A stretch of DNA of 64,000 nucleotides. Origin: Escherichia coli (GTDB taxonomy: Bacteria > Pseudomonadota > Gammaproteobacteria > Enterobacterales > Enterobacteriaceae). Made by a program: the position numbers and the translations under genes. The stretch lies in assembly GCF_003991155.1 (NCBI RefSeq), contig NZ_CP031293.1; one strand, given 5' to 3'. Below the pieces are notes generated by a model. It searched no databases. It was not told where the DNA came from and saw only the letters and a list, made by a program, of their open reading frames with translations. Positions within the stretch are counted from its first letter, which is position 1. The number at the start of each line of letters is the position of its first letter. Below, one piece after another: positions 1-64,000 of the stretch.

Positions 1-573
1 TACGACGTGGAAGGCCGCGCCCGTGCCGGTGGTGCCTCCAGCTTCCTCGCGGACCGCGTGGAAGAAGAGGGCGAAGTCCGCGTATTTATCGAACATAACG
101 ACAACTTCCGCCTGCCAGCCAACCCAGAAACCCCGGTGATTATGATTGGCCCAGGCACCGGCATCGCGCCGTTCCGCGCCTTTATGCAGCAGCGCGCCGC
201 TGACGAAGCGCCGGGTAAAAACTGGTTGTTCTTTGGCAACCCGCACTTTACGGAAGATTTCCTCTACCAGGTGGAGTGGCAGCGCTACGTCAAAGAGGGC
301 GTGCTGACGCGTATCGATCTTGCCTGGTCGCGCGATCAAAAAGAAAAAATTTACGTACAAGACAAACTGCGCGAACAGGGCGCAGAGCTGTGGCGCTGGA
401 TCAATGACGGTGCCCACATTTATGTCTGCGGCGACGCTAATCGCATGGCGAAAGACGTTGAGCAGGCACTTCTGGAAGTGATTGCCGAATTTGGTGGCAT
501 GGACACCGAAGCGGCGGATGAATTTTTAAGTGAGCTGCGCGTAGAGCGCCGTTATCAGCGAGATGTCTACTAA
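1..573 (+). CDS. cysJ: sulfite reductase (NADPH) flavoprotein subunit, C-terminal part; 5' end lies upstream of the window
   Basis: Reading frame enters from window edge; C-terminal FAD/NADPH-binding domain sequence; stop overlaps cysI start (ATGA at 573). Confidence 0.9.
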
Positions 574-2285
574 TGAGCGAAAAACATCCAGGGCCTTTAG
601 TGGTCGAAGGAAAACTGACAGACGCCGAGCGCATGAAGCTTGAAAGCAACTACCTGCGCGGCACCATTGCGGAAGATTTAAACGACGGCCTGACCGGCGG
701 CTTTAAGGGCGATAACTTCCTGCTGATCCGCTTCCACGGCATGTATCAGCAGGATGACCGCGACATCCGCGCCGAACGTGCTGAACAGAAGCTGGAGCCG
801 CGCCACGCGATGCTGTTGCGCTGCCGTCTGCCGGGTGGCGTGATCACCACCAAACAGTGGCAGGCGATAGACAAATTTGCCGGTGAAAACACCATCTATG
901 GCAGCATTCGCCTGACCAACCGCCAGACGTTTCAGTTCCACGGCATTCTGAAAAAGAACGTCAAACCGGTGCACCAGATGCTGCACTCGGTCGGTCTTGA
1001 TGCGCTGGCGACCGCCAACGACATGAACCGTAACGTACTCTGCACCTCGAACCCTTACGAGTCGCAGCTGCACGCGGAAGCCTATGAATGGGCGAAGAAA
1101 ATTTCTGAACATCTGCTGCCTCGTACCCGCGCGTATGCGGAGATCTGGCTCGATCAGGAAAAAGTCGCCACTACTGATGAAGAGCCGATCCTTGGTCAGA
1201 CCTACCTGCCGCGTAAGTTCAAAACCACGGTAGTGATCCCGCCGCAGAACGATATCGATCTGCACGCCAACGACATGAACTTCGTGGCGATCGCCGAAAA
1301 CGGCAAGCTGGTGGGCTTTAACCTGCTGGTGGGCGGTGGGCTTTCCATCGAACATGGCAACAAGAAAACCTACGCCCGCACGGCGAGTGAGTTTGGCTAT
1401 CTGCCGCTGGAGCATACGCTGGCGGTGGCGGAAGCCGTCGTGACAACTCAGCGTGACTGGGGTAACCGAACCGATCGTAAAAATGCCAAAACCAAATACA
1501 CGCTGGAGCGCGTAGGGGTTGAGACGTTTAAAGCGGAAGTGGAGCGTCGCGCGGGGATCAAATTCGAGCCGATTCGCCCGTATGAGTTTACCGGACGTGG
1601 CGATCGTATTGGCTGGGTTAAGGGCATTGATGATAACTGGCACCTGACGCTGTTTATCGAAAATGGTCGCATCCTTGATTATCCGGGGCGTCCGCTGAAA
1701 ACCGGCTTGCTGGAGATCGCGAAGATCCACAAAGGTGATTTCCGCATTACGGCGAACCAGAATCTGATCATCGCCGGCGTGCCGGAAAGCGAGAAAGCGA
1801 AGATCGAGAAGATCGCCAAAGAAAGCGGGTTAATGAATGCCGTCACGCCGCAGCGTGAAAACTCAATGGCCTGCGTGTCATTCCCGACTTGCCCGCTGGC
1901 GATGGCCGAAGCCGAGCGTTTCCTGCCGTCTTTTATCGACAACATCGATAATTTAATGGCGAAACATGGTGTCAGCGATGAGCATATCGTGATGCGTGTA
2001 ACAGGCTGCCCGAACGGTTGTGGTCGCGCGATGCTGGCGGAAGTGGGCCTGGTGGGTAAAGCGCCGGGTCGCTACAACCTGCATCTTGGCGGCAACCGCA
2101 TTGGGACACGTATCCCACGGATGTATAAAGAAAACATCACCGAACCGGAAATCCTGGCGTCGCTTGATGAACTGATAGGGCGCTGGGCGAAAGAGCGCGA
2201 AGCGGGTGAAGGCTTCGGCGACTTTACGGTGCGTGCGGGCATCATTCGCCCGGTGCTCGATCCGGCGCGCGATTTGTGGGATTAA
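573..2285 (+). CDS. cysI: sulfite reductase hemoprotein beta subunit
   Basis: 570-aa ORF; recognised CysI sequence; translationally coupled to cysJ. Confidence 0.95.
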
Positions 2286-2301
2286 CCATCAGCCCGGTCT
2301 T

Positions 2302-2337
2302 GTAGGCCTGATAAGACGCGTGAGCGTCGCATCAGGC
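2302..2337. repeat. REP (repetitive extragenic palindrome) element between cysI and cysH
   Basis: gtaggcctgataagacgcg...gcgtcgcatcaggc imperfect palindrome typical of enterobacterial REP. Confidence 0.6.
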
Positions 2338-2358
2338 AAGGCAAACAGTGAGGAATCT

Positions 2359-3093
2359 ATGTCCAAACTCGATCTAAACGCCCTGAACGAACTGCCGAAG
2401 GTAGATCGCATTCTGGCGCTGGCGGAAACTAACGCCGAACTGGAAAAACTGGACGCTGAAGGCCGCGTTGCCTGGGCGCTGGATAATCTGCCTGGTGAAT
2501 ATGTACTTTCTTCCAGCTTTGGCATTCAGGCGGCGGTGAGCCTGCATCTGGTGAATCAGATTCGCCCGGATATTCCAGTGATCCTCACCGATACGGGTTA
2601 CTTGTTCCCGGAAACCTACCGCTTTATTGACGAGTTAACGGACAAACTCAAACTCAACCTGAAAGTGTACCGCGCTACCGAAAGCGCCGCCTGGCAGGAA
2701 GCACGTTACGGAAAACTATGGGAGCAGGGCGTTGAAGGCATTGAAAAGTACAATGACATCAACAAAGTCGAACCGATGAACCGGGCGCTGAAAGAACTAA
2801 ACGCGCAAACGTGGTTTGCTGGCCTGCGCCGTGAACAATCCGGCAGCCGCGCCAATTTACCGGTGCTGGCAATTCAGCGTGGCGTATTTAAAGTGCTGCC
2901 GATTATCGACTGGAATAACCGAACGATATATCAGTACCTGCAAAAACATGGCCTGAAATATCACCCATTATGGGACGAAGGATATTTATCGGTCGGTGAT
3001 ACCCATACAACCCGTAAATGGGAACCCGGCATGGCGGAAGAAGAAACGCGTTTCTTTGGCTTGAAAAGGGAATGTGGATTACACGAAGGGTAA
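2359..3093 (+). CDS. cysH: phosphoadenosine phosphosulfate (PAPS) reductase
   Basis: 244-aa ORF starting [14 protein letters not shown]; longer ORF-track start at 2206 rejected in favour of ATG at 2359, which matches the recalled CysH N-terminus and lies just downstream of the REP element. Confidence 0.93.
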
Positions 3094-3112
3094 ATATTGC
3101 TGCTTAAATTAA

Positions 3113-3149
3113 ACGCCTCTGTCTGAAAAGATGGGGGCGTTTTTATTTT
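3113..3149 (+). terminator. putative Rho-independent terminator after cysH
   Basis: GC-rich imperfect hairpin (acgcctc...gggggcgt) followed by TTTTTATTTT. Confidence 0.45.
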
Positions 3150-3357
3150 GCGAGCAGGATTCCTGATTTTAAACGTGAACGCCGCAGGAAGAATCAACAG
3201 GCATAGAATGGCGTTGGGTGCTTGAGGCTGTCTGGCGTTAAGCATTCGCGAGGTTCCAGATGGACAAAAGCCCCAGGCGATATTTCTATCAACCTGAGGC
3301 CAGCGTTCGAACCTAAGCAATTCGGATGTTAGTCTCTTCTTTGCAGGGAGGCAAGAC

Positions 3358-3510
3358 ATGCTGACAAAATATGCCCTTGTGGCAATCATCGTACTGTGTT
3401 GTACAGTACTGGGATTCACGTTGATGGTAGGCGACTCGTTGTGTGAGTTGAGTATCAGAGAACGTGGTATGGAGTTTAAGGCAGTTCTCGCTTACGAATC
3501 GAAGAAGTAG
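3358..3510 (+). CDS. Hok/Gef-family type I toxin (50 aa, small membrane peptide)
   Basis: ORF below the 60-aa track cutoff, translated by hand: [50 protein letters not shown]; hydrophobic N-terminal helix plus SLCE and AYES motifs shared with Hok/Gef/RelF; GGGAGG Shine-Dalgarno 7 nt upstream. Confidence 0.8.
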
Positions 3511-3515
3511 CCACC

Positions 3516-3575
3516 ACGCGGGGTAAAACCCCGCGTACTGAATTGTGATTGTTTGGCCTCCTGCACCCCTTTTTT
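3516..3575 (+). terminator. hok 3' structure: perfect 9-bp stem-loop, fold-back element complementary to transcript 5' region, then T-tract
   Basis: ACGCGGGGU/ACCCCGCGU stem at 3516-3536; GCCUCCUGCACCC (3557-3569) can pair 11/13 with GGGUGCUUGAGGC at 3216-3228; TTTTTT at 3570-3575. Confidence 0.55.
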
Positions 3576-3635
3576 ATACTCTGTTTCTGGTGGCATTGAT
3601 TTCCTGCAGGCAAGGGAGTAATCATTTCAAACCCA

Positions 3636-4673
3636 TTAAGATGCCTTCGCCAGCTCCTTCACCAACGGTAGCATTATCCGCATAACATCACGGCAGCGAC
3701 GTTCTATTCTTCCTGGAAGTGCCTTATCAATATGCTGTTGATTATCCAGTCTTACGTCATGCCAGCTATTTCCTGCAGGGAATGCGGCTGTTTTTGCGCG
3801 TTGCTGATAACCATCCTTATTCCCAAGATTCCAGTTTGTCGCTTCCACCGAAAGTACAGCAATGCCCGCTTTGTCGAATATTTCTGCGTCATTACAACAC
3901 CCAGTGCCTTTCGGATAGTTTTTATTCAAACCTGGATTTGTGGTGGCGGCAATTCCATGACTGCGGGCAATTGCCAGCGCCCGGTCGCGCGTTAATTTCC
4001 TTACTGCTTCAGGTGTTTTTACGCCACTGTTGAAATACAGCTTATCGCCAACAATCAGATTATCGAGATTAATCACCAATAAAGTATTTTTCTTTTCGGT
4101 ATCACTCATGCGCTTGAGTAAATTCTCAGCGCCTAATTTCCCTTCTTCTTCACCACTGGTTGCCACAAAACGAATGCCATATTCGGTTGGCGTATTTTTC
4201 AGGCGTTCAGCCAGCTCCAGCATGACACCTAAACCTGCGGCGTTATCATCCATTCCTTGTAACGTCAGCCCGCCGAGATTGGCATCGGCGTCAGCATCGC
4301 TCAGCGGGGCGTAAGTATCCAGATGCGCCATAATGATGATCTGCTGCGGCGCTTTGCCTTCATGAGCGGCAATCACCGTACTTCCCGTCACGTTATGCCA
4401 GCTCTTGCGATTATCGCGGGCGGTATAAATATACCGACTATTAAATGTCCGAATATCACTGCGATAACCCATTTGCTGAAACTGTTGGCGAATATAATCG
4501 GCAGATAACATTTCTGCAGGAGTTCCGGTCATGCGTCCCGGAAAGAAAGTAGCAATATGTCGTGCCTGGGTATTAGCAAAATCGCCAGGTTTAGGTGACG
4601 AGGCGTGTACGGGGAGAATAAAGCATACGCCGAGCGCCAGGGCAGCGGTACGGTGGCGCAATGCGGAAAACAT
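3636..4673 (-). CDS. iap: alkaline phosphatase isozyme conversion aminopeptidase
   Basis: 345-aa ORF with signal peptide and M28-type peptidase features; convergent with hok. Confidence 0.9.
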   Translation of the reverse strand: MFSALRHRTAALALGVCFILPVHASSPKPGDFANTQARHIATFFPGRMTGTPAEMLSADYIRQQFQQMGYRSDIRTFNSRYIYTARDNRKSWHNVTGSTVIAAHEGKAPQQIIIMAHLDTYAPLSDADADANLGGLTLQGMDDNAAGLGVMLELAERLKNTPTEYGIRFVATSGEEEGKLGAENLLKRMSDTEKKNTLLVINLDNLIVGDKLYFNSGVKTPEAVRKLTRDRALAIARSHGIAATTNPGLNKNYPKGTGCCNDAEIFDKAGIAVLSVEATNWNLGNKDGYQQRAKTAAFPAGNSWHDVRLDNQQHIDKALPGRIERRCRDVMRIMLPLVKELAKAS

Positions 4674-4924
4674 AGTGAGTCCTTAAATACCATGCAAATT
4701 TTTTTACCGCCATAGTATGAAACTGCCGCTGCGCTAAAACAATTTCAAATCTTCCTAAACGCCCGAAATCCGGTGCCTTAAGCACTTTTTGATATTAGCT
4801 TTGCCAAATCGTTATTCCGTTAAGGAACTACTCATTCTAATTGGTAATTTCATTCGTTCTCTTACGCTCCCTATAGTCGAAACATCTGATGGCAAGAAAA
4901 TAGCGGTATTGCAAAGGAACGGTT

Positions 4925-5833
4925 ATGGATCAAAAACGACTTACCCACCTGCGGCAACTGGAGGCGGAAAGCATCCACATTATTCGCGAGGTGGCTGCAG
5001 AATTCTCAAATCCGGTGATGCTCTACTCTATCGGTAAAGATTCCAGCGTCATGCTGCATCTGGCGCGCAAGGCGTTTTATCCAGGTACGCTGCCTTTCCC
5101 GTTGCTGCATGTCGATACCGGCTGGAAATTCCGCGAGATGTATGAGTTCCGCGATCGTACGGCGAAAGCCTACGGCTGCGAGCTGCTGGTGCATAAAAAC
5201 CCGGAAGGCGTGGCGATGGGGATTAATCCATTCGTACACGGCAGCGCGAAACATACCGATATTATGAAAACTGAAGGCCTGAAACAGGCGCTGAACAAAT
5301 ACGGTTTTGATGCCGCCTTCGGTGGTGCGCGCCGTGACGAAGAGAAATCCCGCGCTAAAGAGCGAATCTACTCTTTCCGTGACCGCTTCCATCGCTGGGA
5401 TCCGAAAAATCAGCGCCCGGAGCTGTGGCACAACTACAACGGGCAAATTAACAAAGGCGAAAGCATCCGCGTCTTCCCGCTCTCTAACTGGACCGAGCAG
5501 GATATCTGGCAATACATCTGGCTGGAAAATATCGACATTGTGCCGCTGTATCTCGCTGCGGAACGTCCGGTTCTGGAACGCGACGGTATGTTGATGATGA
5601 TTGATGACAACCGTATCGACCTGCAACCGGGCGAAGTGATTAAAAAACGGATGGTGCGTTTCCGTACGCTGGGCTGCTGGCCGCTGACCGGTGCGGTGGA
5701 GTCAAATGCACAAACACTGCCGGAGATCATCGAAGAGATGCTGGTTTCCACCACCAGTGAACGTCAGGGCCGCGTGATTGACCGCGACCAGGCGGGGTCT
5801 ATGGAGCTGAAAAAACGTCAGGGGTATTTTTAA
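4925..5833 (+). CDS. cysD: sulfate adenylyltransferase subunit 2
   Basis: 302-aa ORF; PAPS-reductase-like fold protein; first gene of cysDNC. Confidence 0.95.
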
Positions 5834-5834
5834 G

Positions 5835-7262
5835 ATGAACACCGCACTTGCACAACAAATCGCCAATGAAGGCGGCGTCGAAGCCTGGATGATTGCGCAA
5901 CAACATAAAAGCCTGCTGCGTTTTCTGACCTGTGGTAGCGTCGATGACGGCAAAAGTACCCTGATTGGTCGCCTGCTGCACGATACCCGCCAAATCTACG
6001 AAGATCAGCTCTCATCGCTGCATAACGACAGTAAGCGTCACGGCACCCAGGGCGAAAAGCTGGATCTGGCGCTTCTGGTGGATGGTCTGCAAGCCGAGCG
6101 TGAACAGGGCATTACTATTGATGTGGCCTACCGCTATTTCTCTACCGAGAAGCGTAAATTTATTATCGCCGACACACCTGGGCACGAGCAGTACACCCGC
6201 AATATGGCGACCGGCGCATCGACATGCGAACTGGCGATCTTACTGATCGACGCCCGTAAAGGCGTGCTCGATCAAACCCGTCGTCACAGTTTTATCTCCA
6301 CACTGTTGGGGATCAAACATCTGGTCGTGGCGATCAACAAAATGGATCTGGTGGATTACAGTGAAGAGACGTTCACCCGTATTCGTGAAGATTATCTGAC
6401 TTTTGCCGGGCAGCTGCCGGGTAATCTGGATATCCGCTTTGTGCCGCTCTCTGCACTGGAAGGCGACAACGTGGCTTCGCAAAGTGAAAGTATGCCGTGG
6501 TACAGCGGTCCGACACTGCTCGAAGTGCTGGAAACCGTGGAGATCCAGCGAGTGGTGGATGCCCAGCCAATGCGCTTCCCGGTGCAGTACGTTAATCGCC
6601 CGAATCTCGATTTTCGTGGCTACGCCGGAACGCTGGCATCCGGTCGCGTGGAAGTCGGGCAACGTGTCAAAGTGCTGCCCTCTGGTGTGGAATCAAACGT
6701 CGCGCGGATCGTGACCTTTGATGGCGATCGCGAAGAAGCCTTTGCCGGAGAAGCGATCACCCTGGTGCTGACGGATGAAATCGACATTAGCCGTGGCGAT
6801 CTGCTGCTGGCGGCAGACGAAGCGTTACCGGCTGTGCAGAGCGCGTCGGTGGATGTGGTATGGATGGCGGAACAGCCGCTTTCCCCGGGCCAGAGTTATG
6901 ACATCAAAATTGCCGGTAAGAAGACGCGTGCTCGTGTTGATGGCATTCGTTATCAGGTTGATATTAATAACCTTACCCAACGCGAGGTTGAAAACCTGCC
7001 GCTGAACGGCATCGGCCTGGTGGATCTCACTTTTGACGAGCCACTGGTGTTAGATCGTTATCAGCAAAATCCGGTGACCGGTGGGCTGATTTTTATCGAT
7101 CGCCTGAGCAATGTGACCGTGGGTGCCGGTATGGTGCACGAGCCAGTTAGCCAGGCAACTGCTGCGCCATCTCAATTCAGTGTATTCGAACTTGAATTGA
7201 ATGCTCTGGTTCGCCGCCACTTTCCGCACTGGGGCGCGCGCGATTTGCTGGGAGATAAATAA
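5835..7262 (+). CDS. cysN: sulfate adenylyltransferase subunit 1 (GTPase)
   Basis: 475-aa ORF with GTP-binding motifs ([18 protein letters not shown]). Confidence 0.95.
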
Positions 7263-7867
7263 TGGCGCTGCATGACGAAAACGTCGTCTGGCATAGCCAT
7301 CCAGTCACTGTGCAACAACGCGAGCTACACCACGGTCATCGTGGTGTAGTGCTGTGGTTTACCGGCCTCTCCGGGTCCGGTAAATCAACGGTCGCCGGGG
7401 CGCTGGAGGAGGCGTTACATAAACTCGGCGTCAGTACGTATCTGCTGGATGGCGACAATGTTCGCCACGGATTATGCAGCGATCTCGGTTTTAGCGATGC
7501 CGATCGTAAAGAGAATATCCGTCGCGTCGGTGAAGTGGCGAATTTGATGGTTGAAGCCGGACTGGTGGTGCTGACCGCATTTATCTCGCCACACCGCGCC
7601 GAACGCCAGATGGTTCGTGAACGCGTAGGAGAAGGGCGCTTTATCGAAGTGTTTGTCGATACACCGCTGGCGATTTGCGAAGCCCGCGATCCAAAAGGCT
7701 TATATAAGAAAGCGCGTGCCGGTGAACTGCGTAACTTTACGGGAATAGATTCTGTTTACGAAGCGCCTGAATCGGCAGAAATTCATCTCAATGGTGAACA
7801 ATTAGTAACAAATTTGGTACAGCAATTATTAGATCTGTTGAGACAGAACGATATTATCAGATCCTGA
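7262..7867 (+). CDS. cysC: adenylylsulfate (APS) kinase
   Basis: 201-aa ORF; P-loop GLSGSGKST; start overlaps cysN stop. Confidence 0.95.
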
Positions 7868-7916
7868 GACACCACCGGGTTTCCATGCCCGGTTCGTCAA
7901 AGTAACAGGATCAAAT

Positions 7917-8240
7917 ATGCGTAATAGCCATAACATTACACTAACAAATAACGACAGCCTTACTGAGGATGAAGAAACCACATGGTCACTGCCTGGTGCC
8001 GTGGTCGGTTTTATCTCCTGGTTATTTGCGCTGGCGATGCCGATGTTGATTTATGGCTCTAACACGCTGTTCTTCTTTATCTACACCTGGCCTTTCTTTC
8101 TGGCACTGATGCCTGTCGCGGTAGTGGTGGGGATTGCGCTGCATTCATTGATGGACGGAAAGCTACGCTACAGTATTGTTTTCACCCTGATGACAGTAGG
8201 CATTATGTTTGGCGCACTGTTTATGTGGCTACTGGGCTAA
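7917..8240 (+). CDS. ygbE: inner membrane protein YgbE
   Basis: 107-aa hydrophobic ORF in conserved position after cysC. Confidence 0.8.
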   Translation: MRNSHNITLTNNDSLTEDEETTWSLPGAVVGFISWLFALAMPMLIYGSNTLFFFIYTWPFFLALMPVAVVVGIALHSLMDGKLRYSIVFTLMTVGIMFGALFMWLLG

Positions 8241-8433
8241 TTTGTACTTTCTTGTCTCCTCTGTTCATAATTCAAACCGTAACTAATAATGAGATTATGT
8301 TCTGCACGCCCTGGGTATACGTAACAATGGACAAATGTGGTACATTTGCCCGCGTTGTCGCGGTATCCCCAACAGAGGATGTAGAGTCGTCTTCGGATGC
8401 ATGGGATGATGATGCCGTTTTTCAGGGGGCAGG

Positions 8434-8745
8434 ATGGGTAAACTAACGCTGCTGTTGCTGGCTATTCTGGTCTGGCTACAGTATTCGCTGTGGTTCGGTA
8501 AGAACGGTATACATGACTATACCCGCGTCAATGATGATGTGGCGGCACAGCAAGCTACAAACGCGAAACTTAAAGCGCGAAACGATCAACTTTTTGCCGA
8601 AATTGACGATCTCAATGGCGGCCAGGAGGCGCTCGAAGAGCGTGCGCGTAATGAACTCAGCATGACCAGGCCGGGCGAAACTTTTTATCGTCTGGTGCCT
8701 GACGCGTCGAAGCGCGCACAGTCTGCGGGGCAAAACAATCGATAA
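8434..8745 (+). CDS. ftsB: cell division protein FtsB
   Basis: 103-aa ORF with N-terminal TM helix and coiled coil. Confidence 0.9.
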
Positions 8746-8763
8746 ATCAGCCCAGGAATTAAC

Positions 8764-9474
8764 ATGGCAACCACTCATTTGGATGTTTGCGCCGTGGTTC
8801 CGGCGGCCGGATTTGGCCGTCGAATGCAAACGGAATGTCCTAAGCAATATCTCTCAATCGGTAATCAAACCATTCTTGAACACTCGGTGCATGCGCTGCT
8901 GGCGCATCCCCGGGTGACACGTGTCGTCATTGCCATAAGTCCTGGCGATAGCCGTTTTGCAAAACTTCCTCTGGCGAATCATCCGCAAATCACCGTTGTA
9001 GATGGCGGTGATGAGCGTGCCGATTCCGTGCTGGCAGGTTTGAAAGCCGCTGGCGACGCGCAGTGGGTATTGGTGCATGATGCCGCTCGTCCTTGTCTGC
9101 ATCAGGATGACCTCGCGCGATTGTTGGCGTTGAGCGAAACCAGCCGCACGGGAGGGATCCTCGCCGCACCAGTGCGCGATACGATGAAACGTGCCGAACC
9201 GGGCAAAAATGCCATTGCTCATACCGTTGATCGCAACGGCTTATGGCACGCGCTGACGCCGCAATTTTTCCCTCGTGAGCTGTTACATGACTGTCTGACG
9301 CGCGCTCTAAATGAAGGCGCGACTATTACTGACGAAGCCTCGGCGCTGGAATATTGCGGATTTCATCCGCAGTTGGTCGAAGGCCGCGCGGATAACATTA
9401 AAGTCACGCGCCCGGAGGATTTGGCGCTGGCCGAATTTTACCTCACCCGAACCATCCATCAGGAGAATACATAA
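8764..9474 (+). CDS. ispD: 2-C-methyl-D-erythritol 4-phosphate cytidylyltransferase
   Basis: 236-aa ORF; recognised IspD sequence. Confidence 0.95.
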
Positions 9475-9953
9475 TGCGAATTGGACACGGTTTTGACGTA
9501 CACGCCTTTGGCGGTGAAGGCCCAATTATCATTGGTGGCGTGCGCATTCCTTACGAAAAAGGGCTGCTGGCGCATTCTGATGGCGACGTGGCGCTCCATG
9601 CGTTGACCGATGCATTGCTTGGCGCGGCGGCGCTGGGGGATATCGGCAAACTGTTCCCGGATACCGATCCGGCATTTAAAGGTGCCGACAGCCGCGAGCT
9701 GTTGCGCGAAGCCTGGCGTCGTATTCAGGCGAAAGGTTATGCCCTCGGCAACGTCGATGTCACTATCATCGCTCAGGCACCGAAGATGTTGCCGCACATT
9801 CCACAAATGCGCGTGTTTATTGCCGAAGATCTCGGCTGCCATATGGATGATGTTAACGTGAAAGCCACTACTACGGAAAAACTGGGATTTACCGGACGTG
9901 GGGAAGGGATTGCCTGTGAAGCGGTGGCGCTACTCATTAAGGCAACGAAATGA
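9474..9953 (+). CDS. ispF: 2-C-methyl-D-erythritol 2,4-cyclodiphosphate synthase
   Basis: 159-aa ORF; starts [12 protein letters not shown]. Confidence 0.95.
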
Positions 9954-10979
9954 TTGAGTTCGATAATCTCACTTACCTCCACGGCAAACCGCAAGGCACC
10001 GGGCTGCTGAAAGCGAATCCGGAAGACTTTGTGGTGGTGGAAGATTTGGGCTTTGAGCCTGATGGTGAAGGTGAGCATATTCTGGTTAGAATCCTCAAAA
10101 ACGGCTGCAATACCCGTTTTGTGGCGGATGCACTGGCGAAATTCCTGAAAATTCATGCCCGTGAAGTCAGCTTCGCTGGGCAAAAAGATAAACATGCTGT
10201 TACGGAACAGTGGTTTTGTGCACGAGTGCCAGGTAAAGAGATGCCGGACCTCAGTGCTTTTCAACTGGAAGGTTGTCAGGTGCTGGAGTATGCGCGACAC
10301 AAGCGTAAGTTGCGTTTAGGTGCACTAAAAGGTAATGCTTTCACTCTGGTGCTGCGCGATGTAAGCAACCGTGACGATGTTGAACAACGTCTCATCGATA
10401 TTTGCGTAAAAGGCGTGCCTAATTATTTTGGTGCTCAGCGTTTTGGTATTGGCGGTAGCAACTTGCAGGGTGCGCTGCGCTGGGCGCAAACCAATACTCC
10501 GGTGCGCGATCGCAATAAACGGAGTTTTTGGTTGTCGGCAGCCCGCAGTGCGTTGTTTAATCAGATTGTTGCTGAGCGCCTCAAAAAAGCAGACGTTAAT
10601 CAAGTTGTTGACGGCGATGCGCTACAATTAGCCGGACGTGGTAGCTGGTTTGTTGCAACCACCGAAGAACTGGCGGAATTACAGCGTCGCGTCAACGATA
10701 AAGAGCTAATGATAACCGCCGCATTGCCGGGCAGTGGCGAATGGGGAACTCAGTGTGAAGCGCTGGCATTCGAACAAGCAGCTGTCGCCGCAGAAACTGA
10801 ATTACAAGCCTTACTGGTGCGCGAAAAAGTTGAAGCCGCGCGCAGAGCGATGCTGCTGTATCCGCAACAATTAAGCTGGAACTGGTGGGATGACGTCACC
10901 GTAGAAATCCGTTTCTGGCTTCCGGCGGGAAGTTTTGCAACCAGCGTTGTCAGGGAACTTATCAACACAACAGGTGATT

Positions 10980-10999
<20 letters not shown>
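9950..10999 (+). CDS. truD: tRNA pseudouridine(13) synthase
   Basis: 349-aa ORF overlapping ispF stop. Confidence 0.9.
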
Positions 11000-12361
<1,362 letters not shown>

Positions 12362-12500
12362 AACGTGAGGAAATACCTGGATTTTTCCTGGTTATTTTGC
12401 CGCAGGTCAGCGTATCGTGAACATCTTTTCCAGTGTTCAGTATGGTGCCTTGCACGGTAATTATGTCACTGGTTATTAACCAATTTTTCCTGGGGGATAA

Positions 12501-13640
12501 ATGAGCGCGGGAAGCCCAAAATTCACCGTTCGCCGCATTGCGGCTTTGTCACTGGTTTCGCTATGGCTGGCAGGCTGTTCTGACACTTCAAATCCACCGG
12601 CCCCGGTCAGCTCCGTTAATGGCAATGCGCCTGCAAATACCAATTCTGGTATGTTGATTACGCCGCCGCCGAAAATGGGGACGACGTCTACAGCTCAGCA
12701 ACCGCAAATTCAGCCGGTACAGCAGCCACAAATTCAGGCCACTCAACAACCGCAAATCCAGCCGGTGCAGCCAGTAGCTCAGCAGCCGGTACAGATGGAA
12801 AACGGACGCATCGTCTATAACCGTCAGTATGGGAACATTCCGAAAGGCAGTTATAGCGGCAGTACCTATACAGTGAAAAAAGGCGACACACTTTTCTATA
12901 TCGCCTGGATTACTGGCAACGATTTCCGTGACCTTGCTCAGCGCAACAATATTCAGGCACCATACGCGCTGAACGTCGGTCAGACCTTACAGGTGGGGAA
13001 TGCTTCCGGTACGCCAATCACTGGCGGAAATGCCATTACCCAGGCCGACGCAGCAGAGCAAGGAGTTGTGATCAAGCCTGCACAAAATTCCACCGTTGCT
13101 GTTGCTTCGCAACCGACAATTACGTATTCTGAGTCTTCGGGTGAACAGAGTGCTAACAAAATGTTGCCGAACAACAAGCCAACTGCGACCACGGTCACAG
13201 CGCCTGTAACGGTACCAACAGCAAGCACAACCGAGCCGACTGTCAGCAGTACATCAACCAGTACGCCTATCTCCACCTGGCGCTGGCCGACTGAGGGCAA
13301 AGTGATCGAAACCTTTGGCGCTTCTGAGGGGGGCAACAAGGGGATTGATATCGCAGGCAGCAAAGGACAGGCAATTATCGCGACTGCAGATGGACGCGTT
13401 GTTTATGCCGGTAACGCGCTGCGCGGCTACGGTAATCTGATTATCATCAAACATAATGATGATTACCTGAGTGCCTACGCCCATAACGACACAATGCTGG
13501 TCCGGGAACAACAAGAAGTGAAGGCGGGGCAAAAAATAGCAACCATGGGTAGCACCGGAACCAGTTCAACACGCTTGCATTTTGAAATTCGTTACAAGGG
13601 GAAATCCGTAAACCCGCTGCGTTATTTGCCGCAGCGATAA
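12501..13640 (+). CDS. nlpD: murein hydrolase activator lipoprotein NlpD (LysM + M23 peptidase-like)
   Basis: 379-aa ORF; lipobox LAGC; Q/P-rich repeat region; C-terminal M23 domain. Confidence 0.93.
12706..12777 (+). repeat. three in-frame tandem 24-bp repeats inside nlpD encoding (QQPQIQPx)3
   Basis: cagcaaccgcaaattcagccggta / cagcagccacaaattcaggccact / caacaaccgcaaatccagccggtg. Confidence 0.8.
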
Positions 13641-13702
13641 ATCGGCGGAACCAGGCTTTTGCTTGAATGTTCCGTCAAGGGATCACGGGTAGGAGCCACC
13701 TT

Positions 13703-14695
13703 ATGAGTCAGAATACGCTGAAAGTTCATGATTTAAATGAAGATGCGGAATTTGATGAGAACGGAGTTGAGGTTTTTGACGAAAAGGCCTTAGTAGAAGA
13801 GGAACCCAGTGATAACGATTTGGCCGAAGAGGAACTGTTATCGCAGGGAGCCACACAGCGTGTGCTGGACGCGACTCAGCTTTACCTTGGTGAGATTGGT
13901 TATTCACCACTGTTAACGGCCGAAGAAGAAGTTTATTTTGCGCGTCGCGCACTGCGTGGAGATGTTGCCTCTCGCCGCCGGATGATCGAGAGTAACTTGC
14001 GTCTGGTGGTAAAAATTGCCCGCCGTTATGGCAATCGTGGTCTGGCGTTGCTGGATCTTATCGAAGAGGGCAACCTGGGGCTGATCCGCGCGGTAGAGAA
14101 GTTTGACCCGGAACGTGGTTTCCGCTTCTCAACATACGCAACCTGGTGGATTCGCCAGACGATCGAACGGGCGATTATGAACCAAACCCGTACTATTCGT
14201 TTGCCGATTCACATCGTAAAGGAGCTGAACGTTTACCTGCGAACCGCACGTGAGTTGTCCCATAAGCTGGACCACGAACCAAGTGCGGAAGAGATCGCAG
14301 AGCAACTGGATAAGCCAGTTGATGACGTCAGCCGTATGCTTCGTCTTAACGAGCGCATTACCTCGGTAGACACCCCGCTGGGTGGTGATTCCGAAAAAGC
14401 GTTGCTGGACATCCTGGCCGATGAAAAAGAGAATGGTCCGGAAGATACCACGCAAGATGACGATATGAAGCAGAGCATCGTCAAATGGCTGTTCGAGCTG
14501 AACGCCAAACAGCGTGAAGTACTGGCACGTCGATTCGGTTTGCTGGGGTACGAAGCGGCAACACTGGAAGATGTAGGTCGTGAAATTGGCCTCACCCGTG
14601 AACGTGTTCGCCAGATTCAGGTTGAAGGCCTGCGCCGTTTGCGCGAAATCCTGCAAACGCAGGGGCTGAATATCGAAGCGCTGTTCCGCGAGTAA
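13703..14695 (+). CDS. rpoS: RNA polymerase sigma factor RpoS (sigma-38)
   Basis: 330-aa ORF from [11 protein letters not shown]; ORF-track start at 13667 rejected; codon 33 is GAG (Glu). Confidence 0.95.
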
Positions 14696-14712
14696 GTAAG
14701 CATCTGTCAGAA

Positions 14713-14746
14713 AGGCCAGTCTCTTATGAGGCTGGCCTTTTTCTTT
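14713..14746. terminator. hairpin plus T-tract between convergent rpoS and MarR-family gene
   Basis: aggccagtctc / gaggctggcct stem with one mismatch, followed by tttttctttt. Confidence 0.6.
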
Positions 14747-14815
14747 TGTATGGGGAGTTGGTGTGTTTCGTCGCCTGGATAAGACACGTCAGCGTCCCAT
14801 CCGGCAATCAACATC

Positions 14816-15224
14816 CTATTTGCTCATCATCTTGCGCACCAGCTGCATAAACAGCTCCTGCTCTTCTGCACTCAAACGCCCCAAAAATTCCTCATCCACA
14901 CTGTCACCAATCGGTATCGCCGCAGCAAGTACCTTTTCTCCTTCGGCAGTCAGCCAGACAAAGCGTCGCCGCTTATCAGCAGAGTCATGTTCTCGTCTGA
15001 CTAAGCCACGATTTTCCATTCGTGCCAACATTTCTGCCAGCGTTGCTTTGGTGCTGACGGCTGCTTCTATCAGTGCCACCTGTTCGATACCAGGTTTATC
15101 AGCAATGGCGCGCATCACCGCGTACTGTGGTTTGGTCAGATCAGGTAACTCGTGCTGCCAGCGAGCCGTGTGCTGCTGAAAAAGCTGTCGTAACTGATGG
15201 AACGCTTTATTTCGTAACGCCATG
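14816..15224 (-). CDS. MarR/SlyA-family transcriptional regulator
   Basis: Winged-helix MarR-like sequence; ATG at 15224 has a GGAG Shine-Dalgarno, the longer 15256 start does not; divergent from the decarboxylase operon. Confidence 0.75.
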
Positions 15225-15369
15225 TAAACTCCGGGCAAACTATCTGCCGCTATCATAGCGGTTTTTCAGTGACGCAGGGGATGTTGTTACTTTTCAGTGC
15301 TTGCCGCGATGAGAACAGAGGCGTATTTTAATAATAACGTTCGTGTACGAACAATTAAGAGAATTAACA

Positions 15370-15963
15370 ATGAGACTGATCGTCGGGATGACAGGGGCCA
15401 CCGGAGCGCCTCTTGGTGTGGCATTACTGCAAGCGCTGCGGGAGATGCCGAATGTCGAGACTCATCTGGTGATGTCGAAGTGGGCGAAAACCACCATTGA
15501 ACTGGAAACGCCTTACAACGCCCGCGATGTTGCTGCCCTCGCAGACTTCTGCCATAACCCGGCGGATCAGGCCGCAACCATCTCCTCAGGTTCCTTTCGT
15601 ACCGACGGCATGATCGTTATTCCGTGCAGTATGAAAACGCTCGCCGGTATCCGTGCCGGTTACGCCGATGGCCTGGTGGGGCGCGCGGCGGACGTCGTGC
15701 TCAAAGAAGGCCGCAAACTGGTGCTGGTGCCGCGTGAAATGCCGCTTAGCACAATCCATCTCGAAAATATGCTCGCACTTTCGCGCATGGGCGTGGCGAT
15801 GGTGCCGCCGATGCCTGCCTTTTATAACCATCCCGAAACGGTAGATGACATTGTCCACCACGTGGTAGCCCGCGTGCTGGATCAATTTGGCCTCGAACAT
15901 CCTCACGCCAGGCGCTGGCAAGGATTGCCGCAGGCCCGGAATTTTTCTCAGGAGAATGAATAA
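15370..15963 (+). CDS. UbiX-family flavin prenyltransferase (decarboxylase subunit B-like)
   Basis: 197-aa ORF starting MRLIVGMTGATGA, typical UbiX/Pad1 N-terminus; first of three tightly linked genes. Confidence 0.8.
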   Translation: MRLIVGMTGATGAPLGVALLQALREMPNVETHLVMSKWAKTTIELETPYNARDVAALADFCHNPADQAATISSGSFRTDGMIVIPCSMKTLAGIRAGYADGLVGRAADVVLKEGRKLVLVPREMPLSTIHLENMLALSRMGVAMVPPMPAFYNHPETVDDIVHHVVARVLDQFGLEHPHARRWQGLPQARNFSQENE

Positions 15964-17390
15964 TGGCATTTGATGATTTACGCAGCTTTTTACAGGCGCT
16001 CGACGACCATGGGCAATTGCTGAAAATCAGCGAAGAGGTGAACGCGGAACCGGATCTGGCAGCAGCAGCTAACGCCACCGGGCGTATCGGCGACGGCGCG
16101 CCCGCGCTGTGGTTTGATAATATTCGCGGCTTTACCGATGCCCGCGTGGCAATGAACACCATCGGTTCCTGGCAGAACCACGCGATTTCCCTCGGCCTGC
16201 CGCCAAATACCCCGGTTAAAAAACAGATTGATGAGTTTATCCGCCGCTGGGATAACTTCCCGATTGCCCCGGAGCGCCGCGCCAATCCGGCCTGGGCGCA
16301 GAACACCGTTGATGGCGACGAGATCAACCTGTTCGATATCCTGCCGCTGTTTCGTTTAAACGATGGCGATGGCGGTTTCTATCTCGACAAAGCGTGCGTG
16401 GTTTCCCGCGATCCGCTTGATCCGGATAACTTCGGCAAGCAGAACGTCGGCATCTACCGTATGGAAGTGAAGGGTAAGCGTAAGCTCGGTCTGCAACCGG
16501 TGCCGATGCACGATATCGCCCTGCATCTGCATAAAGCGGAAGAGCGCGGTGAAGATCTGCCGATTGCCATCACCCTGGGTAACGACCCGATCATCACCCT
16601 GATGGGGGCCACGCCGCTGAAATACGATCAGTCCGAGTACGAAATGGCGGGCGCGCTGCGCGAAAGTCCGTACCCGATCGCCACCGCTCCGCTGACCGGT
16701 TTTGATGTGCCGTGGGGCTCGGAGGTGATCCTCGAAGGAGTCATCGAAAGCCGCAAACGCGAGATTGAAGGGCCATTCGGTGAGTTTACCGGCCACTACT
16801 CCGGCGGGCGCAATATGACCGTCGTGCGCATTGATAAAGTCTCTTATCGCAGCAAACCCATTTTTGAATCGCTCTATCTCGGGATGCCGTGGACGGAAAT
16901 CGACTACCTGATGGGGCCAGCCACCTGTGTGCCGCTGTATCAACAACTGAAAGCTGAGTTCCCGGAAGTGCAGGCGGTAAACGCCATGTACACCCACGGC
17001 CTGCTGGCGATTATCTCCACCAAAAAACGCTACGGTGGCTTTGCCCGCGCGGTGGGCCTCCGTGCGATGACCACGCCGCACGGTCTGGGCTACGTGAAGA
17101 TGGTGATTATGGTCGATGAAGACGTTGATCCGTTCAACCTGCCGCAGGTGATGTGGGCGCTCTCTTCGAAAGTGAACCCGGCAGGGGATTTGGTGCAGTT
17201 GCCGAATATGTCCGTGCTGGAACTCGACCCTGGCTCAAGTCCGGCGGGGATCACCGACAAGCTGATTATCGACGCCACCACGCCTGTCGCCCCGGACAAC
17301 CGTGGTCACTACAGTCAGCCGGTGGTGGATTTACCGGAAACCAAAGCCTGGGCTGAAAAACTGACCGCTATGCTGGCCGCACGTCAATAA
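15963..17390 (+). CDS. UbiD-family non-oxidative aromatic acid decarboxylase (subunit C-like)
   Basis: 475-aa ORF; start overlaps upstream stop; UbiD-like length and sequence. Confidence 0.8.
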   Translation: MAFDDLRSFLQALDDHGQLLKISEEVNAEPDLAAAANATGRIGDGAPALWFDNIRGFTDARVAMNTIGSWQNHAISLGLPPNTPVKKQIDEFIRRWDNFPIAPERRANPAWAQNTVDGDEINLFDILPLFRLNDGDGGFYLDKACVVSRDPLDPDNFGKQNVGIYRMEVKGKRKLGLQPVPMHDIALHLHKAEERGEDLPIAITLGNDPIITLMGATPLKYDQSEYEMAGALRESPYPIATAPLTGFDVPWGSEVILEGVIESRKREIEGPFGEFTGHYSGGRNMTVVRIDKVSYRSKPIFESLYLGMPWTEIDYLMGPATCVPLYQQLKAEFPEVQAVNAMYTHGLLAIISTKKRYGGFARAVGLRAMTTPHGLGYVKMVIMVDEDVDPFNLPQVMWALSSKVNPAGDLVQLPNMSVLELDPGSSPAGITDKLIIDATTPVAPDNRGHYSQPVVDLPETKAWAEKLTAMLAARQ

Positions 17391-17400
17391 GGAGAACAAG

Positions 17401-17637
17401 ATGATTTGTCCACGTTGTGCCGATGAACAGATTGAAGTGATGGCGAAATCGCCGGTAAAAGATGTCTGGACGGTATATCAGTGCCAGCATTGCCTTTATA
17501 CCTGGCGCGATACCGAACCGCTGCGCCGCACCAGCCGCGAACATTATCCCGAAGCGTTCCGCATGACGCAGAAAGATATTGATGACGCGCCGATGGTGCC
17601 GAGCATCCCGCCGCTGCTGGCGGAAGGTAAGTGTTAA
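17401..17637 (+). CDS. small decarboxylase subunit D-like protein with CxxC...CxxC motif
   Basis: 78-aa ORF MICPRCADEQ...CQHCLYTW, 10 bp downstream of the UbiD-like gene. Confidence 0.65.
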   Translation: MICPRCADEQIEVMAKSPVKDVWTVYQCQHCLYTWRDTEPLRRTSREHYPEAFRMTQKDIDDAPMVPSIPPLLAEGKC

Positions 17638-17646
17638 TAAAAAAGT

Positions 17647-17674
17647 GCCGGGTAGAGGCTTTGCTTTACCCGGC
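17647..17674. terminator. hairpin between convergent decarboxylase operon and pphB
   Basis: gccgggta...tacccggc 8-bp stem. Confidence 0.4.
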
Positions 17675-17678
17675 CACG

Positions 17679-18335
17679 TTATTTAATTTTATAAAACGAT
17701 AACCGTCTGCTTTCCGGCGAGCCGGTATCAATATAAACCTGATTGGCAAATGTCTGGATATTTATAAACATCATATGTCCAAAGATAAAACAGTCGGCAC
17801 CGTTTATTTCTTTTAACTCTCCCTTGAATGATTTCTGCACGCGATCAACAGGCCAGAGTAATTCGCTTTCTGCTATTTCTTTACCAAACTGATATTCATC
17901 ACCCGGATAATCTGCATGTGCGATGACATATTTTATGTTGTCGTTAGTGATTTCAATAATATGTGGAAGGTGATGGAATTTCAGCAACAGATCTATTGCC
18001 TCTTGTTGCTCTGAATCATTTAAATTGAAAAACCAGTCACCACCGCTGGCAAGCCACATATTTCCATCGCCAGTTTCGAATGCCTCAAGCGCCATCGCTT
18101 CGTGGTTGCCTTTAGCCGATGTAAACCAGGGCTGGTTTAGCAGGCGCAGCACGTTAAGACTCTCCGGCCCACGATCAATATTATCGCCGACAGAAATAAG
18201 TAAGTCGGTTTCAGGGCAAAAAGAGAGTTGATGTAAGCGGGATTGTAATAATTGATAGTCACCATGAATATCACCAACGGCCCATATATGGCGATAGTGA
18301 TGGGCATTGATTTTTTGATAGCGTGTAGATGGCAT
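17679..18335 (-). CDS. pphB: serine/threonine protein phosphatase 2
   Basis: 218-aa ORF with metallophosphatase motifs GDIHGD, GDNIDRG, GNHE. Confidence 0.9.
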   Translation of the reverse strand: MPSTRYQKINAHHYRHIWAVGDIHGDYQLLQSRLHQLSFCPETDLLISVGDNIDRGPESLNVLRLLNQPWFTSAKGNHEAMALEAFETGDGNMWLASGGDWFFNLNDSEQQEAIDLLLKFHHLPHIIEITNDNIKYVIAHADYPGDEYQFGKEIAESELLWPVDRVQKSFKGELKEINGADCFIFGHMMFINIQTFANQVYIDTGSPESRRLSFYKIK

Positions 18336-18440
18336 GGTTTTACCCTGTAAAATAAGATTTCCTATTATACAGGGTATTTTTATTTGATTCGTCAGTTGTC
18401 GTTAATATTCCCGATAGCAAAAGACTATCGGGAATTGTTA

Positions 18441-21002
18441 TTACACCAGACTCTTCAAGCGATAAATCCACTCCAGCGCCTGACGCGGAGTCAGTGAATC
18501 CGGGTCGAGGTTTTCCAGTGCCTCGACCGCAGGCGAAGTTTCTTCCGGTAGGGACAGCAAAGACATTTGTGTACCATCCACTTGCGTAGCAGCGGCGTTC
18601 GGCGAAATGCTTTCCAGCTCACGCAGTTTTTGCCGTGCGCGCTTAATAACCTCTTTTGGCACGCCCGCCAGAGCAGCAACCGCCAGGCCGTAGCTTTTGC
18701 TCGCCGCGCCATCCTGCACGCTGTGCATAAAGGCAATGGTGTCGCCGTGCTCCAGCGCATCGAGATGCACGTTGGCGACGCCTTCCATTTTCTCCGGCAG
18801 TTGGGTCAGCTCGAAATAGTGGGTAGCAAACAGCGTCAACGCTTTGATCTTATTTGCCAGATTTTCCGCGCATGCCCACGCCAGCGACAGACCATCGTAA
18901 GTGGAAGTTCCGCGCCCAATCTCATCCATCAGCACCAGACTGTACTCGGTGGCGTTATGTAAAATATTGGCGGTTTCGGTCATCTCCACCATAAAGGTTG
19001 AACGCCCGGATGCCAGATCGTCTGCCGCGCCTACGCGGGTAAAGATACGGTCGATCGGGCCAATCTCGACTTTTTGCGCCGGTACGTAGCTGCCGATATA
19101 CGCCATCAGCGCAATCAACGCGGTCTGGCGCATATAGGTACTTTTACCGCCCATGTTCGGACCGGTAATGATCAACATGCGGCGCTGCGGCGACAGGTTC
19201 AGCGGGTTAGCGATAAACGGCTCATTCAGTACTTGTTCAACTACCGGATGGCGACCTTCGGTAATGCGAATACCCGGTTTATCAATAAAGGTCGGGCAGG
19301 TGTAGTTCAGGGTATAGGCCCGTTCCGCCAGGTTCACCAGCACGTCGAGTTCCGCCAGCGCGCTCGCGCTCTGTTGCAACGCTTCCAGATGCGGCAACAG
19401 CAGGTCGAACAGCTCTTCATAAAGTTGTTTTTCCAGAGCCAGTGCTTTGCCTTTTGAGGTGAGAACTTTATCTTCGTACTCTTTCAGCTCCGGAATAATG
19501 TAACGCTCGGCGTTTTTCAGCGTCTGGCGGCGCATGTAGTTAATCGGTGCCAGATGGCTTTGCCCACGGCTGATCTGAATGTAGTAGCCGTGCACTGCAT
19601 TAAAGCCAACTTTCAGCGTGTCCAGGCCGGTACGTTCACGCTCGCGGACCTCCAGACGCTCCAGATAATCGGTCGCACCGTCAGCCAGCGCGCGCCACTC
19701 ATCCAGCTCTTCGTTATAGCCCGATGCGATAACACCACCGTCGCGTACCAGCACCGGTGGTGTGTCGATGATTGCTCGCTCCAGCAGATCGCGCAGCTCG
19801 GCAAACTCGCCCATCTTCTCACGCAGCGCTTGTACCGGTGCACTATCGACATTTTCTAACTGCGCACGCAACTCCGGCAGTTGCTGGAAAGCGTGGCGCA
19901 TACGGGCCAGATCGCGCGGGCGAGCAGTACGTAACGCCAGACGCGCCAGAATACGTTCCAGGTCGCCCACCTGACGCAGCACAGGCTGTATCTCGGCGGT
20001 GAAATCCTGCAATGCGCCAATAGTTTGCTGGCGCTCAAGCAACACGCGGGTATCGCGCACTGGCATATGCAGCCAGCGTTTCAGCATACGACTACCCATC
20101 GGCGTTACAGTGCAGTCGAGCACTGAAGCCAGCGTGTTTTCCGCACCGCCCGCCAGGTTCTGAGTAATTTCCAGGTTACGACGCGTCGCGGCATCCATAA
20201 TGATGCTGTCCTGCTCACGTTCCATGGTGATAGAACGAATATGCGGCAGGGTCGTGCGTTGGGTATCTTTCGCATACTGCAACAGACAACCGGCAGCACA
20301 AAGTCCGCGCGGCGCGTTCTCGACGCCAAAACCGACCAGATCGCGGGTGCCAAATTGCAGATTCAACTGCTGGCGCGCAGTGTCGATTTCAAACTCCCAC
20401 AGCGGACGACGACGCAGGCCGCGACGACCTTCAATCAGCGACATCTCGGCGAAATCTTCTGCATACAACAGCTCTGCCGGGTTGGTACGTTGCAGCTCTG
20501 CAGCCATCGTTTCGCGGTCCGCCGGTTCGCTAAGGCGAAAACGCCCGGAGCTGATATCCAACGTCGCGTAGCCGAACCCTTTGCTGTCCTGCCAGATAGC
20601 TGCCAGCAGGTTATCCTGACGCTCCTGCAACAGCGCTTCATCGCTGATGGTGCCCGGCGTAACGATACGGACAACTTTGCGCTCGACCGGCCCTTTGCTG
20701 GTCGCCGGATCGCCAATTTGTTCGCAGATGGCAACGGACTCGCCCTGATTCACCAGTTTGGCGAGATAGTTTTCCACCGCATGGTAGGGGATCCCCGCCA
20801 TCGGGATCGGCTCTCCCGCGGAAGCACCGCGTTTGGTCAGTGAAATATCCAGCAGCTGCGAGGCGCGTTTCGCGTCGTCATAAAACAGTTCGTAAAAGTC
20901 ACCCATCCGATAGAACAGCAGGATCTCGGGATGCTGGGCTTTCAGCTTGAGATACTGCTGCATCATTGGCGTATGGGCATCAAAATTTTCTATTGCACTC
21001 AT
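18441..21002 (-). CDS. mutS: DNA mismatch repair protein MutS
   Basis: 853-aa ORF; Walker [10 protein letters not shown]; recognised MutS sequence. Confidence 0.97.
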
Positions 21003-21248
21003 GGAGTTATGTCCGGTTCCCTGATATTAAATGGGGTGTGATGGTTTTTATTTTCGTTGTAATCACATAAGGCGCACATGATACCGGAGTTAATCATTTC
21101 AGGGGAAGAAGCGAACGGCGAGTTCTTGATGGTGATTCCGGGAAAGATGCTGTTTTGCAGCTTTTGCGTGATGCTTATGAAGCAAGTACGCAAAATTGCG
21201 TCGGTTGAATAAACCTCCTCCTTCAGAGCCATAGTCCCCTTTCAAATT

Positions 21249-21271
21249 AAGTTGTAATATAAATACACCTT
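21249..21271 (+). promoter_or_regulatory. imperfect inverted repeat upstream of ygbA, candidate NsrR-type operator
   Basis: aagttgtaata-t-aaatacacctt, 18 bp upstream of ygbA start. Confidence 0.35.
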
Positions 21272-21288
21272 AAGAGTATGGAGGCAGC

Positions 21289-21633
21289 ATGTCCGGCAAG
21301 CGTATCTCTCGTGAAAAACTGACGATTAAAAAAATGATCGATCTTTATCAAGCGAAATGCCCGCAGGCGTCAGCGGAGCCGGAGCATTACGACGCGCTGT
21401 TTGCCTACGCGCAAAAGCGGCTGGATAAATGTGTGTTCGGCGAAGAGAAACCAGCCTGTAAGCAGTGTCCGGTGCACTGTTACCAGCCAGCAAAGCGTGA
21501 AGAGATGAAACAGATTATGCGTTGGGCCGGGCCGCGAATGCTGTGGCGTCATCCGATCTTAACCGTGCGTCATCTCATCGATGACAAGCGTCCGGTGCCG
21601 GAGTTGCCAGAAAAATATCGTCCAAAGAAATAA
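21289..21633 (+). CDS. ygbA: YgbA (nitrous-oxide-stimulated promoter family protein)
   Basis: 114-aa ORF with Cys-rich motifs; divergent from mutS. Confidence 0.85.
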   Translation: MSGKRISREKLTIKKMIDLYQAKCPQASAEPEHYDALFAYAQKRLDKCVFGEEKPACKQCPVHCYQPAKREEMKQIMRWAGPRMLWRHPILTVRHLIDDKRPVPELPEKYRPKK

Positions 21634-21637
21634 ATCT

Positions 21638-21660
21638 GCCGGAGAGCCATACTCTCCGGC
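21638..21660. terminator. hairpin between convergent ygbA and molbindin gene
   Basis: gccggagag-ccata-ctctccggc perfect 9-bp stem. Confidence 0.5.
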
Positions 21661-21671
21661 AAATAAGGCGT

Positions 21672-22100
21672 TTACGCTTTGGTGGCAATCAGGATGGCTG
21701 ATGCTTTGATCAATGCAATAACGCGCGAGCCAGTGGTGAGTTTCATTTCATCCTGACTTTCATTTGTTACCACTGCCACAATTTCAAAACCCGCATCCGT
21801 TTTGATATGGACAGTGGCGTTCACTGCGCCTTCGGTGATTGTCGACACGCTGCCAGCAAACTGGTTGCGAGCAGAGAATTTCAGTCCACAGTCTTCCGTT
21901 GCCAGTGTTACCCACGGGGCTTTAATCAGGGCAATCGCTTCTTTCCCTTTTGCCAGACCAAGAGCCTGCTGGCTGCTGTGTGTAACAATTGCCACCAGCT
22001 TTGCACCACCTGCCAGCGTCAGTTCTACTTCATCATTCACAGCGCCCATTGCTACTGCGCTAACTGTTCCGGTTAATTGATTTCTTGCTGAAACTGCCAT
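21672..22100 (-). CDS. tandem TOBE (Mop) domain molybdate-binding protein (molbindin)
   Basis: 142-aa product from MAVSARNQLTG; two SARNQ-containing repeats; AGGAGG Shine-Dalgarno before ATG at 22100. Confidence 0.75.
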   Translation of the reverse strand: MAVSARNQLTGTVSAVAMGAVNDEVELTLAGGAKLVAIVTHSSQQALGLAKGKEAIALIKAPWVTLATEDCGLKFSARNQFAGSVSTITEGAVNATVHIKTDAGFEIVAVVTNESQDEMKLTTGSRVIALIKASAILIATKA

Positions 22101-22144
22101 ACTGCCTCCTTTCATTGAATGTTGATCGAGTATAACCACATCTG

Positions 22145-24223
22145 TTAAATCAATGCCGATTTATCAATTCCCAGTCGCTTCATCCGTGACAGCAGGGTCG
22201 TGCGTTTCAGCCCCAGACGTTGCGCAGCGCCTTTAGGTCCGGCAACCACGCCGTTAGTTTCTTTCAGCACGCGAACAATCAACTGATATTCATCTTCGCC
22301 CTCCTGAGCGACAACCGTTGCGGCAGGCGGCGTTTCAGGTTCTGGTAAAGCAATATCTGGCAATGACAGCTGCAGCACGTTGCCGCGTGTTAGCAATACC
22401 GCGCGCTCAATGACGTTTTCCAGCTCACGCACGTTGCCCGGCCATTCCATGTTGCTCAGGATGCGCAGCGTCTCGGCAGGAATGCTGTCGATATTGCGCC
22501 CCAGACGACGGGCAATTTTGAAGGTAAAGGCTTTCGCCAGCAGCGGAATATCTTCCGGACGCTCGCGTAGTGGCGGCAGGTGGATCGGGAATACGTTCAG
22601 GCGGTAATAGAGATCGCTACGGAACTCTCGGTCGGCGACCATTTTTTTCAGATCGCGGTTAGTCGCGGCAATTAAACGTACGTCCGTCTGAATGATTTTG
22701 TTGCTGCCAAGACGTTCAAACTCCTGTTCCTGTAATACACGCAGCAACTTCGGCTGTAACTCCAGCGGCATATCGCCCACTTCATCGAGGAATAGTGAGC
22801 TTTTATCCGCCAGTTCAAAACGACCAATGCGCTGAGCGCTGGCACCGGTAAAAGCCCCACGCTCATGACCAAATAGATCGCTTTCCAGCAATCCGGCAGG
22901 CATCGCCGCGCAGTTCATTTTGACCATGCGGCGATTATTACGCCCACTGAGATTATGGATCGCGCGGGCAATCAGCTCTTTACCTGTACCAGTTTCACCG
23001 AGGATCAGCACGGTACTGTCACTTTGCGCCACCATTTCAACTTGTTTAAGTACGCTGTACATGGCTTCGCTGCGGCCAATAATCTCGCCAAATTCACTAT
23101 CAACATTGTTGAGCTGCTCGGTCAGGGCGAGGTTTTCATCAACCAGCCGTTCTTTCAGACGATGAATTTCCTGATAGGCGAGGGCGTTATCGACAGCGAT
23201 TGCCACACGTTCGGCAATCTGGCGCAGTAAGCTCAGATTGGTAGTGGTAAATACTTTCTCTTCGCATTGCGCCAGTTTCAGCACGCCCAGCATGGTGTCG
23301 CCAGACATCAGCGGTAACAGGCACAAGGTTTGAATCTGGTTGCCCCAGGTGTCGAACAACATGCGTTCATAGGGGGCTAAATCGTCCCGCTCGTGGAGAT
23401 TAATCAACAGCATCTCTTTACTTTTGAAGACGCGTTCGGTGAGGGTTCCGGCTTCATCGACTTCGCTCTGTTCGTGGGCGGGATGCTGTTTATCAAGATA
23501 GTGAGTGGAGTAGATGTTGAGTTTGTTTTTACGGTGGCTGCGTAAGACAATGCTGATATCGTCAATGTCGAAATAGTAATGGATTTCTTTGGCGACTTCG
23601 CTGACCAGTTCGTCCATATCCAGGCGGGAAAGCACCGCGTTGGTGATGGCGACCAGGATGCGGAAGTTATCGCGTTCCCGGCATAACAACTCATAGTCGA
23701 CATTGTTAACGACGCGGCTCTGGATTTGTTCGGTGACGACAGAAACGATCTGCGTAAATGTTTGCAGGCGATTGAACTCTTTTTCACTCCACGGGCGATC
23801 GTCATAACGAATAAATTCACAGCCACCAAAAATATGCCCTTCCGCCGCCAGTGGCATCAGGCAATAGTGACCAAATTTGGGGTATAGCCCACCTGCGGCC
23901 AGCTGCGGCCAGGTTTCACAAAATTCTTCGTAACTGCAATGCAGCGTATCAGGGCGCGACAAAATGCTGCGTACCGGACCGTGTGCCAGAACAGTTTCGT
24001 CTTCATATTTAATGGGGGTGTCTTTTTCACGCGACGCGTAATAAGACGCACGTTGAGTCTGCGCTTGCCACAACACAATAGCCGCGTTGTCGGCGAGCGC
24101 AGAACGCTTTACCAGTTGCGAAAGAGCCTCACACAGCGAGGCCAGATCGGGCTGCTGCAATAGTGTCCGAGTGATGTCGAACAACCCTTGTTGTCCGAGA
24201 TCACTCATCGGTGTATATGACAT
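22145..24223 (-). CDS. fhlA: formate hydrogenlyase transcriptional activator (sigma-54 dependent)
   Basis: 692 aa from MSYTPMSDLGQQ; GAF domains plus AAA+ sigma-54 activator motifs ([14 protein letters not shown]) and C-terminal HTH. Confidence 0.95.
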   Translation of the reverse strand: MSYTPMSDLGQQGLFDITRTLLQQPDLASLCEALSQLVKRSALADNAAIVLWQAQTQRASYYASREKDTPIKYEDETVLAHGPVRSILSRPDTLHCSYEEFCETWPQLAAGGLYPKFGHYCLMPLAAEGHIFGGCEFIRYDDRPWSEKEFNRLQTFTQIVSVVTEQIQSRVVNNVDYELLCRERDNFRILVAITNAVLSRLDMDELVSEVAKEIHYYFDIDDISIVLRSHRKNKLNIYSTHYLDKQHPAHEQSEVDEAGTLTERVFKSKEMLLINLHERDDLAPYERMLFDTWGNQIQTLCLLPLMSGDTMLGVLKLAQCEEKVFTTTNLSLLRQIAERVAIAVDNALAYQEIHRLKERLVDENLALTEQLNNVDSEFGEIIGRSEAMYSVLKQVEMVAQSDSTVLILGETGTGKELIARAIHNLSGRNNRRMVKMNCAAMPAGLLESDLFGHERGAFTGASAQRIGRFELADKSSLFLDEVGDMPLELQPKLLRVLQEQEFERLGSNKIIQTDVRLIAATNRDLKKMVADREFRSDLYYRLNVFPIHLPPLRERPEDIPLLAKAFTFKIARRLGRNIDSIPAETLRILSNMEWPGNVRELENVIERAVLLTRGNVLQLSLPDIALPEPETPPAATVVAQEGEDEYQLIVRVLKETNGVVAGPKGAAQRLGLKRTTLLSRMKRLGIDKSALI

Positions 24224-24296
24224 TTTGTTCTTCCAGGAAAGCACCGCAAAGCGGTGCAAAAGGTCATTGACTAACTATAGGAGATTTAGAATTTTA

Positions 24297-25307
24297 TTAG
24301 CATATACGCGGAAGCGGTTCGGCGTGTGGTAAATCGAGGGTTCGTTTCACGCCATACAGACCGGCAAGACGAACACCTTTACGTTCCACCACTTCACCAA
24401 TCAGCGCCGCGTCTTTCCCCAGTGGATGGGAATGTAACGCTGCCAGCACTTGCTCTGCCGCGTTGCGTTCAACGGCGATCACCAGTTTGCCTTCGTTGGC
24501 AAAGTTAAGGGCGTCCAGTCCCAGCAGCTCGCAAACGCCACGCACAGCAGGTTTAACCGGCAGTGCCGCTTCTGAAAGTTCAATACCACAACCGCAGGCT
24601 GCCGCGAACTCATGTACCACCGCGTTTACACCACCACGGGTGGCATCACGCAGCGCTTTCACGCCGGGAATGTCACGCAGCGTCTGAATAAGCGGCGTTA
24701 GTACGGCACAGTCGCTGACCAGTTCGCCATCCAGCCCCAGCTGCTCACGCAGGTTAAGGATAGTCGCCCCGTGGTCGCCGAGTGTACCGCTAACCAGCAA
24801 TACATCGCCTGCGGTTAGCGTCTGTGCGCCCCAGTGAATATTCGCCGGAATTGCGCCCATACCAGCGGTGTTGATAAACAGTTTATCTGCCGCGCCGCGC
24901 TGCACCACTTTAGTGTCGCCAGTAACGATGGCAATGCCTGCCGCGCGGGCGGTTTCTGCCATGCTGGTCACAACGGCTTTCAGCGTCTCCATCGGTAATC
25001 CTTCTTCAAGGATAAAGCCACAGGAGAGATAACGCGGAATAGCGCCACTGACCGCTACGTCGTTCGCGGTGCCGCAAATCGCCAGCTTGCCGATATTGCC
25101 ACCAGGAAAGAACAGCGGGTCGATGACGTAGCTGTCGGTGGTGAACGCCAGACGGTCGCCTTCCGCTACCAGCTGCGCCAGATCAAGACGTGCCTGATCT
25201 TCCTGCTCTGCCAGCCACGGGTTGGCAAAGGCTTCCATAAACAGGCTGTTGATTAATTGCTGCATCGCCTGGCCGCCGCTACCGTGGGCGAGTTGGATAT
25301 TATTCAC
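24297..25307 (-). CDS. hypE: hydrogenase maturation carbamoyl dehydratase HypE
   Basis: 336-aa ORF, PurM-like; C-terminal PRIC. Confidence 0.9.
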   Translation of the reverse strand: MNNIQLAHGSGGQAMQQLINSLFMEAFANPWLAEQEDQARLDLAQLVAEGDRLAFTTDSYVIDPLFFPGGNIGKLAICGTANDVAVSGAIPRYLSCGFILEEGLPMETLKAVVTSMAETARAAGIAIVTGDTKVVQRGAADKLFINTAGMGAIPANIHWGAQTLTAGDVLLVSGTLGDHGATILNLREQLGLDGELVSDCAVLTPLIQTLRDIPGVKALRDATRGGVNAVVHEFAAACGCGIELSEAALPVKPAVRGVCELLGLDALNFANEGKLVIAVERNAAEQVLAALHSHPLGKDAALIGEVVERKGVRLAGLYGVKRTLDLPHAEPLPRIC

Positions 25308-26425
25308 GCTTCACTCTCCTGCTGACGATACTGATACCACGCGGCGCACGCTCCTTCGGAGGAAACCATCAGCGCACCAAACGCGGTTTGAGGATTACAG
25401 GTGTTACCAAACAGCGGGCATTGATGCGGCTTACATTTGCCCGTTAATACTTCTCCACAACATGCGCGCGGGTCATCGCAGACCTGCTGCGGTGCCGGGC
25501 GGAAATGCGCTTCGGCATCGAATCGTTGATAATCCGGCGTCAGGTGTACACCAGAAGATTCAATCACGCCTAAGCCGCGCCATTCGCTGTCGCCGTTGAC
25601 ACAGAACACATCGGCAATCGCCTGTTGCGCCAGCAGGTTACCGGCATCCGGCACCACCCGACGATACTGATTCTCTACCTTGCTGTGGGCCGCTATTTTC
25701 TGCTCCACCAGCATGACCACGCCTTGTAGTAGATCAAGCGGTTCGAATCCAGCAACCACCAGCGGACGATGAAAATCGCTGGCGATAAAATTATAGGCGT
25801 CGGTGCCGATAACCATACTGACGTGGCCGGGCGCGAGGAACGCGTCGATACCGTTATCCGGCTGTTCCAGCAAACTGCGCAGTGTTGGGATGAGCGTAAT
25901 GTGCTGGCAGAAGAAGTAAAAATTCTGCACATCGCGGGCTTTTGCCTGTTGCAGAGTGATGGCGGTGGTCGGCATGGTGGTTTCAAAACCTAAGCCGAAG
26001 AACACCACTTTGCGGGTTGGATTCTCCTGCGCCAGTTTCAACGCATCCATCGGCGAGTAAACGATGCGCACATCGGCACCGCGCGCTTTTGCCTGTAACA
26101 GCGAACCCTGTTTCCCTGGTACGCGCATGGCGTCGCCAAAGGTACAGAAGATGACTTCCGGATGGCTGGCAATCTCCACGCAGGTGTCGATTCTACCCAT
26201 CGGCAGTACACACACCGGGCAACCGGGACCGTGGATAAACTCAACGTTTTCCGGCAGCAACTGGTCGAGGCCGAATTTAAAAATGGCGTGGGTATGACCG
26301 CCACACACTTCCATAATCCGCAGAGGGCGTTCGGCGGTGTAAGAGAGATGTGAAGCTCGTTCGCGCAGATGCTCAATTAACTGCATCACCTGTTCCGGCG
26401 CGCGATATTCATCAACAAAACGCAT
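25304..26425 (-). CDS. hypD: hydrogenase maturation factor HypD
   Basis: 373-aa ORF; Cys motifs CGGHTH, GPGCPVC. Confidence 0.93.
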   Translation of the reverse strand: MRFVDEYRAPEQVMQLIEHLRERASHLSYTAERPLRIMEVCGGHTHAIFKFGLDQLLPENVEFIHGPGCPVCVLPMGRIDTCVEIASHPEVIFCTFGDAMRVPGKQGSLLQAKARGADVRIVYSPMDALKLAQENPTRKVVFFGLGFETTMPTTAITLQQAKARDVQNFYFFCQHITLIPTLRSLLEQPDNGIDAFLAPGHVSMVIGTDAYNFIASDFHRPLVVAGFEPLDLLQGVVMLVEQKIAAHSKVENQYRRVVPDAGNLLAQQAIADVFCVNGDSEWRGLGVIESSGVHLTPDYQRFDAEAHFRPAPQQVCDDPRACCGEVLTGKCKPHQCPLFGNTCNPQTAFGALMVSSEGACAAWYQYRQQESEA

Positions 26426-26697
26426 TATTTTTCCTCGCCATACAACAGCGCACCGACATCCGGCTCAACGTCAAACATGTTTTGTAAGGCGTCGAGAGTG
26501 TCGCGCGCTTCGGCTTCATTAATTACGCTCATGGCAAAGCCAACGTGAACCAGTACCCACTGGCCCACGCGTGGCTGACCGTTTTCATCGCAGCTGCCGA
26601 CTAACGATAAATCGACATCGCGCTGAATGCCGCAGACGTCGACTTTCGCCTGGTTGCCGTCAATGGTGCGGATCTGGCCGGGAACGCCTATGCACAT
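26425..26697 (-). CDS. hypC: hydrogenase maturation chaperone HypC
   Basis: 90-aa ORF starting MCIGVPGQI. Confidence 0.9.
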
Positions 26698-27560
26698 CGC
26701 TGTGTCTCCAGCCAGTTCAGCCACTGGTCCATCCCTTCGCCGCTGGTGGCGGAAATAAGGATGATTTCAATTTCTGGATTGACTTCGCGGGCGCAGGCGA
26801 TGCACTTCTCAACGTCAAAGTTGAGATACGGCAGCAGGTCAACTTTGTTGAGCAGCATCAGTGAGGCGGCGGCAAACATATGTGGATATTTCAGCGGTTT
26901 GTCTTCACCTTCGGTAACGGAAAGCACCGCCACTTTGTGTTTTTCACCGAGATCGAAGCTCGCCGGACATACGAGGTTGCCAACGTTTTCGATAAACAGA
27001 ATACCGTTATCGTCCAGTGGCAGGCGCGGCGCGGCGTCGGCGATCATCTGTGCGTCAAGATGGCAACCTTTACCGGTATTCACCTGAATCGCTGGCGTGC
27101 CGGTAGCGCGAATGCGCGCGGCATCGTTCACGGTTTGCTGGTCGCCTTCAATCACCGCACACGGAACGCTATCTTTCAGGCGCATTAAGGTTTCCGTCAG
27201 CAGGGTGGTTTTACCGGAACCAGGGCTGGAAACCAGGTTGAGCACCAGTTGCTTGCGGGCAGCAAAGCGCGCGCGGTTGCGTTCAGCCAGACGGTTATTT
27301 TTGTCCAGCACGTCAATTTCGACTTCCAGCATCCGACGCTGGCTCATGCCCGGCGCGTGAGTGCCCGCTTCGCCATGACCGTAATGCAGGTCGCCTTCTT
27401 CAGTCTGGCTGGGGGTAAATTCAGGCGTTTTAATGCCGGTGATTTTCATCTTCGGGCGTGCCGCCGGGGCAAATGGCGCGCTACGAAACGCGGAATGAGG
27501 GTTATGTTCATCACCCTCGATATACAGGTTGCCTTCACCGCAACCGCATGTTGTACACAT
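26688..27560 (-). CDS. hypB: hydrogenase nickel incorporation GTPase HypB
   Basis: 290-aa ORF; His-rich N-terminal region and GTPase motif GSGKTT. Confidence 0.93.
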
Positions 27561-27563
27561 CGC

Positions 27564-27914
27564 TCACTCCTGGTCTATTTCTATCCGCCGAATCTGTAAA
27601 CCGTCGTCTGCCACAATCTGTAGCATATCACCATGACACTGTGGACAGCGGCGGACGCGCTGGGTCAGTAGCGTCACATACTGTTGGCATGTTTCACACC
27701 AGCATTCGGCCTCTTGTTCTTCGAGGTGCAGTTTACAACCTTCCGCCACGCTGCCGCGGCAAACCAGATCAAAACAAAAGGCAAGAGAGCTGGTTTCGAC
27801 ACAAGAAAATGCGCCAATTTTGAGCCAGACCCCAGTTACGCGTTTTGCGCCGTGTTTTGCGGCCTGCTGTTCGATCAATTCCAGTGCCCGTTGGCAGAGG
27901 GTTATTTCGTGCAT
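27564..27914 (-). CDS. hypA: hydrogenase nickel incorporation protein HypA
   Basis: 116 aa from MHEITLCQ; GGGAGG Shine-Dalgarno; zinc-finger Cys pairs. Confidence 0.9.
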   Translation of the reverse strand: MHEITLCQRALELIEQQAAKHGAKRVTGVWLKIGAFSCVETSSLAFCFDLVCRGSVAEGCKLHLEEQEAECWCETCQQYVTLLTQRVRRCPQCHGDMLQIVADDGLQIRRIEIDQE

Positions 27915-27944
27915 ATCGCCTCCCATTAACTATCGCCAGCTACA

Positions 27945-27960
27945 AGCAATAATTGTGCCA
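27945..27960 (-). promoter_or_regulatory. sigma-54 (-24/-12) promoter for hyp operon
   Basis: Minus-strand reading TGGCAC-aatta-TTGCT, about 30 bp upstream of hypA. Confidence 0.7.
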
Positions 27961-28073
27961 GTGTTGATTATCCCTGCGGTGAATAATGTCGATGATGTCG
28001 AAATGACACGTCGACACGGCGACGAAATTCATCTTTAGCTTAAAAATCTCTTTAATAACAATAAATTAAAAGT

Positions 28074-28089
28074 TGGCACAGAAAATGCT
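28074..28089 (+). promoter_or_regulatory. sigma-54 (-24/-12) promoter for hyc operon
   Basis: TGGCAC-agaaa-ATGCT, about 37 bp upstream of hycA start. Confidence 0.7.
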
Positions 28090-28125
28090 TAAAGCTGGCA
28101 TCTCTGTTAAACGGGTAACCTGACA

Positions 28126-28587
28126 ATGACTATTTGGGAAATAAGCGAGAAAGCCGATTACATCGCACAGCGGCATCGTCGCCTACAGGACCAGTGGCAC
28201 ATCTACTGCAATTCGCTGGTTCAGGGGATCACGTTATCGAAAGCGCGCCTGCATCACGCCATGAGTTGCGCGCCGGACAAAGAACTCTGTTTCGTCCTTT
28301 TTGAACATTTTCGTATTTATGTCACCCTGGCGGATGGCTTTAACAGCCACACCATCGAGTATTACGTCGAAACAAAAGATGGTGAAGACAAACAGCGGAT
28401 TGCGCAGGCGCAACTGAGCATTGACGGCATGATTGATGGCAAGGTCAACATCCGCGATCGCGAACAAGTTCTGGAACACTATCTCGAAAAAATCGCTGGC
28501 GTTTACGACAGCTTATATACCGCCATTGAAAACAATGTGCCGGTGAATTTAAGCCAACTGGTAAAGGGACAAAGCCCGGCAGCATGA
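28126..28587 (+). CDS. hycA: formate hydrogenlyase regulatory protein HycA
   Basis: 153-aa ORF in first position of the hyc operon. Confidence 0.9.
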   Translation: MTIWEISEKADYIAQRHRRLQDQWHIYCNSLVQGITLSKARLHHAMSCAPDKELCFVLFEHFRIYVTLADGFNSHTIEYYVETKDGEDKQRIAQAQLSIDGMIDGKVNIRDREQVLEHYLEKIAGVYDSLYTAIENNVPVNLSQLVKGQSPAA

Positions 28588-28711
28588 GCTGAGGCTTTGC
28601 CCGTTTTGCAGGCGTTACGCCTGTTTGGGGATGGGCGTGTCGATGAGTGTCGAAAATGACATTTCATCGGCATGTTTTCGTCAAAAATGACAATCACCTG
28701 AGGAATGACTG

Positions 28712-29323
28712 GTGAATCGTTTTGTAATTGCTGACTCCACGCTCTGTATCGGCTGTCACACCTGTGAGGCCGCCTGTTCAGAGACGCATCGCCAGCATGG
28801 GCTGCAATCTATGCCGCGCCTGCGAGTGATGTTGAATGAAAAAGAATCTGCGCCACAACTTTGCCACCACTGTGAAGATGCACCCTGCGCAACGGTCTGC
28901 CCGGTTAACGCCATCACCCGCGTTGATGGGGCTGTGCAGCTAAATGAAAGTCTGTGCGTAAGCTGCAAACTGTGCGGCATCGCCTGCCCGTTTGGCGCAA
29001 TTGAATTTTCCGGCAGCCGTCCGCTGGATATTCCGGCAAACGCCAATACTCCGAAAGCGCCACCGGCACCGCCTGCTCCGGCGCGTGTCAGTACGCTGCT
29101 TGACTGGGTGCCAGGTATTCGCGCGATCGCCGTCAAATGTGACCTTTGCAGTTTTGATGAACAAGGTCCGGCCTGCGTGCGGATGTGCCCGACTAAAGCC
29201 CTGCATCTGGTGGATAACACCGATATCGCCCGCGTCAGCAAACGTAAGCGTGAGCTGACTTTTAACACGGACTTTGGCGATCTCACCTTGTTTCAGCAGG
29301 CTCAAAGTGGAGAGGCTAAATGA
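28712..29323 (+). CDS. hycB: formate hydrogenlyase subunit 2 (4Fe-4S ferredoxin-type)
   Basis: 203-aa ORF with multiple CxxCxxCxxxCP motifs. Confidence 0.93.
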   Translation: MNRFVIADSTLCIGCHTCEAACSETHRQHGLQSMPRLRVMLNEKESAPQLCHHCEDAPCATVCPVNAITRVDGAVQLNESLCVSCKLCGIACPFGAIEFSGSRPLDIPANANTPKAPPAPPAPARVSTLLDWVPGIRAIAVKCDLCSFDEQGPACVRMCPTKALHLVDNTDIARVSKRKRELTFNTDFGDLTLFQQAQSGEAK

Positions 29324-31146
29324 GCGCAATTTCCCTGATCAATAGCGGCGTGGCGTGGTTTGTCGCCGCCGCTGTTCTGGCATTTCTCTTTTCTTTTCAA
29401 AAGGCGCTAAGCGGCTGGATAGCCGGAATTGGCGGCGCGGTGGGTAGTCTGTATACGGCAGCCGCGGGCTTCACTGTACTGACTGGCGCGGTTGGCGTGA
29501 GCGGTGCGCTGTCGCTGGTAAGCTACGATGTGCAAATCTCTCCGCTTAACGCGATTTGGCTGATTACGCTCGGTCTGTGCGGTCTGTTTGTCAGCCTCTA
29601 CAACATTGACTGGCATCGCCACGCGCAGGTGAAGTGCAACGGCTTGCAGATCAATATGTTGATGGCTGCCGCCGTCTGCGCCGTCATTGCCAGCAACCTC
29701 GGCATGTTCGTGGTAATGGCCGAAGTCATGGCCTTGTGTGCGGTGTTCCTCACCAGCAACAGCAAAGAGGGCAAACTGTGGTTTGCGCTGGGGCGTCTTG
29801 GCACTCTGCTGCTGGCGATTGCTTGCTGGCTGCTGTGGCAGCGTTACGGCACGCTGGATCTGCGCCTGCTGGATATGCGCATGCAACAGCTGCCGCTTGG
29901 TTCCGATATCTGGCTGCTCGGTGTGATTGGTTTTGGCCTGCTGGCCGGGATTATCCCGCTGCACGGCTGGGTGCCACAGGCTCATGCTAACGCCTCTGCG
30001 CCAGCTGCCGCGCTGTTTTCCACGGTGGTGATGAAAATTGGCCTGCTGGGTATTTTAACTCTGTCACTGCTGGGCGGTAACGCACCGCTGTGGTGGGGGA
30101 TCGCGCTGCTGGTGCTCGGTATGATCACCGCGTTCGTCGGTGGTCTGTATGCGCTGATGGAGCATAATATCCAACGCCTGCTGGCTTACCACACCCTGGA
30201 AAATATCGGCATTATCCTGCTGGGGCTGGGCGCTGGCGTAACGGGTATCGCGCTCGAACAACCGGCGCTGATTGCCCTTGGTCTGGTCGGTGGTCTGTAC
30301 CATCTGCTTAACCATAGCCTGTTCAAGAGCGTACTGTTCCTTGGTGCGGGGAGCGTCTGGTTCCGTACCGGTCATCGCGATATCGAAAAACTCGGTGGTA
30401 TTGGCAAGAAAATGCCGGTTATCTCCATCGCCATGTTAGTCGGGCTGATGGCAATGGCTGCGCTGCCGCCGCTGAACGGTTTTGCCGGGGAATGGGTTAT
30501 CTATCAATCCTTCTTCAAACTGAGCAATAGTGGCGCGTTTGTTGCCCGTCTTCTCGGGCCGCTGCTCGCCGTGGGGCTGGCAATTACCGGTGCGCTGGCG
30601 GTGATGTGTATGGCGAAAGTCTATGGCGTTACTTTCCTCGGCGCGCCGCGTACCAAAGAAGCCGAAAACGCCACCTGTGCGCCGCTCCTGATGAGCGTAA
30701 GCGTAGTGGCACTGGCGATTTGCTGCGTAATTGGCGGTGTTGCTGCGCCGTGGCTGCTGCCGATGCTCTCTGCTGCTGTACCTCTGCCGCTGGAGCCTGC
30801 TAACACCACCGTTTCTCAACCAATGATCACGTTGCTGCTGATTGCCTGCCCGCTGCTGCCATTCATCATTATGGCGATTTGCAAAGGCGATCGTTTGCCG
30901 TCGCGTTTCCGCGGCGCGGCCTGGGTGTGCGGCTACGACCATGAAAAATCAATGGTGATTACTGCTCACGGTTTTGCCATGCCGGTGAAACAGGCGTTTG
31001 CGCCGGTGCTGAAACTGCGCAAATGGCTGAATCCGGTGTCGCTGGTACCGGGCTGGCAGTGCGAGGGGAGTGCGTTGCTGTTCCGCCGGATGGCGCTGGT
31101 TGAACTGGCGGTGCTGGTGGTGATTATTGTTTCACGAGGAGCCTGA
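29320..31146 (+). CDS. hycC: formate hydrogenlyase subunit 3 (membrane, NuoL/M/N-like)
   Basis: 608-aa polytopic membrane ORF. Confidence 0.93.
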   Translation: MSAISLINSGVAWFVAAAVLAFLFSFQKALSGWIAGIGGAVGSLYTAAAGFTVLTGAVGVSGALSLVSYDVQISPLNAIWLITLGLCGLFVSLYNIDWHRHAQVKCNGLQINMLMAAAVCAVIASNLGMFVVMAEVMALCAVFLTSNSKEGKLWFALGRLGTLLLAIACWLLWQRYGTLDLRLLDMRMQQLPLGSDIWLLGVIGFGLLAGIIPLHGWVPQAHANASAPAAALFSTVVMKIGLLGILTLSLLGGNAPLWWGIALLVLGMITAFVGGLYALMEHNIQRLLAYHTLENIGIILLGLGAGVTGIALEQPALIALGLVGGLYHLLNHSLFKSVLFLGAGSVWFRTGHRDIEKLGGIGKKMPVISIAMLVGLMAMAALPPLNGFAGEWVIYQSFFKLSNSGAFVARLLGPLLAVGLAITGALAVMCMAKVYGVTFLGAPRTKEAENATCAPLLMSVSVVALAICCVIGGVAAPWLLPMLSAAVPLPLEPANTTVSQPMITLLLIACPLLPFIIMAICKGDRLPSRFRGAAWVCGYDHEKSMVITAHGFAMPVKQAFAPVLKLRKWLNPVSLVPGWQCEGSALLFRRMALVELAVLVVIIVSRGA

Positions 31147-31148
31147 GA

Positions 31149-32072
31149 ATGAGTGTTTTATATCCGTTAATTCAGGCGCTGGTGCTATTTGCCGTTGCGC
31201 CGCTGCTCTCCGGTATTACCCGCGTAGCGCGCGCCCGTCTGCATAACCGTCGTGGGCCGGGTGTGTTGCAGGAGTATCGCGACATTATCAAACTGCTGGG
31301 GCGTCAGAGCGTTGGCCCGGATGCCTCCGGCTGGGTGTTCCGCCTGACGCCGTATGTGATGGTGGGCGTCATGCTGACTATCGCCACTGCGCTGCCGGTG
31401 GTGACCGTCGGTTCTCCGCTGCCGCAACTGGGCGATTTGATCACCTTACTGTATCTCTTCGCCATCGCGCGTTTCTTCTTTGCCATTTCTGGTCTGGATA
31501 CCGGTAGCCCGTTTACCGCTATCGGCGCGAGCCGTGAAGCGATGCTTGGCGTGTTGGTTGAACCGATGCTGCTGCTTGGTCTGTGGGTCGCCGCACAGGT
31601 TGCCGGTTCCACCAACATCAGCAACATCACCGACACCGTTTATCACTGGCCACTGAGCCAGAGCATCCCGCTGGTGCTGGCGCTTTGTGCCTGTGCGTTC
31701 GCCACTTTTATCGAAATGGGCAAACTGCCGTTCGACCTGGCGGAAGCCGAGCAGGAGTTGCAGGAAGGTCCGCTCTCTGAGTATAGCGGCAGCGGTTTTG
31801 GCGTCATGAAATGGGGCATCAGCCTGAAACAGTTGGTGGTGTTGCAGATGTTCGTCGGGGTGTTTATTCCGTGGGGACAAATGGAAACCTTCACCGTCGG
31901 TGGGCTGCTGCTGGCGCTGGTGATTGCCATCGTCAAACTGGTGGTTGGCGTCCTGGTTATCGCGCTGTTCGAAAACAGCATGGCCCGTCTGCGTCTTGAT
32001 ATTACACCACGCATTACCTGGGCCGGGTTTGGCTTTGCATTTTTAGCGTTCGTCTCCTTGCTGGCGGCGTGA
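31149..32072 (+). CDS. hycD: formate hydrogenlyase subunit 4 (membrane, NuoH-like)
   Basis: 307-aa membrane ORF. Confidence 0.93.
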   Translation: MSVLYPLIQALVLFAVAPLLSGITRVARARLHNRRGPGVLQEYRDIIKLLGRQSVGPDASGWVFRLTPYVMVGVMLTIATALPVVTVGSPLPQLGDLITLLYLFAIARFFFAISGLDTGSPFTAIGASREAMLGVLVEPMLLLGLWVAAQVAGSTNISNITDTVYHWPLSQSIPLVLALCACAFATFIEMGKLPFDLAEAEQELQEGPLSEYSGSGFGVMKWGISLKQLVVLQMFVGVFIPWGQMETFTVGGLLLALVIAIVKLVVGVLVIALFENSMARLRLDITPRITWAGFGFAFLAFVSLLAA

Positions 32073-32089
32073 TTAAAGAGAGTTTGAGC

Positions 32090-33799
32090 ATGTCTGAAGA
32101 AAAATTAGGTCAACATTATCTCGCCGCGCTGAATGAGGCATTTCCGGGCGTCGTGCTGGACCACGCCTGGCAGACCAAAGATCAGCTGACCGTGACCGTG
32201 AAGGTGAACTACCTGCCGGAAGTGGTGGAGTTTCTCTACTACAAGCAGGGGGGCTGGCTGTCGGTGCTGTTTGGTAACGACGAACGCAAACTTAATGGTC
32301 ATTACGCCGTTTACTACGTGCTGTCGATGGAGAAGGGCACCAAATGCTGGATAACCGTGCGCGTTGAAGTTGACGCCAACAAACCGGAATATCCGTCCGT
32401 AACGCCGCGCGTTCCGGCGGCGGTGTGGGGCGAGCGTGAAGTGCGCGATATGTACGGTTTGATTCCGGTAGGGCTGCCGGATGAACGTCGTCTGGTGCTG
32501 CCGGATGACTGGCCGGATGAACTTTATCCGCTGCGTAAAGACAGCATGGATTATCGTCAGCGTCCGGCACCAACTACCGATGCTGAAACCTACGAGTTCA
32601 TCAACGAACTGGGCGACAAGAAAAACAACGTCGTGCCGATTGGTCCGCTGCACGTCACTTCCGACGAACCGGGCCACTTCCGTCTGTTTGTCGATGGCGA
32701 AAACATTATCGACGCCGACTACCGTCTGTTCTACGTTCATCGCGGCATGGAAAAACTGGCGGAAACCCGCATGGGTTATAACGAAGTGACCTTCCTCTCT
32801 GACCGTGTGTGCGGGATCTGCGGCTTTGCTCACAGCACCGCCTACACCACGTCGGTGGAAAACGCGATGGGTATTCAGGTGCCAGAACGAGCGCAGATGA
32901 TCCGCGCCATTCTGCTGGAGGTGGAACGCCTGCACTCGCATCTGCTCAACCTCGGCCTGGCCTGTCACTTTACCGGCTTCGACTCCGGCTTTATGCAGTT
33001 CTTCCGCGTGCGTGAAACCTCCATGAAAATGGCAGAGATCCTTACCGGTGCACGTAAAACCTACGGCCTGAACCTGATCGGCGGGATTCGTCGCGATCTG
33101 CTGAAAGACGACATGATCCAGACCCGCCAGCTGGCACAACAGATGCGTCGTGAAGTGCAGGAGCTGGTGGATGTGCTGCTGAGCACACCGAACATGGAAC
33201 AACGCACCGTCGGTATTGGTCGTCTGGACCCGGAAATCGCTCGCGACTTCAGTAACGTTGGCCCGATGGTCCGTGCCAGCGGTCACGCCCGTGATACCCG
33301 TGCCGATCACCCGTTTGTTGGTTATGGCCTGCTGCCAATGGAAGTCCACAGCGAGCAGGGCTGCGACGTTATTTCCCGTCTGAAAGTGCGTATCAACGAA
33401 GTCTATACCGCGCTGAACATGATCGACTACGGTCTGGATAACCTGCCGGGCGGTCCGCTGATGGTGGAAGGCTTTACCTACATTCCGCACCGTTTCGCGC
33501 TGGGCTTTGCCGAAGCGCCGCGCGGCGACGATATCCACTGGAGCATGACCGGCGACAACCAGAAGCTGTACCGCTGGCGCTGCCGTGCGGCGACCTACGC
33601 GAACTGGCCGACCCTGCGCTACATGCTGCGCGGCAACACCGTTTCCGATGCGCCGCTGATTATCGGTAGCCTGGACCCTTGCTACTCCTGTACCGACCGC
33701 ATGACCGTGGTCGATGTGCGTAAGAAGAAGAGCAAAGTGGTGCCGTACAAAGAACTCGAGCGCTACAGCATTGAGCGTAAAAACTCGCCGCTGAAATAA
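32090..33799 (+). CDS. hycE: hydrogenase 3 large subunit (NiFe)
   Basis: 569 aa from MSEEKLGQHY; ORF-track start at 32069 rejected; NiFe-binding CxxC motifs at both ends. Confidence 0.93.
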   Translation: MSEEKLGQHYLAALNEAFPGVVLDHAWQTKDQLTVTVKVNYLPEVVEFLYYKQGGWLSVLFGNDERKLNGHYAVYYVLSMEKGTKCWITVRVEVDANKPEYPSVTPRVPAAVWGEREVRDMYGLIPVGLPDERRLVLPDDWPDELYPLRKDSMDYRQRPAPTTDAETYEFINELGDKKNNVVPIGPLHVTSDEPGHFRLFVDGENIIDADYRLFYVHRGMEKLAETRMGYNEVTFLSDRVCGICGFAHSTAYTTSVENAMGIQVPERAQMIRAILLEVERLHSHLLNLGLACHFTGFDSGFMQFFRVRETSMKMAEILTGARKTYGLNLIGGIRRDLLKDDMIQTRQLAQQMRREVQELVDVLLSTPNMEQRTVGIGRLDPEIARDFSNVGPMVRASGHARDTRADHPFVGYGLLPMEVHSEQGCDVISRLKVRINEVYTALNMIDYGLDNLPGGPLMVEGFTYIPHRFALGFAEAPRGDDIHWSMTGDNQKLYRWRCRAATYANWPTLRYMLRGNTVSDAPLIIGSLDPCYSCTDRMTVVDVRKKKSKVVPYKELERYSIERKNSPLK

Positions 33800-33808
33800 G
33801 GAATCGCC

Positions 33809-34351
33809 ATGTTTACCTTTATCAAAAAAGTTATCAAAACCGGCACGGCGACCTCGTCTTATCCGCTGGAGCCGATTGCGGTTGATAAAAACTTCCGTGG
33901 TAAGCCAGAGCAGAACCCGCAGCAGTGCATCGGCTGCGCGGCCTGCGTCAATGCCTGCCCGTCAAACGCCTTAACGGTTGAAACCGACCTCGCCACAGGA
34001 GAGCTTGCCTGGGAGTTTAATCTCGGGCGCTGCATCTTCTGTGGACGCTGCGAAGAAGTTTGCCCGACGGCGGCGATCAAACTGTCGCAAGAGTACGAAC
34101 TGGCGGTGTGGAAGAAAGAAGACTTCCTGCAACAGTCCCGCTTCGCGCTGTGCAACTGCCGCGTCTGCAATCGTCCTTTCGCCGTCCAGAAAGAGATCGA
34201 CTACGCCATTGCGCTGCTTAAGCACAATGGTGACAGCCGCGCGGAAAACCACCGCGAAAGCTTTGAGACTTGCCCGGAATGTAAGCGCCAGAAATGCCTG
34301 GTGCCGTCCGACCGTATTGAACTGACTCGCCATATGAAAGAGGCCATCTGA
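33809..34351 (+). CDS. hycF: formate hydrogenlyase subunit 6 (ferredoxin-like)
   Basis: 180-aa ORF with 4Fe-4S Cys motifs. Confidence 0.93.
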
Positions 34352-35118
34352 TGAGCAATTTATTAGGCCCCCGTGACGCCAACGGCATTCCGGTCCCGAT
34401 GACGGTGGATGAATCCATCGCCAGCATGAAGGCGTCGTTACTGAAAAAAATCAAACGTTCTGCCTACGTTTACCGCGTGGACTGCGGCGGCTGCAACGGC
34501 TGCGAAATCGAAATTTTCGCCACGCTTTCGCCGCTGTTTGATGCAGAACGCTTCGGCATTAAAGTCGTTCCTTCACCGCGTCATGCGGATATTTTACTGT
34601 TTACCGGCGCGGTCACCCGTGCAATGCGATCCCCTGCGCTGCGTGCGTGGCAGTCCGCGCCGGACCCGAAAATCTGTATCTCCTACGGTGCCTGCGGTAA
34701 CAGCGGTGGCATTTTCCACGATCTCTACTGCGTGTGGGGCGGTACGGATAAAATCGTCCCGGTGGATGTCTACATTCCGGGGTGCCCGCCAACGCCAGCC
34801 GCCACGCTGTACGGCTTTGCAATGGCGCTCGGCCTGCTGGAGCAGAAAATTCACGCCCGTGGCCCGGGTGAGCAGGATGAACAACCGGCGGAAATCCTTC
34901 ATGGCGATATGGTGCAGCCGCTGCGTGTGAAAGTGGATCGCGAAGCACGCCGCCTGGCGGGTTATCGTTACGGTCGTCAGATTGCCGATGACTTCCTGAC
35001 ACAGTTAGGGCAGGGTGAAGAACAGGTTGCACGCTGGCTGGAAGCGGAAAACGATCCGCGTCTGAACGAGATTGTCAGCCATCTGAATCATGTTGTTGAA
35101 GAGGCGCGTATCCGATGA
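34351..35118 (+). CDS. hycG: hydrogenase 3 small subunit
   Basis: 255-aa ORF, NuoB-like. Confidence 0.93.
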
Positions 35119-35525
35119 GTGAAAAGGTGGTGTTCAGTCAACTGAGCCGTAAATTTATTGATGAGAACGATGCCACGCCCGCCGAGGCGCAGCAGGTGGT
35201 CTATTACAGCCTGGCGATTGGTCACCACCTTGGGGTTATCGATTGCCTGGAAGCCGCGCTCACCTGCCCGTGGGATGAATATCTGGCATGGATTGCCACT
35301 CTGGAGACGGGCAGTGAAGCCCGCCGTAAAATGGAAGGCGTGCCGAAGTACGGTGAGATCGTCATCGACATTAACCATGTGCCGATGCTGGCTAACGCAT
35401 TCGATAAAGCCCGGGCAGCGCAAACTTCGCAGCAGAAAGAATGGAGTACCATGCTGTTAAGTATGCTGCATGATATTTATCAGGAAAATGCCATCTATTT
35501 GATGGTGAGGAGACTGCGTGACTGA
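35115..35525 (+). CDS. hycH: formate hydrogenlyase maturation protein HycH
   Basis: 136-aa ORF overlapping hycG stop. Confidence 0.9.
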
Positions 35526-35985
35526 CGTTTTACTCTGTGTTGGCAATAGCATGATGGGCGATGATGGCGCAGGTCCGCTGCTGGCGGAAAAGTGCGCCGC
35601 CGCGCCGAAAGGTAACTGGGTGGTGATTGACGGCGGTAGCGCACCGGAAAACGACATCGTCGCCATCCGTGAACTGCGCCCGACACGACTGCTGATTGTC
35701 GATGCCACGGATATGGGGCTAAACCCCGGCGAGATCCGCATCATCGATCCGGATGACATCGCCGAGATGTTTATGATGACTACCCATAACATGCCGCTGA
35801 ACTACCTTATCGACCAGTTGAAAGAAGACATTGGCGAAGTGATTTTCCTCGGCATCCAGCCGGATATCGTCGGTTTTTACTACCCGATGACCCAGCCGAT
35901 TAAAGATGCGGTAGAAACCGTTTATCAACGACTGGAAGGCTGGGAAGGGAATGGCGGCTTCGCGCAGTTAGCGGTGGAAGAATAA
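35518..35985 (+). CDS. hycI: hydrogenase 3 maturation endopeptidase HycI
   Basis: 155-aa ORF starting [19 protein letters not shown]. Confidence 0.92.
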   Translation: MTDVLLCVGNSMMGDDGAGPLLAEKCAAAPKGNWVVIDGGSAPENDIVAIRELRPTRLLIVDATDMGLNPGEIRIIDPDDIAEMFMMTTHNMPLNYLIDQLKEDIGEVIFLGIQPDIVGFYYPMTQPIKDAVETVYQRLEGWEGNGGFAQLAVEE

Positions 35986-36009
35986 TTCTTCATTAGGGAA
36001 TTCAGGGAA

Positions 36010-36783
36010 TTGAACATCAAAACAGGGATGTGCGCTTTTTTATTGAGCTTAGTGCTGCCTGCACAGGCCACCAGCTTTACCGAATATCTGCCAATGAGTG
36101 ACAGCGAATACGCGCAAAAGCGGGCGCTGAAACCTCTCCTGACTATGCCTTATTATACCGAGCAAACCTGGCATTTTAGAAAAGTGGGCGTTGCTGGCGT
36201 GACGCTTGAGAAGATGCCAAATGATGATAGTGAATGGCAATTGAACGGTAAAGATCGCGCCGGTAAATCCTGGTCTGTGCCTGTGGGGGTGCTGCAAAAT
36301 ATGGCGGGTAATGCGCAACTTTACCGTGCCGATCTTGATCGTAACGGCATTCAGGATCTGGTTATCTGGCGGGGTATTTCAGGAAATGGTCTGGCACCTA
36401 ACGCGTTTTTGATTCTGATGACCTTTAATCAGCAAGGTCGCCCGTGTGTTTTTCAGTCCGATAGTTTTTATACCGCAAGTGAAACTGGCATTGATGATTT
36501 GCTGGATTTACAAAGGAATGGCCACACGCAATTGCTGGATATGCAGTTTGATTCCGGTTACTGGATAACCAGTCTGTATCAGGTAAAAGACGCCAAATGG
36601 CAGCGTGTTCACGGCTGGTTTGGCAAGTTAAGCTATCCCGCGCTCACGCGTTTTACTTATACCCCCAACCGTAAACTCGTCCTCAAACCCATCGCCGGGC
36701 GCGACCCGCAATCGGAAGATCTGGCGCTGACGCAGCGTTGCTTGATAAAGGGGGATGTTCTTGATGGGGTGAACCAGCTCTGA
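36010..36783 (+). CDS. hypothetical exported protein (predicted signal peptide, cleavage near AQA-TS)
   Basis: 257-aa ORF 24 bp after hycI, same strand; TTG start gives MNIKTGMCAFLLSLVLPAQA (ATG at 36028 is an alternative); no recognised family. Confidence 0.55.
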   Translation: MNIKTGMCAFLLSLVLPAQATSFTEYLPMSDSEYAQKRALKPLLTMPYYTEQTWHFRKVGVAGVTLEKMPNDDSEWQLNGKDRAGKSWSVPVGVLQNMAGNAQLYRADLDRNGIQDLVIWRGISGNGLAPNAFLILMTFNQQGRPCVFQSDSFYTASETGIDDLLDLQRNGHTQLLDMQFDSGYWITSLYQVKDAKWQRVHGWFGKLSYPALTRFTYTPNRKLVLKPIAGRDPQSEDLALTQRCLIKGDVLDGVNQL

Positions 36784-36798
36784 TGCCAAACGCCAGAT

Positions 36799-36862
36799 TG
36801 CCCGATGCGCAACGCTTATCGGGCCTTGTAGGCCGGATAAGGCGTTCACGCCGCATCCGGCA
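36799..36862. repeat. BIME: two adjacent REP-type palindromic units
   Basis: ttgcccgatgcgcaacgcttatcgggcc and gtaggccggataaggcgttcacgccgcatccggca. Confidence 0.7.
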
Positions 36863-36869
36863 CGGTTAC

Positions 36870-39760
<2,891 letters not shown>

Positions 39761-40018
39761 CGGATTTTATCCTGTTATCAGTAGGGTAGATGTAGTTGTT
39801 ATCAGTCGACGTGACGGAAAATGCCGATGCTGAAACGGAATTAGGAAACCGGTTTCACAAAATCATGAATAGTTGTCACTAAATAAGCAAGAGAGTTAAT
39901 TGTTCATTTTTTATATTTGTGAAACCGGTCACCTGAATATTTTTCCCGCCGATTGCGCAAGGACAATCGGCAAACGGTGCAGTACACTGCGTTGATTGCG
40001 TGTAAAGGGATGAAAATG

Positions 40019-41029
40019 ATGACGACGATGCTGGAAGTGGCGAAGCGCGCCGGGGTTTCAAAAGCGACCGTTTCCCGCGTGCTTTCAGGTAATGGCTACG
40101 TCAGCCAGGAGACTAAAGATCGCGTGTTTCAGGCGGTAGAAGAGAGCGGTTACCGCCCAAACTTGCTGGCGCGCAATCTGTCGGCGAAGAGTACTCAGAC
40201 GCTGGGGCTGGTAGTGACCAACACGCTTTACCACGGCATTTATTTTAGTGAACTACTGTTTCATGCCGCGCGAATGGCTGAAGAGAAAGGGCGACAGTTG
40301 CTATTGGCAGATGGTAAACACAGCGCCGAAGAAGAGCGCCAGGCGATTCAGTATCTGCTGGATTTGCGCTGCGACGCCATTATGATTTACCCGCGTTTTT
40401 TAAGCGTGGATGAGATTGATGACATCATTGACGCACACAGTCAGCCGATAATGGTGCTTAATCGCCGCCTGCGCAAAAATAGCAGCCATAGCGTCTGGTG
40501 CGATCATAAACAGACCAGCTTTAACGCCGTGGCAGAGTTGATAAACGCCGGGCATCAGGAGATTGCTTTCCTTACCGGCTCGATGGATTCCCCCACCAGC
40601 GTTGAACGTCTTGCCGGGTATAAAGACGCGCTGTCGCAGCATGGTATTGCGCTCAATGAAAAACTTATCGCTAACGGTAAATGGACGCCTGCCAGCGGGG
40701 CCGAAGGGGTAGAAACGTTGCTCGAACGTGGGGCTAAATTTAGCGCGTTAGTTGCCAGTAACGACGATATGGCGATAGGTGCGATGAAAGCGTTGCACGA
40801 GCGCGGCGTAGCGGTGCCAGAGCAGGTGTCAGTTATCGGATTCGATGATATCGCTATTGCCCCCTACACCGTTCCGGCGCTCTCCAGCGTAAAAATTCCG
40901 GTAACTGAGATGATTCAGGAAATTATTGGACGGCTGATTTTTATGCTCGATGGTGGGGATTTCTCACCGCCGAAAACCTTCAGCGGAAAACTGATCCGCC
41001 GCGGCTCCCTCATTGCTCTTTCGCAATAA
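40019..41029 (+). CDS. ascG: LacI-family repressor of asc operon
   Basis: About 336 aa from MTTMLEVAKRAGVSKATVSRVL (HTH); ORF-track start at 39953 rejected; reading frame uninterrupted. Confidence 0.88.
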   Translation: MTTMLEVAKRAGVSKATVSRVLSGNGYVSQETKDRVFQAVEESGYRPNLLARNLSAKSTQTLGLVVTNTLYHGIYFSELLFHAARMAEEKGRQLLLADGKHSAEEERQAIQYLLDLRCDAIMIYPRFLSVDEIDDIIDAHSQPIMVLNRRLRKNSSHSVWCDHKQTSFNAVAELINAGHQEIAFLTGSMDSPTSVERLAGYKDALSQHGIALNEKLIANGKWTPASGAEGVETLLERGAKFSALVASNDDMAIGAMKALHERGVAVPEQVSVIGFDDIAIAPYTVPALSSVKIPVTEMIQEIIGRLIFMLDGGDFSPPKTFSGKLIRRGSLIALSQ

Positions 41030-41040
41030 ACATTGTCATC

Positions 41041-41074
41041 ACATGTCATCGTCACTAGTGTCGATGACATCGTT
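41041..41074 (+). terminator. putative Rho-independent terminator after ascG
   Basis: atgtcatcg / cgatgacat 9-bp stem followed by cgtttttcc. Confidence 0.5.
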
Positions 41075-41177
41075 TTTCCTGCATTACAGAATTTAATTTC
41101 TTTAAATAACAGTAAATTAAAAACTGGCATGATTTGTGAATGTATCGGCGCATTAACTGTCATTGCTGGAGAATTTG

Positions 41178-41705
41178 ATGAACCGTTTCATCATTGCTGA
41201 CGCGAGTAAATGTATTGGTTGCCGTACCTGTGAAGTGGCGTGCGTGGTTTCTCATCAGGAGAATCAGGACTGTGCATCGCTGACCCCGGAAACTTTTTTA
41301 CCGCGAATCCATGTCATTAAAGGTGTGAACATTTCTACGGCAACAGTCTGCCGTCAGTGTGAAGATGCACCGTGCGCTAACGTCTGCCCGAATGGTGCTA
41401 TCAGCCGTGATAAAGGGTTTGTTCATGTGATGCAGGAACGTTGCATTGGTTGCAAAACCTGCGTTGTGGCTTGCCCGTATGGCGCGATGGAAGTGGTGGT
41501 ACGTCCGGTGATTCGCAACAGCGGCGCAGGGCTTAACGTACGGGCTGACAAAGCCGAAGCCAATAAATGCGACCTCTGTAACCATCGTGAAGACGGCCCG
41601 GCGTGTATGGCTGCTTGCCCGACCCATGCGCTGATTTGTGTCGATCGTAATAAACTTGAACAACTGAGCGCAGAAAAACGTCGCCGTACGGCGCTGATGT
41701 TCTAA
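41178..41705 (+). CDS. hydN: electron transport protein HydN (4Fe-4S ferredoxin-type)
   Basis: 175 aa from [15 protein letters not shown]; multiple Cys clusters. Confidence 0.9.
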
Positions 41706-41857
41706 AAATCTTACTGAACTGTTCTGGCATCAAAGGAATTCCCGGAAATATTCGTAGAATACGGAGCGGGCGGTATCGCCGACCTGTGATTGCCGGATAC
41801 GACGCGGTCGTGTCCGGCTGGGCGGGTTACGAAATTCATGATGGCGGGAATAACTCA

Positions 41858-44098
41858 ATGGCAAAAAACATATCTTGCGGTGTCCAACTGCGTATTCGTG
41901 GCAAAGTGCAGGGCGTCGGTTTTCGTCCGTTTGTCTGGCAACTGGCACAGCAATTAAATCTTCACGGCGATGTCTGTAATGACGGCGATGGCGTAGAAGT
42001 CCGGCTGCTGGAAGCCCCGGAAACGTTTCTTGTTCAATTGCATCAGCACTGCCCGCCGCTGGCGCGTATTGATAGCGTCGAGCGTGAGCCGTTTATCTGG
42101 TCACAACTGCCCACTGAGTTCACTATCCGCCAGAGCACAGGCGGCACCATGAATACGCAAATTGTCCCGGATGCCGCCACTTGCCCTGCTTGCCTTGCCG
42201 AAATGAATACCCCGGGCGAGCGGCGTTATCGTTATCCGTTTATCAACTGTACCCACTGCGGCCCGCGTTTCACCATTATTCGCGCGATGCCTTACGACCG
42301 CCCGTTTACCGTGATGGCGGCGTTTCCGCTGTGTCCGGCTTGTGACAAAGAGTACCGCGACCCGCTCGATCGTCGCTTCCACGCCCAGCCGGTGGCCTGC
42401 CCGGAGTGTGGCCCACATCTTGAATGGGTAAGTCATGGTGAACATGCAGAACAAGAGGCGGCATTACAGGCGGCTATCGCACAGTTAAAAATGGGCAACA
42501 TTGTCGCCATCAAAGGGATTGGCGGATTTCATCTCGCCTGCGATGCGCGTAACAGTAACGCGGTGGCGACACTACGGGCACGTAAACATCGCCCGGCGAA
42601 ACCGCTGGCGGTCATGTTGCCAGTGGCTGACGGTTTACCAGACGCTGCGCGCCAGTTGCTTACCACGCCCGCCGCGCCGATTGTGCTGGTGGATAAAAAA
42701 TACATACCTGAGCTTTGTGATGATATCGCCCCTGGCCTTAACGAAGTTGGGGTGATGTTGCCTGCGAACCCGCTCCAGCATTTGCTGTTACAGGAACTGC
42801 AATGCCCGCTGGTGATGACCTCCGGCAACCTGAGCGGTAAACCACCAGCTATCAGCAACGAACAGGCGCTGGCGGATTTGCAGGGCATTGCCGACGGATT
42901 CTTGATACATAACCGCGACATCGTGCAGCGGATGGATGATTCGGTGGTGCGCGAAAGCGGCGAAATGCTGCGCCGTTCGCGGGGGTATGTGCCGGATGCG
43001 CTGGCTTTGCCTCCGGGCTTTAAAAATGTTCCGCCTGTGCTGTGTCTCGGCGCGGATCTGAAAAATACCTTCTGCCTGGTGCGCGGTGAACAAGCGGTGT
43101 TGAGTCAGCATCTGGGCGATTTAAGTGACGATGGCATCCAGATGCAGTGGCGCGAAGCGTTACGCCTGATGCAAAACATCTACGATTTTACCCCGCAATA
43201 CGTTGTGCATGACGCACATCCGGGCTATGTCTCCAGCCAGTGGGCGCGCGAAATGAATCTGCCGACGCAAACGGTGCTGCATCATCATGCCCACGCGGCG
43301 GCGTGTCTGGCAGAACATCACTGGCCACTGGAGGGCGGTGATGTCATTGCTTTGACGCTCGACGGTATCGGTATGGGGGAGAACGGCGCTTTGTGGGGCG
43401 GCGAGTGTCTGCGGGTGAACTATCGCGAATGCCAGCACCTGGGCGGCTTGCCAGCGGTGGCGCTTGCTGGGGGCGATTTGGCTGCAAAGCAGCCGTGGCG
43501 TAACCTGCTGGCGCAGTGCCTGCGCTTTGTGCCGGAGTGGCAGAATTACCCTGAAACGGCAAGTGTGCAACAGCAAAACTGGAGCGTGCTGGCGCGGGCC
43601 ATTGAGCGTGGAATTAACGCGCCGCTGGCATCATCGTGTGGACGTTTGTTCGATGCCGTAGCGGCGGCGTTGGGCTGTGCGCCAGCCACGTTAAGTTATG
43701 AAGGTGAAGCGGCTTGCGCCCTCGAGGCGCTGGCGGCTTCGAGCCAGGGAGTGACGCATCCGGTGACGATGCCGCTGGTGGACAATCAACTGGATCTCGC
43801 CACCTTCTGGCAGCAGTGGCTGAACTGGCAGGCACCGGTTAATCAACGCGCGTGGGCGTTTCATGATGCGCTGGCGCAGGGTTTTGCCGCGTTGATGCGT
43901 GAGCAGGCCACGATGCGCGGTATCACTACGCTGGTATTTAGCGGTGGGGTTATTCATAACCGATTGCTGCGTACACGCCTGGCGCATTATCTCGCTGATT
44001 TCACATTACTCTTTCCGCAGAGTTTACCGGCGGGTGATGGCGGCTTGTCTCTGGGGCAGGGGGTTATTGCTGCGGCGCGCATCCTGCATGCTGCATAG
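41858..44098 (+). CDS. hypF: carbamoyltransferase HypF
   Basis: Start [10 protein letters not shown]; acylphosphatase, Zn-finger, YrdC and Kae1-like regions; exact start codon uncertain. Confidence 0.9.
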
Positions 44099-44176
44099 TG
44101 GCGGATGTGGCGTAACGAAGCGTTAAAAGTAGCGCGGACAGTCCCCTCGCCCTTTGGGCGAGGGAGAAAACCATGC

Positions 44177-45310
44177 CTACATCGGCAACGTTTTCAACAA
44201 TCCAAACGCCTCTTTCATCCGATCCTCACTGACCACAAAGGCGCGAAGCTGGTCTGTATCGTCAACGCCGCGTGCCACCATTCCCTGATGTTCGGTATTA
44301 ATTTGCCAGCGTAAATCCTGACGCTGGGTTTCGCCTGCCAGATGCAGCGGTAATTCTGGCGTTTTGATTTTCACCAGCATCGCCGGGAGTTTCAGCGGCG
44401 TGTTATTGCCGAGAAGAATTTTTGCCAGCACCATCGCGCTAAGTTGAATCGGCTGGAGGAACGGCAATACCTGACCGTTAATTTCCGCGCAATCGCCCAG
44501 CGCATAAATATCGGCATTACTGGTTTGCAGATAACTATCGACGCAAACGCCGCGATTAATCGTCAGCCCGGCGCGTCGTGCCAGGGCGGTTTCCGGGCGC
44601 AGCCCGGTGGCGGCAATTACCGCATCCACTTCGATGCTGCGCTGGCGGTCCAGCGTTGCCAGAATGCCAGAATCCGTTTTTTCCAGCCCCTGCAACTGAG
44701 ATTTTAACAGCAGATGAACGCCCATCTCCGTCAACCGATGCTGCAAGCGGCTGCTTACTTCCGGTGGCATTAACGATGCCAGAATACTGGCAGCGTTGTC
44801 GATTAGCGTGACCGCTTTGCCTGCACGACAAAAATCCATCGCCAGTTCGCTACCAATCAAGCCACCGCCAACAATCAACACGCGTCGGGCATCCCGCAGT
44901 TGCGTTTCACAGGCGCGATACTCTTGCTGACTATTTAACGTCAGCATTAACTCACGCCCGGGCACTGGCGGGACAAAGGCGCTGGCACCGGTTGCCAGCA
45001 CTAACTTGTCGTATTGCCACTGATTATTCTGACTTTTCACCACATGGGCTTTGGCATCGATATCCGTTACCCAGGTGTGCGGAAACAGGCGCAGATTAAA
45101 CTGCCCGGCAAATTCACCTGCCGTCTGGCGGGTAAGGTCGTCGGCACGTTGCCCCTGACTGATAACATGGCTGAGGTCAGGTTTGTTGTACTCATCCATG
45201 CTGTCGGCGGCAATCAGGGTTAATGGAATACTGGCGTCCTGTTTGCGAATATTTTTCACCAGTTGGCGGGCGGCGAAGCCCGAACCAATGATCACAATGC
45301 CGTTGCTCAT
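44177..45310 (-). CDS. norW: NADH:flavorubredoxin reductase
   Basis: 377-aa ORF; FAD/NAD GxGxxG motifs. Confidence 0.93.
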
Positions 45311-46746
45311 TTTGCCTCCGATGCCAGTTCGTCAAAGACGTCTTTGCCGAGAGAGCATTCCGGGCACAGGAAGTTATCCGGGACTTCACTCCACGGCGTT
45401 CCTGGCGCAACGTCCTGCATTGGCTCGCCTTTTGCCGGATCGTAAATCCACTGGCAGACGCTGCATTGCATCCGTGGGCCGAGGTCAGCCGTCGTGGCGG
45501 CAGAGGTTTCTTCTTTAACCACCGTATTCACCGTGCTCTGCGGCAGCGGCGCGAGCGCCCACTGACGGGCGATTTCGCGACCGTGTTCACGACATAACTC
45601 CAGAGCGTCCTGGTCTGGTCGCCATTTGGCTTTCAGGCTAAGCGACATTTCGAAACCCGCATCCTGCAGGCGCGTGGAAAGACGATCCACCGCACCGCCG
45701 CTCCAGCCGTGAGAGCCGAAAGCGCTGGCGCGTTTGTTACGGAAGCGTAATCCGGTCATCTCCTCCACCAGCCCGGCGATTTTCGGCATCATCACATTAT
45801 TCATCGTAGAGGTGCCGACCAGCACGCCTTTTGAGCGGAAGACATTGGTCAGGATTTCGTTTTTATCGCTTCGGGCGACGTTGAAAATTTTCACCGCCAC
45901 GCGTGGGTCGGTTTCCGCAATCCCCTGGGCGATAGCGTCAGCCATCATGCGGGTGTTATTCGACATGGTGTCGTAGAAAATGGTGATTCTGTCTTCCTGA
46001 TAATCCGCCGCCCATTTCAGGTACAGCTCGACAATTTGCGTCGGGTTATCGCGCCATACCACGCCGTGAGAGGTCGCTATCATATCGACTGGTAAGTTAA
46101 AGCCCAGGATCTCGGTAATTTTCGGCGTTACCAGGCGGCTGAACGGCGTCAGGATATTGGCGTAGTAACGCTGGCACTGCTCGAAAAGCTCCGTCTGATC
46201 CACTTCATCGTTGAACAGATGCTCGTCGCAGTAGTGCTGACCGAAAGCATCGTTACTGAACAGCACCGCGTCGCCTGTCAGGTAAGTCATCATGCTGTCC
46301 GGCCAGTGCAGCATTGGCGTTTCGACAAAAATGAGCTGTTTGCCGTTGCCGATATCCAGCGTGTCGCCAGTTTTCACCACATTAAAATTCCACTCCGGAT
46401 GATGGTGATGACCATTTATTGAGTCGATAGCGTTGGCAGTACAATAGATCGGCGTATCGGGAATTTGCGCCATCAGTTCGGTCAGCGCCCCGGCGTGATC
46501 CTCTTCAGCATGGTTAATCACGATGTAATCGATATCCGCCAGATCGATTTCATTACGCAGGTTCTGCACAAATTCGCGGCTGAATTTATGGTCGACGGTG
46601 TCGATCAGCACGTTTTTTTCTTCACGGATGAGGTAGCTGTTGTAGCTGCTGCCGCGCAGCGTTTTATATTCTGTACCGTGAAAATCACGTACTTCCCAGT
46701 CACGTTGACCAACCCAATGAATGTTATTTTTCACCACAATAGACAT
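45307..46746 (-). CDS. norV: anaerobic nitric oxide reductase flavorubredoxin
   Basis: 479-aa full-length ORF; metallo-beta-lactamase, flavodoxin and C-terminal rubredoxin CxxC pairs. Confidence 0.95.
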
Positions 46747-46792
46747 AGCAACCTCAATTTATTCAGCGTGTTCTAAAAAGATGTCTTGCTAA

Positions 46793-46809
46793 TTGCAGAT
46801 TGCGTGCCA
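46793..46809 (-). promoter_or_regulatory. sigma-54 (-24/-12) promoter for norVW
   Basis: Minus-strand reading TGGCAC-gcaat-CTGCA. Confidence 0.7.
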
Positions 46810-46864
46810 GTTTTTTATCTGATTGTTTTTACTCTATAAATAAAATTGTGCTCATTAATGAGTA

Positions 46865-46920
46865 GTCAAAATGACTATCAATAAAATGGTCGATATGACA
46901 ATATCTATAGTCAAATTGAC
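46865..46920. promoter_or_regulatory. three NorR enhancer-binding sites (GTCA-N3-TGAC)
   Basis: gtcaaaatgac (46865-46875), gtcgatatgac (46889-46899), gtcaaattgac (46910-46920). Confidence 0.75.
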
Positions 46921-46932
46921 AGTGAGGCAAAG

Positions 46933-48447
46933 ATGAGTTTTTCCGTTGATGTGCTGGCGAATATCGCCATCGAATTGCAGCGTGGGATTGGTCATCAGGA
47001 TCGTTTTCAGCGCCTGATCACCACGCTGCGTCAGGTGCTGGAGTGTGATGCCTCTGCGTTGCTACGTTACGACTCGCGGCAGTTTATTCCGCTTGCCATC
47101 GACGGGCTGGCGAAGGATGTACTCGGTAGACGCTTTGCGCTGGAAGGGCATCCACGGCTGGAAGCGATTGCCCGCGCCGGGGACGTGGTGCGTTTTCCCG
47201 CAGACAGCGAATTGCCCGATCCCTATGACGGTTTGATTCCCGGGCAGGAGAGTCTGAAGGTTCACGCCTGCGTTGGTCTGCCATTGTTTGCCGGGCAAAA
47301 CCTGATCGGCGCATTGACGCTCGACGGGATGCAGCCCGATCAGTTCGATGTTTTCAGCGACGAAGAGTTACGCCTGATTGCCGCGCTGGCGGCGGGAGCG
47401 TTAAGCAATGCGTTGCTGATTGAGCAACTGGAAAGCCAGAATATGCTGCCGGGCGATGCCGCGCCGTTTGAAGCGGTGAAACAGACGCAGATGATTGGCT
47501 TGTCGCCAGGCATGACGCAATTGAAAAAAGAGATTGAGATTGTGGCGGCGTCCGATCTCAACGTCCTGATCAGCGGTGAGACTGGAACCGGTAAGGAGCT
47601 GGTGGCGAAAGCGATTCATGAAGCCTCGCCACGGGCGGTGAATCCGCTGGTCTATCTCAACTGTGCTGCACTGCCGGAAAGTGTGGCGGAAAGTGAGTTG
47701 TTCGGGCATGTGAAAGGAGCGTTTACTGGTGCTATCAGTAACCGCAGCGGGAAGTTTGAAATGGCGGATAACGGCACACTGTTTCTCGATGAGATCGGCG
47801 AGTTGTCGTTGGCATTGCAGGCCAAGCTGCTGAGGGTGTTGCAGTATGGCGATATTCAGCGCGTTGGCGATGACCGCAGTTTGCGGGTCGATGTGCGCGT
47901 GCTGGCGGCGACTAACCGCGACTTACGCGAAGAGGTGCTGGCAGGGCGATTCCGCGCCGATTTGTTTCATCGCCTGAGCGTGTTTCCACTTTCGGTGCCG
48001 CCGCTGCGTGAGCGGGGCGATGATGTCATTCTGCTGGCGGGGTATTTCTGCGAGCAGTGTCGTTTGCGGCTGGGGCTCTCCCGCGTGGTATTAAGTTCCG
48101 GGGCGCGGAATTTATTGCAACATTATAGTTTCCCGGGGAACGTGCGCGAACTGGAACATGCTATTCATCGGGCGGTAGTGCTGGCGAGAGCAACCCGCAG
48201 CGGCGATGAAGTGATTCTCGAGGCGCAACATTTTGCTTTTCCTGAGGTGACGTTGCCGCCGCGAGAAGCTGCGGCGGTGCCCGTTGTTAAGCAAAATCTG
48301 CGTGAAGCGACAGAAGCGTTCCAGCGTGAAACCATTCGCCAGGCACTGGCACAAAATCATCACAACTGGGCTGCCTGCGCGCGAATGCTGGAAACTGACG
48401 TCGCCAACCTGCATCGGCTGGCGAAACGTCTGGGATTGAAGGATTAA
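46933..48447 (+). CDS. norR: anaerobic nitric oxide reductase transcription regulator (sigma-54 dependent)
   Basis: 504-aa ORF; GAF domain plus AAA+ sigma-54 activator motifs ([14 protein letters not shown]). Confidence 0.95.
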
Positions 48448-49409
48448 ATAATCCCGGCCTGATAGAAATCCTGCAGGTTAATTGCGCCGGTGAGTTTGCC
48501 GTTTTCATCCACCACCGGTGCGGCAGTGATTTTGCGCTTCATCAGGATCTCTTTGGCGTCGATGGCGCGACTTTGTGCCTGTAATGTGGTGCCGCCTGTC
48601 GTCATCGCTTCATTAACTGGCGTGGTGAGTGCGCCGCCGCCAACCAGCCAGCGACGTAAATCGCCGTCGGTAAAGACGCCTTGTACCTGTTGTTGAGCGT
48701 CACATACCGCCACCAGCCCCAGACCAGTGCGGCTGAGTTCCAGCATCGCATCCATCACGCTGGCGGTTAACGCTACCTGCGGGATAGCGTCATCACGGCG
48801 CATCAGATGATGCACTTTATTCAGCAAGCGAGCGCCCAGTGCTCCAGCAGGGTGGGAGCGGGCAAAATCTTCTTCATTAAATCCGCGCGCCTGCATGACC
48901 GCCATCGCCAGCGCGTCACCCATCATCAGGGTATTCACGGTGCTGGAGGTCGGCGCAAGGTGCATCGGACAGGCTTCGCGTTCTACGGAGATATCCAGCA
49001 CCGCTTTCGCCGCCAGGCCCAGCGGTGACGTCGGTTTGCCGGTCATCGCCAGCAGCGCGATAGATTTATCTTCCAGACGCGGAATAATCAGATCCAGTTC
49101 CTTCGCGCCACCGGAGTAAGAGATAAACAGCATCACATCGCGGCTTTCGATCATCCCCAGGTCGCCGTGCAATGCCTCTGCCGGATGGACAAAAAAGGCA
49201 GGAGTGCCGGTGCTGGCAAGCGTTGCGGCGATTTTCTTACCAATGTGGCCCGATTTGCCAATTCCCGAAACCACCACTTTGCCTTCGCAGTGCAGGATGA
49301 TATTGGCGGCGCGAACAAAATCATCGCCCAGACGTTCCGGTAAATGGCTTGCTTCCTGCAACTCCAGCATTAACGTCTGACGTCCCGCGTTCAGTAGTGC
49401 TTCACTCAT
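48444..49409 (-). CDS. gutQ: D-arabinose 5-phosphate isomerase
   Basis: 321-aa ORF with SIS and tandem CBS domains. Confidence 0.9.
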
Positions 49410-50175
49410 TGCTCTCTCCGGTTATGATCACGTCGATCCCTTTTTCTTCCAGCGCCTGACGAAACGCTGGATCGATACCTGCGTCGGTAATCAGCTTATC
49501 GACGCTTTCAAGACTACAAACCACGTTGGGGCTTTTACGACCAAACTTCGATGAGTCAGCCATCAAAATCACTTCGCGCGCGGCATTACACATCGCCTTA
49601 CTGACGGTATAGACCTCGTTGAAGGTGGTTACGCCCGCATTGAGATCGATGCCGTCAGTGCCCATGAACAATTTGTCGAAGGTGAAATGCTCGAAGGCAT
49701 TCTCTGCCAGTTGCCCGTGAAATGAGGCCGATTTTTTGCGAAATGTTCCGCCTGGCATCAGGATAGTTTGTTCGTTATCCAGTTCGGATAGCGCATTGAC
49801 GATATGCAGGCTGTTGGTCATCACTGTGATGTTATTAAAGCGCGAGAGCAGGGGAACCATCTGCAAAACGGTACTGCCAGCATCAAGAATGATCGAATCG
49901 CCATCATGGATAAAACTAACGGCAGCTTCTGCAATCAGCTCTTTCTTGTGGGTGTTGATGAGTGTTTTATGATCGATAGGCGGATCGGATTCCTCTTTAT
50001 TCAACACCACTCCGCCATAAGTACGAATGACGGTTCCGGCATGTTCCAGAATGACCAGATCTTTGCGAATGGTTGTGCCTGTGGTGTCAAAGTATTGCGC
50101 CAATTCTTCAACCGAGCATTTACCCTGCTTTTGCAGATACTCCAGAATGGCGGCCTGACGCTGACGAGGTTTCAT
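49402..50175 (-). CDS. srlR: DeoR-family glucitol operon repressor
   Basis: 257-aa ORF with DeoR HTH. Confidence 0.9.
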
Positions 50176-50241
50176 GGGCGTGATTACCTGATTTAGGTTT
50201 CAAAATGATAACTTCGCAAGCAAGTAACATTCACAACGAAA

Positions 50242-50601
50242 TTATCCACGTTTCAGTTTAAGCGCCAATGATAGAGCATTCTGTGATAGTGGATCATGGG
50301 GAAAGATCACATCGGGCTGTAAATCACCCGCATGCATACCGGTAATTGCGGGAATTTTTTGCGGTCGGGCGAAGACGGTCAGTCCTTTCATAAACAAGGT
50401 GTCGACGATGCGTTGCTGATCGTCCAGCGCGATGGCGACCACGACCCGCGGTTTAAAGCGCCCGCTGGAACGGCCCACGCCAACCCGCCCTTGCTGGCAT
50501 AGCGTGTCGAAGGCACGGTTAAAACGAGAAATTTGCCAACCGCCTAAGGCCAGTTGCGCACACCAGGCGATAACGGCGACGGTGATGAGTGCGGATACCA
50601 T
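50242..50601 (-). CDS. gutM: glucitol operon activator
   Basis: 119-aa ORF in conserved position between srlD and srlR. Confidence 0.85.
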   Translation of the reverse strand: MVSALITVAVIAWCAQLALGGWQISRFNRAFDTLCQQGRVGVGRSSGRFKPRVVVAIALDDQQRIVDTLFMKGLTVFARPQKIPAITGMHAGDLQPDVIFPHDPLSQNALSLALKLKRG

Positions 50602-50637
50602 AACTTCTCCGTAATGTAGTGGCGGAAGTCCTGTAGA

Positions 50638-50660
50638 CCTGATAAGCGTAGCGCATCAGG
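50638..50660. repeat. REP element in srlD-gutM spacer
   Basis: cctgataagcgtagcgcatcagg palindrome, followed by a gcggagatc...gatctccgc hairpin at 50677-50700. Confidence 0.6.
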
Positions 50661-50706
50661 CATTCTATTAGTCGCGCGGAGATCCTTAAAAGATCTCCGC
50701 TGTTGA

Positions 50707-51861
<1,155 letters not shown>

Positions 51862-51871
51862 GTTTCAGCCT

Positions 51872-53409
<1,538 letters not shown>

Positions 53410-53646
53410 TTATTGTTTTATTACCAAACGGCAATCTAATCTAATCAGATTGAAAGATTTAAAAGTGTTATTTTGATCGCAAAATGAAAGATAAATATTT
53501 TAATTTGAAAGTTTGAATAAAAGGATAGCGAGGAGAATGAGTTGAGTTATGTAAAGTCCGTATCGGGCAGTGACTACCGCTTCCTTGTGCGGGGCGTGAT
53601 GCTTTACCATACTTGCCCCTGGTTGAATCTGTTAAATGGACCCCTC

Positions 53647-54732
53647 ATGTTCAAGCGTCGTTATGTAACATTGCTTCCCCTTTTTGTGTTGCTTGCCGCC
53701 TGTAGCAGCAAGCCAAAACCTACTGAGACTGAAACGACCACCGGAACGCCGTCTGGCGGCTTCCTGCTTGAGCCGCAGCACAATGTGATGCAGATGGGCG
53801 GTGACTTCGCCAATAACCCGAATGCCCAGCAGTTCATCGACAAAATGGTGAACAAACACGGTTTCGATCGTCAGCAGTTGCAGGAAATTCTCTCCCAGGC
53901 GAAACGTCTGGATTCGGTACTGCGGCTGATGGATAACCAGGCACCAACCACATCGGTGAAACCGCCATCAGGTCCGAACGGCGCATGGCTGCGTTATCGC
54001 AAAAAATTTATTACGCCGGACAACGTGCAGAATGGTGTGGTTTTCTGGAATCAGTATGAAGATGCGTTGAATCGCGCGTGGCAGGTGTATGGCGTACCGC
54101 CGGAAATTATCGTCGGGATTATCGGCGTTGAAACCCGCTGGGGGCGCGTGATGGGGAAAACCCGTATCCTCGATGCGCTGGCAACGCTGTCATTTAACTA
54201 CCCACGCCGCGCGGAGTATTTCTCTGGCGAGCTGGAAACTTTCCTGCTGATGGCGCGCGATGAGCAGGACGATCCGCTCAATCTGAAAGGTTCCTTTGCC
54301 GGGGCGATGGGCTACGGACAGTTTATGCCGTCGTCTTACAAACAATATGCGGTAGATTTCAGCGGCGACGGGCATATCAACCTGTGGGATCCGGTTGATG
54401 CCATTGGTAGTGTGGCGAACTATTTCAAAGCGCACGGCTGGGTGAAAGGCGATCAGGTCGCGGTAATGGCAAACGGTCAGGCTCCAGGCTTGCCAAATGG
54501 CTTCAAAACCAAGTACAGCATTTCGCAGCTTGCCGCGGCAGGTTTAACGCCACAGCAGCCGCTGGGCAACCATCAACAAGCCAGCCTGCTGCGTCTGGAT
54601 GTTGGAACAGGTTACCAGTACTGGTACGGTCTGCCGAACTTCTACACCATTACCCGTTATAACCACAGCACCCATTACGCAATGGCGGTCTGGCAGTTAG
54701 GACAAGCCGTGGCGCTGGCGCGCGTGCAGTAA
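53647..54732 (+). CDS. mltB: membrane-bound lytic murein transglycosylase B
   Basis: 361 aa from MFKRRYVTLLPLFVLLAACSS (lipobox); ORF-track start at 53542 rejected. Confidence 0.9.
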   Translation: MFKRRYVTLLPLFVLLAACSSKPKPTETETTTGTPSGGFLLEPQHNVMQMGGDFANNPNAQQFIDKMVNKHGFDRQQLQEILSQAKRLDSVLRLMDNQAPTTSVKPPSGPNGAWLRYRKKFITPDNVQNGVVFWNQYEDALNRAWQVYGVPPEIIVGIIGVETRWGRVMGKTRILDALATLSFNYPRRAEYFSGELETFLLMARDEQDDPLNLKGSFAGAMGYGQFMPSSYKQYAVDFSGDGHINLWDPVDAIGSVANYFKAHGWVKGDQVAVMANGQAPGLPNGFKTKYSISQLAAAGLTPQQPLGNHQQASLLRLDVGTGYQYWYGLPNFYTITRYNHSTHYAMAVWQLGQAVALARVQ

Positions 54733-54876
54733 CTATTTGCAAGAGGGGAGCGTGAGCTTCCCTCTGGCTAATCAGCTTTTTTCTGAATCCTCCTCGTAAA
54801 ATTGCAACGCCAACACCATCTTCCTGACGAAAGTGCTATCTTGTCCGGCATAAATTTTTGACTGACAGAGGTTGTG

Positions 54877-55374
54877 ATGACTGACAGTGAACTGATGCAG
54901 TTAAGCGAACAGGTTGGGCAGGCGCTGAAAGCCCGTGGCGCAACCGTAACAACTGCTGAGTCTTGTACCGGCGGTTGGGTAGCGAAAGTGATTACCGATA
55001 TTGCCGGCAGTTCCGCCTGGTTTGAACGCGGATTTGTCACCTACAGTAACGAAGCAAAAGCGCAAATGATCGGTGTACGCGAAGAGACGCTGGCGCAGCA
55101 TGGTGCGGTGAGCGAACCTGTCGTGGTGGAAATGGCGATAGGCGCACTGAAAGCGGCTCGTGCTGATTACGCCGTGTCTATTAGTGGTATCGCCGGGCCG
55201 GATGGCGGCAGTGAAGAGAAGCCTGTCGGCACCGTCTGGTTTGCTTTTGCCACCGCCCGCGGCGAAGGTATTACCCGCCGGGAATGCTTCAGCGGTGACC
55301 GTGATGCGGTGCGTCGTCAGGCTACTGCGTATGCATTGCAGACCTTGTGGCAACAATTTCTACAAAACACTTGA
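54877..55374 (+). CDS. pncC: NMN amidohydrolase (CinA-like C-terminal domain)
   Basis: 165 aa from MTDSELMQLSEQ. Confidence 0.88.
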   Translation: MTDSELMQLSEQVGQALKARGATVTTAESCTGGWVAKVITDIAGSSAWFERGFVTYSNEAKAQMIGVREETLAQHGAVSEPVVVEMAIGALKAARADYAVSISGIAGPDGGSEEKPVGTVWFAFATARGEGITRRECFSGDRDAVRRQATAYALQTLWQQFLQNT

Positions 55375-55375
55375 T

Positions 55376-56515
<1,140 letters not shown>

Positions 56516-56534
56516 TCGTCTTGTTTGATACACA

Positions 56535-56570
56535 AGGGTCGCATCTGCGGCCCTTTTGCTTTTTTAAGTT
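56535..56570 (+). terminator. recA-recX intergenic hairpin with T-tract
   Basis: gggtcgcatctgcggccc followed by ttttgctttttt. Confidence 0.6.
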
Positions 56571-56583
56571 GTAAGGATATGCC

Positions 56584-57084
56584 ATGACAGAATCAACATC
56601 CCGTCGCCCGGCATATGCTCGCCTGTTGGATCGTGCGGTACGCATTCTGGCGGTGCGCGATCACAGTGAGCAAGAACTGCGACGTAAACTCGCGGCACCG
56701 ATTATGGGCAAAAATGGCCCGGAAGAGATTGATGCCACGGCAGAAGATTACGAGCGTGTTATTGCCTGGTGCCATGAACATGGCTATCTCGATGACAGCC
56801 GATTTGTTGCGCGCTTTATCGCCAGCCGTAGCCGCAAAGGTTATGGACCTGCGCGTATTCGTCAGGAACTGAATCAGAAAGGTATTTCCCGCGAAGCGAC
56901 AGAAAAAGCGATGCGTGAATGTGACATCGACTGGTGCGCACTGGCGCGCGATCAGGCGACGCGAAAATATGGCGAACCTTTGCCAACTGTCTTTTCAGAA
57001 AAAGTTAAGATCCAGCGTTTTCTGCTCTATCGTGGCTATCTGATGGAAGATATCCAGGATATTTGGCGAAATTTTGCCGACTGA
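56584..57084 (+). CDS. recX: RecA regulator RecX
   Basis: 166-aa ORF directly downstream of recA. Confidence 0.92.
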
Positions 57085-57212
57085 ACGCATACGGGATTTT
57101 ACTTCCCAGTCAAGAAAACTTATCTTATTCCCACTTTTCAGTTACCAGCCGGGCGGTTAACGACACGCAACGGCTGGTAGCGATATTTCGTTAGCTTGAT
57201 TTCAGGATAATT

Positions 57213-59843
57213 ATGAGCAAGAGCACCGCTGAGATCCGTCAGGCGTTTCTCGACTTTTTCCATAGTAAGGGACATCAGGTAGTTGCCAGCAGCTCCCTGG
57301 TACCCCATAACGACCCAACTTTGTTGTTTACCAACGCCGGGATGAACCAGTTCAAGGATGTGTTCCTTGGGCTCGACAAGCGTAATTATTCCCGCGCTAC
57401 CACTTCCCAACGCTGCGTGCGTGCGGGTGGTAAACACAACGACCTGGAAAACGTCGGTTACACCGCGCGTCACCATACCTTCTTCGAAATGCTGGGCAAC
57501 TTCAGCTTCGGCGACTATTTCAAACACGATGCCATTCAGTTTGCATGGGAACTGCTGACCAGTGAAAAATGGTTTGCCCTGCCGAAAGAGCGTCTGTGGG
57601 TTACCGTCTATGAAAGCGACGACGAAGCCTACGAAATCTGGGAAAAAGAAGTAGGGATCCCGCGCGAACGTATTATTCGCATCGGCGATAACAAAGGTGC
57701 GCCATACGCATCTGACAACTTCTGGCAGATGGGTGACACTGGTCCGTGCGGCCCGTGCACCGAAATCTTCTACGATCACGGCGACCACATTTGGGGTGGC
57801 CCTCCGGGAAGTCCGGAAGAAGACGGCGACCGCTACATTGAGATCTGGAACATCGTCTTCATGCAGTTCAACCGCCAGGCCGATGGCACGATGGAACCGC
57901 TGCCGAAGCCGTCTGTAGATACCGGTATGGGTCTGGAGCGTATTGCTGCGGTGCTGCAACACGTTAACTCTAACTATGACATCGACCTGTTCCGCACGTT
58001 GATCCAGGCGGTAGCGAAAGTCACTGGCGCGACCGATCTGAGCAATAAATCGCTGCGCGTAATCGCAGACCACATTCGTTCTTGTGCGTTCCTGATCGCG
58101 GATGGCGTAATGCCGTCCAATGAAAACCGTGGTTATGTACTGCGTCGTATCATTCGTCGCGCAGTGCGTCACGGTAATATGCTCGGCGCGAAAGAAACCT
58201 TCTTCTACAAACTGGTTGGTCCGCTGATCGACGTTATGGGCTCTGCGGGTGAAGACCTGAAACGCCAGCAGGCGCAGGTTGAGCAGGTGCTGAAGACTGA
58301 AGAAGAGCAGTTTGCCCGTACTCTGGAGCGCGGTCTGGCGCTGCTGGACGAAGAGCTGGCAAAACTTTCTGGTGATACGCTGGATGGTGAAACTGCTTTC
58401 CGTCTGTACGACACCTATGGCTTCCCGGTTGACCTGACGGCTGATGTTTGTCGTGAGCGCAACATCAAAGTTGACGAAGCTGGATTTGAAGCAGCAATGG
58501 AAGAGCAGCGTCGTCGTGCGCGCGAAGCCAGCGGCTTTGGTGCCGATTACAACGCAATGATCCGTGTTGACAGTGCATCTGAATTTAAAGGCTATGACCA
58601 TCTGGAACTGAACGGCAAAGTGACCGCGCTGTTTGTTGATGGTAAAGCGGTTGATGCCATCAATGCAGGCCAGGAAGCTGTGGTCGTGCTGGATCAAACG
58701 CCATTCTATGCGGAATCCGGCGGTCAGGTTGGTGATAAAGGCGAACTGAAAGGCGCTAACTTCTCCTTTGCGGTGGAAGATACGCAGAAATACGGCCAGG
58801 CGATTGGTCACATCGGTAAACTTGCTGCGGGTTCTCTGAAAGTGGGCGACGCGGTGCAGGCTGATGTTGATGAAGCTCGTCGCGCCCGTATTCGTCTGAA
58901 TCACTCCGCAACGCACCTGATGCACGCGGCGCTGCGCCAGGTTCTGGGTACTCATGTATCGCAGAAAGGTTCACTGGTTAACGACAAAGTGCTGCGCTTC
59001 GACTTCTCACACAACGAAGCGATGAAACCGGAAGAGATTCGTGCGGTCGAAGACCTGGTGAACGCACAGATTCGCCGTAACTTGCCGATCGAAACCAACA
59101 TCATGGATCTCGAAGCGGCGAAAGCGAAAGGTGCGATGGCGCTGTTCGGCGAGAAGTATGATGAGCGCGTACGCGTGCTGAGCATGGGCGATTTCTCCAC
59201 CGAGTTGTGTGGCGGTACTCACGCCAGCCGCACTGGTGATATTGGTCTGTTCCGCATCATCTCTGAATCGGGTACTGCTGCAGGCGTTCGTCGTATCGAA
59301 GCGGTAACCGGAGAAGGCGCTATCGCCACCGTTCATGCAGACAGTGATCGCTTAAGCGAAGTCGCGCATCTGCTGAAAGGCGATAGCAATAATCTGGCTG
59401 ATAAAGTGCGTTCAGTACTGGAACGTACGCGTCAGTTGGAAAAAGAGTTACAACAGCTTAAAGAACAAGCTGCCGCACAGGAGAGCGCAAATCTTTCCAG
59501 TAAGGCAATTGATGTTAATGGTGTTAAGCTGTTGGTTAGCGAGCTTAGCGGTGTTGAGCCGAAAATGTTGCGTACCATGGTTGACGATTTAAAAAATCAG
59601 CTGGGGTCGACAATTATCGTGCTGGCAACGGTAGTCGAAGGTAAGGTTTCTCTGATTGCAGGCGTATCTAAGGACGTCACAGATCGTGTGAAAGCAGGGG
59701 AGCTGATTGGTATGGTCGCTCAGCAGGTGGGCGGCAAGGGTGGTGGACGTCCTGACATGGCGCAAGCCGGTGGTACGGATGCTGCGGCCTTACCTGCAGC
59801 GTTAGCCAGTGTGAAAGGCTGGGTCAGCGCGAAATTGCAATAA
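57213..59843 (+). CDS. alaS: alanine--tRNA ligase
   Basis: 876-aa ORF; recognised AlaRS sequence. Confidence 0.98.
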
Positions 59844-60077
59844 TATAAGCGTCAGGCAATGCCGTGGACTCGCTTCACGGCATTCGCATTAACGCTATCG
59901 ACAACGATAAAGTCAGGTTGAAGTTGTGTATATCGGCTAAACTTAGGTTTAACAGAATGTAATGCCATGACTGCTTAGATGTAATGTGTTTGTCATTGCT
60001 TACTTTTTGGCGTTATATGATGGATAATGCCGGGATACAGAGAGACCCGACTCTTTTAATCTTTCAAGGAGCAAAGA

Positions 60078-60263
60078 ATGCTGATTCTGACTCGTCGAGT
60101 TGGTGAGACCCTCATGATTGGGGATGAGGTCACCGTGACAGTTTTAGGGGTAAAGGGCAACCAGGTACGTATTGGCGTAAATGCCCCGAAGGAAGTTTCT
60201 GTTCACCGTGAAGAGATCTACCAGCGTATCCAGGCTGAAAAATCCCAGCAGTCCAGTTACTAA
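60078..60263 (+). CDS. csrA: carbon storage regulator CsrA
   Basis: 61-aa [51 protein letters not shown]. Confidence 0.98.
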
Positions 60264-60270
60264 TCTTTCC

Positions 60271-60296
60271 GCGTCTCATCTTTATCGGTGAGACGC
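60271..60296 (+). terminator. hairpin after csrA
   Basis: gcgtctcatc-tttatc-ggtgagacgc. Confidence 0.5.
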
Positions 60297-60488
60297 ACCC
60301 TCAAAATTTCTCTTTCACTCCATTGTCTTTTCGCTTTACTCCCGTTCATTCAACTTAAGTCTCCATTTTTTTGCATTACTGCTATCTGTCAGACCTCCGT
60401 TTTTCTGTTGATAAAACACTCTTTTTGACGTTTTTACAGACTAATTGAGCGTGAAGTGTGCAAACGATAAAAGTGTGGGAAAAATTGT

Positions 60489-60516
60489 TTGACTTATAAG
60501 TCTCAGAAAGTAATAT
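60489..60516 (+). promoter_or_regulatory. putative sigma-70 promoter of serV-argVYZQ tRNA operon
   Basis: TTGACT, 16-bp spacer, TAATAT, then GC-rich discriminator gtgcgcc. Confidence 0.5.
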
Positions 60517-60578
60517 GTGCGCCACGCAGCGACGATGAGCGATAAACAAGTTCTTCGAAGCACTCGTAAGAGGCGTGT

Positions 60579-60671
60579 GGTGAGGTGGCCGAGAGGCTGA
60601 AGGCGCTCCCCTGCTAAGGGAGTATGCGGTCAAAAGCTGCATCCGGGGTTCGAATCCCCGCCTCACCGCCA
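60579..60671 (+). tRNA. serV: tRNA-Ser (anticodon GCU)
   Basis: 93-nt cloverleaf with long variable arm; GGTGAGG...CCTCACCGCCA; anticodon loop CTGCTAA. Confidence 0.93.
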
Positions 60672-60674
60672 TTT

Positions 60675-60751
60675 GCATCCGTAGCTCAGCTGGATAGAGT
60701 ACTCGGCTACGAACCGAGCGGTCGGAGGTTCGAATCCTCCCGGATGCACCA
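60675..60751 (+). tRNA. argV: tRNA-Arg (anticodon ACG), copy 1
   Basis: 77-nt GCATCCGTAGCTCAGCTGGATAGAG...CGGATGCACCA; anticodon loop CTACGAA; copy-to-gene-name assignment is tentative. Confidence 0.93.
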
Positions 60752-60815
60752 TCTCTTACTTGATACGGCTTTAGTGGCGGTATCAAAAAATCTGCAGTAA
60801 AGTAAGTTTCCCGAT

Positions 60816-60892
60816 GCATCCGTAGCTCAGCTGGATAGAGTACTCGGCTACGAACCGAGCGGTCGGAGGTTCGAATCCTCCCGGATGCACCA
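60816..60892 (+). tRNA. argY: tRNA-Arg (anticodon ACG), copy 2
   Basis: Identical 77-nt sequence; name assignment tentative. Confidence 0.93.
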
Positions 60893-60954
60893 TCTCTTAC
60901 TTGATATGGCTTTAGTAGCGGTATCAATATCAGCAGTAAAATAAATTTCCCGAT

Positions 60955-61031
60955 GCATCCGTAGCTCAGCTGGATAGAGTACTCGGCTACGAACCGAGCG
61001 GTCGGAGGTTCGAATCCTCCCGGATGCACCA
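60955..61031 (+). tRNA. argZ: tRNA-Arg (anticodon ACG), copy 3
   Basis: Identical 77-nt sequence; name assignment tentative. Confidence 0.93.
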
Positions 61032-61093
61032 TCTCTTACTTGATATGGCTTTAGTAGCGGTATCAATATCAGCAGTAAAATAAATTTCCCGAT

Positions 61094-61170
61094 GCATCCG
61101 TAGCTCAGCTGGATAGAGTACTCGGCTACGAACCGAGCGGTCGGAGGTTCGAATCCTCCCGGATGCACCA
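61094..61170 (+). tRNA. argQ: tRNA-Arg (anticodon ACG), copy 4
   Basis: Identical 77-nt sequence; name assignment tentative. Confidence 0.93.
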
Positions 61171-61263
61171 TATTCTCCGTAACCTTCAGCAATGAAGGTA
61201 TCGAAGAGGTAGCGATATTAACCGCACGCCAGCAGCGGCCCGAAGGGCGAACGCCAGTGAGTC

Positions 61264-61281
61264 ATCCTCCCGGATGCACCA
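61264..61281 (+). other. 18-nt duplicate of tRNA-Arg 3' end (tRNA remnant)
   Basis: atcctcccggatgcacca exactly matches the 3' end of the tRNA-Arg genes; flanking tatt also shared. Confidence 0.6.
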
Positions 61282-61428
61282 TATTATCCAAAAAATTTCC
61301 TTCAAAAATATCTCATTTCTAAATAACTACTTTATCCATTTCCTGAATTTTCTTCTCCTTCGCCATCAGCGACAAAATCAAGCAATTACGCTAAAGTAGC
61401 GTCATATTTTTCGACTTGCGAGAAGACC

Positions 61429-61995
61429 ATGTACGAGCGTTATGCAGGTTTAATTTTTGATATGGATGGCACCATCCTGGATACCGAGCCTACGCACCGT
61501 AAAGCGTGGCGCGAAGTATTAGGGCACTACGGTCTTCAGTACGATGTTCAGGCGATGATTGCGCTTAATGGCTCGCCCACCTGGCGTATTGCTCAGGCAA
61601 TTATTGAGCTGAATCAGGCCGATCTCGACCCGCATGCGTTAGCGCGTGAAAAAACAGAAGCAGTAAGAAGTATGCTGCTGGATAGTGTCGAGCCGCTTCC
61701 TCTTGTTGAAGTGGTGAAAAGTTGGCATGGTCGTCGCCCAATGGCTGTAGGAACGGGGAGTGAAAGCGCCATCGCTGAGGCATTGCTGGCGCACCTGGGA
61801 TTACGCCGTTATTTTGACGCCGTCGTCGCTGCCGATCACGTCAAACACCATAAACCCGCGCCAGACACATTTTTGTTGTGCGCGCAGCGTATGGGCGTGC
61901 AACCGACACAGTGTGTGGTCTTTGAAGATGCCGATTTCGGTATTCAGGCGGCCCGTGCAGCAGGCATGGACGCTGTGGATGTTCGCTTGCTGTGA
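61429..61995 (+). CDS. yqaB: HAD-family sugar phosphatase (fructose-1-phosphate phosphatase)
   Basis: 188-aa ORF with HAD motif FDMDGT. Confidence 0.88.
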   Translation: MYERYAGLIFDMDGTILDTEPTHRKAWREVLGHYGLQYDVQAMIALNGSPTWRIAQAIIELNQADLDPHALAREKTEAVRSMLLDSVEPLPLVEVVKSWHGRRPMAVGTGSESAIAEALLAHLGLRRYFDAVVAADHVKHHKPAPDTFLLCAQRMGVQPTQCVVFEDADFGIQAARAAGMDAVDVRLL

Positions 61996-62420
61996 GTGAA
62001 GCGTTATCGCTTTTCTCGTTGTTTGCCAGTAGTTTTCTCAGCGCTACACTATTACCCGGCAACTCCGAAGTCGTGCTGGTGGCAATGTTGCTTTCCGGGA
62101 TCAGTCATCCCTGGGTTTTAGTTTTAACAGCAACAATGGGTAATAGCCTTGGAGGGTTAACTAACGTTATCCTTGGGCGTTTCTTTCCATTGCGTAAAAC
62201 ATCGCGCTGGCAAGAGAAAGCTACCGGCTGGCTGAAACGCTATGGTGCAGTCACGCTATTATTAAGCTGGATGCCCGTGGTTGGCGATTTACTGTGTCTG
62301 TTAGCGGGATGGATGCGCATCTCGTGGGGACCGGTAATCTTTTTTTTGTGCCTTGGTAAAGCGTTACGCTATGTTGCAGTTGCAGCAGCTACCGTTCAGG
62401 GCATGATGTGGTGGCACTAA
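61992..62420 (+). CDS. yqaA: DedA-like inner membrane protein YqaA
   Basis: 142-aa membrane ORF overlapping yqaB stop. Confidence 0.85.
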   Translation: MSEALSLFSLFASSFLSATLLPGNSEVVLVAMLLSGISHPWVLVLTATMGNSLGGLTNVILGRFFPLRKTSRWQEKATGWLKRYGAVTLLLSWMPVVGDLLCLLAGWMRISWGPVIFFLCLGKALRYVAVAAATVQGMMWWH

Positions 62421-62465
62421 TTGTAGGCCTGCACATATGGTCACCATTACAGTTATGCTAATTAA

Positions 62466-64000
<1,535 letters not shown>

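Follow-up and report, generated by a model that had tools for sequence, protein, structure and literature searches.

NsrR and the ygbA gene

The ygbA gene is a textbook example of an NsrR-regulated gene; the prediction of its NsrR site, and reports of binding in K-12, date back to 2005-2009. NsrR is an Fe-S protein that acts as an NO-sensitive repressor; it binds as a homodimer to an 11-1-11 repeat of the motif AAxATGCATTT, and loss of the cluster abolishes DNA binding (PMC5320621, PMC8175989). In E. coli, ygbA has been cited as repressed by NsrR (Bodenmiller & Spiro 2006, as cited in PMC1274295 and PMC5320621) and the K-12 ygbA promoter as bound by NsrR in ChIP-chip (Partridge et al. 2009, as cited in PMC5320621). 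A Salmonella nsrR mutant showed a 31.8-fold increase of ygbA expression (PMC2884951), and in the nitrate response of E. coli strain CFT073 ygbA was among the most induced genes (PMC5320621). For CFT073, a table of 27 NsrR sites of the 11-1-11 type is available (Table 4 of PMC5320621; Mehta et al. 2015).

The element analyzed here is very probably this already known NsrR operator of ygbA, present as a common natural allele, and its recognition has little significance beyond correct annotation. What we add is modest: comparative evidence suggesting that the -10 hexamer of the promoter is embedded in the left half-site plus the spacer base, and a list of natural operator alleles.

Genomic context of the ygbA locus

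The window is a 64,000-nucleotide stretch of the E. coli contig NZ_CP031293.1. Over its ygbA region (20950..21700) it shows 100% identity with numerous E. coli chromosomes, among them those of IAI39 and CE10, and this region has matches in 5,419 of 5,426 complete E. coli genomes. The features of the locus are the following:

18441..21002, minus strand, mutS
21249..21271, no strand, very probable NsrR operator, 11-1-11 inverted repeat AAGTTGTAATA-T-AAATACACCTT (from sequence, position weight matrix (PWM), orthology and conservation)
21280..21284, plus strand, Shine-Dalgarno sequence GGAGG of ygbA (from sequence; invariant within Escherichia)
21289..21633, plus strand, ygbA, the regulated gene, a coding sequence of 114 aa (open reading frame; Pfam PF11756 YgbA_NO, E 4e-41)
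21634..21664, no strand, G+C-rich, terminator-like hairpin of 14 pairs where ygbA and the TOBE gene converge (minus-strand call)
21672..22139, minus strand, TOBE-domain gene
22145..24259, minus strand, fhlA

The original prediction had assigned ygbA to an NO-responsive gene family, which agrees with the YgbA_NO domain of the product; the RefSeq label is 'nitrous oxide-stimulated promoter family protein'. The nsrR gene lies outside the window, and it is present (at least 95% identity) in 5,425 of the 5,426 complete E. coli genomes, a set that includes strains identical to the window over 20950..21700. The hairpin at 21634..21664 is likely a terminator.

Two neighbors of ygbA deserve a comment. 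The product of the TOBE gene, located between ygbA and fhlA, has 155 aa and two TOBE domains of the molybdate-binding type (Pfam PF03459). This gene is absent from K-12 MG1655, where the gap between fhlA and ygbA is only 36 bp, so it represents a strain-variable insertion or deletion. The mutS-ygbA intergenic region contains a 44-aa ORF (21078..21212, plus strand) that ends 37 nucleotides upstream of the operator; RefSeq E. coli genomes list it as a hypothetical protein, and a Pfam search with it gave no match.

Match to the NsrR motif

The original prediction had considered an NsrR-type operator plausible and had proposed a PWM scan as a check. A strand-symmetric PWM was built from the 25 distinct non-ygbA NsrR sites in Table 4 of PMC5320621, and the whole window was scanned with it. 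The segment 21249..21271 ranked first among 63,978 positions with 21.4 bits, a score about equal to that of the hmp site (21.3 bits) and in the middle of the range of the training sites. This score was attained in at most 1% of 200 first-order Markov random sequences of 64 kb, and its exact P value on a uniform background is 8.4e-8 (ln P -16.3), corresponding to 0.005 matches expected per window; a cut-off of -14.28 was used in PMC5320621 with the PWM of that study. The site is thus the best NsrR match in the window and stands far above chance. Likewise, the footprint consensus AANNNGTANNATNNATRCANNTT occurs once in the window against 0.04 occurrences expected. Counted from the sequence, the right half matches 8 of 10 specified consensus positions and the left half 6 of 10.

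The second-best PWM match, AAATGACATTTCATCGGCATGTT at 28654..28676 in the hycA-hycB gap, has the same sequence as the hycB site published for CFT073 (PMC5320621); in that strain the site is covered by one of the strongest NsrR ChIP-seq peaks (16-fold enrichment). This match served as an internal control, showing that the PWM recovers real sites in this window. The hycB gene is strongly down-regulated by nitrate in CFT073, and its site does not look like one of simple repression. Weak matches of 10.6 and 11.0 bits were found at 46790..46812, in the norV-norR intergenic region, and at 41122..41144, just upstream of the ORF at 41163..41705. Both contain TGGCA, and the minus strand of the former, TGGCACGCAATCTGCA, is similar to a sigma-54 promoter. 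Sequences of this kind apparently give a weak cross-reaction with the NsrR PWM.

Concerning symmetry, an 11-1-11 imperfect inverted repeat had been claimed at 21249-21271, and the sequence was found at exactly these positions, with the left half at 21249..21259, the spacer base at 21260 and the right half at 21261..21271. The distance of 18 bp given for it holds if counted from the last base of the site to the A of the ygbA ATG (21289); 17 nucleotides lie between them. Eight of the 11 positions pair between the arms; extended to TTAAG...CTTAA, the repeat pairs at 10 of 13. The window contains 93 repeats of the 11-1-11 type with complementarity of at least 8/11, so the palindromic symmetry of the site is no more than would be expected by chance and was rejected as evidence for an operator. 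Its significant features are the motif match and the conservation across species.

Comparison with published NsrR sites

The ygbA sites of K-12 and of the CFT073 type align column for column with the site in the window, and this orthology, together with the PWM rank and the literature, bears out an NsrR-type operator at this position. The reverse complement of the CFT073 ygbA site (Table 4 of PMC5320621) is AAGTTGTAATATAAATGCACCTT, which shares 22 of 23 bases with the window. The single difference is at 21265, where the window has A instead of G (ATACA versus ATGCA); K-12 also has A. With a ln P of -16.65 the CFT073 site is over the published PatSer threshold; it showed no ChIP-seq peak and was regarded by the authors as a false negative (PMC5320621). 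The K-12 MG1655 site, AAGATGTAATATAAATACATCTT, has the same position between mutS and ygbA, the same 11-1-11 layout and the same distance to the ATG, and shares 21 of 23 bases with the window. The two differ at motif position 4 (21252), which is T in the window and A in K-12, and at position 20 (21268), which is C in the window and T in K-12; the site in the window scores 1.5 bits lower.

The operators of ytfE, hcp and hmp (consensus AAxATGCATTT-N-AAATGCATxTT; PMC8175989, PMC5320621) have the half-site motif, the 1-bp spacer and the promoter-proximal position in common with ygbA. Yet the ytfE operator is a near-perfect palindrome, whereas the ygbA left half departs from the consensus at four of its ten specified positions, a poor fit that we attribute to its apparent second role as a -10 hexamer.

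Conservation among Enterobacterales

A scan of one genome per species yielded 80 other ygbA loci, from Escherichia, Citrobacter, Salmonella, Enterobacter, Klebsiella, Raoultella, Kluyvera, Leclercia, Lelliottia, Rahnella, Hafnia and other genera. The best PWM match within 300 nucleotides upstream lies 12-25 nucleotides from the matched gene start in 79 of these 80 loci, the exception being Hafnia with 41 nucleotides, and the distance is 15-20 nucleotides in 73 of the 81 sequences. Information content averages 1.40 bits within the site versus 0.19 in the 70 nucleotides upstream and 0.37 downstream, in a profile whose anchoring on the best PWM match inflates conservation at the positions scored by the PWM. 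Such a bias does not explain the fixed position of the site, nor the conservation found at positions that the PWM ignores or disfavors.

The two halves are conserved in different ways. The right half has the higher score in 70 of 81 sequences (means of 11.4 bits for the right and 7.5 for the left) and reads AAATRCAnCTT, near-invariant at T16, C18, A19, T22 and T23 across the 81 taxa. In the left half, site position 7 is T in all 81 sequences against a PWM preference for C, while its mirror position is C in 69 of 81; position 11 is A in 80 of 81 against a PWM preference for T at 0.80. The spacer base, where the PWM is uninformative, is T in every one of the 81 sequences. Together with an invariant A at position 8, these positions spell TAnnAT.

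A putative promoter within the operator

This hexamer reads TAnnnT in 81 of 81 and TAnnAT in 80 of 81 sequences, with variants that include TATTAT, TAATAT, TAGAAT and TAAAAT. Apart from one patch, 17 bp upstream of the hexamer, the flank is not conserved. This patch reads TTG in most genera and TAG in Escherichia, and its G at 21234 is kept in 91% of taxa. Among 24 offsets, 21232..21237 gave the best mean match to TTGACA. We infer from these patterns a sigma-70 promoter of ygbA with the following elements, all on the plus strand:

21232..21237, predicted weak -35 element TAGTCC, with a 17-bp spacer to the -10 (comparative evidence)
21255..21260, predicted -10 hexamer TAATAT, within the left half-site plus the spacer base (comparative evidence)
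21266..21268, predicted transcription start, about 7 nucleotides after the -10 and within the right half-site (from geometry only)

The predicted start, near 21267, implies a leader of about 22 nucleotides. A sigma-70 consensus scan of 20950..21750 called no promoter, because the proposed -35 matches the consensus at only 3 of 6 positions and the -10 at only 4 of 6; the promoter assignment is therefore a comparative one. A full-text literature search for a ygbA transcription start site found none.

An NsrR operator as the best explanation

We consider it very probable that 21249..21271 is the operator of the ygbA promoter for NsrR, a repressor of the Rrf2 family. Bound NsrR would probably occlude the -10 and the start point until NO releases it. 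The segment has two AAxATGCATTT-like half-sites separated by a 1-bp spacer, is located at the predicted promoter, is orthologous to published sites, is conserved across species, and occurs in a species that carries nsrR. The motif match, the orthology and the conservation come from this analysis, and the NsrR dependence of ygbA, the binding in K-12 and the cluster-dependent release from the literature. Under the proposed mechanism, a dimer of holo-NsrR would sit on the two 11-bp half-sites, with the right half, near the consensus, probably providing most of the affinity, and the left half degenerate because it would also have to spell the -10 hexamer. Bound NsrR would cover the end of the promoter spacer, the -10 and the start region, and since the operator spans both the -10 and the start point, RNA polymerase would be kept off. 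Damage of the NsrR Fe-S cluster by NO would then take NsrR off the DNA and allow ygbA to be transcribed. The NsrR footprint at V. vulnificus hmpA likewise covers the start site, from -2 to +18.

Three other explanations were weighed. The site could be only the AT-rich core of the ygbA promoter, a -10 and start region with accidental symmetry and no repressor bound. The frequency of comparable palindromes in the window and the clear constraint of the left half as TAnnAT would both fit such a core promoter, but the near-invariant right half is not needed by a promoter and matches an NsrR half-site in the 81 taxa, and neither the PWM match (P 8e-8) nor the NsrR-dependent expression of ygbA in the literature would be accounted for. 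We regard this explanation as very improbable. The chance that the segment is the operator of another regulator, such as IscR (another Rrf2 protein), FNR, NarL/NarP or Fur, appears slimmer still. Proteins of the Rrf2 family do bind similar AT-rich palindromes, and NO-responsive genes are often under FNR or NarL/NarP as well. However, over 21249..21271 we found no meaningful match to the consensus sequences of FNR, IscR types 1 and 2, NarL/NarP (7-2-7), sigma-54 or Fur, in contrast to the good fit of the NsrR PWM. Across the whole mutS-ygbA interval, the closest matches have 2 mismatches for FNR (21168..21181) and 3 for NarL/P (21216..21231), and those to IscR type 1, IscR type 2 and Fur have 9, 8 and 7, respectively. 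The FNR-like sequence, GTGATGCTTATGAA compared with the consensus TTGATnnnnATCAA, precedes the predicted ygbA start by about 90 bp and is probably due to chance.

The least probable of the three, to which we give almost no weight, is that the palindrome folds into an RNA hairpin of the ygbA 5' leader that controls translation or stability. The inverted repeat could form a short stem, but its minimum free energy of -7.1 kcal/mol is unexceptional (z-score 0.15), with 107 of 200 shuffled sequences folding as well or better, and with a start near 21267 the right arm alone would be transcribed. In addition, the variation among taxa tracks the NsrR and -10 motifs and not compensatory pairing, the arms being asymmetric at positions 7 and 11. 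The NsrR operator accordingly stays as the preferred reading of the segment, and on this reading the ygbA site would be a tidy example of a single piece of DNA under two constraints, those of a repressor half-site and of a -10 hexamer. A well-defined, tightly NO-gated promoter would also be a useful handle on the function of YgbA.

Natural alleles of the operator

A comparison of eight Escherichia sequences showed variation of the 23-mer at three motif positions only, 4, 17 and 20, all of them of low information in the motif. Among five Escherichia alleles compared, that of the window scores lowest, with 20.0 bits versus 21.0-22.5 bits for the others (1 to 2.5 bits less). The exact 52-nucleotide allele of the window (21240..21291) was found in about 1,293 complete E. 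coli genomes. About 1,149 genomes fall in the band of 95-99% identity to it, a CFT073-like class in which the sampled matches had two mismatches, and about 2,533 fall in the band of 80-90% identity, a K-12-like class that includes K-12 derivatives. Such a catalogue of natural operator alleles may help to relate operator strength to the tuning of the NO response.

The mirror positions 4 and 20 (21252 and 21268) mostly change together, being T and C in the window, in the CFT073 type and in E. albertii, and A and T in K-12-like sequences; E. whittamii has T at both positions. The paired change could reflect linkage or co-adaptation of the two half-sites. It is a speculative and rather unlikely proposal that the alleles at positions 4, 17 and 20 would set lineage-specific affinities for NsrR, and hence the NO thresholds for ygbA induction. 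If true, differing affinities of the alleles might explain the ChIP signal in K-12 versus none in CFT073. Separately, the use of the left half-site and spacer as a -10 is perhaps unstated in the literature.

Other features of the window

On the plus strand, the segment 15343..17390 contains ORFs with Pfam Flavoprotein (UbiX-like) and UbiD-family decarboxylase domains, adjoining a pphB-like phosphatase gene (17679..18335). K-12 carries ygbI on that side of pphB, so this flank varies among strains. A sok antitoxin RNA (Rfam RF01794, 110 bits) at 3216..3373 on the plus strand indicates a chromosomal toxin-antitoxin locus of the hok/sok type. Near the other end of the window, five clustered tRNA genes lie at 60579..61167 on the plus strand, four of them with an identical score (67.1 bits) and with a spacing of about 140 bp.

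Follow-up and report, generated by a model that had tools for sequence, protein, structure and literature searches.

We analysed a 64,000-nucleotide stretch of Escherichia coli DNA (GCF_003991155.1, NZ_CP031293.1; hereafter the window, with positions counted from its first nucleotide) and found that the gene lying between fhlA and ygbA encodes a ModG-type di-Mop molbindin, as established by its architecture, sequence, fold and site residues. The gene, called mop here, is probably the last of the hypABCDE-fhlA genes, an ancestral member whose cytoplasmic product buffers or stores molybdate and which was lost from part of the species through one deletion of ~466 bp. Since mop was already annotated, what is added here is the ModG assignment with site-level support, the ancestry and constraint of the gene, and the interpretation of its absence as a single deletion.

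The mop gene and its start codon

A first-pass annotation of the window had described a 142-aa minus-strand open reading frame next to fhlA, preceded by AGGAGG. The frame, its Shine-Dalgarno sequence and its position next to fhlA are all as described (Table 1), fhlA being upstream on the same strand, but the coordinates given for it, 21634-22144, delimit the whole ygbA-fhlA intergenic interval, and the gene occupies only the inner part of it.

Table 1. Features of the ygbA-fhlA region, in window positions
Feature	Position	Strand	Remarks
mop, ModG-type di-Mop (tandem TOBE) molbindin gene	21672..22100	minus	142 aa + stop; ATG at 22100, stop codon 21672-21674; = RefSeq WP_000301062.1
Shine-Dalgarno AGGAGG	22105..22110	minus	4 nt 5' of the mop ATG
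fhlA, formate hydrogenlyase transcriptional activator	22145..24223	minus	directly upstream of mop, same strand
ygbA, nitrous oxide-stimulated promoter family protein	21289..21633	plus	convergent with mop; 114 aa here, 117 aa in K-12
fhlA-mop spacer	22101..22144	minus	44 nt, without terminator-like structure
Hairpin common to convergent mop and ygbA	21634..21664		13-14 bp stem, -23.1 kcal/mol

The start region of mop reads AAAGGAGGCAGT-ATG. When we extracted the orthologues from 39 fhlA-linked loci, GGAGG or GGAG preceded the ATG in all 39, and GGAGG in 36 of them. The ORF listing also offers a longer frame of 155 aa, starting from a GTG at 22139. The N-termini of the orthologues, which read M(A/S)VSARNQ, argue against this start, as M(A/S/T/K)xSARN opens each of the 47 full-length homologues that other genomes yielded, and so does RefSeq, which annotates the 429-nt version of the gene. 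The GC content of mop is 49.7%, which is not anomalous.

The mop product is a ModG-type molbindin

We searched the mop protein against profile collections and solved structures. Pfam returned two TOBE domains (PF03459), at residues 4-66 (E 1.6e-17) and 76-137 (E 6.2e-16), and nothing else of significance; no HTH was found with Pfam. SARNQ occurs at residues 4-8 and again at 76-80, confirming the two SARNQ-type TOBE repeats noticed at first pass. NCBIfam TIGR00638 ('Mop') matched the protein twice, with 142 bits against a cut-off of 55. The best-matching protein of known structure was A. vinelandii ModG (PDB 1h9j): residues 1-140 aligned without a gap to ModG residues 4-143 (E 5e-33), and 68 of the 140 residues (49%) were identical. 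The next-best solved relatives were the di-Mop domain of E. coli ModE (E ~1e-15) and the single-domain Mop and Tub proteins, which matched each half (E ~1e-9). An AlphaFold model of the monomer, built on 21 sequences, had a mean pLDDT of 96.1, and its top Foldseek matches were the ModG structures 1h9j, 1h9k and 1h9m (TM 0.95, rmsd 1.3 Å). ModG and the mop protein have the same length, consist of only two Mop/TOBE domains, and carry the SARN, GAVN, T and KA motifs in both. The ModG/Mop molbindin family has been structurally characterised since 2001.

The oxyanion contacts of the tungbindin Tub, a storage protein for tungstate and molybdate, are Ser4, Arg6, Ser40, Lys60 and Ala61 at the type-2 site and the backbone of Ala20-Val21-Asn22, on the three-fold axis, at the type-1 site (PMC11980592). 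We transferred these positions to the mop protein by aligning Tub residues 1-70 to residues 1-70 of domain 1. Domain 1 has S4, R6, A20, V21, N22, T40, K60 and A61 at these positions, and the equivalents in domain 2 are S76, R78, A92, V93, N94, T112, K132 and A133. Across 46 enterobacterial sequences (that of the window and those of 45 orthologues), nearly all of these predicted site residues are invariant, and they are common to ModG.

Three other identities were considered and rejected. ModE (~262 aa) combines an N-terminal winged helix with a di-Mop domain, whereas the mop protein has 142 aa and no DNA-binding domain; the ModE equivalog NF007957 gave it 88 bits, far below the cut-off of 369, and aligned over profile positions 124-261 only, the C-terminal half. 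The di-Mop domain of ModE (1h9s, 1o7l, 1b9m) has the same tandem Mop fold (TM 0.88-0.90, 34-36% identity), and its first domain has the SARNQ, T and KAPW motifs in common with the mop protein. Unlike ModE, however, the mop protein keeps the motifs in both Mop domains: the second Mop domain of ModE is without the site motifs (NADNQ, FNAD), and GAVN is missing from ModE. Because of the ModG match, the site motifs in both domains and the lack of a DNA-binding domain, the mop protein is a ModG-type storage molbindin and not a ModE. The gene was labelled 'modE' in PMC7232297, a misnomer given the last two of these features.

Nor is the protein a single-domain Mop molbindin (~70 aa, hexameric): it falls in the TIGR00638 domain family itself, but it has two domains per chain. 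Each half aligns with C. pasteurianum MopII (1gug), S. ovata Mop (1fr3) and E. limosum Tub (9beb), all of ~70 aa, at 30-40% identity and an rmsd of 1.0-1.4 Å, and the published oxyanion-contact residues of the Mop/Tub molbindins stand at the same positions. Unlike in the single-domain proteins, the two domains are fused and the halves have diverged from one another; with two domains in each chain, a trimer would be expected rather than a hexamer. The third identity, an ABC ATPase with a C-terminal TOBE domain (ModC, CysA, MalK), was dismissed because matches to the ModC and WtpC profiles were confined to their last ~65 residues and scored far below their cut-offs. Foldseek likewise aligned only the C-terminal regulatory domains of ABC ATPases to the model.

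Transcriptional context of mop

The first-pass annotation had also reported a convergent hairpin bounding mop, and we indeed found it at 21634-21664, between the stop codons of mop and ygbA. When the minus strand was folded, none of 200 shuffled sequences was as stable (z = -5.0). A T-rich tail, TTATTTCTTT, directly follows the hairpin on this strand, which makes it a likely terminator of a hyp-fhlA-mop transcript. No terminator was found in the fhlA-mop spacer, whose fold was no better than that of shuffled sequences (z = -0.05). In most genera, this spacer measures 36-56 nt. Because the spacer lacks a terminator, because spacers across genera are short and contain GGAGG, and because a strong hairpin comes after mop, the gene appears to be the last cistron of the hyp-fhlA unit, and we infer that it is co-transcribed with fhlA by read-through.

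We wondered whether mop might also have a promoter of its own. A sigma-70 consensus scan of positions 21200-22500 yielded no promoter, and by eye the spacer contained neither a sigma-54 element (GG-N10-GC) nor a consistent ModE box (TATAT-N7-TAYAT). Rfam, including the Moco riboswitch, gave no match at E <= 1 over positions 20900-22400. A conserved -10-like block, TGTGGTTATACT or GGCTATAAA, precedes the mop ATG by ~25-30 nt in Escherichia, Citrobacter, Kluyvera and Pluralibacter, and is missing in Klebsiella, Raoultella and Kosakonia. Three species with longer fhlA-mop spacers have a hairpin, a TATAAA or TATACA element, or both there. An additional mop promoter is thus possible from the sequence, and expression may be partly independent of fhlA, given the hairpins or -10-like elements in the longer spacers of a few genera. 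The hairpin was seen in the longer spacers of Lelliottia (locus L033) and Enterobacter soli (L032).

Possible functions of the mop protein

By homology with A. vinelandii ModG, the mop protein would assemble into a trimer, in effect a pseudo-hexamer of Mop domains, with room for up to eight molybdate or tungstate oxyanions. On the three-fold axis, the backbones of A20-V21-N22 and A92-V93-N94 would form two type-1 sites, and six type-2 sites would lie at the domain interfaces, made up of S4/R6/K60/A61 with T40 and of S76/R78/K132/A133 with T112. The ModG architecture belongs to the storage/homeostasis class, and trimeric ModG binds eight molybdates (PMC11980592). Encoded by what is probably the last gene of the hypABCDE-fhlA unit, the protein would be produced together with the hyp-fhlA products, because mop follows fhlA after 44 nt, has its own strong Shine-Dalgarno sequence and is separated from fhlA by no terminator, the first one being the hairpin shared with ygbA. 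It would then act as a molybdate buffer or store for enzymes with the molybdenum cofactor, such as formate dehydrogenase H (FDH-H).

A specific role in formate hydrogenlyase (FHL), for example the local molybdate buffering or sensing raised in the first-pass annotation or the supply of Mo to the selenomolybdoenzyme FDH-H on induction of the regulon, is plausible, and the conserved linkage of mop to hyp-fhlA fits such a role. Under laboratory conditions mop must be dispensable for FHL, because ~65% of E. coli, including K-12 with its fully active FHL, are without it. Close homologues (58-85% identity) are found in unrelated contexts in Serratia, Cedecea and Edwardsiella, on a Pantoea megaplasmid and on Klebsiella IncF plasmids, which favours general molybdate buffering over an FHL-specific role. 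The neighbours of these genes in Serratia, Cedecea, Edwardsiella, Pantoea and the Klebsiella plasmids gave no functional hint, as they are unrelated to molybdenum and to each other. In three Phytobacter/Kosakonia sp. loci (L035, L040 and L047; ~3858-5803), the order is hypE-mop-ygbA, with no fhlA between, and this retention of mop without fhlA likewise weighs against a specific FHL link.

The plasmids with 58-85% identical di-TOBE paralogues include K. pneumoniae pCAV1344-250 (L054), K. variicola pKGB1a (L055) and Pantoea pPAT9B01 (L056). Large IncF plasmids with such paralogues occur in Klebsiella and Enterobacter, with no obvious molybdenum context.

The mop protein could instead be a regulatory molbindin, a molybdate sensor or titrator that competes with ModE, or forms mixed oligomers with the ModE di-Mop domain (or contacts FhlA), and thereby couples FHL and molybdoenzyme gene expression to Mo status. 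Its fold is the same as that of the ModE di-Mop domain, its gene comes directly after the FHL activator gene across genera, hyc and fdhF transcription responds to molybdate via ModE (PMC3149613), and the ModG architecture has been termed a 'molybdate homeostasis regulator' (PMC11980592). We nonetheless consider this function unlikely: the protein has no DNA-binding domain and scores far below the ModE cut-off, the GAVN type-1 motif and the full type-2 residues are present in both domains as in the storage proteins ModG, Mop and Tub, there was no sign of interaction with FhlA or ModE, and mop is kept in the Phytobacter loci where fhlA is missing.

It is also improbable that the protein mainly acts as a tungstate sink, sequestering tungstate, which enters via ModABC and poisons molybdoenzymes such as FDH-H, and so protecting cofactor synthesis in tungsten-containing gut or environmental niches. 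The structures of Mop, ModE and Tub bind tungstate as well as molybdate (1h9r, 1gug, 9beb), and TudG/ModG-type architectures are found in more gut species predicted to use W than Mo (PMC11980592). However, no tungstate-specific transporter or tungstoenzyme lies near mop in any locus examined, and the sequence does not tell Mo from W; a tungstate sink is in any case a variant of the storage model more than a true alternative.

Full expression of fdhF and hyc in K-12 requires ModE-molybdate in addition to FhlA and formate (PMC3149613). A bolder proposal, and one that we regard as quite unlikely, is that the mop protein is a working part of the FHL regulon in most Enterobacteriaceae, which hands molybdate to FDH-H cofactor synthesis or reports Mo status to FhlA/ModE. 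If this were true, the K-12 FHL model would be a deletion mutant for the mop component, and its loss could explain in part why transcription of hyc and fdhF in K-12 has an unusual, ModE/MoeA-dependent requirement for molybdate.

The general molybdate buffer or store that we prefer matches ModG in the protein and differs from it in gene context. In A. vinelandii, modG sits with the mod transport and regulation genes, rather than with hydrogenase genes, and is linked to nitrogenase physiology. Here mop follows hypABCDE-fhlA, and no mod gene is found near it within the 64 kb (its neighbours are hypA-E, fhlA, ygbA and mutS), so the linkage of modG is not reproduced; such linkage belongs to the gene context and does not define the protein family.

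mop and its neighbours across the Enterobacteriaceae

The first-pass annotation took mop for a gene inserted between ygbA and fhlA and absent from K-12. Synteny upholds the absence from K-12 but not the insertion, as the order hypE-fhlA-mop-ygbA is conserved across genera. We scanned one genome per species with a pattern-based search, which returned 49 loci; E. coli itself was not returned, so a species missing from this set does not necessarily lack the gene, and this applies to Salmonella too. The order hypD-hypE-fhlA-mop was found in E. albertii and another Escherichia species, and in Citrobacter, Klebsiella, Raoultella, Kluyvera, Enterobacter, Pluralibacter, Yokenella, Lelliottia and Kosakonia, at least 10 enterobacterial genera in all, often with convergent ygbA next.

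The divergence of mop is in step with that of fhlA, hypD and hypE. Protein identities for mop and fhlA, respectively, are 99% and 98% to E. albertii, 93-95% and 90-91% to Citrobacter, and 88-92% and 84-85% to Klebsiella and Raoultella. Because mop occupies the same locus in at least 10 genera and has diverged in parallel with its neighbours, we conclude that it is ancestral to Enterobacteriaceae and that K-12 carries a deletion. Purifying selection on the gene is strong, with dN/dS values of 0.03-0.08 in comparisons with E. albertii, Citrobacter, Klebsiella, Kluyvera, Enterobacter and Kosakonia. Between the window and the B2 strain IHE3034, 9 nt of mop differ, all at third codon positions and with no amino-acid change, both proteins being WP_000301062.1.

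We found no direct or inverted repeats and no mobile-element genes flanking mop. In the complete-genome set, E. coli mop was never on a plasmid; two 100%-identical 'plasmid' matches were 4.9-Mb records, which we took as chromosomes. The only match in the phage collection searched was weak, partial and 40% identical. That mop was acquired horizontally in the lineage of this strain, at a fhlA-mutS interval documented as a hotspot of island acquisition (PMC7232297), is therefore extremely improbable: its absence from K-12 and O157:H7 and the paralogues on Klebsiella plasmids would fit an acquired island, but its position and orientation are the same across the taxa named above, its identity drops in step with that of fhlA, hypD and hypE, its GC content is ordinary, no repeats, mobile genes, E. 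coli plasmids or convincing phage matches accompany it, and the 3505 mop-negative E. coli genomes described below share a single deletion junction.

The K-12 allele

We scored both alleles of the locus in 5426 complete E. coli genomes. mop was present in 1892, always in single copy and always on the chromosome, and the K-12 junction in 3505, so that the two alleles together account for ~5397 genomes; about one third of genomes carry mop and ~65% do not. The mop-negative matches that we sampled all span 735 bp (732 bp if the alignment begins at query position 4), versus 1201 bp for the query. As the first-pass annotation had supposed, both K-12 MG1655 and W3110 lack mop; in these strains, 36 nt separate the stop codons of ygbA and fhlA. 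Nissle 1917, ATCC 25922, EC958 and IHE3034 carry the gene, and K-12 and O157:H7 do not. We take this distribution to be a split between phylogroups B2/F(/D) and A/B1/E. CFT073 and IAI39 are also given as carriers (PMC7232297, PMC4209514).

A single old deletion of ~466 bp, in an E. coli lineage that includes K-12 and O157:H7, is the parsimonious reading of these sequences, and mop is a clean presence/absence marker for it. Most parsimoniously, the deletion would have taken the spacer and the mop ORF almost exactly and left the terminator hairpin beside fhlA. A variant of the ygbA-mop hairpin is kept in K-12. The K-12 allele differs from the mop-positive allele near the hairpin and at the ygbA stop codon, which limits the placing of the junction to a precision of a few bases and leaves no microhomology assignable.

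The K-12 hairpin (L001:1894-1928, TATGCCGGACAGG...CTGTCCGGCAATT) and that of mop-positive E. coli (21634-21664, GCCGGAGAG...CTCTCCGGC) differ by compensatory stem changes. The K-12 hairpin looks more like the one after mop in Citrobacter amalonaticus (compared over L010:5430-5480), a likeness that could reflect old polymorphism, recombination or convergence. K-12 ygbA is 3 codons longer than ygbA of the window. In E. coli N1131 (L058), fhlA at 1096-1601 is annotated as frameshifted, and the downstream mop is intact and encodes an identical protein.

Relation to earlier work

WP_000301062.1, a 'TOBE domain-containing protein' in RefSeq, has been annotated in over 1800 complete E. coli genomes and occurs on at least 1000 contigs, and databases also name the identical protein 'molybdopterin-binding protein', 'molybdenum-pterin-binding protein', 'transporter' or 'molybdate transport system regulatory protein'. 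For CFT073, the gene described at this locus is c3292 (PMC4209514), which is the same gene and differs in nothing. A size difference of 465 bp between the fhlA-mutS amplicons of CFT073 and MG1655 was published in 2014 (PMC4209514), and the variable presence of the gene was already in print, in Ewers et al. and Lerminiaux et al. (PMC4209514, PMC7232297). Our search of the literature found no functional study of the enterobacterial mop protein.

The gene reveals no new kind of system, and its practical value is modest. Most formate hydrogenlyase and molybdenum-regulation genetics has been done in K-12, a strain without this conserved and strongly constrained gene, which most Enterobacteriaceae and about one third of E. 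coli genomes have at the end of their hyp-fhlA operon. The mop-positive strains include the B2 strains CFT073, Nissle 1917, EC958 and ATCC 25922. If the mop protein affects the supply of Mo to FDH-H or other molybdoenzymes, results obtained in K-12 may not fully transfer to mop-positive strains.

Other features of the window

Between mutS and ygbA, a 44-aa ORF (21078-21212, plus strand) is annotated by PGAP as the hypothetical protein WP_000611937.1; its K-12 version is WP_000611932.1. The mutS-rpoS interval (15370-17637) is of the short type, with pphB, the hydroxyarylic acid decarboxylase subunits B, C and D and a MarR-family regulator, which is one published polymorphic pattern of the region (PMC4209514).

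A 257-aa hypothetical protein with a signal-peptide-like N-terminus is encoded between hycI and ascB (36010-36783, plus strand). Of the 5426 complete E. coli genomes, only 1461 have it in full length, and its alleles range down to ~89% identity; in many of the remaining genomes the match to the gene is only partial, and HS-02, a small-genome strain, keeps just 69 bp of it. A Hok/Gef family toxin gene lies between iap and cysH (3358-3510, plus strand), where no CRISPR-Cas genes are annotated; in K-12, this interval contains the type I-E CRISPR-Cas locus.

Four tandem tRNA-Arg(ACG) genes follow tRNA-Ser at 60675-61170. E. coli 2016C-3878 (NZ_CP029747.1), which is 99.98-100% identical to the window, has five, a copy-number difference of one unit.

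Follow-up and report, generated by a model that had tools for sequence, protein, structure and literature searches.

The intergenic region between hypA and hycA in the analysed window, a 64-kb stretch of an E. coli chromosome, carries two back-to-back sigma-54 promoters and is almost certainly the divergent control region of the formate regulon, working by the sigma-54/FhlA mechanism proposed below. The motifs, their placement, their orthology to the K-12 sites, their conservation across genera and the intact fhlA and hycA genes were all observed in the present analysis. As the element is the same as the hycA and hypA promoters of K-12, it is already known, and as the copy of this strain is almost identical to that of K-12, the finding is correct but ordinary. 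The region that controls formate hydrogenlyase (hydrogenase 3) and the genes for its maturation is thus intact in this strain and resembles that of the reference. This helps annotation and provides a positive control when raw sequence is read by its motifs; the knowledge of sigma-54 or FhlA regulation is not extended by it.

Divergent sigma-54 promoters between hypA and hycA

The hypA-hycA spacer occupies positions 27915-28125 (211 bp). The promoters and the genes that flank them are as follows:

27564..27914, minus strand: hypA coding sequence, 116 aa (open reading frame; NCBIfam HypA NF002979, 241.8 bits)
27945..27960, minus strand: sigma-54 -24/-12 promoter of hypA (hypABCDE-fhlA), TGGCACAATTATTGCT (exact pattern match, RpoN matrix)
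28074..28089, plus strand: sigma-54 -24/-12 promoter of hycA (hycABCDEFGHI), TGGCACAGAAAATGCT (exact pattern match, RpoN matrix)
28126..28587, plus strand: hycA, the FhlA antagonist, 153 aa (NCBIfam NF007567, 301.3 bits)

The hypA gene begins with an ATG at 27914 and bears this name in the annotation of the near-identical strain CREC-544. The plus strand at 27945-27960 is agcaataattgtgcca, the reverse complement of which is TGGCAC-AATTA-TTGCT, and the plus strand at 28074-28089 is TGGCAC-AGAAA-ATGCT. Both motifs named by an earlier sequence-only reading, TGGCAC-N5-TTGCT on the minus strand and TGGCAC-N5-ATGCT on the plus strand, can be read directly at these positions as exact pattern matches. 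Since hypA lies on the minus strand and hycA on the plus strand, the motifs face their own genes, back to back. The same reading had placed them correctly upstream of hypA and hycA, and this holds for the orientation as well as for the predicted leaders of 20 and 26 nt. The motifs are real, and the observation of a divergent promoter pair is confirmed.

The search of both strands of the 64-kb window with the pattern TGGCACNNNNNWTGCT returned two matches, both of them these promoters, where 0.15 were expected; a count of two or more was not reached in any of 100 shuffles. The weight matrix derived from 186 RpoN promoters (PMC7658346, Table 2), scanned over approximately 128,000 positions of the window, ranked the hypA site first with 19.06 bits and the hycA site third with 15.60 bits; the second rank was taken by the known norV promoter. 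The hyp promoter agrees in full with the RpoN consensus TGGCAC-N5-TTGCW at exact spacing. The hyc promoter has the GG/GC core and the exact spacing, and the first position of its -12 element is A instead of T, as it is in K-12. The two promoters also resemble each other: the stretches 27935-27960 and 28074-28099 form an imperfect inverted repeat of 26 nt (77% complementary), and the likeness runs beyond the -12 element as far as the predicted start, both promoters having GCTTnnAGCTGGC (8 of the 10 bases downstream of -12). The mutual similarity of the hyp and hyc promoters is weaker in other genera.

Identity with the K-12 region and published evidence for sigma-54 binding

The segment 27560-28720 is 100% identical to that of strain CREC-544, from which the window differs over 41 kb by one indel only, and the segment was found in 5425 of 5426 complete E. 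coli genomes. The alignment to the characterised hyc/hyp promoter region of K-12 MG1655 showed 209 identical bases out of 211, the spacer being 211 bp long in both strains. The flanking genes, the hyp motif, the 113-bp separation of the -24 elements and the leader lengths are likewise those of the K-12 hycA/hypA promoters, and the only differences are two SNPs, at 27934 (C here, T in K-12) and at 28081 (G here, A in K-12). Both are outside the GG/GC cores, and the SNP at 28081 falls in the unconserved five-base spacer of the hyc promoter. The hycA-hycB spacer with its flanks (28580-28720) is identical to K-12 in 140 of 141 positions.

The hyp motif is identical to the K-12 ChIP-seq site OS28, CTGGCACAATTATTGCT, and the hyc motif differs from the K-12 site OS27, TTGGCACAAAAAATGCT, solely in the spacer base 28081. 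OS28 (hypA) and OS27 (hycA) are sigma-54 ChIP-seq peaks in K-12 (Bonocora et al. 2015, PMC4591121); their fold above threshold, 201 and 91, respectively, is among the highest in the table, and both are marked there as experimentally confirmed promoters in EcoCyc (PMC4591121). Genomic SELEX showed that the RpoN holoenzyme binds the hycA/hypA spacer. The first description of the divergent NtrA-dependent promoters is that of Lutz, Bohm, Beier and Bock (1990, Mol Microbiol 4:13), as cited in PMC3844500.

In Salmonella Typhimurium LT2, hycA (STM2853) and hypA (STM2854) also have back-to-back promoters with the same 113 bp between the -24 elements; these orthologous sites are bound by sigma-54 according to ChIP-chip (Samuels et al. 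2013, PMC3844500), and FhlA is listed as their activator (PMC3844500). The expression of hyc was 26-fold and that of hyp 5.6-fold higher in the wild type than in the rpoN mutant, both strains containing the constitutive activator DctD250 (PMC3844500). Unlike the present locus, both Salmonella promoters have TGGCAT in place of TGGCAC at -24, and the AT-rich tract has diverged.

The match to the FhlA-activated divergent hyp/hyc region, which had been claimed from the letters of the sequence, is therefore supported by the orthologous position, the 209/211 identity to K-12 and the ChIP-confirmed K-12 motifs. From the literature on the orthologous sites of K-12 and Salmonella, we infer that sigma-54 occupies the sites in this strain as well. 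That the locus is regulated as in reference strains, as had also been suggested, can reasonably be inferred from the sequence, although this is not proof. The genes rpoN and ihfAB are located outside the 64-kb window.

Predicted transcription starts, the hycA leader and the strain alleles

The rule of Bonocora et al. (2015, PMC4591121), by which transcription begins 19 nt downstream from the middle of the 17-nt motif, was used to predict the starts:

27934, minus strand: predicted start of hyp transcription, 20 nt upstream of the ATG of hypA (PMC4591121 rule)
28100..28125, plus strand: predicted hyc transcription start, at 28100, and hycA 5' leader (PMC4591121 rule; leader conservation)

The predicted starts precede the start codons by 20 nt (hypA) and 26 nt (hycA), and the K-12 distances for both operons are likewise 20 and 26 nt (PMC4591121). 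The last 25 nt of the hycA leader (28101-28125, ATCTCTGTTAAACGGGTAACCTGACA) are nearly invariant among Escherichia, Salmonella, Citrobacter and Intestinirhabdus, with a conservation above that of the surrounding and promoter spacers. The leader is without an obvious strong Shine-Dalgarno sequence. Its conservation may reflect an element of translational or post-transcriptional control.

The two SNPs raise an alternative in which the promoters are the known ones and the changes 27934 T>C and 28081 A>G alter the output or the choice of start, so that regulation is not quite that of K-12. Of 5405 E. coli records, only 47 have an identical copy of the 71-nt segment on the hyp side (27915-27985), and 457 of 5426 have one of the 76-nt segment on the hyc side, so both alleles of the strain are minority ones; that the mismatch of other strains is at 27934 itself is confirmed for the six strains aligned. 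The change at 27934 moreover affects the very base from which transcription is predicted to begin, the transcribed strand having G in place of A. However, both SNPs leave the GG/GC cores untouched, and the exchange of one purine for another at +1 is conservative. The hyc promoter with G at 28081 has a matrix score a little above that of the K-12 allele (15.60 vs. 15.42 bits), and this G is common to UPEC 536, E. albertii and E. whittamii. A departure from K-12 regulation is thus very improbable. That the rare +1 SNP at 27934 tunes the hyp-fhlA output is likewise an unlikely reading.

In E. coli FDAARGOS_1288, the 5' leader of hypA is interrupted by an IS5 element at a TTAA equivalent to window positions 27926-27929. 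As this point is downstream of the predicted hyp start and upstream of the ribosome-binding site of hypA, hypA is about 1.2 kb away from its sigma-54 promoter in that strain, and the insertion is a natural disruption of the control region.

Conservation within E. coli and across genera

Among seven diverse E. coli strains, the GG/GC cores of both promoters and the block 27979-28031 are invariant, and the variable positions cluster near the predicted starts and within the AT-rich tract (28032-28068). When about 100,000 species-representative genomes were scanned with the promoter pattern, 15 hyp-hyc spacers of enterobacteria were obtained, originating from Escherichia albertii, E. whittamii, other Escherichia, several Citrobacter, Intestinirhabdus and Salmonella diarizonae. 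The -24 elements are exactly 113 bp apart in 13 of the 15 spacers. As the pattern required both promoters, the set shows how far the layout reaches and not how frequently it is lost; for the same reason, the hyp motif kept in the 14 loci of other species is to be read as a property of loci that were retrieved by demanding it. The cross-genus alignment showed four conserved islands: the hyp -12/-24 elements, the block of the upstream activating sequence (UAS), the hyc -24/-12 elements and the hycA leader.

That an AT-rich spacer happens to match the consensus twice, with hyp and hyc transcribed from other (sigma-70) promoters, is scarcely credible, because the sigma-70-like hexamer pair present on the plus strand at 27926-27953 is within shuffle expectation and points away from hypA, whereas the two exact matches against 0.15 expected, the RpoN matrix ranks 1 and 3, the cross-genus conservation and the direct sigma-54 occupancy of identical or near-identical sites in K-12 and Salmonella all argue for the sigma-54 pair. 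The ChIP and expression data in the literature in effect already refute a chance origin of both motifs. The consensus scan of 27400-28800 for sigma-70 promoters and terminators gave matches no more frequent than expected from shuffles. The search for FNR sites in and around hypA, made with the internal hypB promoter in view, returned only matches with two or three mismatches, and the Rfam and tRNA scans found no matches in the spacer.

Candidate FhlA sites and the IHF-like tract

Three further features were delimited in the hypA-hycA and hycA-hycB spacers:

27986..28027, strand not assigned: candidate shared FhlA upstream activating sequence, ATGTCGATGATGTCGAAATGACACGTCGACACGGCGACGAAA (tandem ATRATGTCG and GACACGKC repeats)
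28035..28072, strand not assigned: AT-rich tract (80-90% A+T) with an IHF-like site (AT profile; TAACAATAAATTA at 28056-28068)
28638..28692, strand not assigned: candidate second cluster of FhlA sites, in the hycA-hycB spacer, TGTCGATGAGTGTCGAAAATGACA...CGTCAAAAATGACA (FhlA matrix, repeats, conservation)

The FhlA sites were searched for with a 14-nt matrix based on 13 characterised sites (PMC7658346), which was used in place of the 16-mer given in a review; the review consensus, CATTTCGTACGAAATG (PMC4987338), had no match with three or fewer mismatches in the whole window. The best match of the matrix in the 64-kb window is located in the hycA-hycB spacer (28648-28661, TGTCGAAAATGACA) and reaches 17.52 of the possible 17.76 bits. 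The second best lies between the two promoters (27987-28000, TGTCGATGATGTCG), within the conserved repeat block 27986-28027, and the proposed search for FhlA sites between the promoters was therefore positive. The fifth match is again in the hycA-hycB spacer (28679-28692). These top ranks are partly circular, as the matrix probably includes the K-12 versions of the same sites.

Conservation across strains and genera gives the putative FhlA clusters independent support. The conserved UAS island has the form ATGWCGAYRATGWCGAAATGACAYGTC...GCGWCGAAA (window 27986-28027), and its core is shared by Escherichia, Citrobacter, Salmonella and Intestinirhabdus. The second cluster, composed of a 13-nt direct repeat at 31-nt spacing together with inverted repeats, is identical in K-12 and O157 and near-invariant across the same genera, while the remaining hycA-hycB spacer diverges. 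The sequence TAACAATAAATTA has one mismatch to the IHF consensus WATCAANNNNTTR and is weak evidence when taken alone, as the window contains 44 one-mismatch matches. IHF is reported to bind between the UAS and the hyc promoter, a result attributed to Hopper et al. (1994). The inter-promoter cluster is likewise said to serve hyc and the hycA-hycB cluster to serve hyp, according to work attributed to Schlensog et al. (1994) and Hopper et al. (1994).

Directly after the hycA stop codon (window 28588-28635), a short hairpin CAGGCG-TTA-CGCCTG followed by TTTGGGG is present. The same position in other genera is occupied by different sequences that appear inverted-repeat-like by eye (e.g., TCGTGA...TCACGA), which suggests that a structure is retained upstream of the second FhlA cluster.

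FhlA, HycA and the proposed mechanism

The gene of the activator is found in the same window:

22145..24223, minus strand: fhlA, encoding the sigma-54 activator that senses formate; last gene in the hyp operon (NCBIfam NF011958)

FhlA (692 aa) scores 1546.8 bits with NF011958, for which the cut-off is 830. The protein is identical to that of K-12 in 687 of 692 residues (99%), and the GAFTGA motif and the 52 C-terminal residues, which form the DNA-binding end, are unchanged. HycA is identical to its K-12 counterpart in all 153 residues. Both fhlA and hycA are thus intact in the window.

For K-12, the literature describes an fhlA-dependent induction of hyc and hyp by formate under anaerobiosis; FhlA, and probably IHF, would bind the control region. 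In the mechanism proposed here, sigma-54 RNA polymerase would stand as a closed complex at each pair of -24/-12 elements, directed toward hypA at 27960..27945 and toward hycA at 28074..28089. During fermentation, the accumulating formate would activate the enhancer-binding protein FhlA, which would then bind the repeat block 27986-28027 and the cluster 28638-28692 and open the promoter complexes by ATP hydrolysis. Bending at the AT-rich, IHF-like tract (28035-28072) probably aids the contact of FhlA with the hyc promoter. The leftward transcript (hypABCDE-fhlA) would begin near 27934 and the rightward one (hycABCDEFGHI, comprising the structural genes and the antagonist gene) near 28100. The expected result is a positive feedback loop by way of fhlA and a negative one by way of hycA.

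Other sigma-54 promoters and a sigma-54-like motif in the window

Three more sites with a sigma-54-like sequence were noted:

28195-28210, plus (sense) strand: sigma-54-like motif inside hycA, TGGCACATCTACTGCA, 15.16 bits
41125-41140, plus strand: hydN sigma-54 promoter, TGGCATGATTTGTGAA, upstream of hydN-hypF
46809..46794, minus strand: norV sigma-54 promoter, TGGCACGCAATCTGCA, 48 nt upstream of norV and divergent from norR

The norV and hydN promoters match the sites OS25 and OS26 of Bonocora et al. (2015). With these known promoters, the window contains four sigma-54 promoters and two activator genes, fhlA and norR.

The motif TGGCACATCTACTGCA takes the fourth rank in the window with the RpoN matrix, about equal to the hyc promoter. 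It is kept as TGGCAY-N5-YTGCA in 15 of 16 sequences from four genera, the sequence of Citrobacter sp. MGH106 having TGGCGT. As the motif overlies the conserved codons QWHIYCN, the Cys codon offers its only free core position; this codon is TGC in 16 of 16 sequences, which is weak evidence beyond coding constraint. The site is absent from the ChIP-seq tables and supplements, including the published intragenic sigma-54 peaks. A function of this putative third sigma-54 site, as a binding site or as a promoter, is therefore unlikely. If it were functional, the site together with the FhlA cluster located 430-500 bp downstream could transcribe hycB-I without hycA, the anti-activator gene.

Comparison with other promoter systems

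The other sigma-54 promoters of the formate regulon (fdhF, hydN-hypF and hyfA) and the divergent norR/norV region are also enhancer-dependent and of the -24/-12 type. In contrast to the back-to-back pair between hypA and hycA, the fdhF, hydN-hypF, hyfA and norV promoters are single, and norV uses NorR and not FhlA.

An unrelated family of back-to-back sigma-54-like promoters, AGCAAATCCCGTGCCAA ... TTTGGCATGTTTTATGCT, was seen in rumen Lentisphaeria and uncultured MAG contigs (loci L012, L014, L018, L020, L025, L027, L030, L042 and L045). The pattern matches there are 143-145 nt long, corresponding to 111-113 nt between the -24 elements, and TTTACA-N6-TGTAAT repeats lie in between. The right-hand promoter of locus L025 is followed by a glutamine-amidotransferase gene, carA and pyrG.

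Other content of the window

Differences in gene content from K-12 were taken from the annotations of the near-identical strain CREC-544. Unlike K-12, the mutS-rpoS interval (about 14800-17650) contains a MarR-family regulator and the subunits B, C and D of a hydroxyarylic acid decarboxylase. A gene encoding a 142-aa TOBE-domain protein (21672-22100) between fhlA and ygbA and a hypothetical gene of 251 aa (36028-36783) between hycI and ascB are further features unlike K-12. The Rfam scan identified a sok antitoxin RNA of a hok/sok-type locus on the plus strand (3216-3373, 110 bits). A tRNA cluster on the plus strand (60579-61170) consists of one Ser(GCT) gene and four identical Arg(ACG) genes.

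Follow-up and report, generated by a model that had tools for sequence, protein, structure and literature searches.

The window, the whole 64-kb stretch of Escherichia coli DNA that was analysed, carries norR and norV in divergent orientation. The gap between the two genes is 186 bp long (46747-46932) and, by the ORF listing, lies exactly between two ATGs, that of norV at 46746 on the minus strand and that of norR at 46933 on the plus strand. Its G+C content is 32%, against 53% for the window. A Shine-Dalgarno GAGG precedes each gene, at 46755-46752 for norV and at 46924-46927 for norR. Moreover, there is a 4-bp overlap between norW and the norV stop, and therefore norV and norW constitute one operon. 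The gene order is that of K-12 (hypF, norW, norV / norR, gutQ, srlR), with the window running in the orientation opposite to that of the K-12 record compared. Within the gap lie three NorR boxes, an AT-rich spacer and a sigma-54 promoter (Table 1), and the gap almost certainly represents the native norR-norVW regulatory region of E. coli. No known RNA element was returned by an Rfam scan (46000-47600, E<=1).

Table 1. Genes and regulatory features of the norW-norV-norR segment of the window
Feature	Position	Strand	Basis and remarks
norW, NADH:flavorubredoxin reductase, 377 aa	44177-45310	minus	identity to K-12; NCBIfam
norV, flavorubredoxin NO reductase, 479 aa, 1440 bp	45307-46746	minus	identity to K-12; NCBIfam; Pfam
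Putative norV transcription start	46783	minus	back-calculated from protection range; 5' UTR ~37 nt
sigma-54 promoter of norVW, TGGCAC-N5-CTGCA, TGGCACGCAATCTGCA	46809->46794	minus	pattern search; identity to K-12; conservation
AT-rich promoter-enhancer spacer, 22% G+C	46810-46864		composition and conservation profile
NorR site 1, GTCAAAATGAC	46865-46875	plus-strand reading	match to Site1 mutagenic primer; ~ -82 to -92
NorR site 2, GTCGATATGAC	46889-46899	plus-strand reading	match to Site2 primer, identical in K-12; ~ -106 to -116
NorR site 3, GTCAAATTGAC	46910-46920	plus-strand reading	match to Site3 primer; ~ -127 to -137
norR, NO-sensing sigma-54 enhancer-binding protein, 504 aa	46933-48447	plus	identity to K-12; NCBIfam; Pfam

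The three proteins are full length and align with their K-12 counterparts without gaps. NorV is identical at 476/479 residues (3 substitutions), NorW at 365/377 and NorR at 497/504, and the scores against the respective equivalog models are 1047 bits for NorV (NF003954, cut-off 711), 681 bits for NorW (NF003437, cut-off 392) and 825 bits for NorR (NF003451, cut-off 476). Pfam domains comprise metallo-beta-lactamase/ODP, flavodoxin and rubredoxin in NorV, pyridine nucleotide-disulphide oxidoreductase and the rubredoxin-binding domain in NorW, and GAF, Sigma54_activat and AAA_lid_14 in NorR. No Pfam HTH model scored above threshold in NorR; nevertheless, it has a C-terminal DNA-binding region, and its C-terminal 58 residues are identical to those of K-12 NorR, as are residues 1-176, and the seven NorR substitutions avoid both of these stretches as well as the GAFTGA motif, which is found at residues 262-267 in the AAA+ domain. 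All of the iron ligands, R75, D96, D99, C113 and D131, are present (ligand list: PMC4601167). NorW, with 12 substitutions, is more diverged from K-12 than the adjoining NorV.

The first-pass annotation of this DNA had described norV as full length, and the intact 1440-bp ORF, gap-free against K-12, bears this out. In clades 1-3 of O157:H7 norV carries a 204-bp deletion and is regarded as non-functional (PMC8779985). A defective norV of this type, with the 204-bp in-frame deletion, can be ruled out here, given a length of 1440 bp and no gaps relative to K-12. The strain thus carries an intact canonical NorR-NorVW module and not the deleted norV of O157:H7 clades 1-3. From the intact genes and motifs, NO detoxification by NorVW is very probably functional in this strain. 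Some studies associate intact norV with anaerobic NO tolerance, macrophage survival and modulation of Shiga-toxin expression (PMC8779985).

Site 1 is the box nearest the norV promoter, and site 3 is the nearest to norR, ending 12 bp before the norR ATG. All three boxes lie inside 56 bp, with start-to-start distances of 24 and 21 bp, in keeping with the spacing of about 20-24 bp first proposed for them. They had been described as three GTCA-N3-TGAC palindromes; three boxes are indeed present, all of the form GTC-N5-GAC, with the exact palindrome confined to the outer two. Site 2 is one base off, reading GTCG-N3-TGAC (GTCA-N3-CGAC on the other strand), and is thus an imperfect palindrome that keeps the GT-N7-AC core and is the same in K-12. 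A search with the exact pattern misses it and the relaxed pattern GTCR-N3-TGAC recovers it. In the 64-kb window GTCA-N3-TGAC occurs at 5 sites, compared with 0.75 expected, and a count of 5 was reached in 0/100 shuffles. Such a cluster of three boxes in 56 bp, kept unchanged from genus to genus, goes far beyond chance.

The original footprinting paper for NorR is said to be Tucker 2004. The stated NorR box consensus is GT-N7-AC, and NorR sites 1, 2 and 3 are defined by the mutagenic primers of Tucker et al. 2010, which change GT-N7-AC to GG-N7-CC (PMC2831303). With the wild-type bases restored, these primers match the window exactly at 46865-75, 46889-99 and 46910-20. Moreover, the 66-bp 'NorR123' oligonucleotide of the same study matches 46860-46925 on the minus strand with a single mismatch, at position 46883, where the window and K-12 differ (PMC2831303). 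The proposal that these boxes are the canonical NorR enhancer is therefore supported by base-for-base agreement with sites defined by mutagenesis and footprinting (PMC2831303), and alignment to the characterised intergenic region revealed no displacement from the mapped sites. In K-12, loss of any single site abolished induction of a norV-lacZ fusion in vivo, and both NorR ATPase activity and open-complex formation needed all three sites (PMC2831303).

A minus-strand TGGCAC-N5-CTGCA had also been claimed for the norR-norV region, and it is present as TGGCACGCAATCTGCA, which starts 63 nt before the norV ATG, at a distance of 66 bp from site 1. Its GG falls at 46808/46807 and its GC at 46796/46795. 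The spacing between the -24 and -12 elements is canonical, and the promoter sits between the enhancer and norV. In K-12 a peak of RpoN holoenzyme has been located in the norR/norV spacer by in-vitro gSELEX (PMC8743547). The rpoN and ihfA/ihfB genes lie outside the 64-kb window.

The norV start is a back-calculation and not a mapped position. The published range of NorR methylation protection is -137 to -84 (PMC2831303). With +1 at 46783, position -137 would be the outer G of site 3 and position -84 a G within site 1 (norV-sense strand in both cases); the protected range then fits the boxes, and the GC of the promoter comes to lie at -13/-12 and its GG at -25/-24. We infer a start at 46783 because it fits both the -137/-84 G residues and the canonical placement of GC and GG. 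Position 46781 was considered as well and rejected; it satisfies the arithmetic of the G residues, but the resulting -12 spacing of the promoter is non-canonical.

Matches to the pattern TGGCAC-N5-YTGCW number 3 over the 64 kb, where 0.25 would be expected. Elsewhere in the window, sigma-54 matches were found in the divergent hypA/hycA region at 27945-27960 (minus), 28074-28089 (plus) and 28195-28210 (plus). This region carries the two sigma-54 promoters expected of it, TGGCACAATTATTGCT toward hypA and TGGCACAGAAAATGCT toward hycA, separated by a stretch with repeats of the GTCGAAATGAC type. The third match, TGGCACATCTACTGCA, is likewise a strong -24/-12 element and is sense-oriented within hycA itself, approximately 70 nt into the coding sequence.

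In the spacer between promoter and enhancer, a conserved block of the form AATCAG...TAAAAAA lies directly upstream of the -24 element (46811-46830). In K-12, IHF is reported to bind and bend the DNA between the norV start site and the NorR sites (PMC2831303). An exact copy of the IHF consensus WATCARNNNNTTR is absent from the whole intergenic region, the spacer at 46810-46864 included, and the sole match with one mismatch is at 46876-46888, between NorR sites 1 and 2 and outside the spacer. By analogy with K-12, the IHF position would probably fall within the spacer.

Aligned with MG1655, the intergenic region shows 0 gaps and 3 substitutions, with G for A at 46848, T for C at 46852 and A for C at 46883 (window versus K-12 MG1655). 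All three lie outside the NorR boxes and the -24/-12 element, that at 46883 between sites 1 and 2 and the other two in the AT-rich spacer. A 261-bp query across the region found a full-length match in 5425/5426 complete E. coli genomes, always under annotated norV and norR. The 66-bp enhancer was recovered at >=95% identity in 5417/5426, with 610 genomes identical to the window.

Over the full 261-bp region FDAARGOS_497 is 100% identical to the window, and over the rest of the window its identity is 97.4-98.5%. At 1-4673 the window carries cysJ (3' part), cysI and cysH and then directly iap, with approximately 540 bp between; the type I-E CRISPR-Cas locus and array that FDAARGOS_497 has here are missing, with no sign of a repeat array in this segment. 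Between hycI and ascB the window has a 257-aa ORF without a Pfam family (36010-36783, plus strand), in place of which FDAARGOS_497 has a different small HTH gene. This ORF is found at >=80% coverage in 1461/5426 complete E. coli genomes, and its 3' flank (36752-36865) consists of a multicopy repeat found at a median of 37 places in each genome. E. coli 2016C-3878 (NZ_CP029747.1) is 100% identical to the window over norV (45307-46746) and over the variable hycI-ascB segment (35990-36865).

A scan of the genome collection for NorV yielded 80 loci, one per species, mostly from Enterobacteriaceae with the addition of Yersinia and Xenorhabdus. The 79 loci with enough upstream sequence, together with the window, gave 80 upstream regions for comparison. 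Three GTY-N5-RAC boxes are present in 78/80 of these, spaced at 21/24 bp in 75 and at 20/24 bp in 3. Site 1 and TGGCA are 64-67 bp apart in 79/80, the value being 66 bp in 57. When the 79 distinct sequences were aligned with MAFFT, the most conserved non-coding columns were those of the GTC/GAC half-sites and of TGGCA, all essentially without variation, with the bases between them drifting. Across the 80 sequences the GTC and GAC of the boxes are ~100% conserved. In the multi-genus alignment TGGCA is invariant and the G and C at -13/-12 are 90-100% conserved. In ~44/80 promoters the -24 TGGCAC and the enhancer geometry are kept while the canonical C of the -12 element is missing; these include Klebsiella, Raoultella, Kosakonia and most Enterobacter loci (L008, L017, L020, L045 and others).

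A fourth exact GTCA-N3-TGAC, GTCACGTTGAC, is found at 46699-46709, 37 nt inside norV, and is also present in K-12. It covers the norV codons Gly-Gln-Arg-Asp, and we rejected it as an extra NorR site since its 'GT' depends on a freely varying wobble base of the Gly codon. Among the 74/80 sequences with a listed codon context, this codon is GGC in 36, GGT in 22, GGA in 10 and GGG in 6. The fragments delimited by the listed primers of the published fusion and binding constructs contain only half of GTCACGTTGAC, which most likely arose by coincidence from the coding sequence. The primers listed for a '266-bp' fragment (PMC2831303) map 312 bp apart in the window, at 46703-46723 and 46995-47014, with one end mismatch each; this looks like an inconsistency in the primer listing of that paper and not in the sequence.

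Could the -24/-12 match and the GTC-N5-GAC repeats be chance motifs in AT-rich intergenic DNA, with no regulatory role? The motifs are short, GTCR-N3-TGAC has matches elsewhere in the window, where 3.45 are expected by chance, and the exact palindrome inside norV itself appears coincidental. However, the enrichment over shuffles, the 21/24-bp spacing fixed in 75/80 sequences from many genera, and half-sites that stay invariant while their flanks drift all argue against this, and the boxes are identical to the K-12 sites whose mutation abolishes norV activation. We consider this explanation barely credible and effectively refuted, because of the conservation and the published mutagenesis of identical sequence. 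It is very unlikely, too, that the architecture is present but impaired, with NO detoxification by NorVW rendered non-functional by the three intergenic SNPs or by the substitutions in NorR (7), NorW (12) or NorV (3). The differences from K-12 are real, the DNA around the boxes influences both the stability of the oligomer and ATPase activity (PMC2831303), and lineages with a defective norV do exist in O157:H7 clades 1-3. Yet the SNPs leave every box and the -24/-12 element untouched, 610 genomes have the 66-bp enhancer in the identical allele and the 261-bp region is shared without change by FDAARGOS_497. Moreover, the NorR substitutions spare the GAF domain with its iron ligands (within residues 1-176), GAFTGA and the last 58 residues, there are no frameshifts, no stop codons and no 204-bp deletion, and all three proteins stand far above their equivalog cut-offs. 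A milder effect, in which GTCACGTTGAC or the three strain-specific SNPs might modulate assembly of the NorR nucleoprotein complex, has only a slim chance of being real; approximately 130 bp of flanking DNA has been proposed to wrap the NorR hexamer (PMC2831303). If such modulation took place, the NO response of this allele would differ quantitatively from that of K-12.

The enhancer reading preferred here is compatible with a further role for the same three boxes, through which NorR may also repress its own gene (negative autoregulation). Hutchings et al. 2002 reportedly described a modest negative autoregulation of this gene. Site 3 ends only 12 bp before the norR ATG and therefore the norR promoter must overlap the enhancer; furthermore, the norR Shine-Dalgarno follows directly after site 3. 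Against this, a consensus scan of 46600-47050 returned no sigma-70-like promoter on the plus strand and one weak match on the minus strand (1 versus 1.2 expected). We regard the case for autoregulation as evenly balanced.

The mechanism proposed for the norR-norVW enhancer and promoter is that of the K-12 literature (PMC2831303, PMC4601167), carried over by near-identity of sequence. On the same basis NorR binding, sigma-54 dependence and NO-inducible transcription, as established by experiments in K-12 (PMC2831303, PMC4601167, PMC8743547), would be expected in this strain. Three NorR dimers would occupy the three GT-N7-AC inverted repeats at 46865-46920, with centres at approximately -87, -111 and -132, and binding of all three sites together with the flanking DNA would yield a stable NorR hexamer poised on DNA. 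A bend introduced by IHF in the AT-rich spacer (46810-46864) would then allow the hexamer to meet the closed complex of sigma-54-RNA polymerase on TGGCAC-N5-CTGCA. Binding of NO to the mononuclear Fe(II) of the NorR GAF domain would release repression of the AAA+ domain, and ATP hydrolysis would convert the closed to the open complex, after which norV-norW would be transcribed (minus strand). The NorVW products would in turn reduce NO to N2O.

In summary, the norR-norVW control region in this strain is of the textbook NorR/sigma-54 type, which is already known and not a discovery. It is of use for annotation and as a positive control for the motif-based reading of raw sequence, and adds little that is new. 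With the K-12 norR-norVW region it shares the locus and the gene order (gutQ-norR / norV-norW-hypF) and, without any change, the boxes, the box spacing and the -24/-12 element; the difference amounts to 3/186 bases outside the motifs together with a small number of residue changes across the three proteins NorR, NorV and NorW. O157:H7 clades 1-3 (EDL933/Sakai) share the same locus and the same regulatory region; however, norV of the Sakai type is shortened to 1236 bp and spans 86% of the norV of the window, whose allele is the intact 1440 bp. The norV promoters of other Enterobacterales, including Salmonella, Citrobacter, Klebsiella, Enterobacter, Kluyvera and others, likewise have three GTC-N5-GAC boxes at 21/24-bp spacing, followed by TGGCA(C) approximately 66 bp later. 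They differ in that other genera mostly have GTCATATTGAC as site 2, the eighth base on the norV-sense strand being C in E. coli, and in that ~44/80 norV promoters read TTGAT, TTGTA or similar at -12 and not CTGCA. Lastly, the arrangement resembles that of NtrC at glnAp2 and of three TyrR boxes in its upstream activator sites, DNA looping and open-complex formation driven by an AAA+ hexamer. NorR is described as unusual in that it absolutely requires all three of its sites and in that it is regulated when already assembled on DNA and not through control of oligomerisation (PMC2831303).

Follow-up and report, generated by a model that had tools for sequence, protein, structure and literature searches.

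A truncated tRNA-linked module, probably of the RtT type, behind the argVYZQ tRNA-Arg genes of Escherichia coli

The 111 nucleotides that follow the fourth tandem tRNA-Arg gene of an Escherichia coli genome are very probably a partly deleted copy of an RNA module of the RtT type, a class of elements linked to tRNA genes. In a preliminary description of the window (the whole 64-kb stretch of DNA analysed here), an 18-nt repeat of the tRNA 3' end that lies downstream of the array had been read either as a decayed fifth tRNA copy or as the footprint of site-specific integration and excision. We find that this remnant is neither the scar of a genomic island nor simply a decayed fifth tRNA gene. 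The copied tRNA end pairs within intact modules, and the 'remnant' is therefore a working part of what is, in intact modules, a predicted folded RNA. The modules linked to tRNA-Arg are a divergent RtT subtype that is missed by both the Rfam threshold and the NCBI annotation, and the copy in the window is an ordinary member of this known family, one that we call decaying because it carries a 22-nt internal deletion. The argVYZQ cluster itself is well known; the arg-linked RtT subtype is conserved, with compensatory changes, across the Enterobacterales.

The tRNA array and the truncated module of the window

The locus is alaS-csrA-serV-argVYZQ-yqaB-yqaA of E. coli, with gshA after yqaA. A tRNA-Ser(GCU) gene is followed by tandem identical tRNA-Arg(ACG) genes, with csrA on one side and yqaB on the other, which identifies the serV-argVYZQ operon (Table 1). 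As had been described, the four tRNA-Arg genes are identical, 77 nt each, no difference being found when their sequences were compared, and the measured spacers agree with the range of about 62-64 bp that had been given. A candidate promoter precedes serV, in a region where promoter-like matches to the consensus are not commoner than in shuffles, and a terminator-like hairpin before yqaB likely marks the end of the tRNA operon.

Table 1. Features of the serV-argVYZQ locus and of the module behind its last tRNA-Arg gene (positions in the window)
Feature	Position	Strand	Basis
Candidate operon promoter, TTGACT-16-TAATAT; weak	60489..60516	+	Consensus scan; 62 nt upstream of serV
serV, tRNA-Ser(GCU)	60579..60671	+	ARAGORN; Rfam tRNA 56.8 bits
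tRNA-Arg(ACG) copy 1	60675..60751	+	ARAGORN; Rfam tRNA 67.1 bits
Ordinary short spacer, 64 nt	60752..60815	+	
tRNA-Arg(ACG) copy 2	60816..60892	+	ARAGORN; Rfam tRNA 67.1 bits
Ordinary short spacer, 62 nt	60893..60954	+	
tRNA-Arg(ACG) copy 3	60955..61031	+	ARAGORN; Rfam tRNA 67.1 bits
Ordinary short spacer, 62 nt, same sequence as the spacer at 60893..60954	61032..61093	+	
tRNA-Arg(ACG) copy 4, argQ position	61094..61170	+	ARAGORN; Rfam tRNA 67.1 bits
Probable truncated arg-type RtT-like module, 111 nt (intact 132-136 nt)	61171..61281	+	Covariance model R1
Module hairpin 1, 7-bp stem, GCAA loop (predicted)	61182..61199	+	Fold
Module hairpin 2 (predicted), GCGATATTAACCGC, weakened by G>A at 61215	61212..61225	+	Alignment, folds
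Junction of the 22-nt deletion	61226..61227	+	Alignment against intact copy L001:1272-1404 and 47 others
Helix P4 of the RtT core (predicted), GCCC-GAA-GGGC	61238..61248	+	93% of cells paired; matches Rfam RtT consensus CGgCCCGaAGggCG
'Remnant', copy of the last 18 nt of tRNA-Arg	61264..61281	+	Identical to 61153-61170
Trailer TATTATCC, repeats the TATTCTCC found after the last tRNA	61282..61289	+	
Terminator-like hairpin and T run	61388..61412	+	Consensus scan; 17 nt before the yqaB ATG (61429)

The repeated tRNA end reaches slightly beyond the tRNA. Joined to the TATT that follows it, the tRNA 3' end forms a 22-nt sequence, ATCCTCCCGGATGCACCATATT, with two exact sites at 61153-61174 and 61264-61285; the ends of the other three tRNA-Arg genes differ from it at 2 positions, both in the trailer. 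Extended to 26 nt (61153-61178 against 61264-61289), the repeat keeps 25/26 identity, and the 8 nt after the CCA of the module resemble the 8 nt after the CCA of the tRNA; at 61282..61289 other strains carry TCTTCTCC. The remnant comprises the AT of the T loop, the 3' strand of the T stem, the 3' strand of the acceptor stem and ACCA, and the gap that separates it from the last tRNA is exactly 93 nt (61171-61263). This 22-nt match and 93-nt gap bear out the preliminary description of an exact 18-nt repeat with a flanking tatt about 93 bp past the last copy. A 22-nt repeat is not expected by chance (0 in 100 dinucleotide-preserving shuffles) and this one recurs at the same place in thousands of genomes, so that there is next to no prospect of a chance match explaining the 18-22-nt repeat; the remnant had rightly been taken as a genuine partial tRNA copy.

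The first base of the module that ends in this copy directly follows the CCA of the fourth tRNA-Arg gene; the module shares the strand of that gene and lies inside the tRNA operon. To build a covariance model, R1, 48 modules from other strains and genera were used and the window copy was left out. Searched against the whole 64-kb window, R1 gave a single match, that of the module (41.3 bits, E about 3e-8), compared with 85-145 bits for intact copies outside the training set, including 123.9 bits for the K-12 copy at the same position. The window copy aligns end to end with the 48 modules except for a 22-nt gap, at which the sequence GGCACCAGGGAGGATAACGTTG is missing. Since other genera and most E. 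coli have full-length copies, the deletion is the derived state; a 50-mer spanning the junction places the deletion allele in 95 of 5426 E. coli genomes, about 2%, and no microhomology was seen by eye at the junction. Strain TCM3e1 (NZ_CP066806.1), one carrier of this allele, matches the window at 100% identity over 61100-61460.

The deleted nucleotides make up the 5' strand of the closing helix, the outer helix of the module, and the greater part of the same strand in helix P3. Of the core, the window copy retains P4 and the 3' strand of P3, and it lacks the outer helix, whose upstream strand, GCACCAGGGAGGAT, falls in the missing 22 nt. With the partner strand of the closing helix lost, the window copy probably no longer folds, and its predicted free energy is -34.4 kcal/mol (z=-2.1) against -56.2 kcal/mol (z=-4.98) for an intact E. 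coli module. Hairpin 1, which the window copy retains, has changes on both sides at 6 of its 7 pairs across genera.

Distribution and structure of the arg-linked modules

A 361-nt query over the region matched, at varying lengths, in 5425 of 5426 complete E. coli genomes. The unit found in this species is 133-136 nt long. It starts, with TATTCTCC, right after the CCA of a tRNA-Arg gene, and its final 18-19 nt repeat the end of that tRNA. It stands behind tRNA-Arg copy 1, copy 3 and/or copy 4, with 0-4 modules per operon, and five arrangements occur among seven sampled E. coli genomes (the window and six other loci). K-12 has intact modules at all three of these positions (behind argV, argZ and argQ), giving it 198-nt 'long spacers', and strain RIVM_C039205 has no module behind its last gene: there the CCA is directly followed by TCTTCTCCAAAAAATTTCC, elsewhere the sequence behind the remnant, so that the site is cleanly empty. 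The module core, searched without tRNA sequence, is present in 5018 of the 5426 genomes (about 92%), at 1-5 places each, all of them chromosomal; its absence from the remaining 8% or so marks the module as dispensable. The RtT core as such occurs, in the median E. coli genome, at 6 places.

With YqaB as an anchor, 78 loci encoding YqaB relatives were covered, nearly all in the Enterobacterales, and 66 arg-linked modules from more than 20 genera were extracted, nearly all of them 131-138 nt long. The genera include Escherichia, Salmonella, Klebsiella, Citrobacter, Enterobacter, Kosakonia, Pluralibacter and Cedecea, as well as Serratia, Rahnella, Hafnia, Erwinia, Pantoea, Brenneria and others. 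Conservation is high in the 3' 77 nt, which read GCACCAGGGAGGAT-AACGTTGCTTTAGCAACG-GCCCGNAGGGC-GAGGCGCAGCCGAG-TA-ATCCTCCCGGATGC-ACCA. In intact modules the two ends of this domain pair in a predicted 13-bp closing helix, with GCACCAGGGAGGAT as its 5' strand and the copied tRNA end as its 3' strand.

RNAalifold, run on a MAFFT alignment, returned a poor consensus: it had 15 pairs, and the closing helix was not among them. An explicit structure of 38 pairs was therefore tested on 49 sequences. As this structure was taken from the single-sequence fold of one member, the proportion of paired cells is somewhat favoured: it reached 86.5%, against 31-49% when the partners were slid by 1-3 columns. 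The covariation score was 0.193 against at most 0.09 for slid partners, and none of 500 shuffles, which ignore phylogeny, attained it. The closing helix is paired in 95.7% of cells and has double changes (GC 38 / AU 7 / GU 3, and GC 43 / AU 2), two pairs of P3 have double changes as well, and in P5 a GC pair (35 sequences) alternates with CG (12). Where the tRNA end reads ATCTTCCTGGGTGC, as in Hafnia and Rahnella, the partner strand is correspondingly GGGAAGAT or AGGAAGAT, while a non-standard A.G pair beside P3 becomes G.A in 8 sequences. The two 5' hairpins align poorly between distant genera and are 64-67% paired. Part of the covariation in the closing helix may stem from concerted evolution or gene conversion with the neighbouring tRNA genes and not from selection on the RNA of the module.

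Relation to RtT RNA

The rttR or rtT RNA comes from 178-bp repeats in the E. coli tyrT-tyrV operon (Bosl & Kersten 1991, as cited in PMC3318445 and PMC4986893). RtT RNAs are released from the transcripts of tyrT and other tRNA operons and are visible on northern blots, as described for tyrT and for Actinobacillus (PMC4986893); the Rfam structure of the family has covariation support (PMC8250186), and the family is stated to have no known function (PMC7542023; bioRxiv 10.1101/2024.07.17.603846). The literature on argQ, argVYZQ and rttR yielded no description of arg-linked modules, although older papers on the arg operon may describe its long spacers.

The arg module shares with RtT RNA its place directly behind a tRNA gene on the same strand, a 3' end copied from the final 18-19 nt of that tRNA, with the CCA, a closing helix that involves this copied end, variable copy number, tandem arrays and the core AACGUUGC..GCAACGGCCCGNAGGGCGAG..CGAGU(A/C)AUCC. 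To our knowledge, the only effect reported for the RtT family concerns how cells respond to amino-acid starvation. Intact E. coli arg copies carry the full RtT core (P3 CGUUGC/GCAACG, P4 GCCC/GGGC, and P5) ahead of the tRNA-end copy, and R1, the model of the arg type, also recognizes the RtT elements of tyrT (31-34 bits) and of lysT (25-71 bits). By blastn, the 3' 67 nt of the arg module are 82-85% identical to lys copies between cpoB and nadA, the locus of the lysT-valT-lysW-valZ-lysY-lysZ-lysQ operon, whose units score 46.7-60.6 bits with the Rfam RtT model (RF00391), above its gathering threshold of 45 bits. The arrangement there is the same, with internal copies behind lysT and lysY and two tandem copies behind lysQ; each copy, however, ends in ATCCTGCACGACCCACCA, the 3' end of tRNA-Lys and not that of tRNA-Arg, and the distal copies include the operon terminator in every repeat.

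Within the arg locus itself, the Yersinia elements after the last tRNA-Arg gene and before yqaB are canonical RtT, at 70.8 and 73.8 bits with RF00391. Scores with this model grade downward from there: 42.4 bits for the copy of Pantoea dispersa, up to 39.7 bits for those of Klebsiella, 34.8 bits (E=3.8e-5) for the internal E. coli copy, in which model positions 46-130 are matched and the core is nearly identical to the consensus, 26.4 bits for Salmonella houtenae, and 22.5-23.5 bits for terminal E. coli copies. The window copy gave no match even at E<=10. Against the assignment to RtT it must be set that every E. coli arg copy lies below the threshold (no match, or 22-35 bits against 45) and that the 5' half of the arg type does not match the RtT model. 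In Escherichia, Klebsiella, Enterobacter, Pantoea and others, the arg-type module is missing the 5' part of RtT RNA, a tRNA-derived block ending in GGTTCGA and a GAGCG-N-AGCGAGA hairpin, and has two unrelated hairpins and an acceptor-like strand instead. The arg-type modules of these genera reach just 22-42 bits against the required 45 and have no PGAP annotation; at K-12, PGAP places three 'RtT sRNA' features at tyrT and none at the arg locus. Sub-threshold matches to plastid-ycf2, HPnc0260 and permuted-tmRNA were caused by the tRNA itself.

Origin of the copied tRNA end and proposed working of the module

The idea of a decayed fifth tRNA copy was right on two counts, as the window does hold a partial copy of the tRNA and this copy is decaying through its 22-nt deletion; it fails for the 93 nt before the remnant, which are unlike positions 1-59 of tRNA-Arg. 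In local alignment the interior of the module scored 10 against these positions, compared with a shuffled mean of 12.5, and neither ARAGORN nor the Rfam tRNA model found a tRNA in 61171-61281. A fifth tRNA-Arg gene that decayed neutrally together with its spacer, leaving its last 18 nt intact, would account for the deletion in the window copy, for the length of the module (133-136 nt, close to the 139 nt of a spacer-plus-tRNA unit) and for the 77 nt of its 3' domain, the same length as the tRNA; a 13-nt match between module hairpin 2 and the ordinary spacer (p about 0.001) and a further 23 nt identical to the tRNA in the Yersinia copy speak for it as well. Neutral decay would not, however, preserve length, sequence and base pairing from genus to genus, nor yield compensatory changes, and the same interior also stands behind tRNA-Lys and tRNA-Tyr genes, which makes such a history very unlikely. 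There is nevertheless a tRNA in the ancestry of the family. In canonical RtT copies two blocks, 63-67 nt apart, run collinear with the tRNA to which the copy belongs: the first ends at TTCGA of the T loop (23 nt in Yersinia Arg, 10 nt in Lys and 9 nt in Tyr) and the second is the last 18-19 nt of the tRNA. RtT therefore has the appearance of a tRNA 3' part whose T loop has taken up a structured insert. Of the two blocks, only the second is kept exactly in the arg-type module. With an interior unlike tRNA and the tRNA finders silent, a decayed fifth tRNA is an inadequate account of the module, though the family is tRNA-derived.

The segment from T loop to CCA is the one typically duplicated by integrases that target tRNA genes. 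The copied segment fits this pattern, direct repeats bound the unit, some strains have empty sites, and canonical RtT resembles the 3' part of a tRNA into whose T loop 63-67 nt have been inserted. All of this would suit a scar of the attL/attR type, left by an element that integrated into the 3' end of the last tRNA-Arg gene, duplicated the stretch from T loop to CCA and was later lost except for about 93 nt. The comparison of strains that had been proposed as the deciding check was run on the E. coli genomes and found no strain with an island, the outcome that had been named beforehand as speaking against integration. A query in which one spacer and tRNA were joined to the yqaB leader merged both halves into one match, within about 680 nt, in 5415 of 5425 E. 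coli genomes, and a large insertion is therefore possible in at most 10. The one exception that was inspected, KTa005, the weakest match, holds no integrase; what lies downstream of its module is an IS1 that an IS3 interrupts. With nothing larger than the module in those 5415 genomes, a scar is refuted as far as E. coli goes, and in the 78 orthologous loci from other species no large insertion was seen between the tRNA array and yqaB.

Nor was a carrier recognized among the phage, plasmid and viral sequences examined. The module was found in no phage record, the matches being misfiled chromosome contigs of Salmonella, and on no true plasmid, the 'plasmid' matches being misfiled chromosomes or chromosome fragments. 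Among 50,697 phage records none has a near-identical 3' half of tRNA-Arg except a misfiled Salmonella contig. Across 2.9 million viral contigs, one of two core patterns had 0 matches and the other 4 stretches, of which two were looked at: one belongs to host DNA that flanks a Mu-like prophage call, and the other is a coding region matched by chance. Att-site duplications, the tRNA fragments at the ends of prophages and islands, also place a direct repeat of the tRNA 3' part shortly downstream; unlike them, the locus in the window has no integrase or inserted element, and a conserved structured RNA module lies between its repeats. A unit of 132-136 nt that is kept with compensatory base changes in more than 20 genera, and that also sits between internal tRNA copies, is hard to reconcile with a scar, and we regard the integration and excision proposed in the preliminary description as highly improbable at this locus. 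The RtT family as a whole may still have an ancient origin in an integration-type event.

If the module is a divergent RtT element, its working can be sketched from the predicted structure. The 13-bp closing helix with its free ACCA tail would resemble the stacked acceptor and T stems of a tRNA, and would enclose three small hairpins common to the RtT elements of the tyrT and lysT operons, with two more hairpins 5' of the helix. Since the modules are part of the serV-argVYZQ operon and are oriented like its tRNA genes, they presumably share the transcript of the tRNAs. By analogy with rtT RNA, which reportedly leaves tyrT transcripts in broadly this manner, the tRNA-like end would let tRNA-processing enzymes free the module as a discrete stable RNA: RNase E would cut in the shared U/A-rich trailer, exonucleases would trim back to CCA, and RNase P could possibly cut at the foot of the closing helix. 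Functional RNAs from the spacers and trailers of tRNA operons offer a parallel, since there, too, a non-tRNA segment may become independent after processing; the 3' external transcribed spacer of glyW-cysT-leuZ base-pairs as a sponge for small RNAs. Copies would most simply be gained and lost when the identical tRNA genes undergo unequal recombination or gene conversion with one another, and a copy-number difference of rtT in Salmonella, a 175-bp VNTR, is consistent with this (PMC2658671).

It is tempting to join these elements in one scheme. All RtT-type elements, the arg-linked subtype included, would then be one family derived from the 3' portion of a tRNA, with a structured insert of 63-67 nt breaking up the T loop. 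They would have reached the operons of tRNA-Tyr, tRNA-Lys, tRNA-Arg and tRNA-Asn and would persist because their fold mimics a tRNA at its acceptor/T-arm end and serves as a decoy or regulator, tuned by differences in copy number between strains. Taken jointly, we consider this scheme speculative and rather unlikely to hold in all its parts. Should the tRNA-mimic reading be true, the targets could be tRNA-processing enzymes or other factors with an affinity for tRNA ends, among them RNase P, the CCA-adding enzyme, stringent-response factors or tRNA-targeting toxins.

For the window itself the finding is an ordinary one, with a modest lesson for annotation. Repeats of a tRNA end beside tRNA genes are routinely taken as scars of islands or prophages, and some of them belong to a structured RNA, which is relevant to island-prediction tools that use tRNA fragments. 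An RtT model extended with the arg-linked modules would annotate several more copies per genome. The natural presence, absence and deletion alleles at this locus provide ready-made strains for probing the role of RtT.

Variation and interruption of the tRNA-Arg array

In Pantoea allii, the last tRNA-Arg gene is followed by four tandem arg-type modules, each closed by the tRNA 3' end (L061:1395-1971; L-numbers denote fetched loci of other strains and genera), an arrangement resembling the distal arrays of tyrT and lysQ. The operon of E. coli RIVM_C039205 (L002) has only three tRNA-Arg(ACG) genes, and strains thus differ in the number of tRNA genes as well as of modules. On the upstream side of yqaB, many draft contigs break off no more than a few hundred bases from the gene (L010, L013, L019, L023, L025, L026, L031, L037, L038 and others); short-read assembly seems to fail at the repeated tRNA-Arg/module array, making module counts from draft genomes unreliable.

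The sole large interruption of this locus that we inspected is in E. coli KTa005, where yqaB is separated from the module by an inserted IS1 that itself contains an IS3-family element (L004:3238-5124). At the end of a viral-called IMG/VR contig carrying Mu-like transposase and repressor genes, IMGVR_UViG_2836850911_000005, three RtT repeats with terminators lie in tandem after a host tRNA-Lys gene (L091:12216-12712); we rejected these repeats as phage cargo and regard them instead as host flank.

The yqaB leader

Only 17 nt lie between the end of a terminator-like hairpin plus T run and the yqaB start codon (61429), leaving almost no space for a yqaB promoter downstream of the hairpin. Read-through may be what yqaB relies on for its expression, or else a promoter within the AT-rich stretch at 61290-61385. 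A mechanical 216-aa open reading frame (ORF) running antisense through the tRNA array was rejected as a gene, being an artefact of the repeats.

Coordinates of the leader hairpin, the rejected ORF and canonical RtT copies
Feature	Location	Strand
Terminator-like hairpin and T run	window 61388-61412	
Antisense ORF	window 60382-61032	minus
Canonical RtT, Yersinia thracica	L068:2095-2254	
Canonical RtT, E. coli lysQ-distal repeats	L005:1800-2111	
Canonical RtT, K-12 tyrT locus	L087:6519-7125	minus

Composition of the module and of canonical RtT

Adjoining the core helix P3, columns 78 and 99 of the module alignment (A1) hold a non-standard pair that co-varies, being A.G in 40 sequences, G.A in eight (from Pseudocitrobacter, Pluralibacter, Kosakonia and Kluyvera) and mixed in none, which suggests a conserved non-Watson-Crick contact. 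Column 78 is deleted in the window copy. An ordinary 62-nt spacer (60893-60954) and hairpin 2 of the module (61208-61220) have GTAGCGGTAT(C/T)AA in common in intact copies, a match of 12 of 13 bases (p ~0.001 by shuffling) that hints that spacers and modules share ancestry or have exchanged sequence; the window's hairpin 2 carries an additional G>A at 61215.

Canonical RtT consists of the 3' part of its own tRNA, split after the T-loop TTCGA by a structured insert of 63-67 nt, in the Yersinia, lysQ and tyrT copies. The 23 nt preceding the insert in the Yersinia RtT are identical to tRNA-Arg positions 37-59. Finding one and the same insert in the context of Tyr, Lys and Arg tRNAs prompts the question of how it came to spread.
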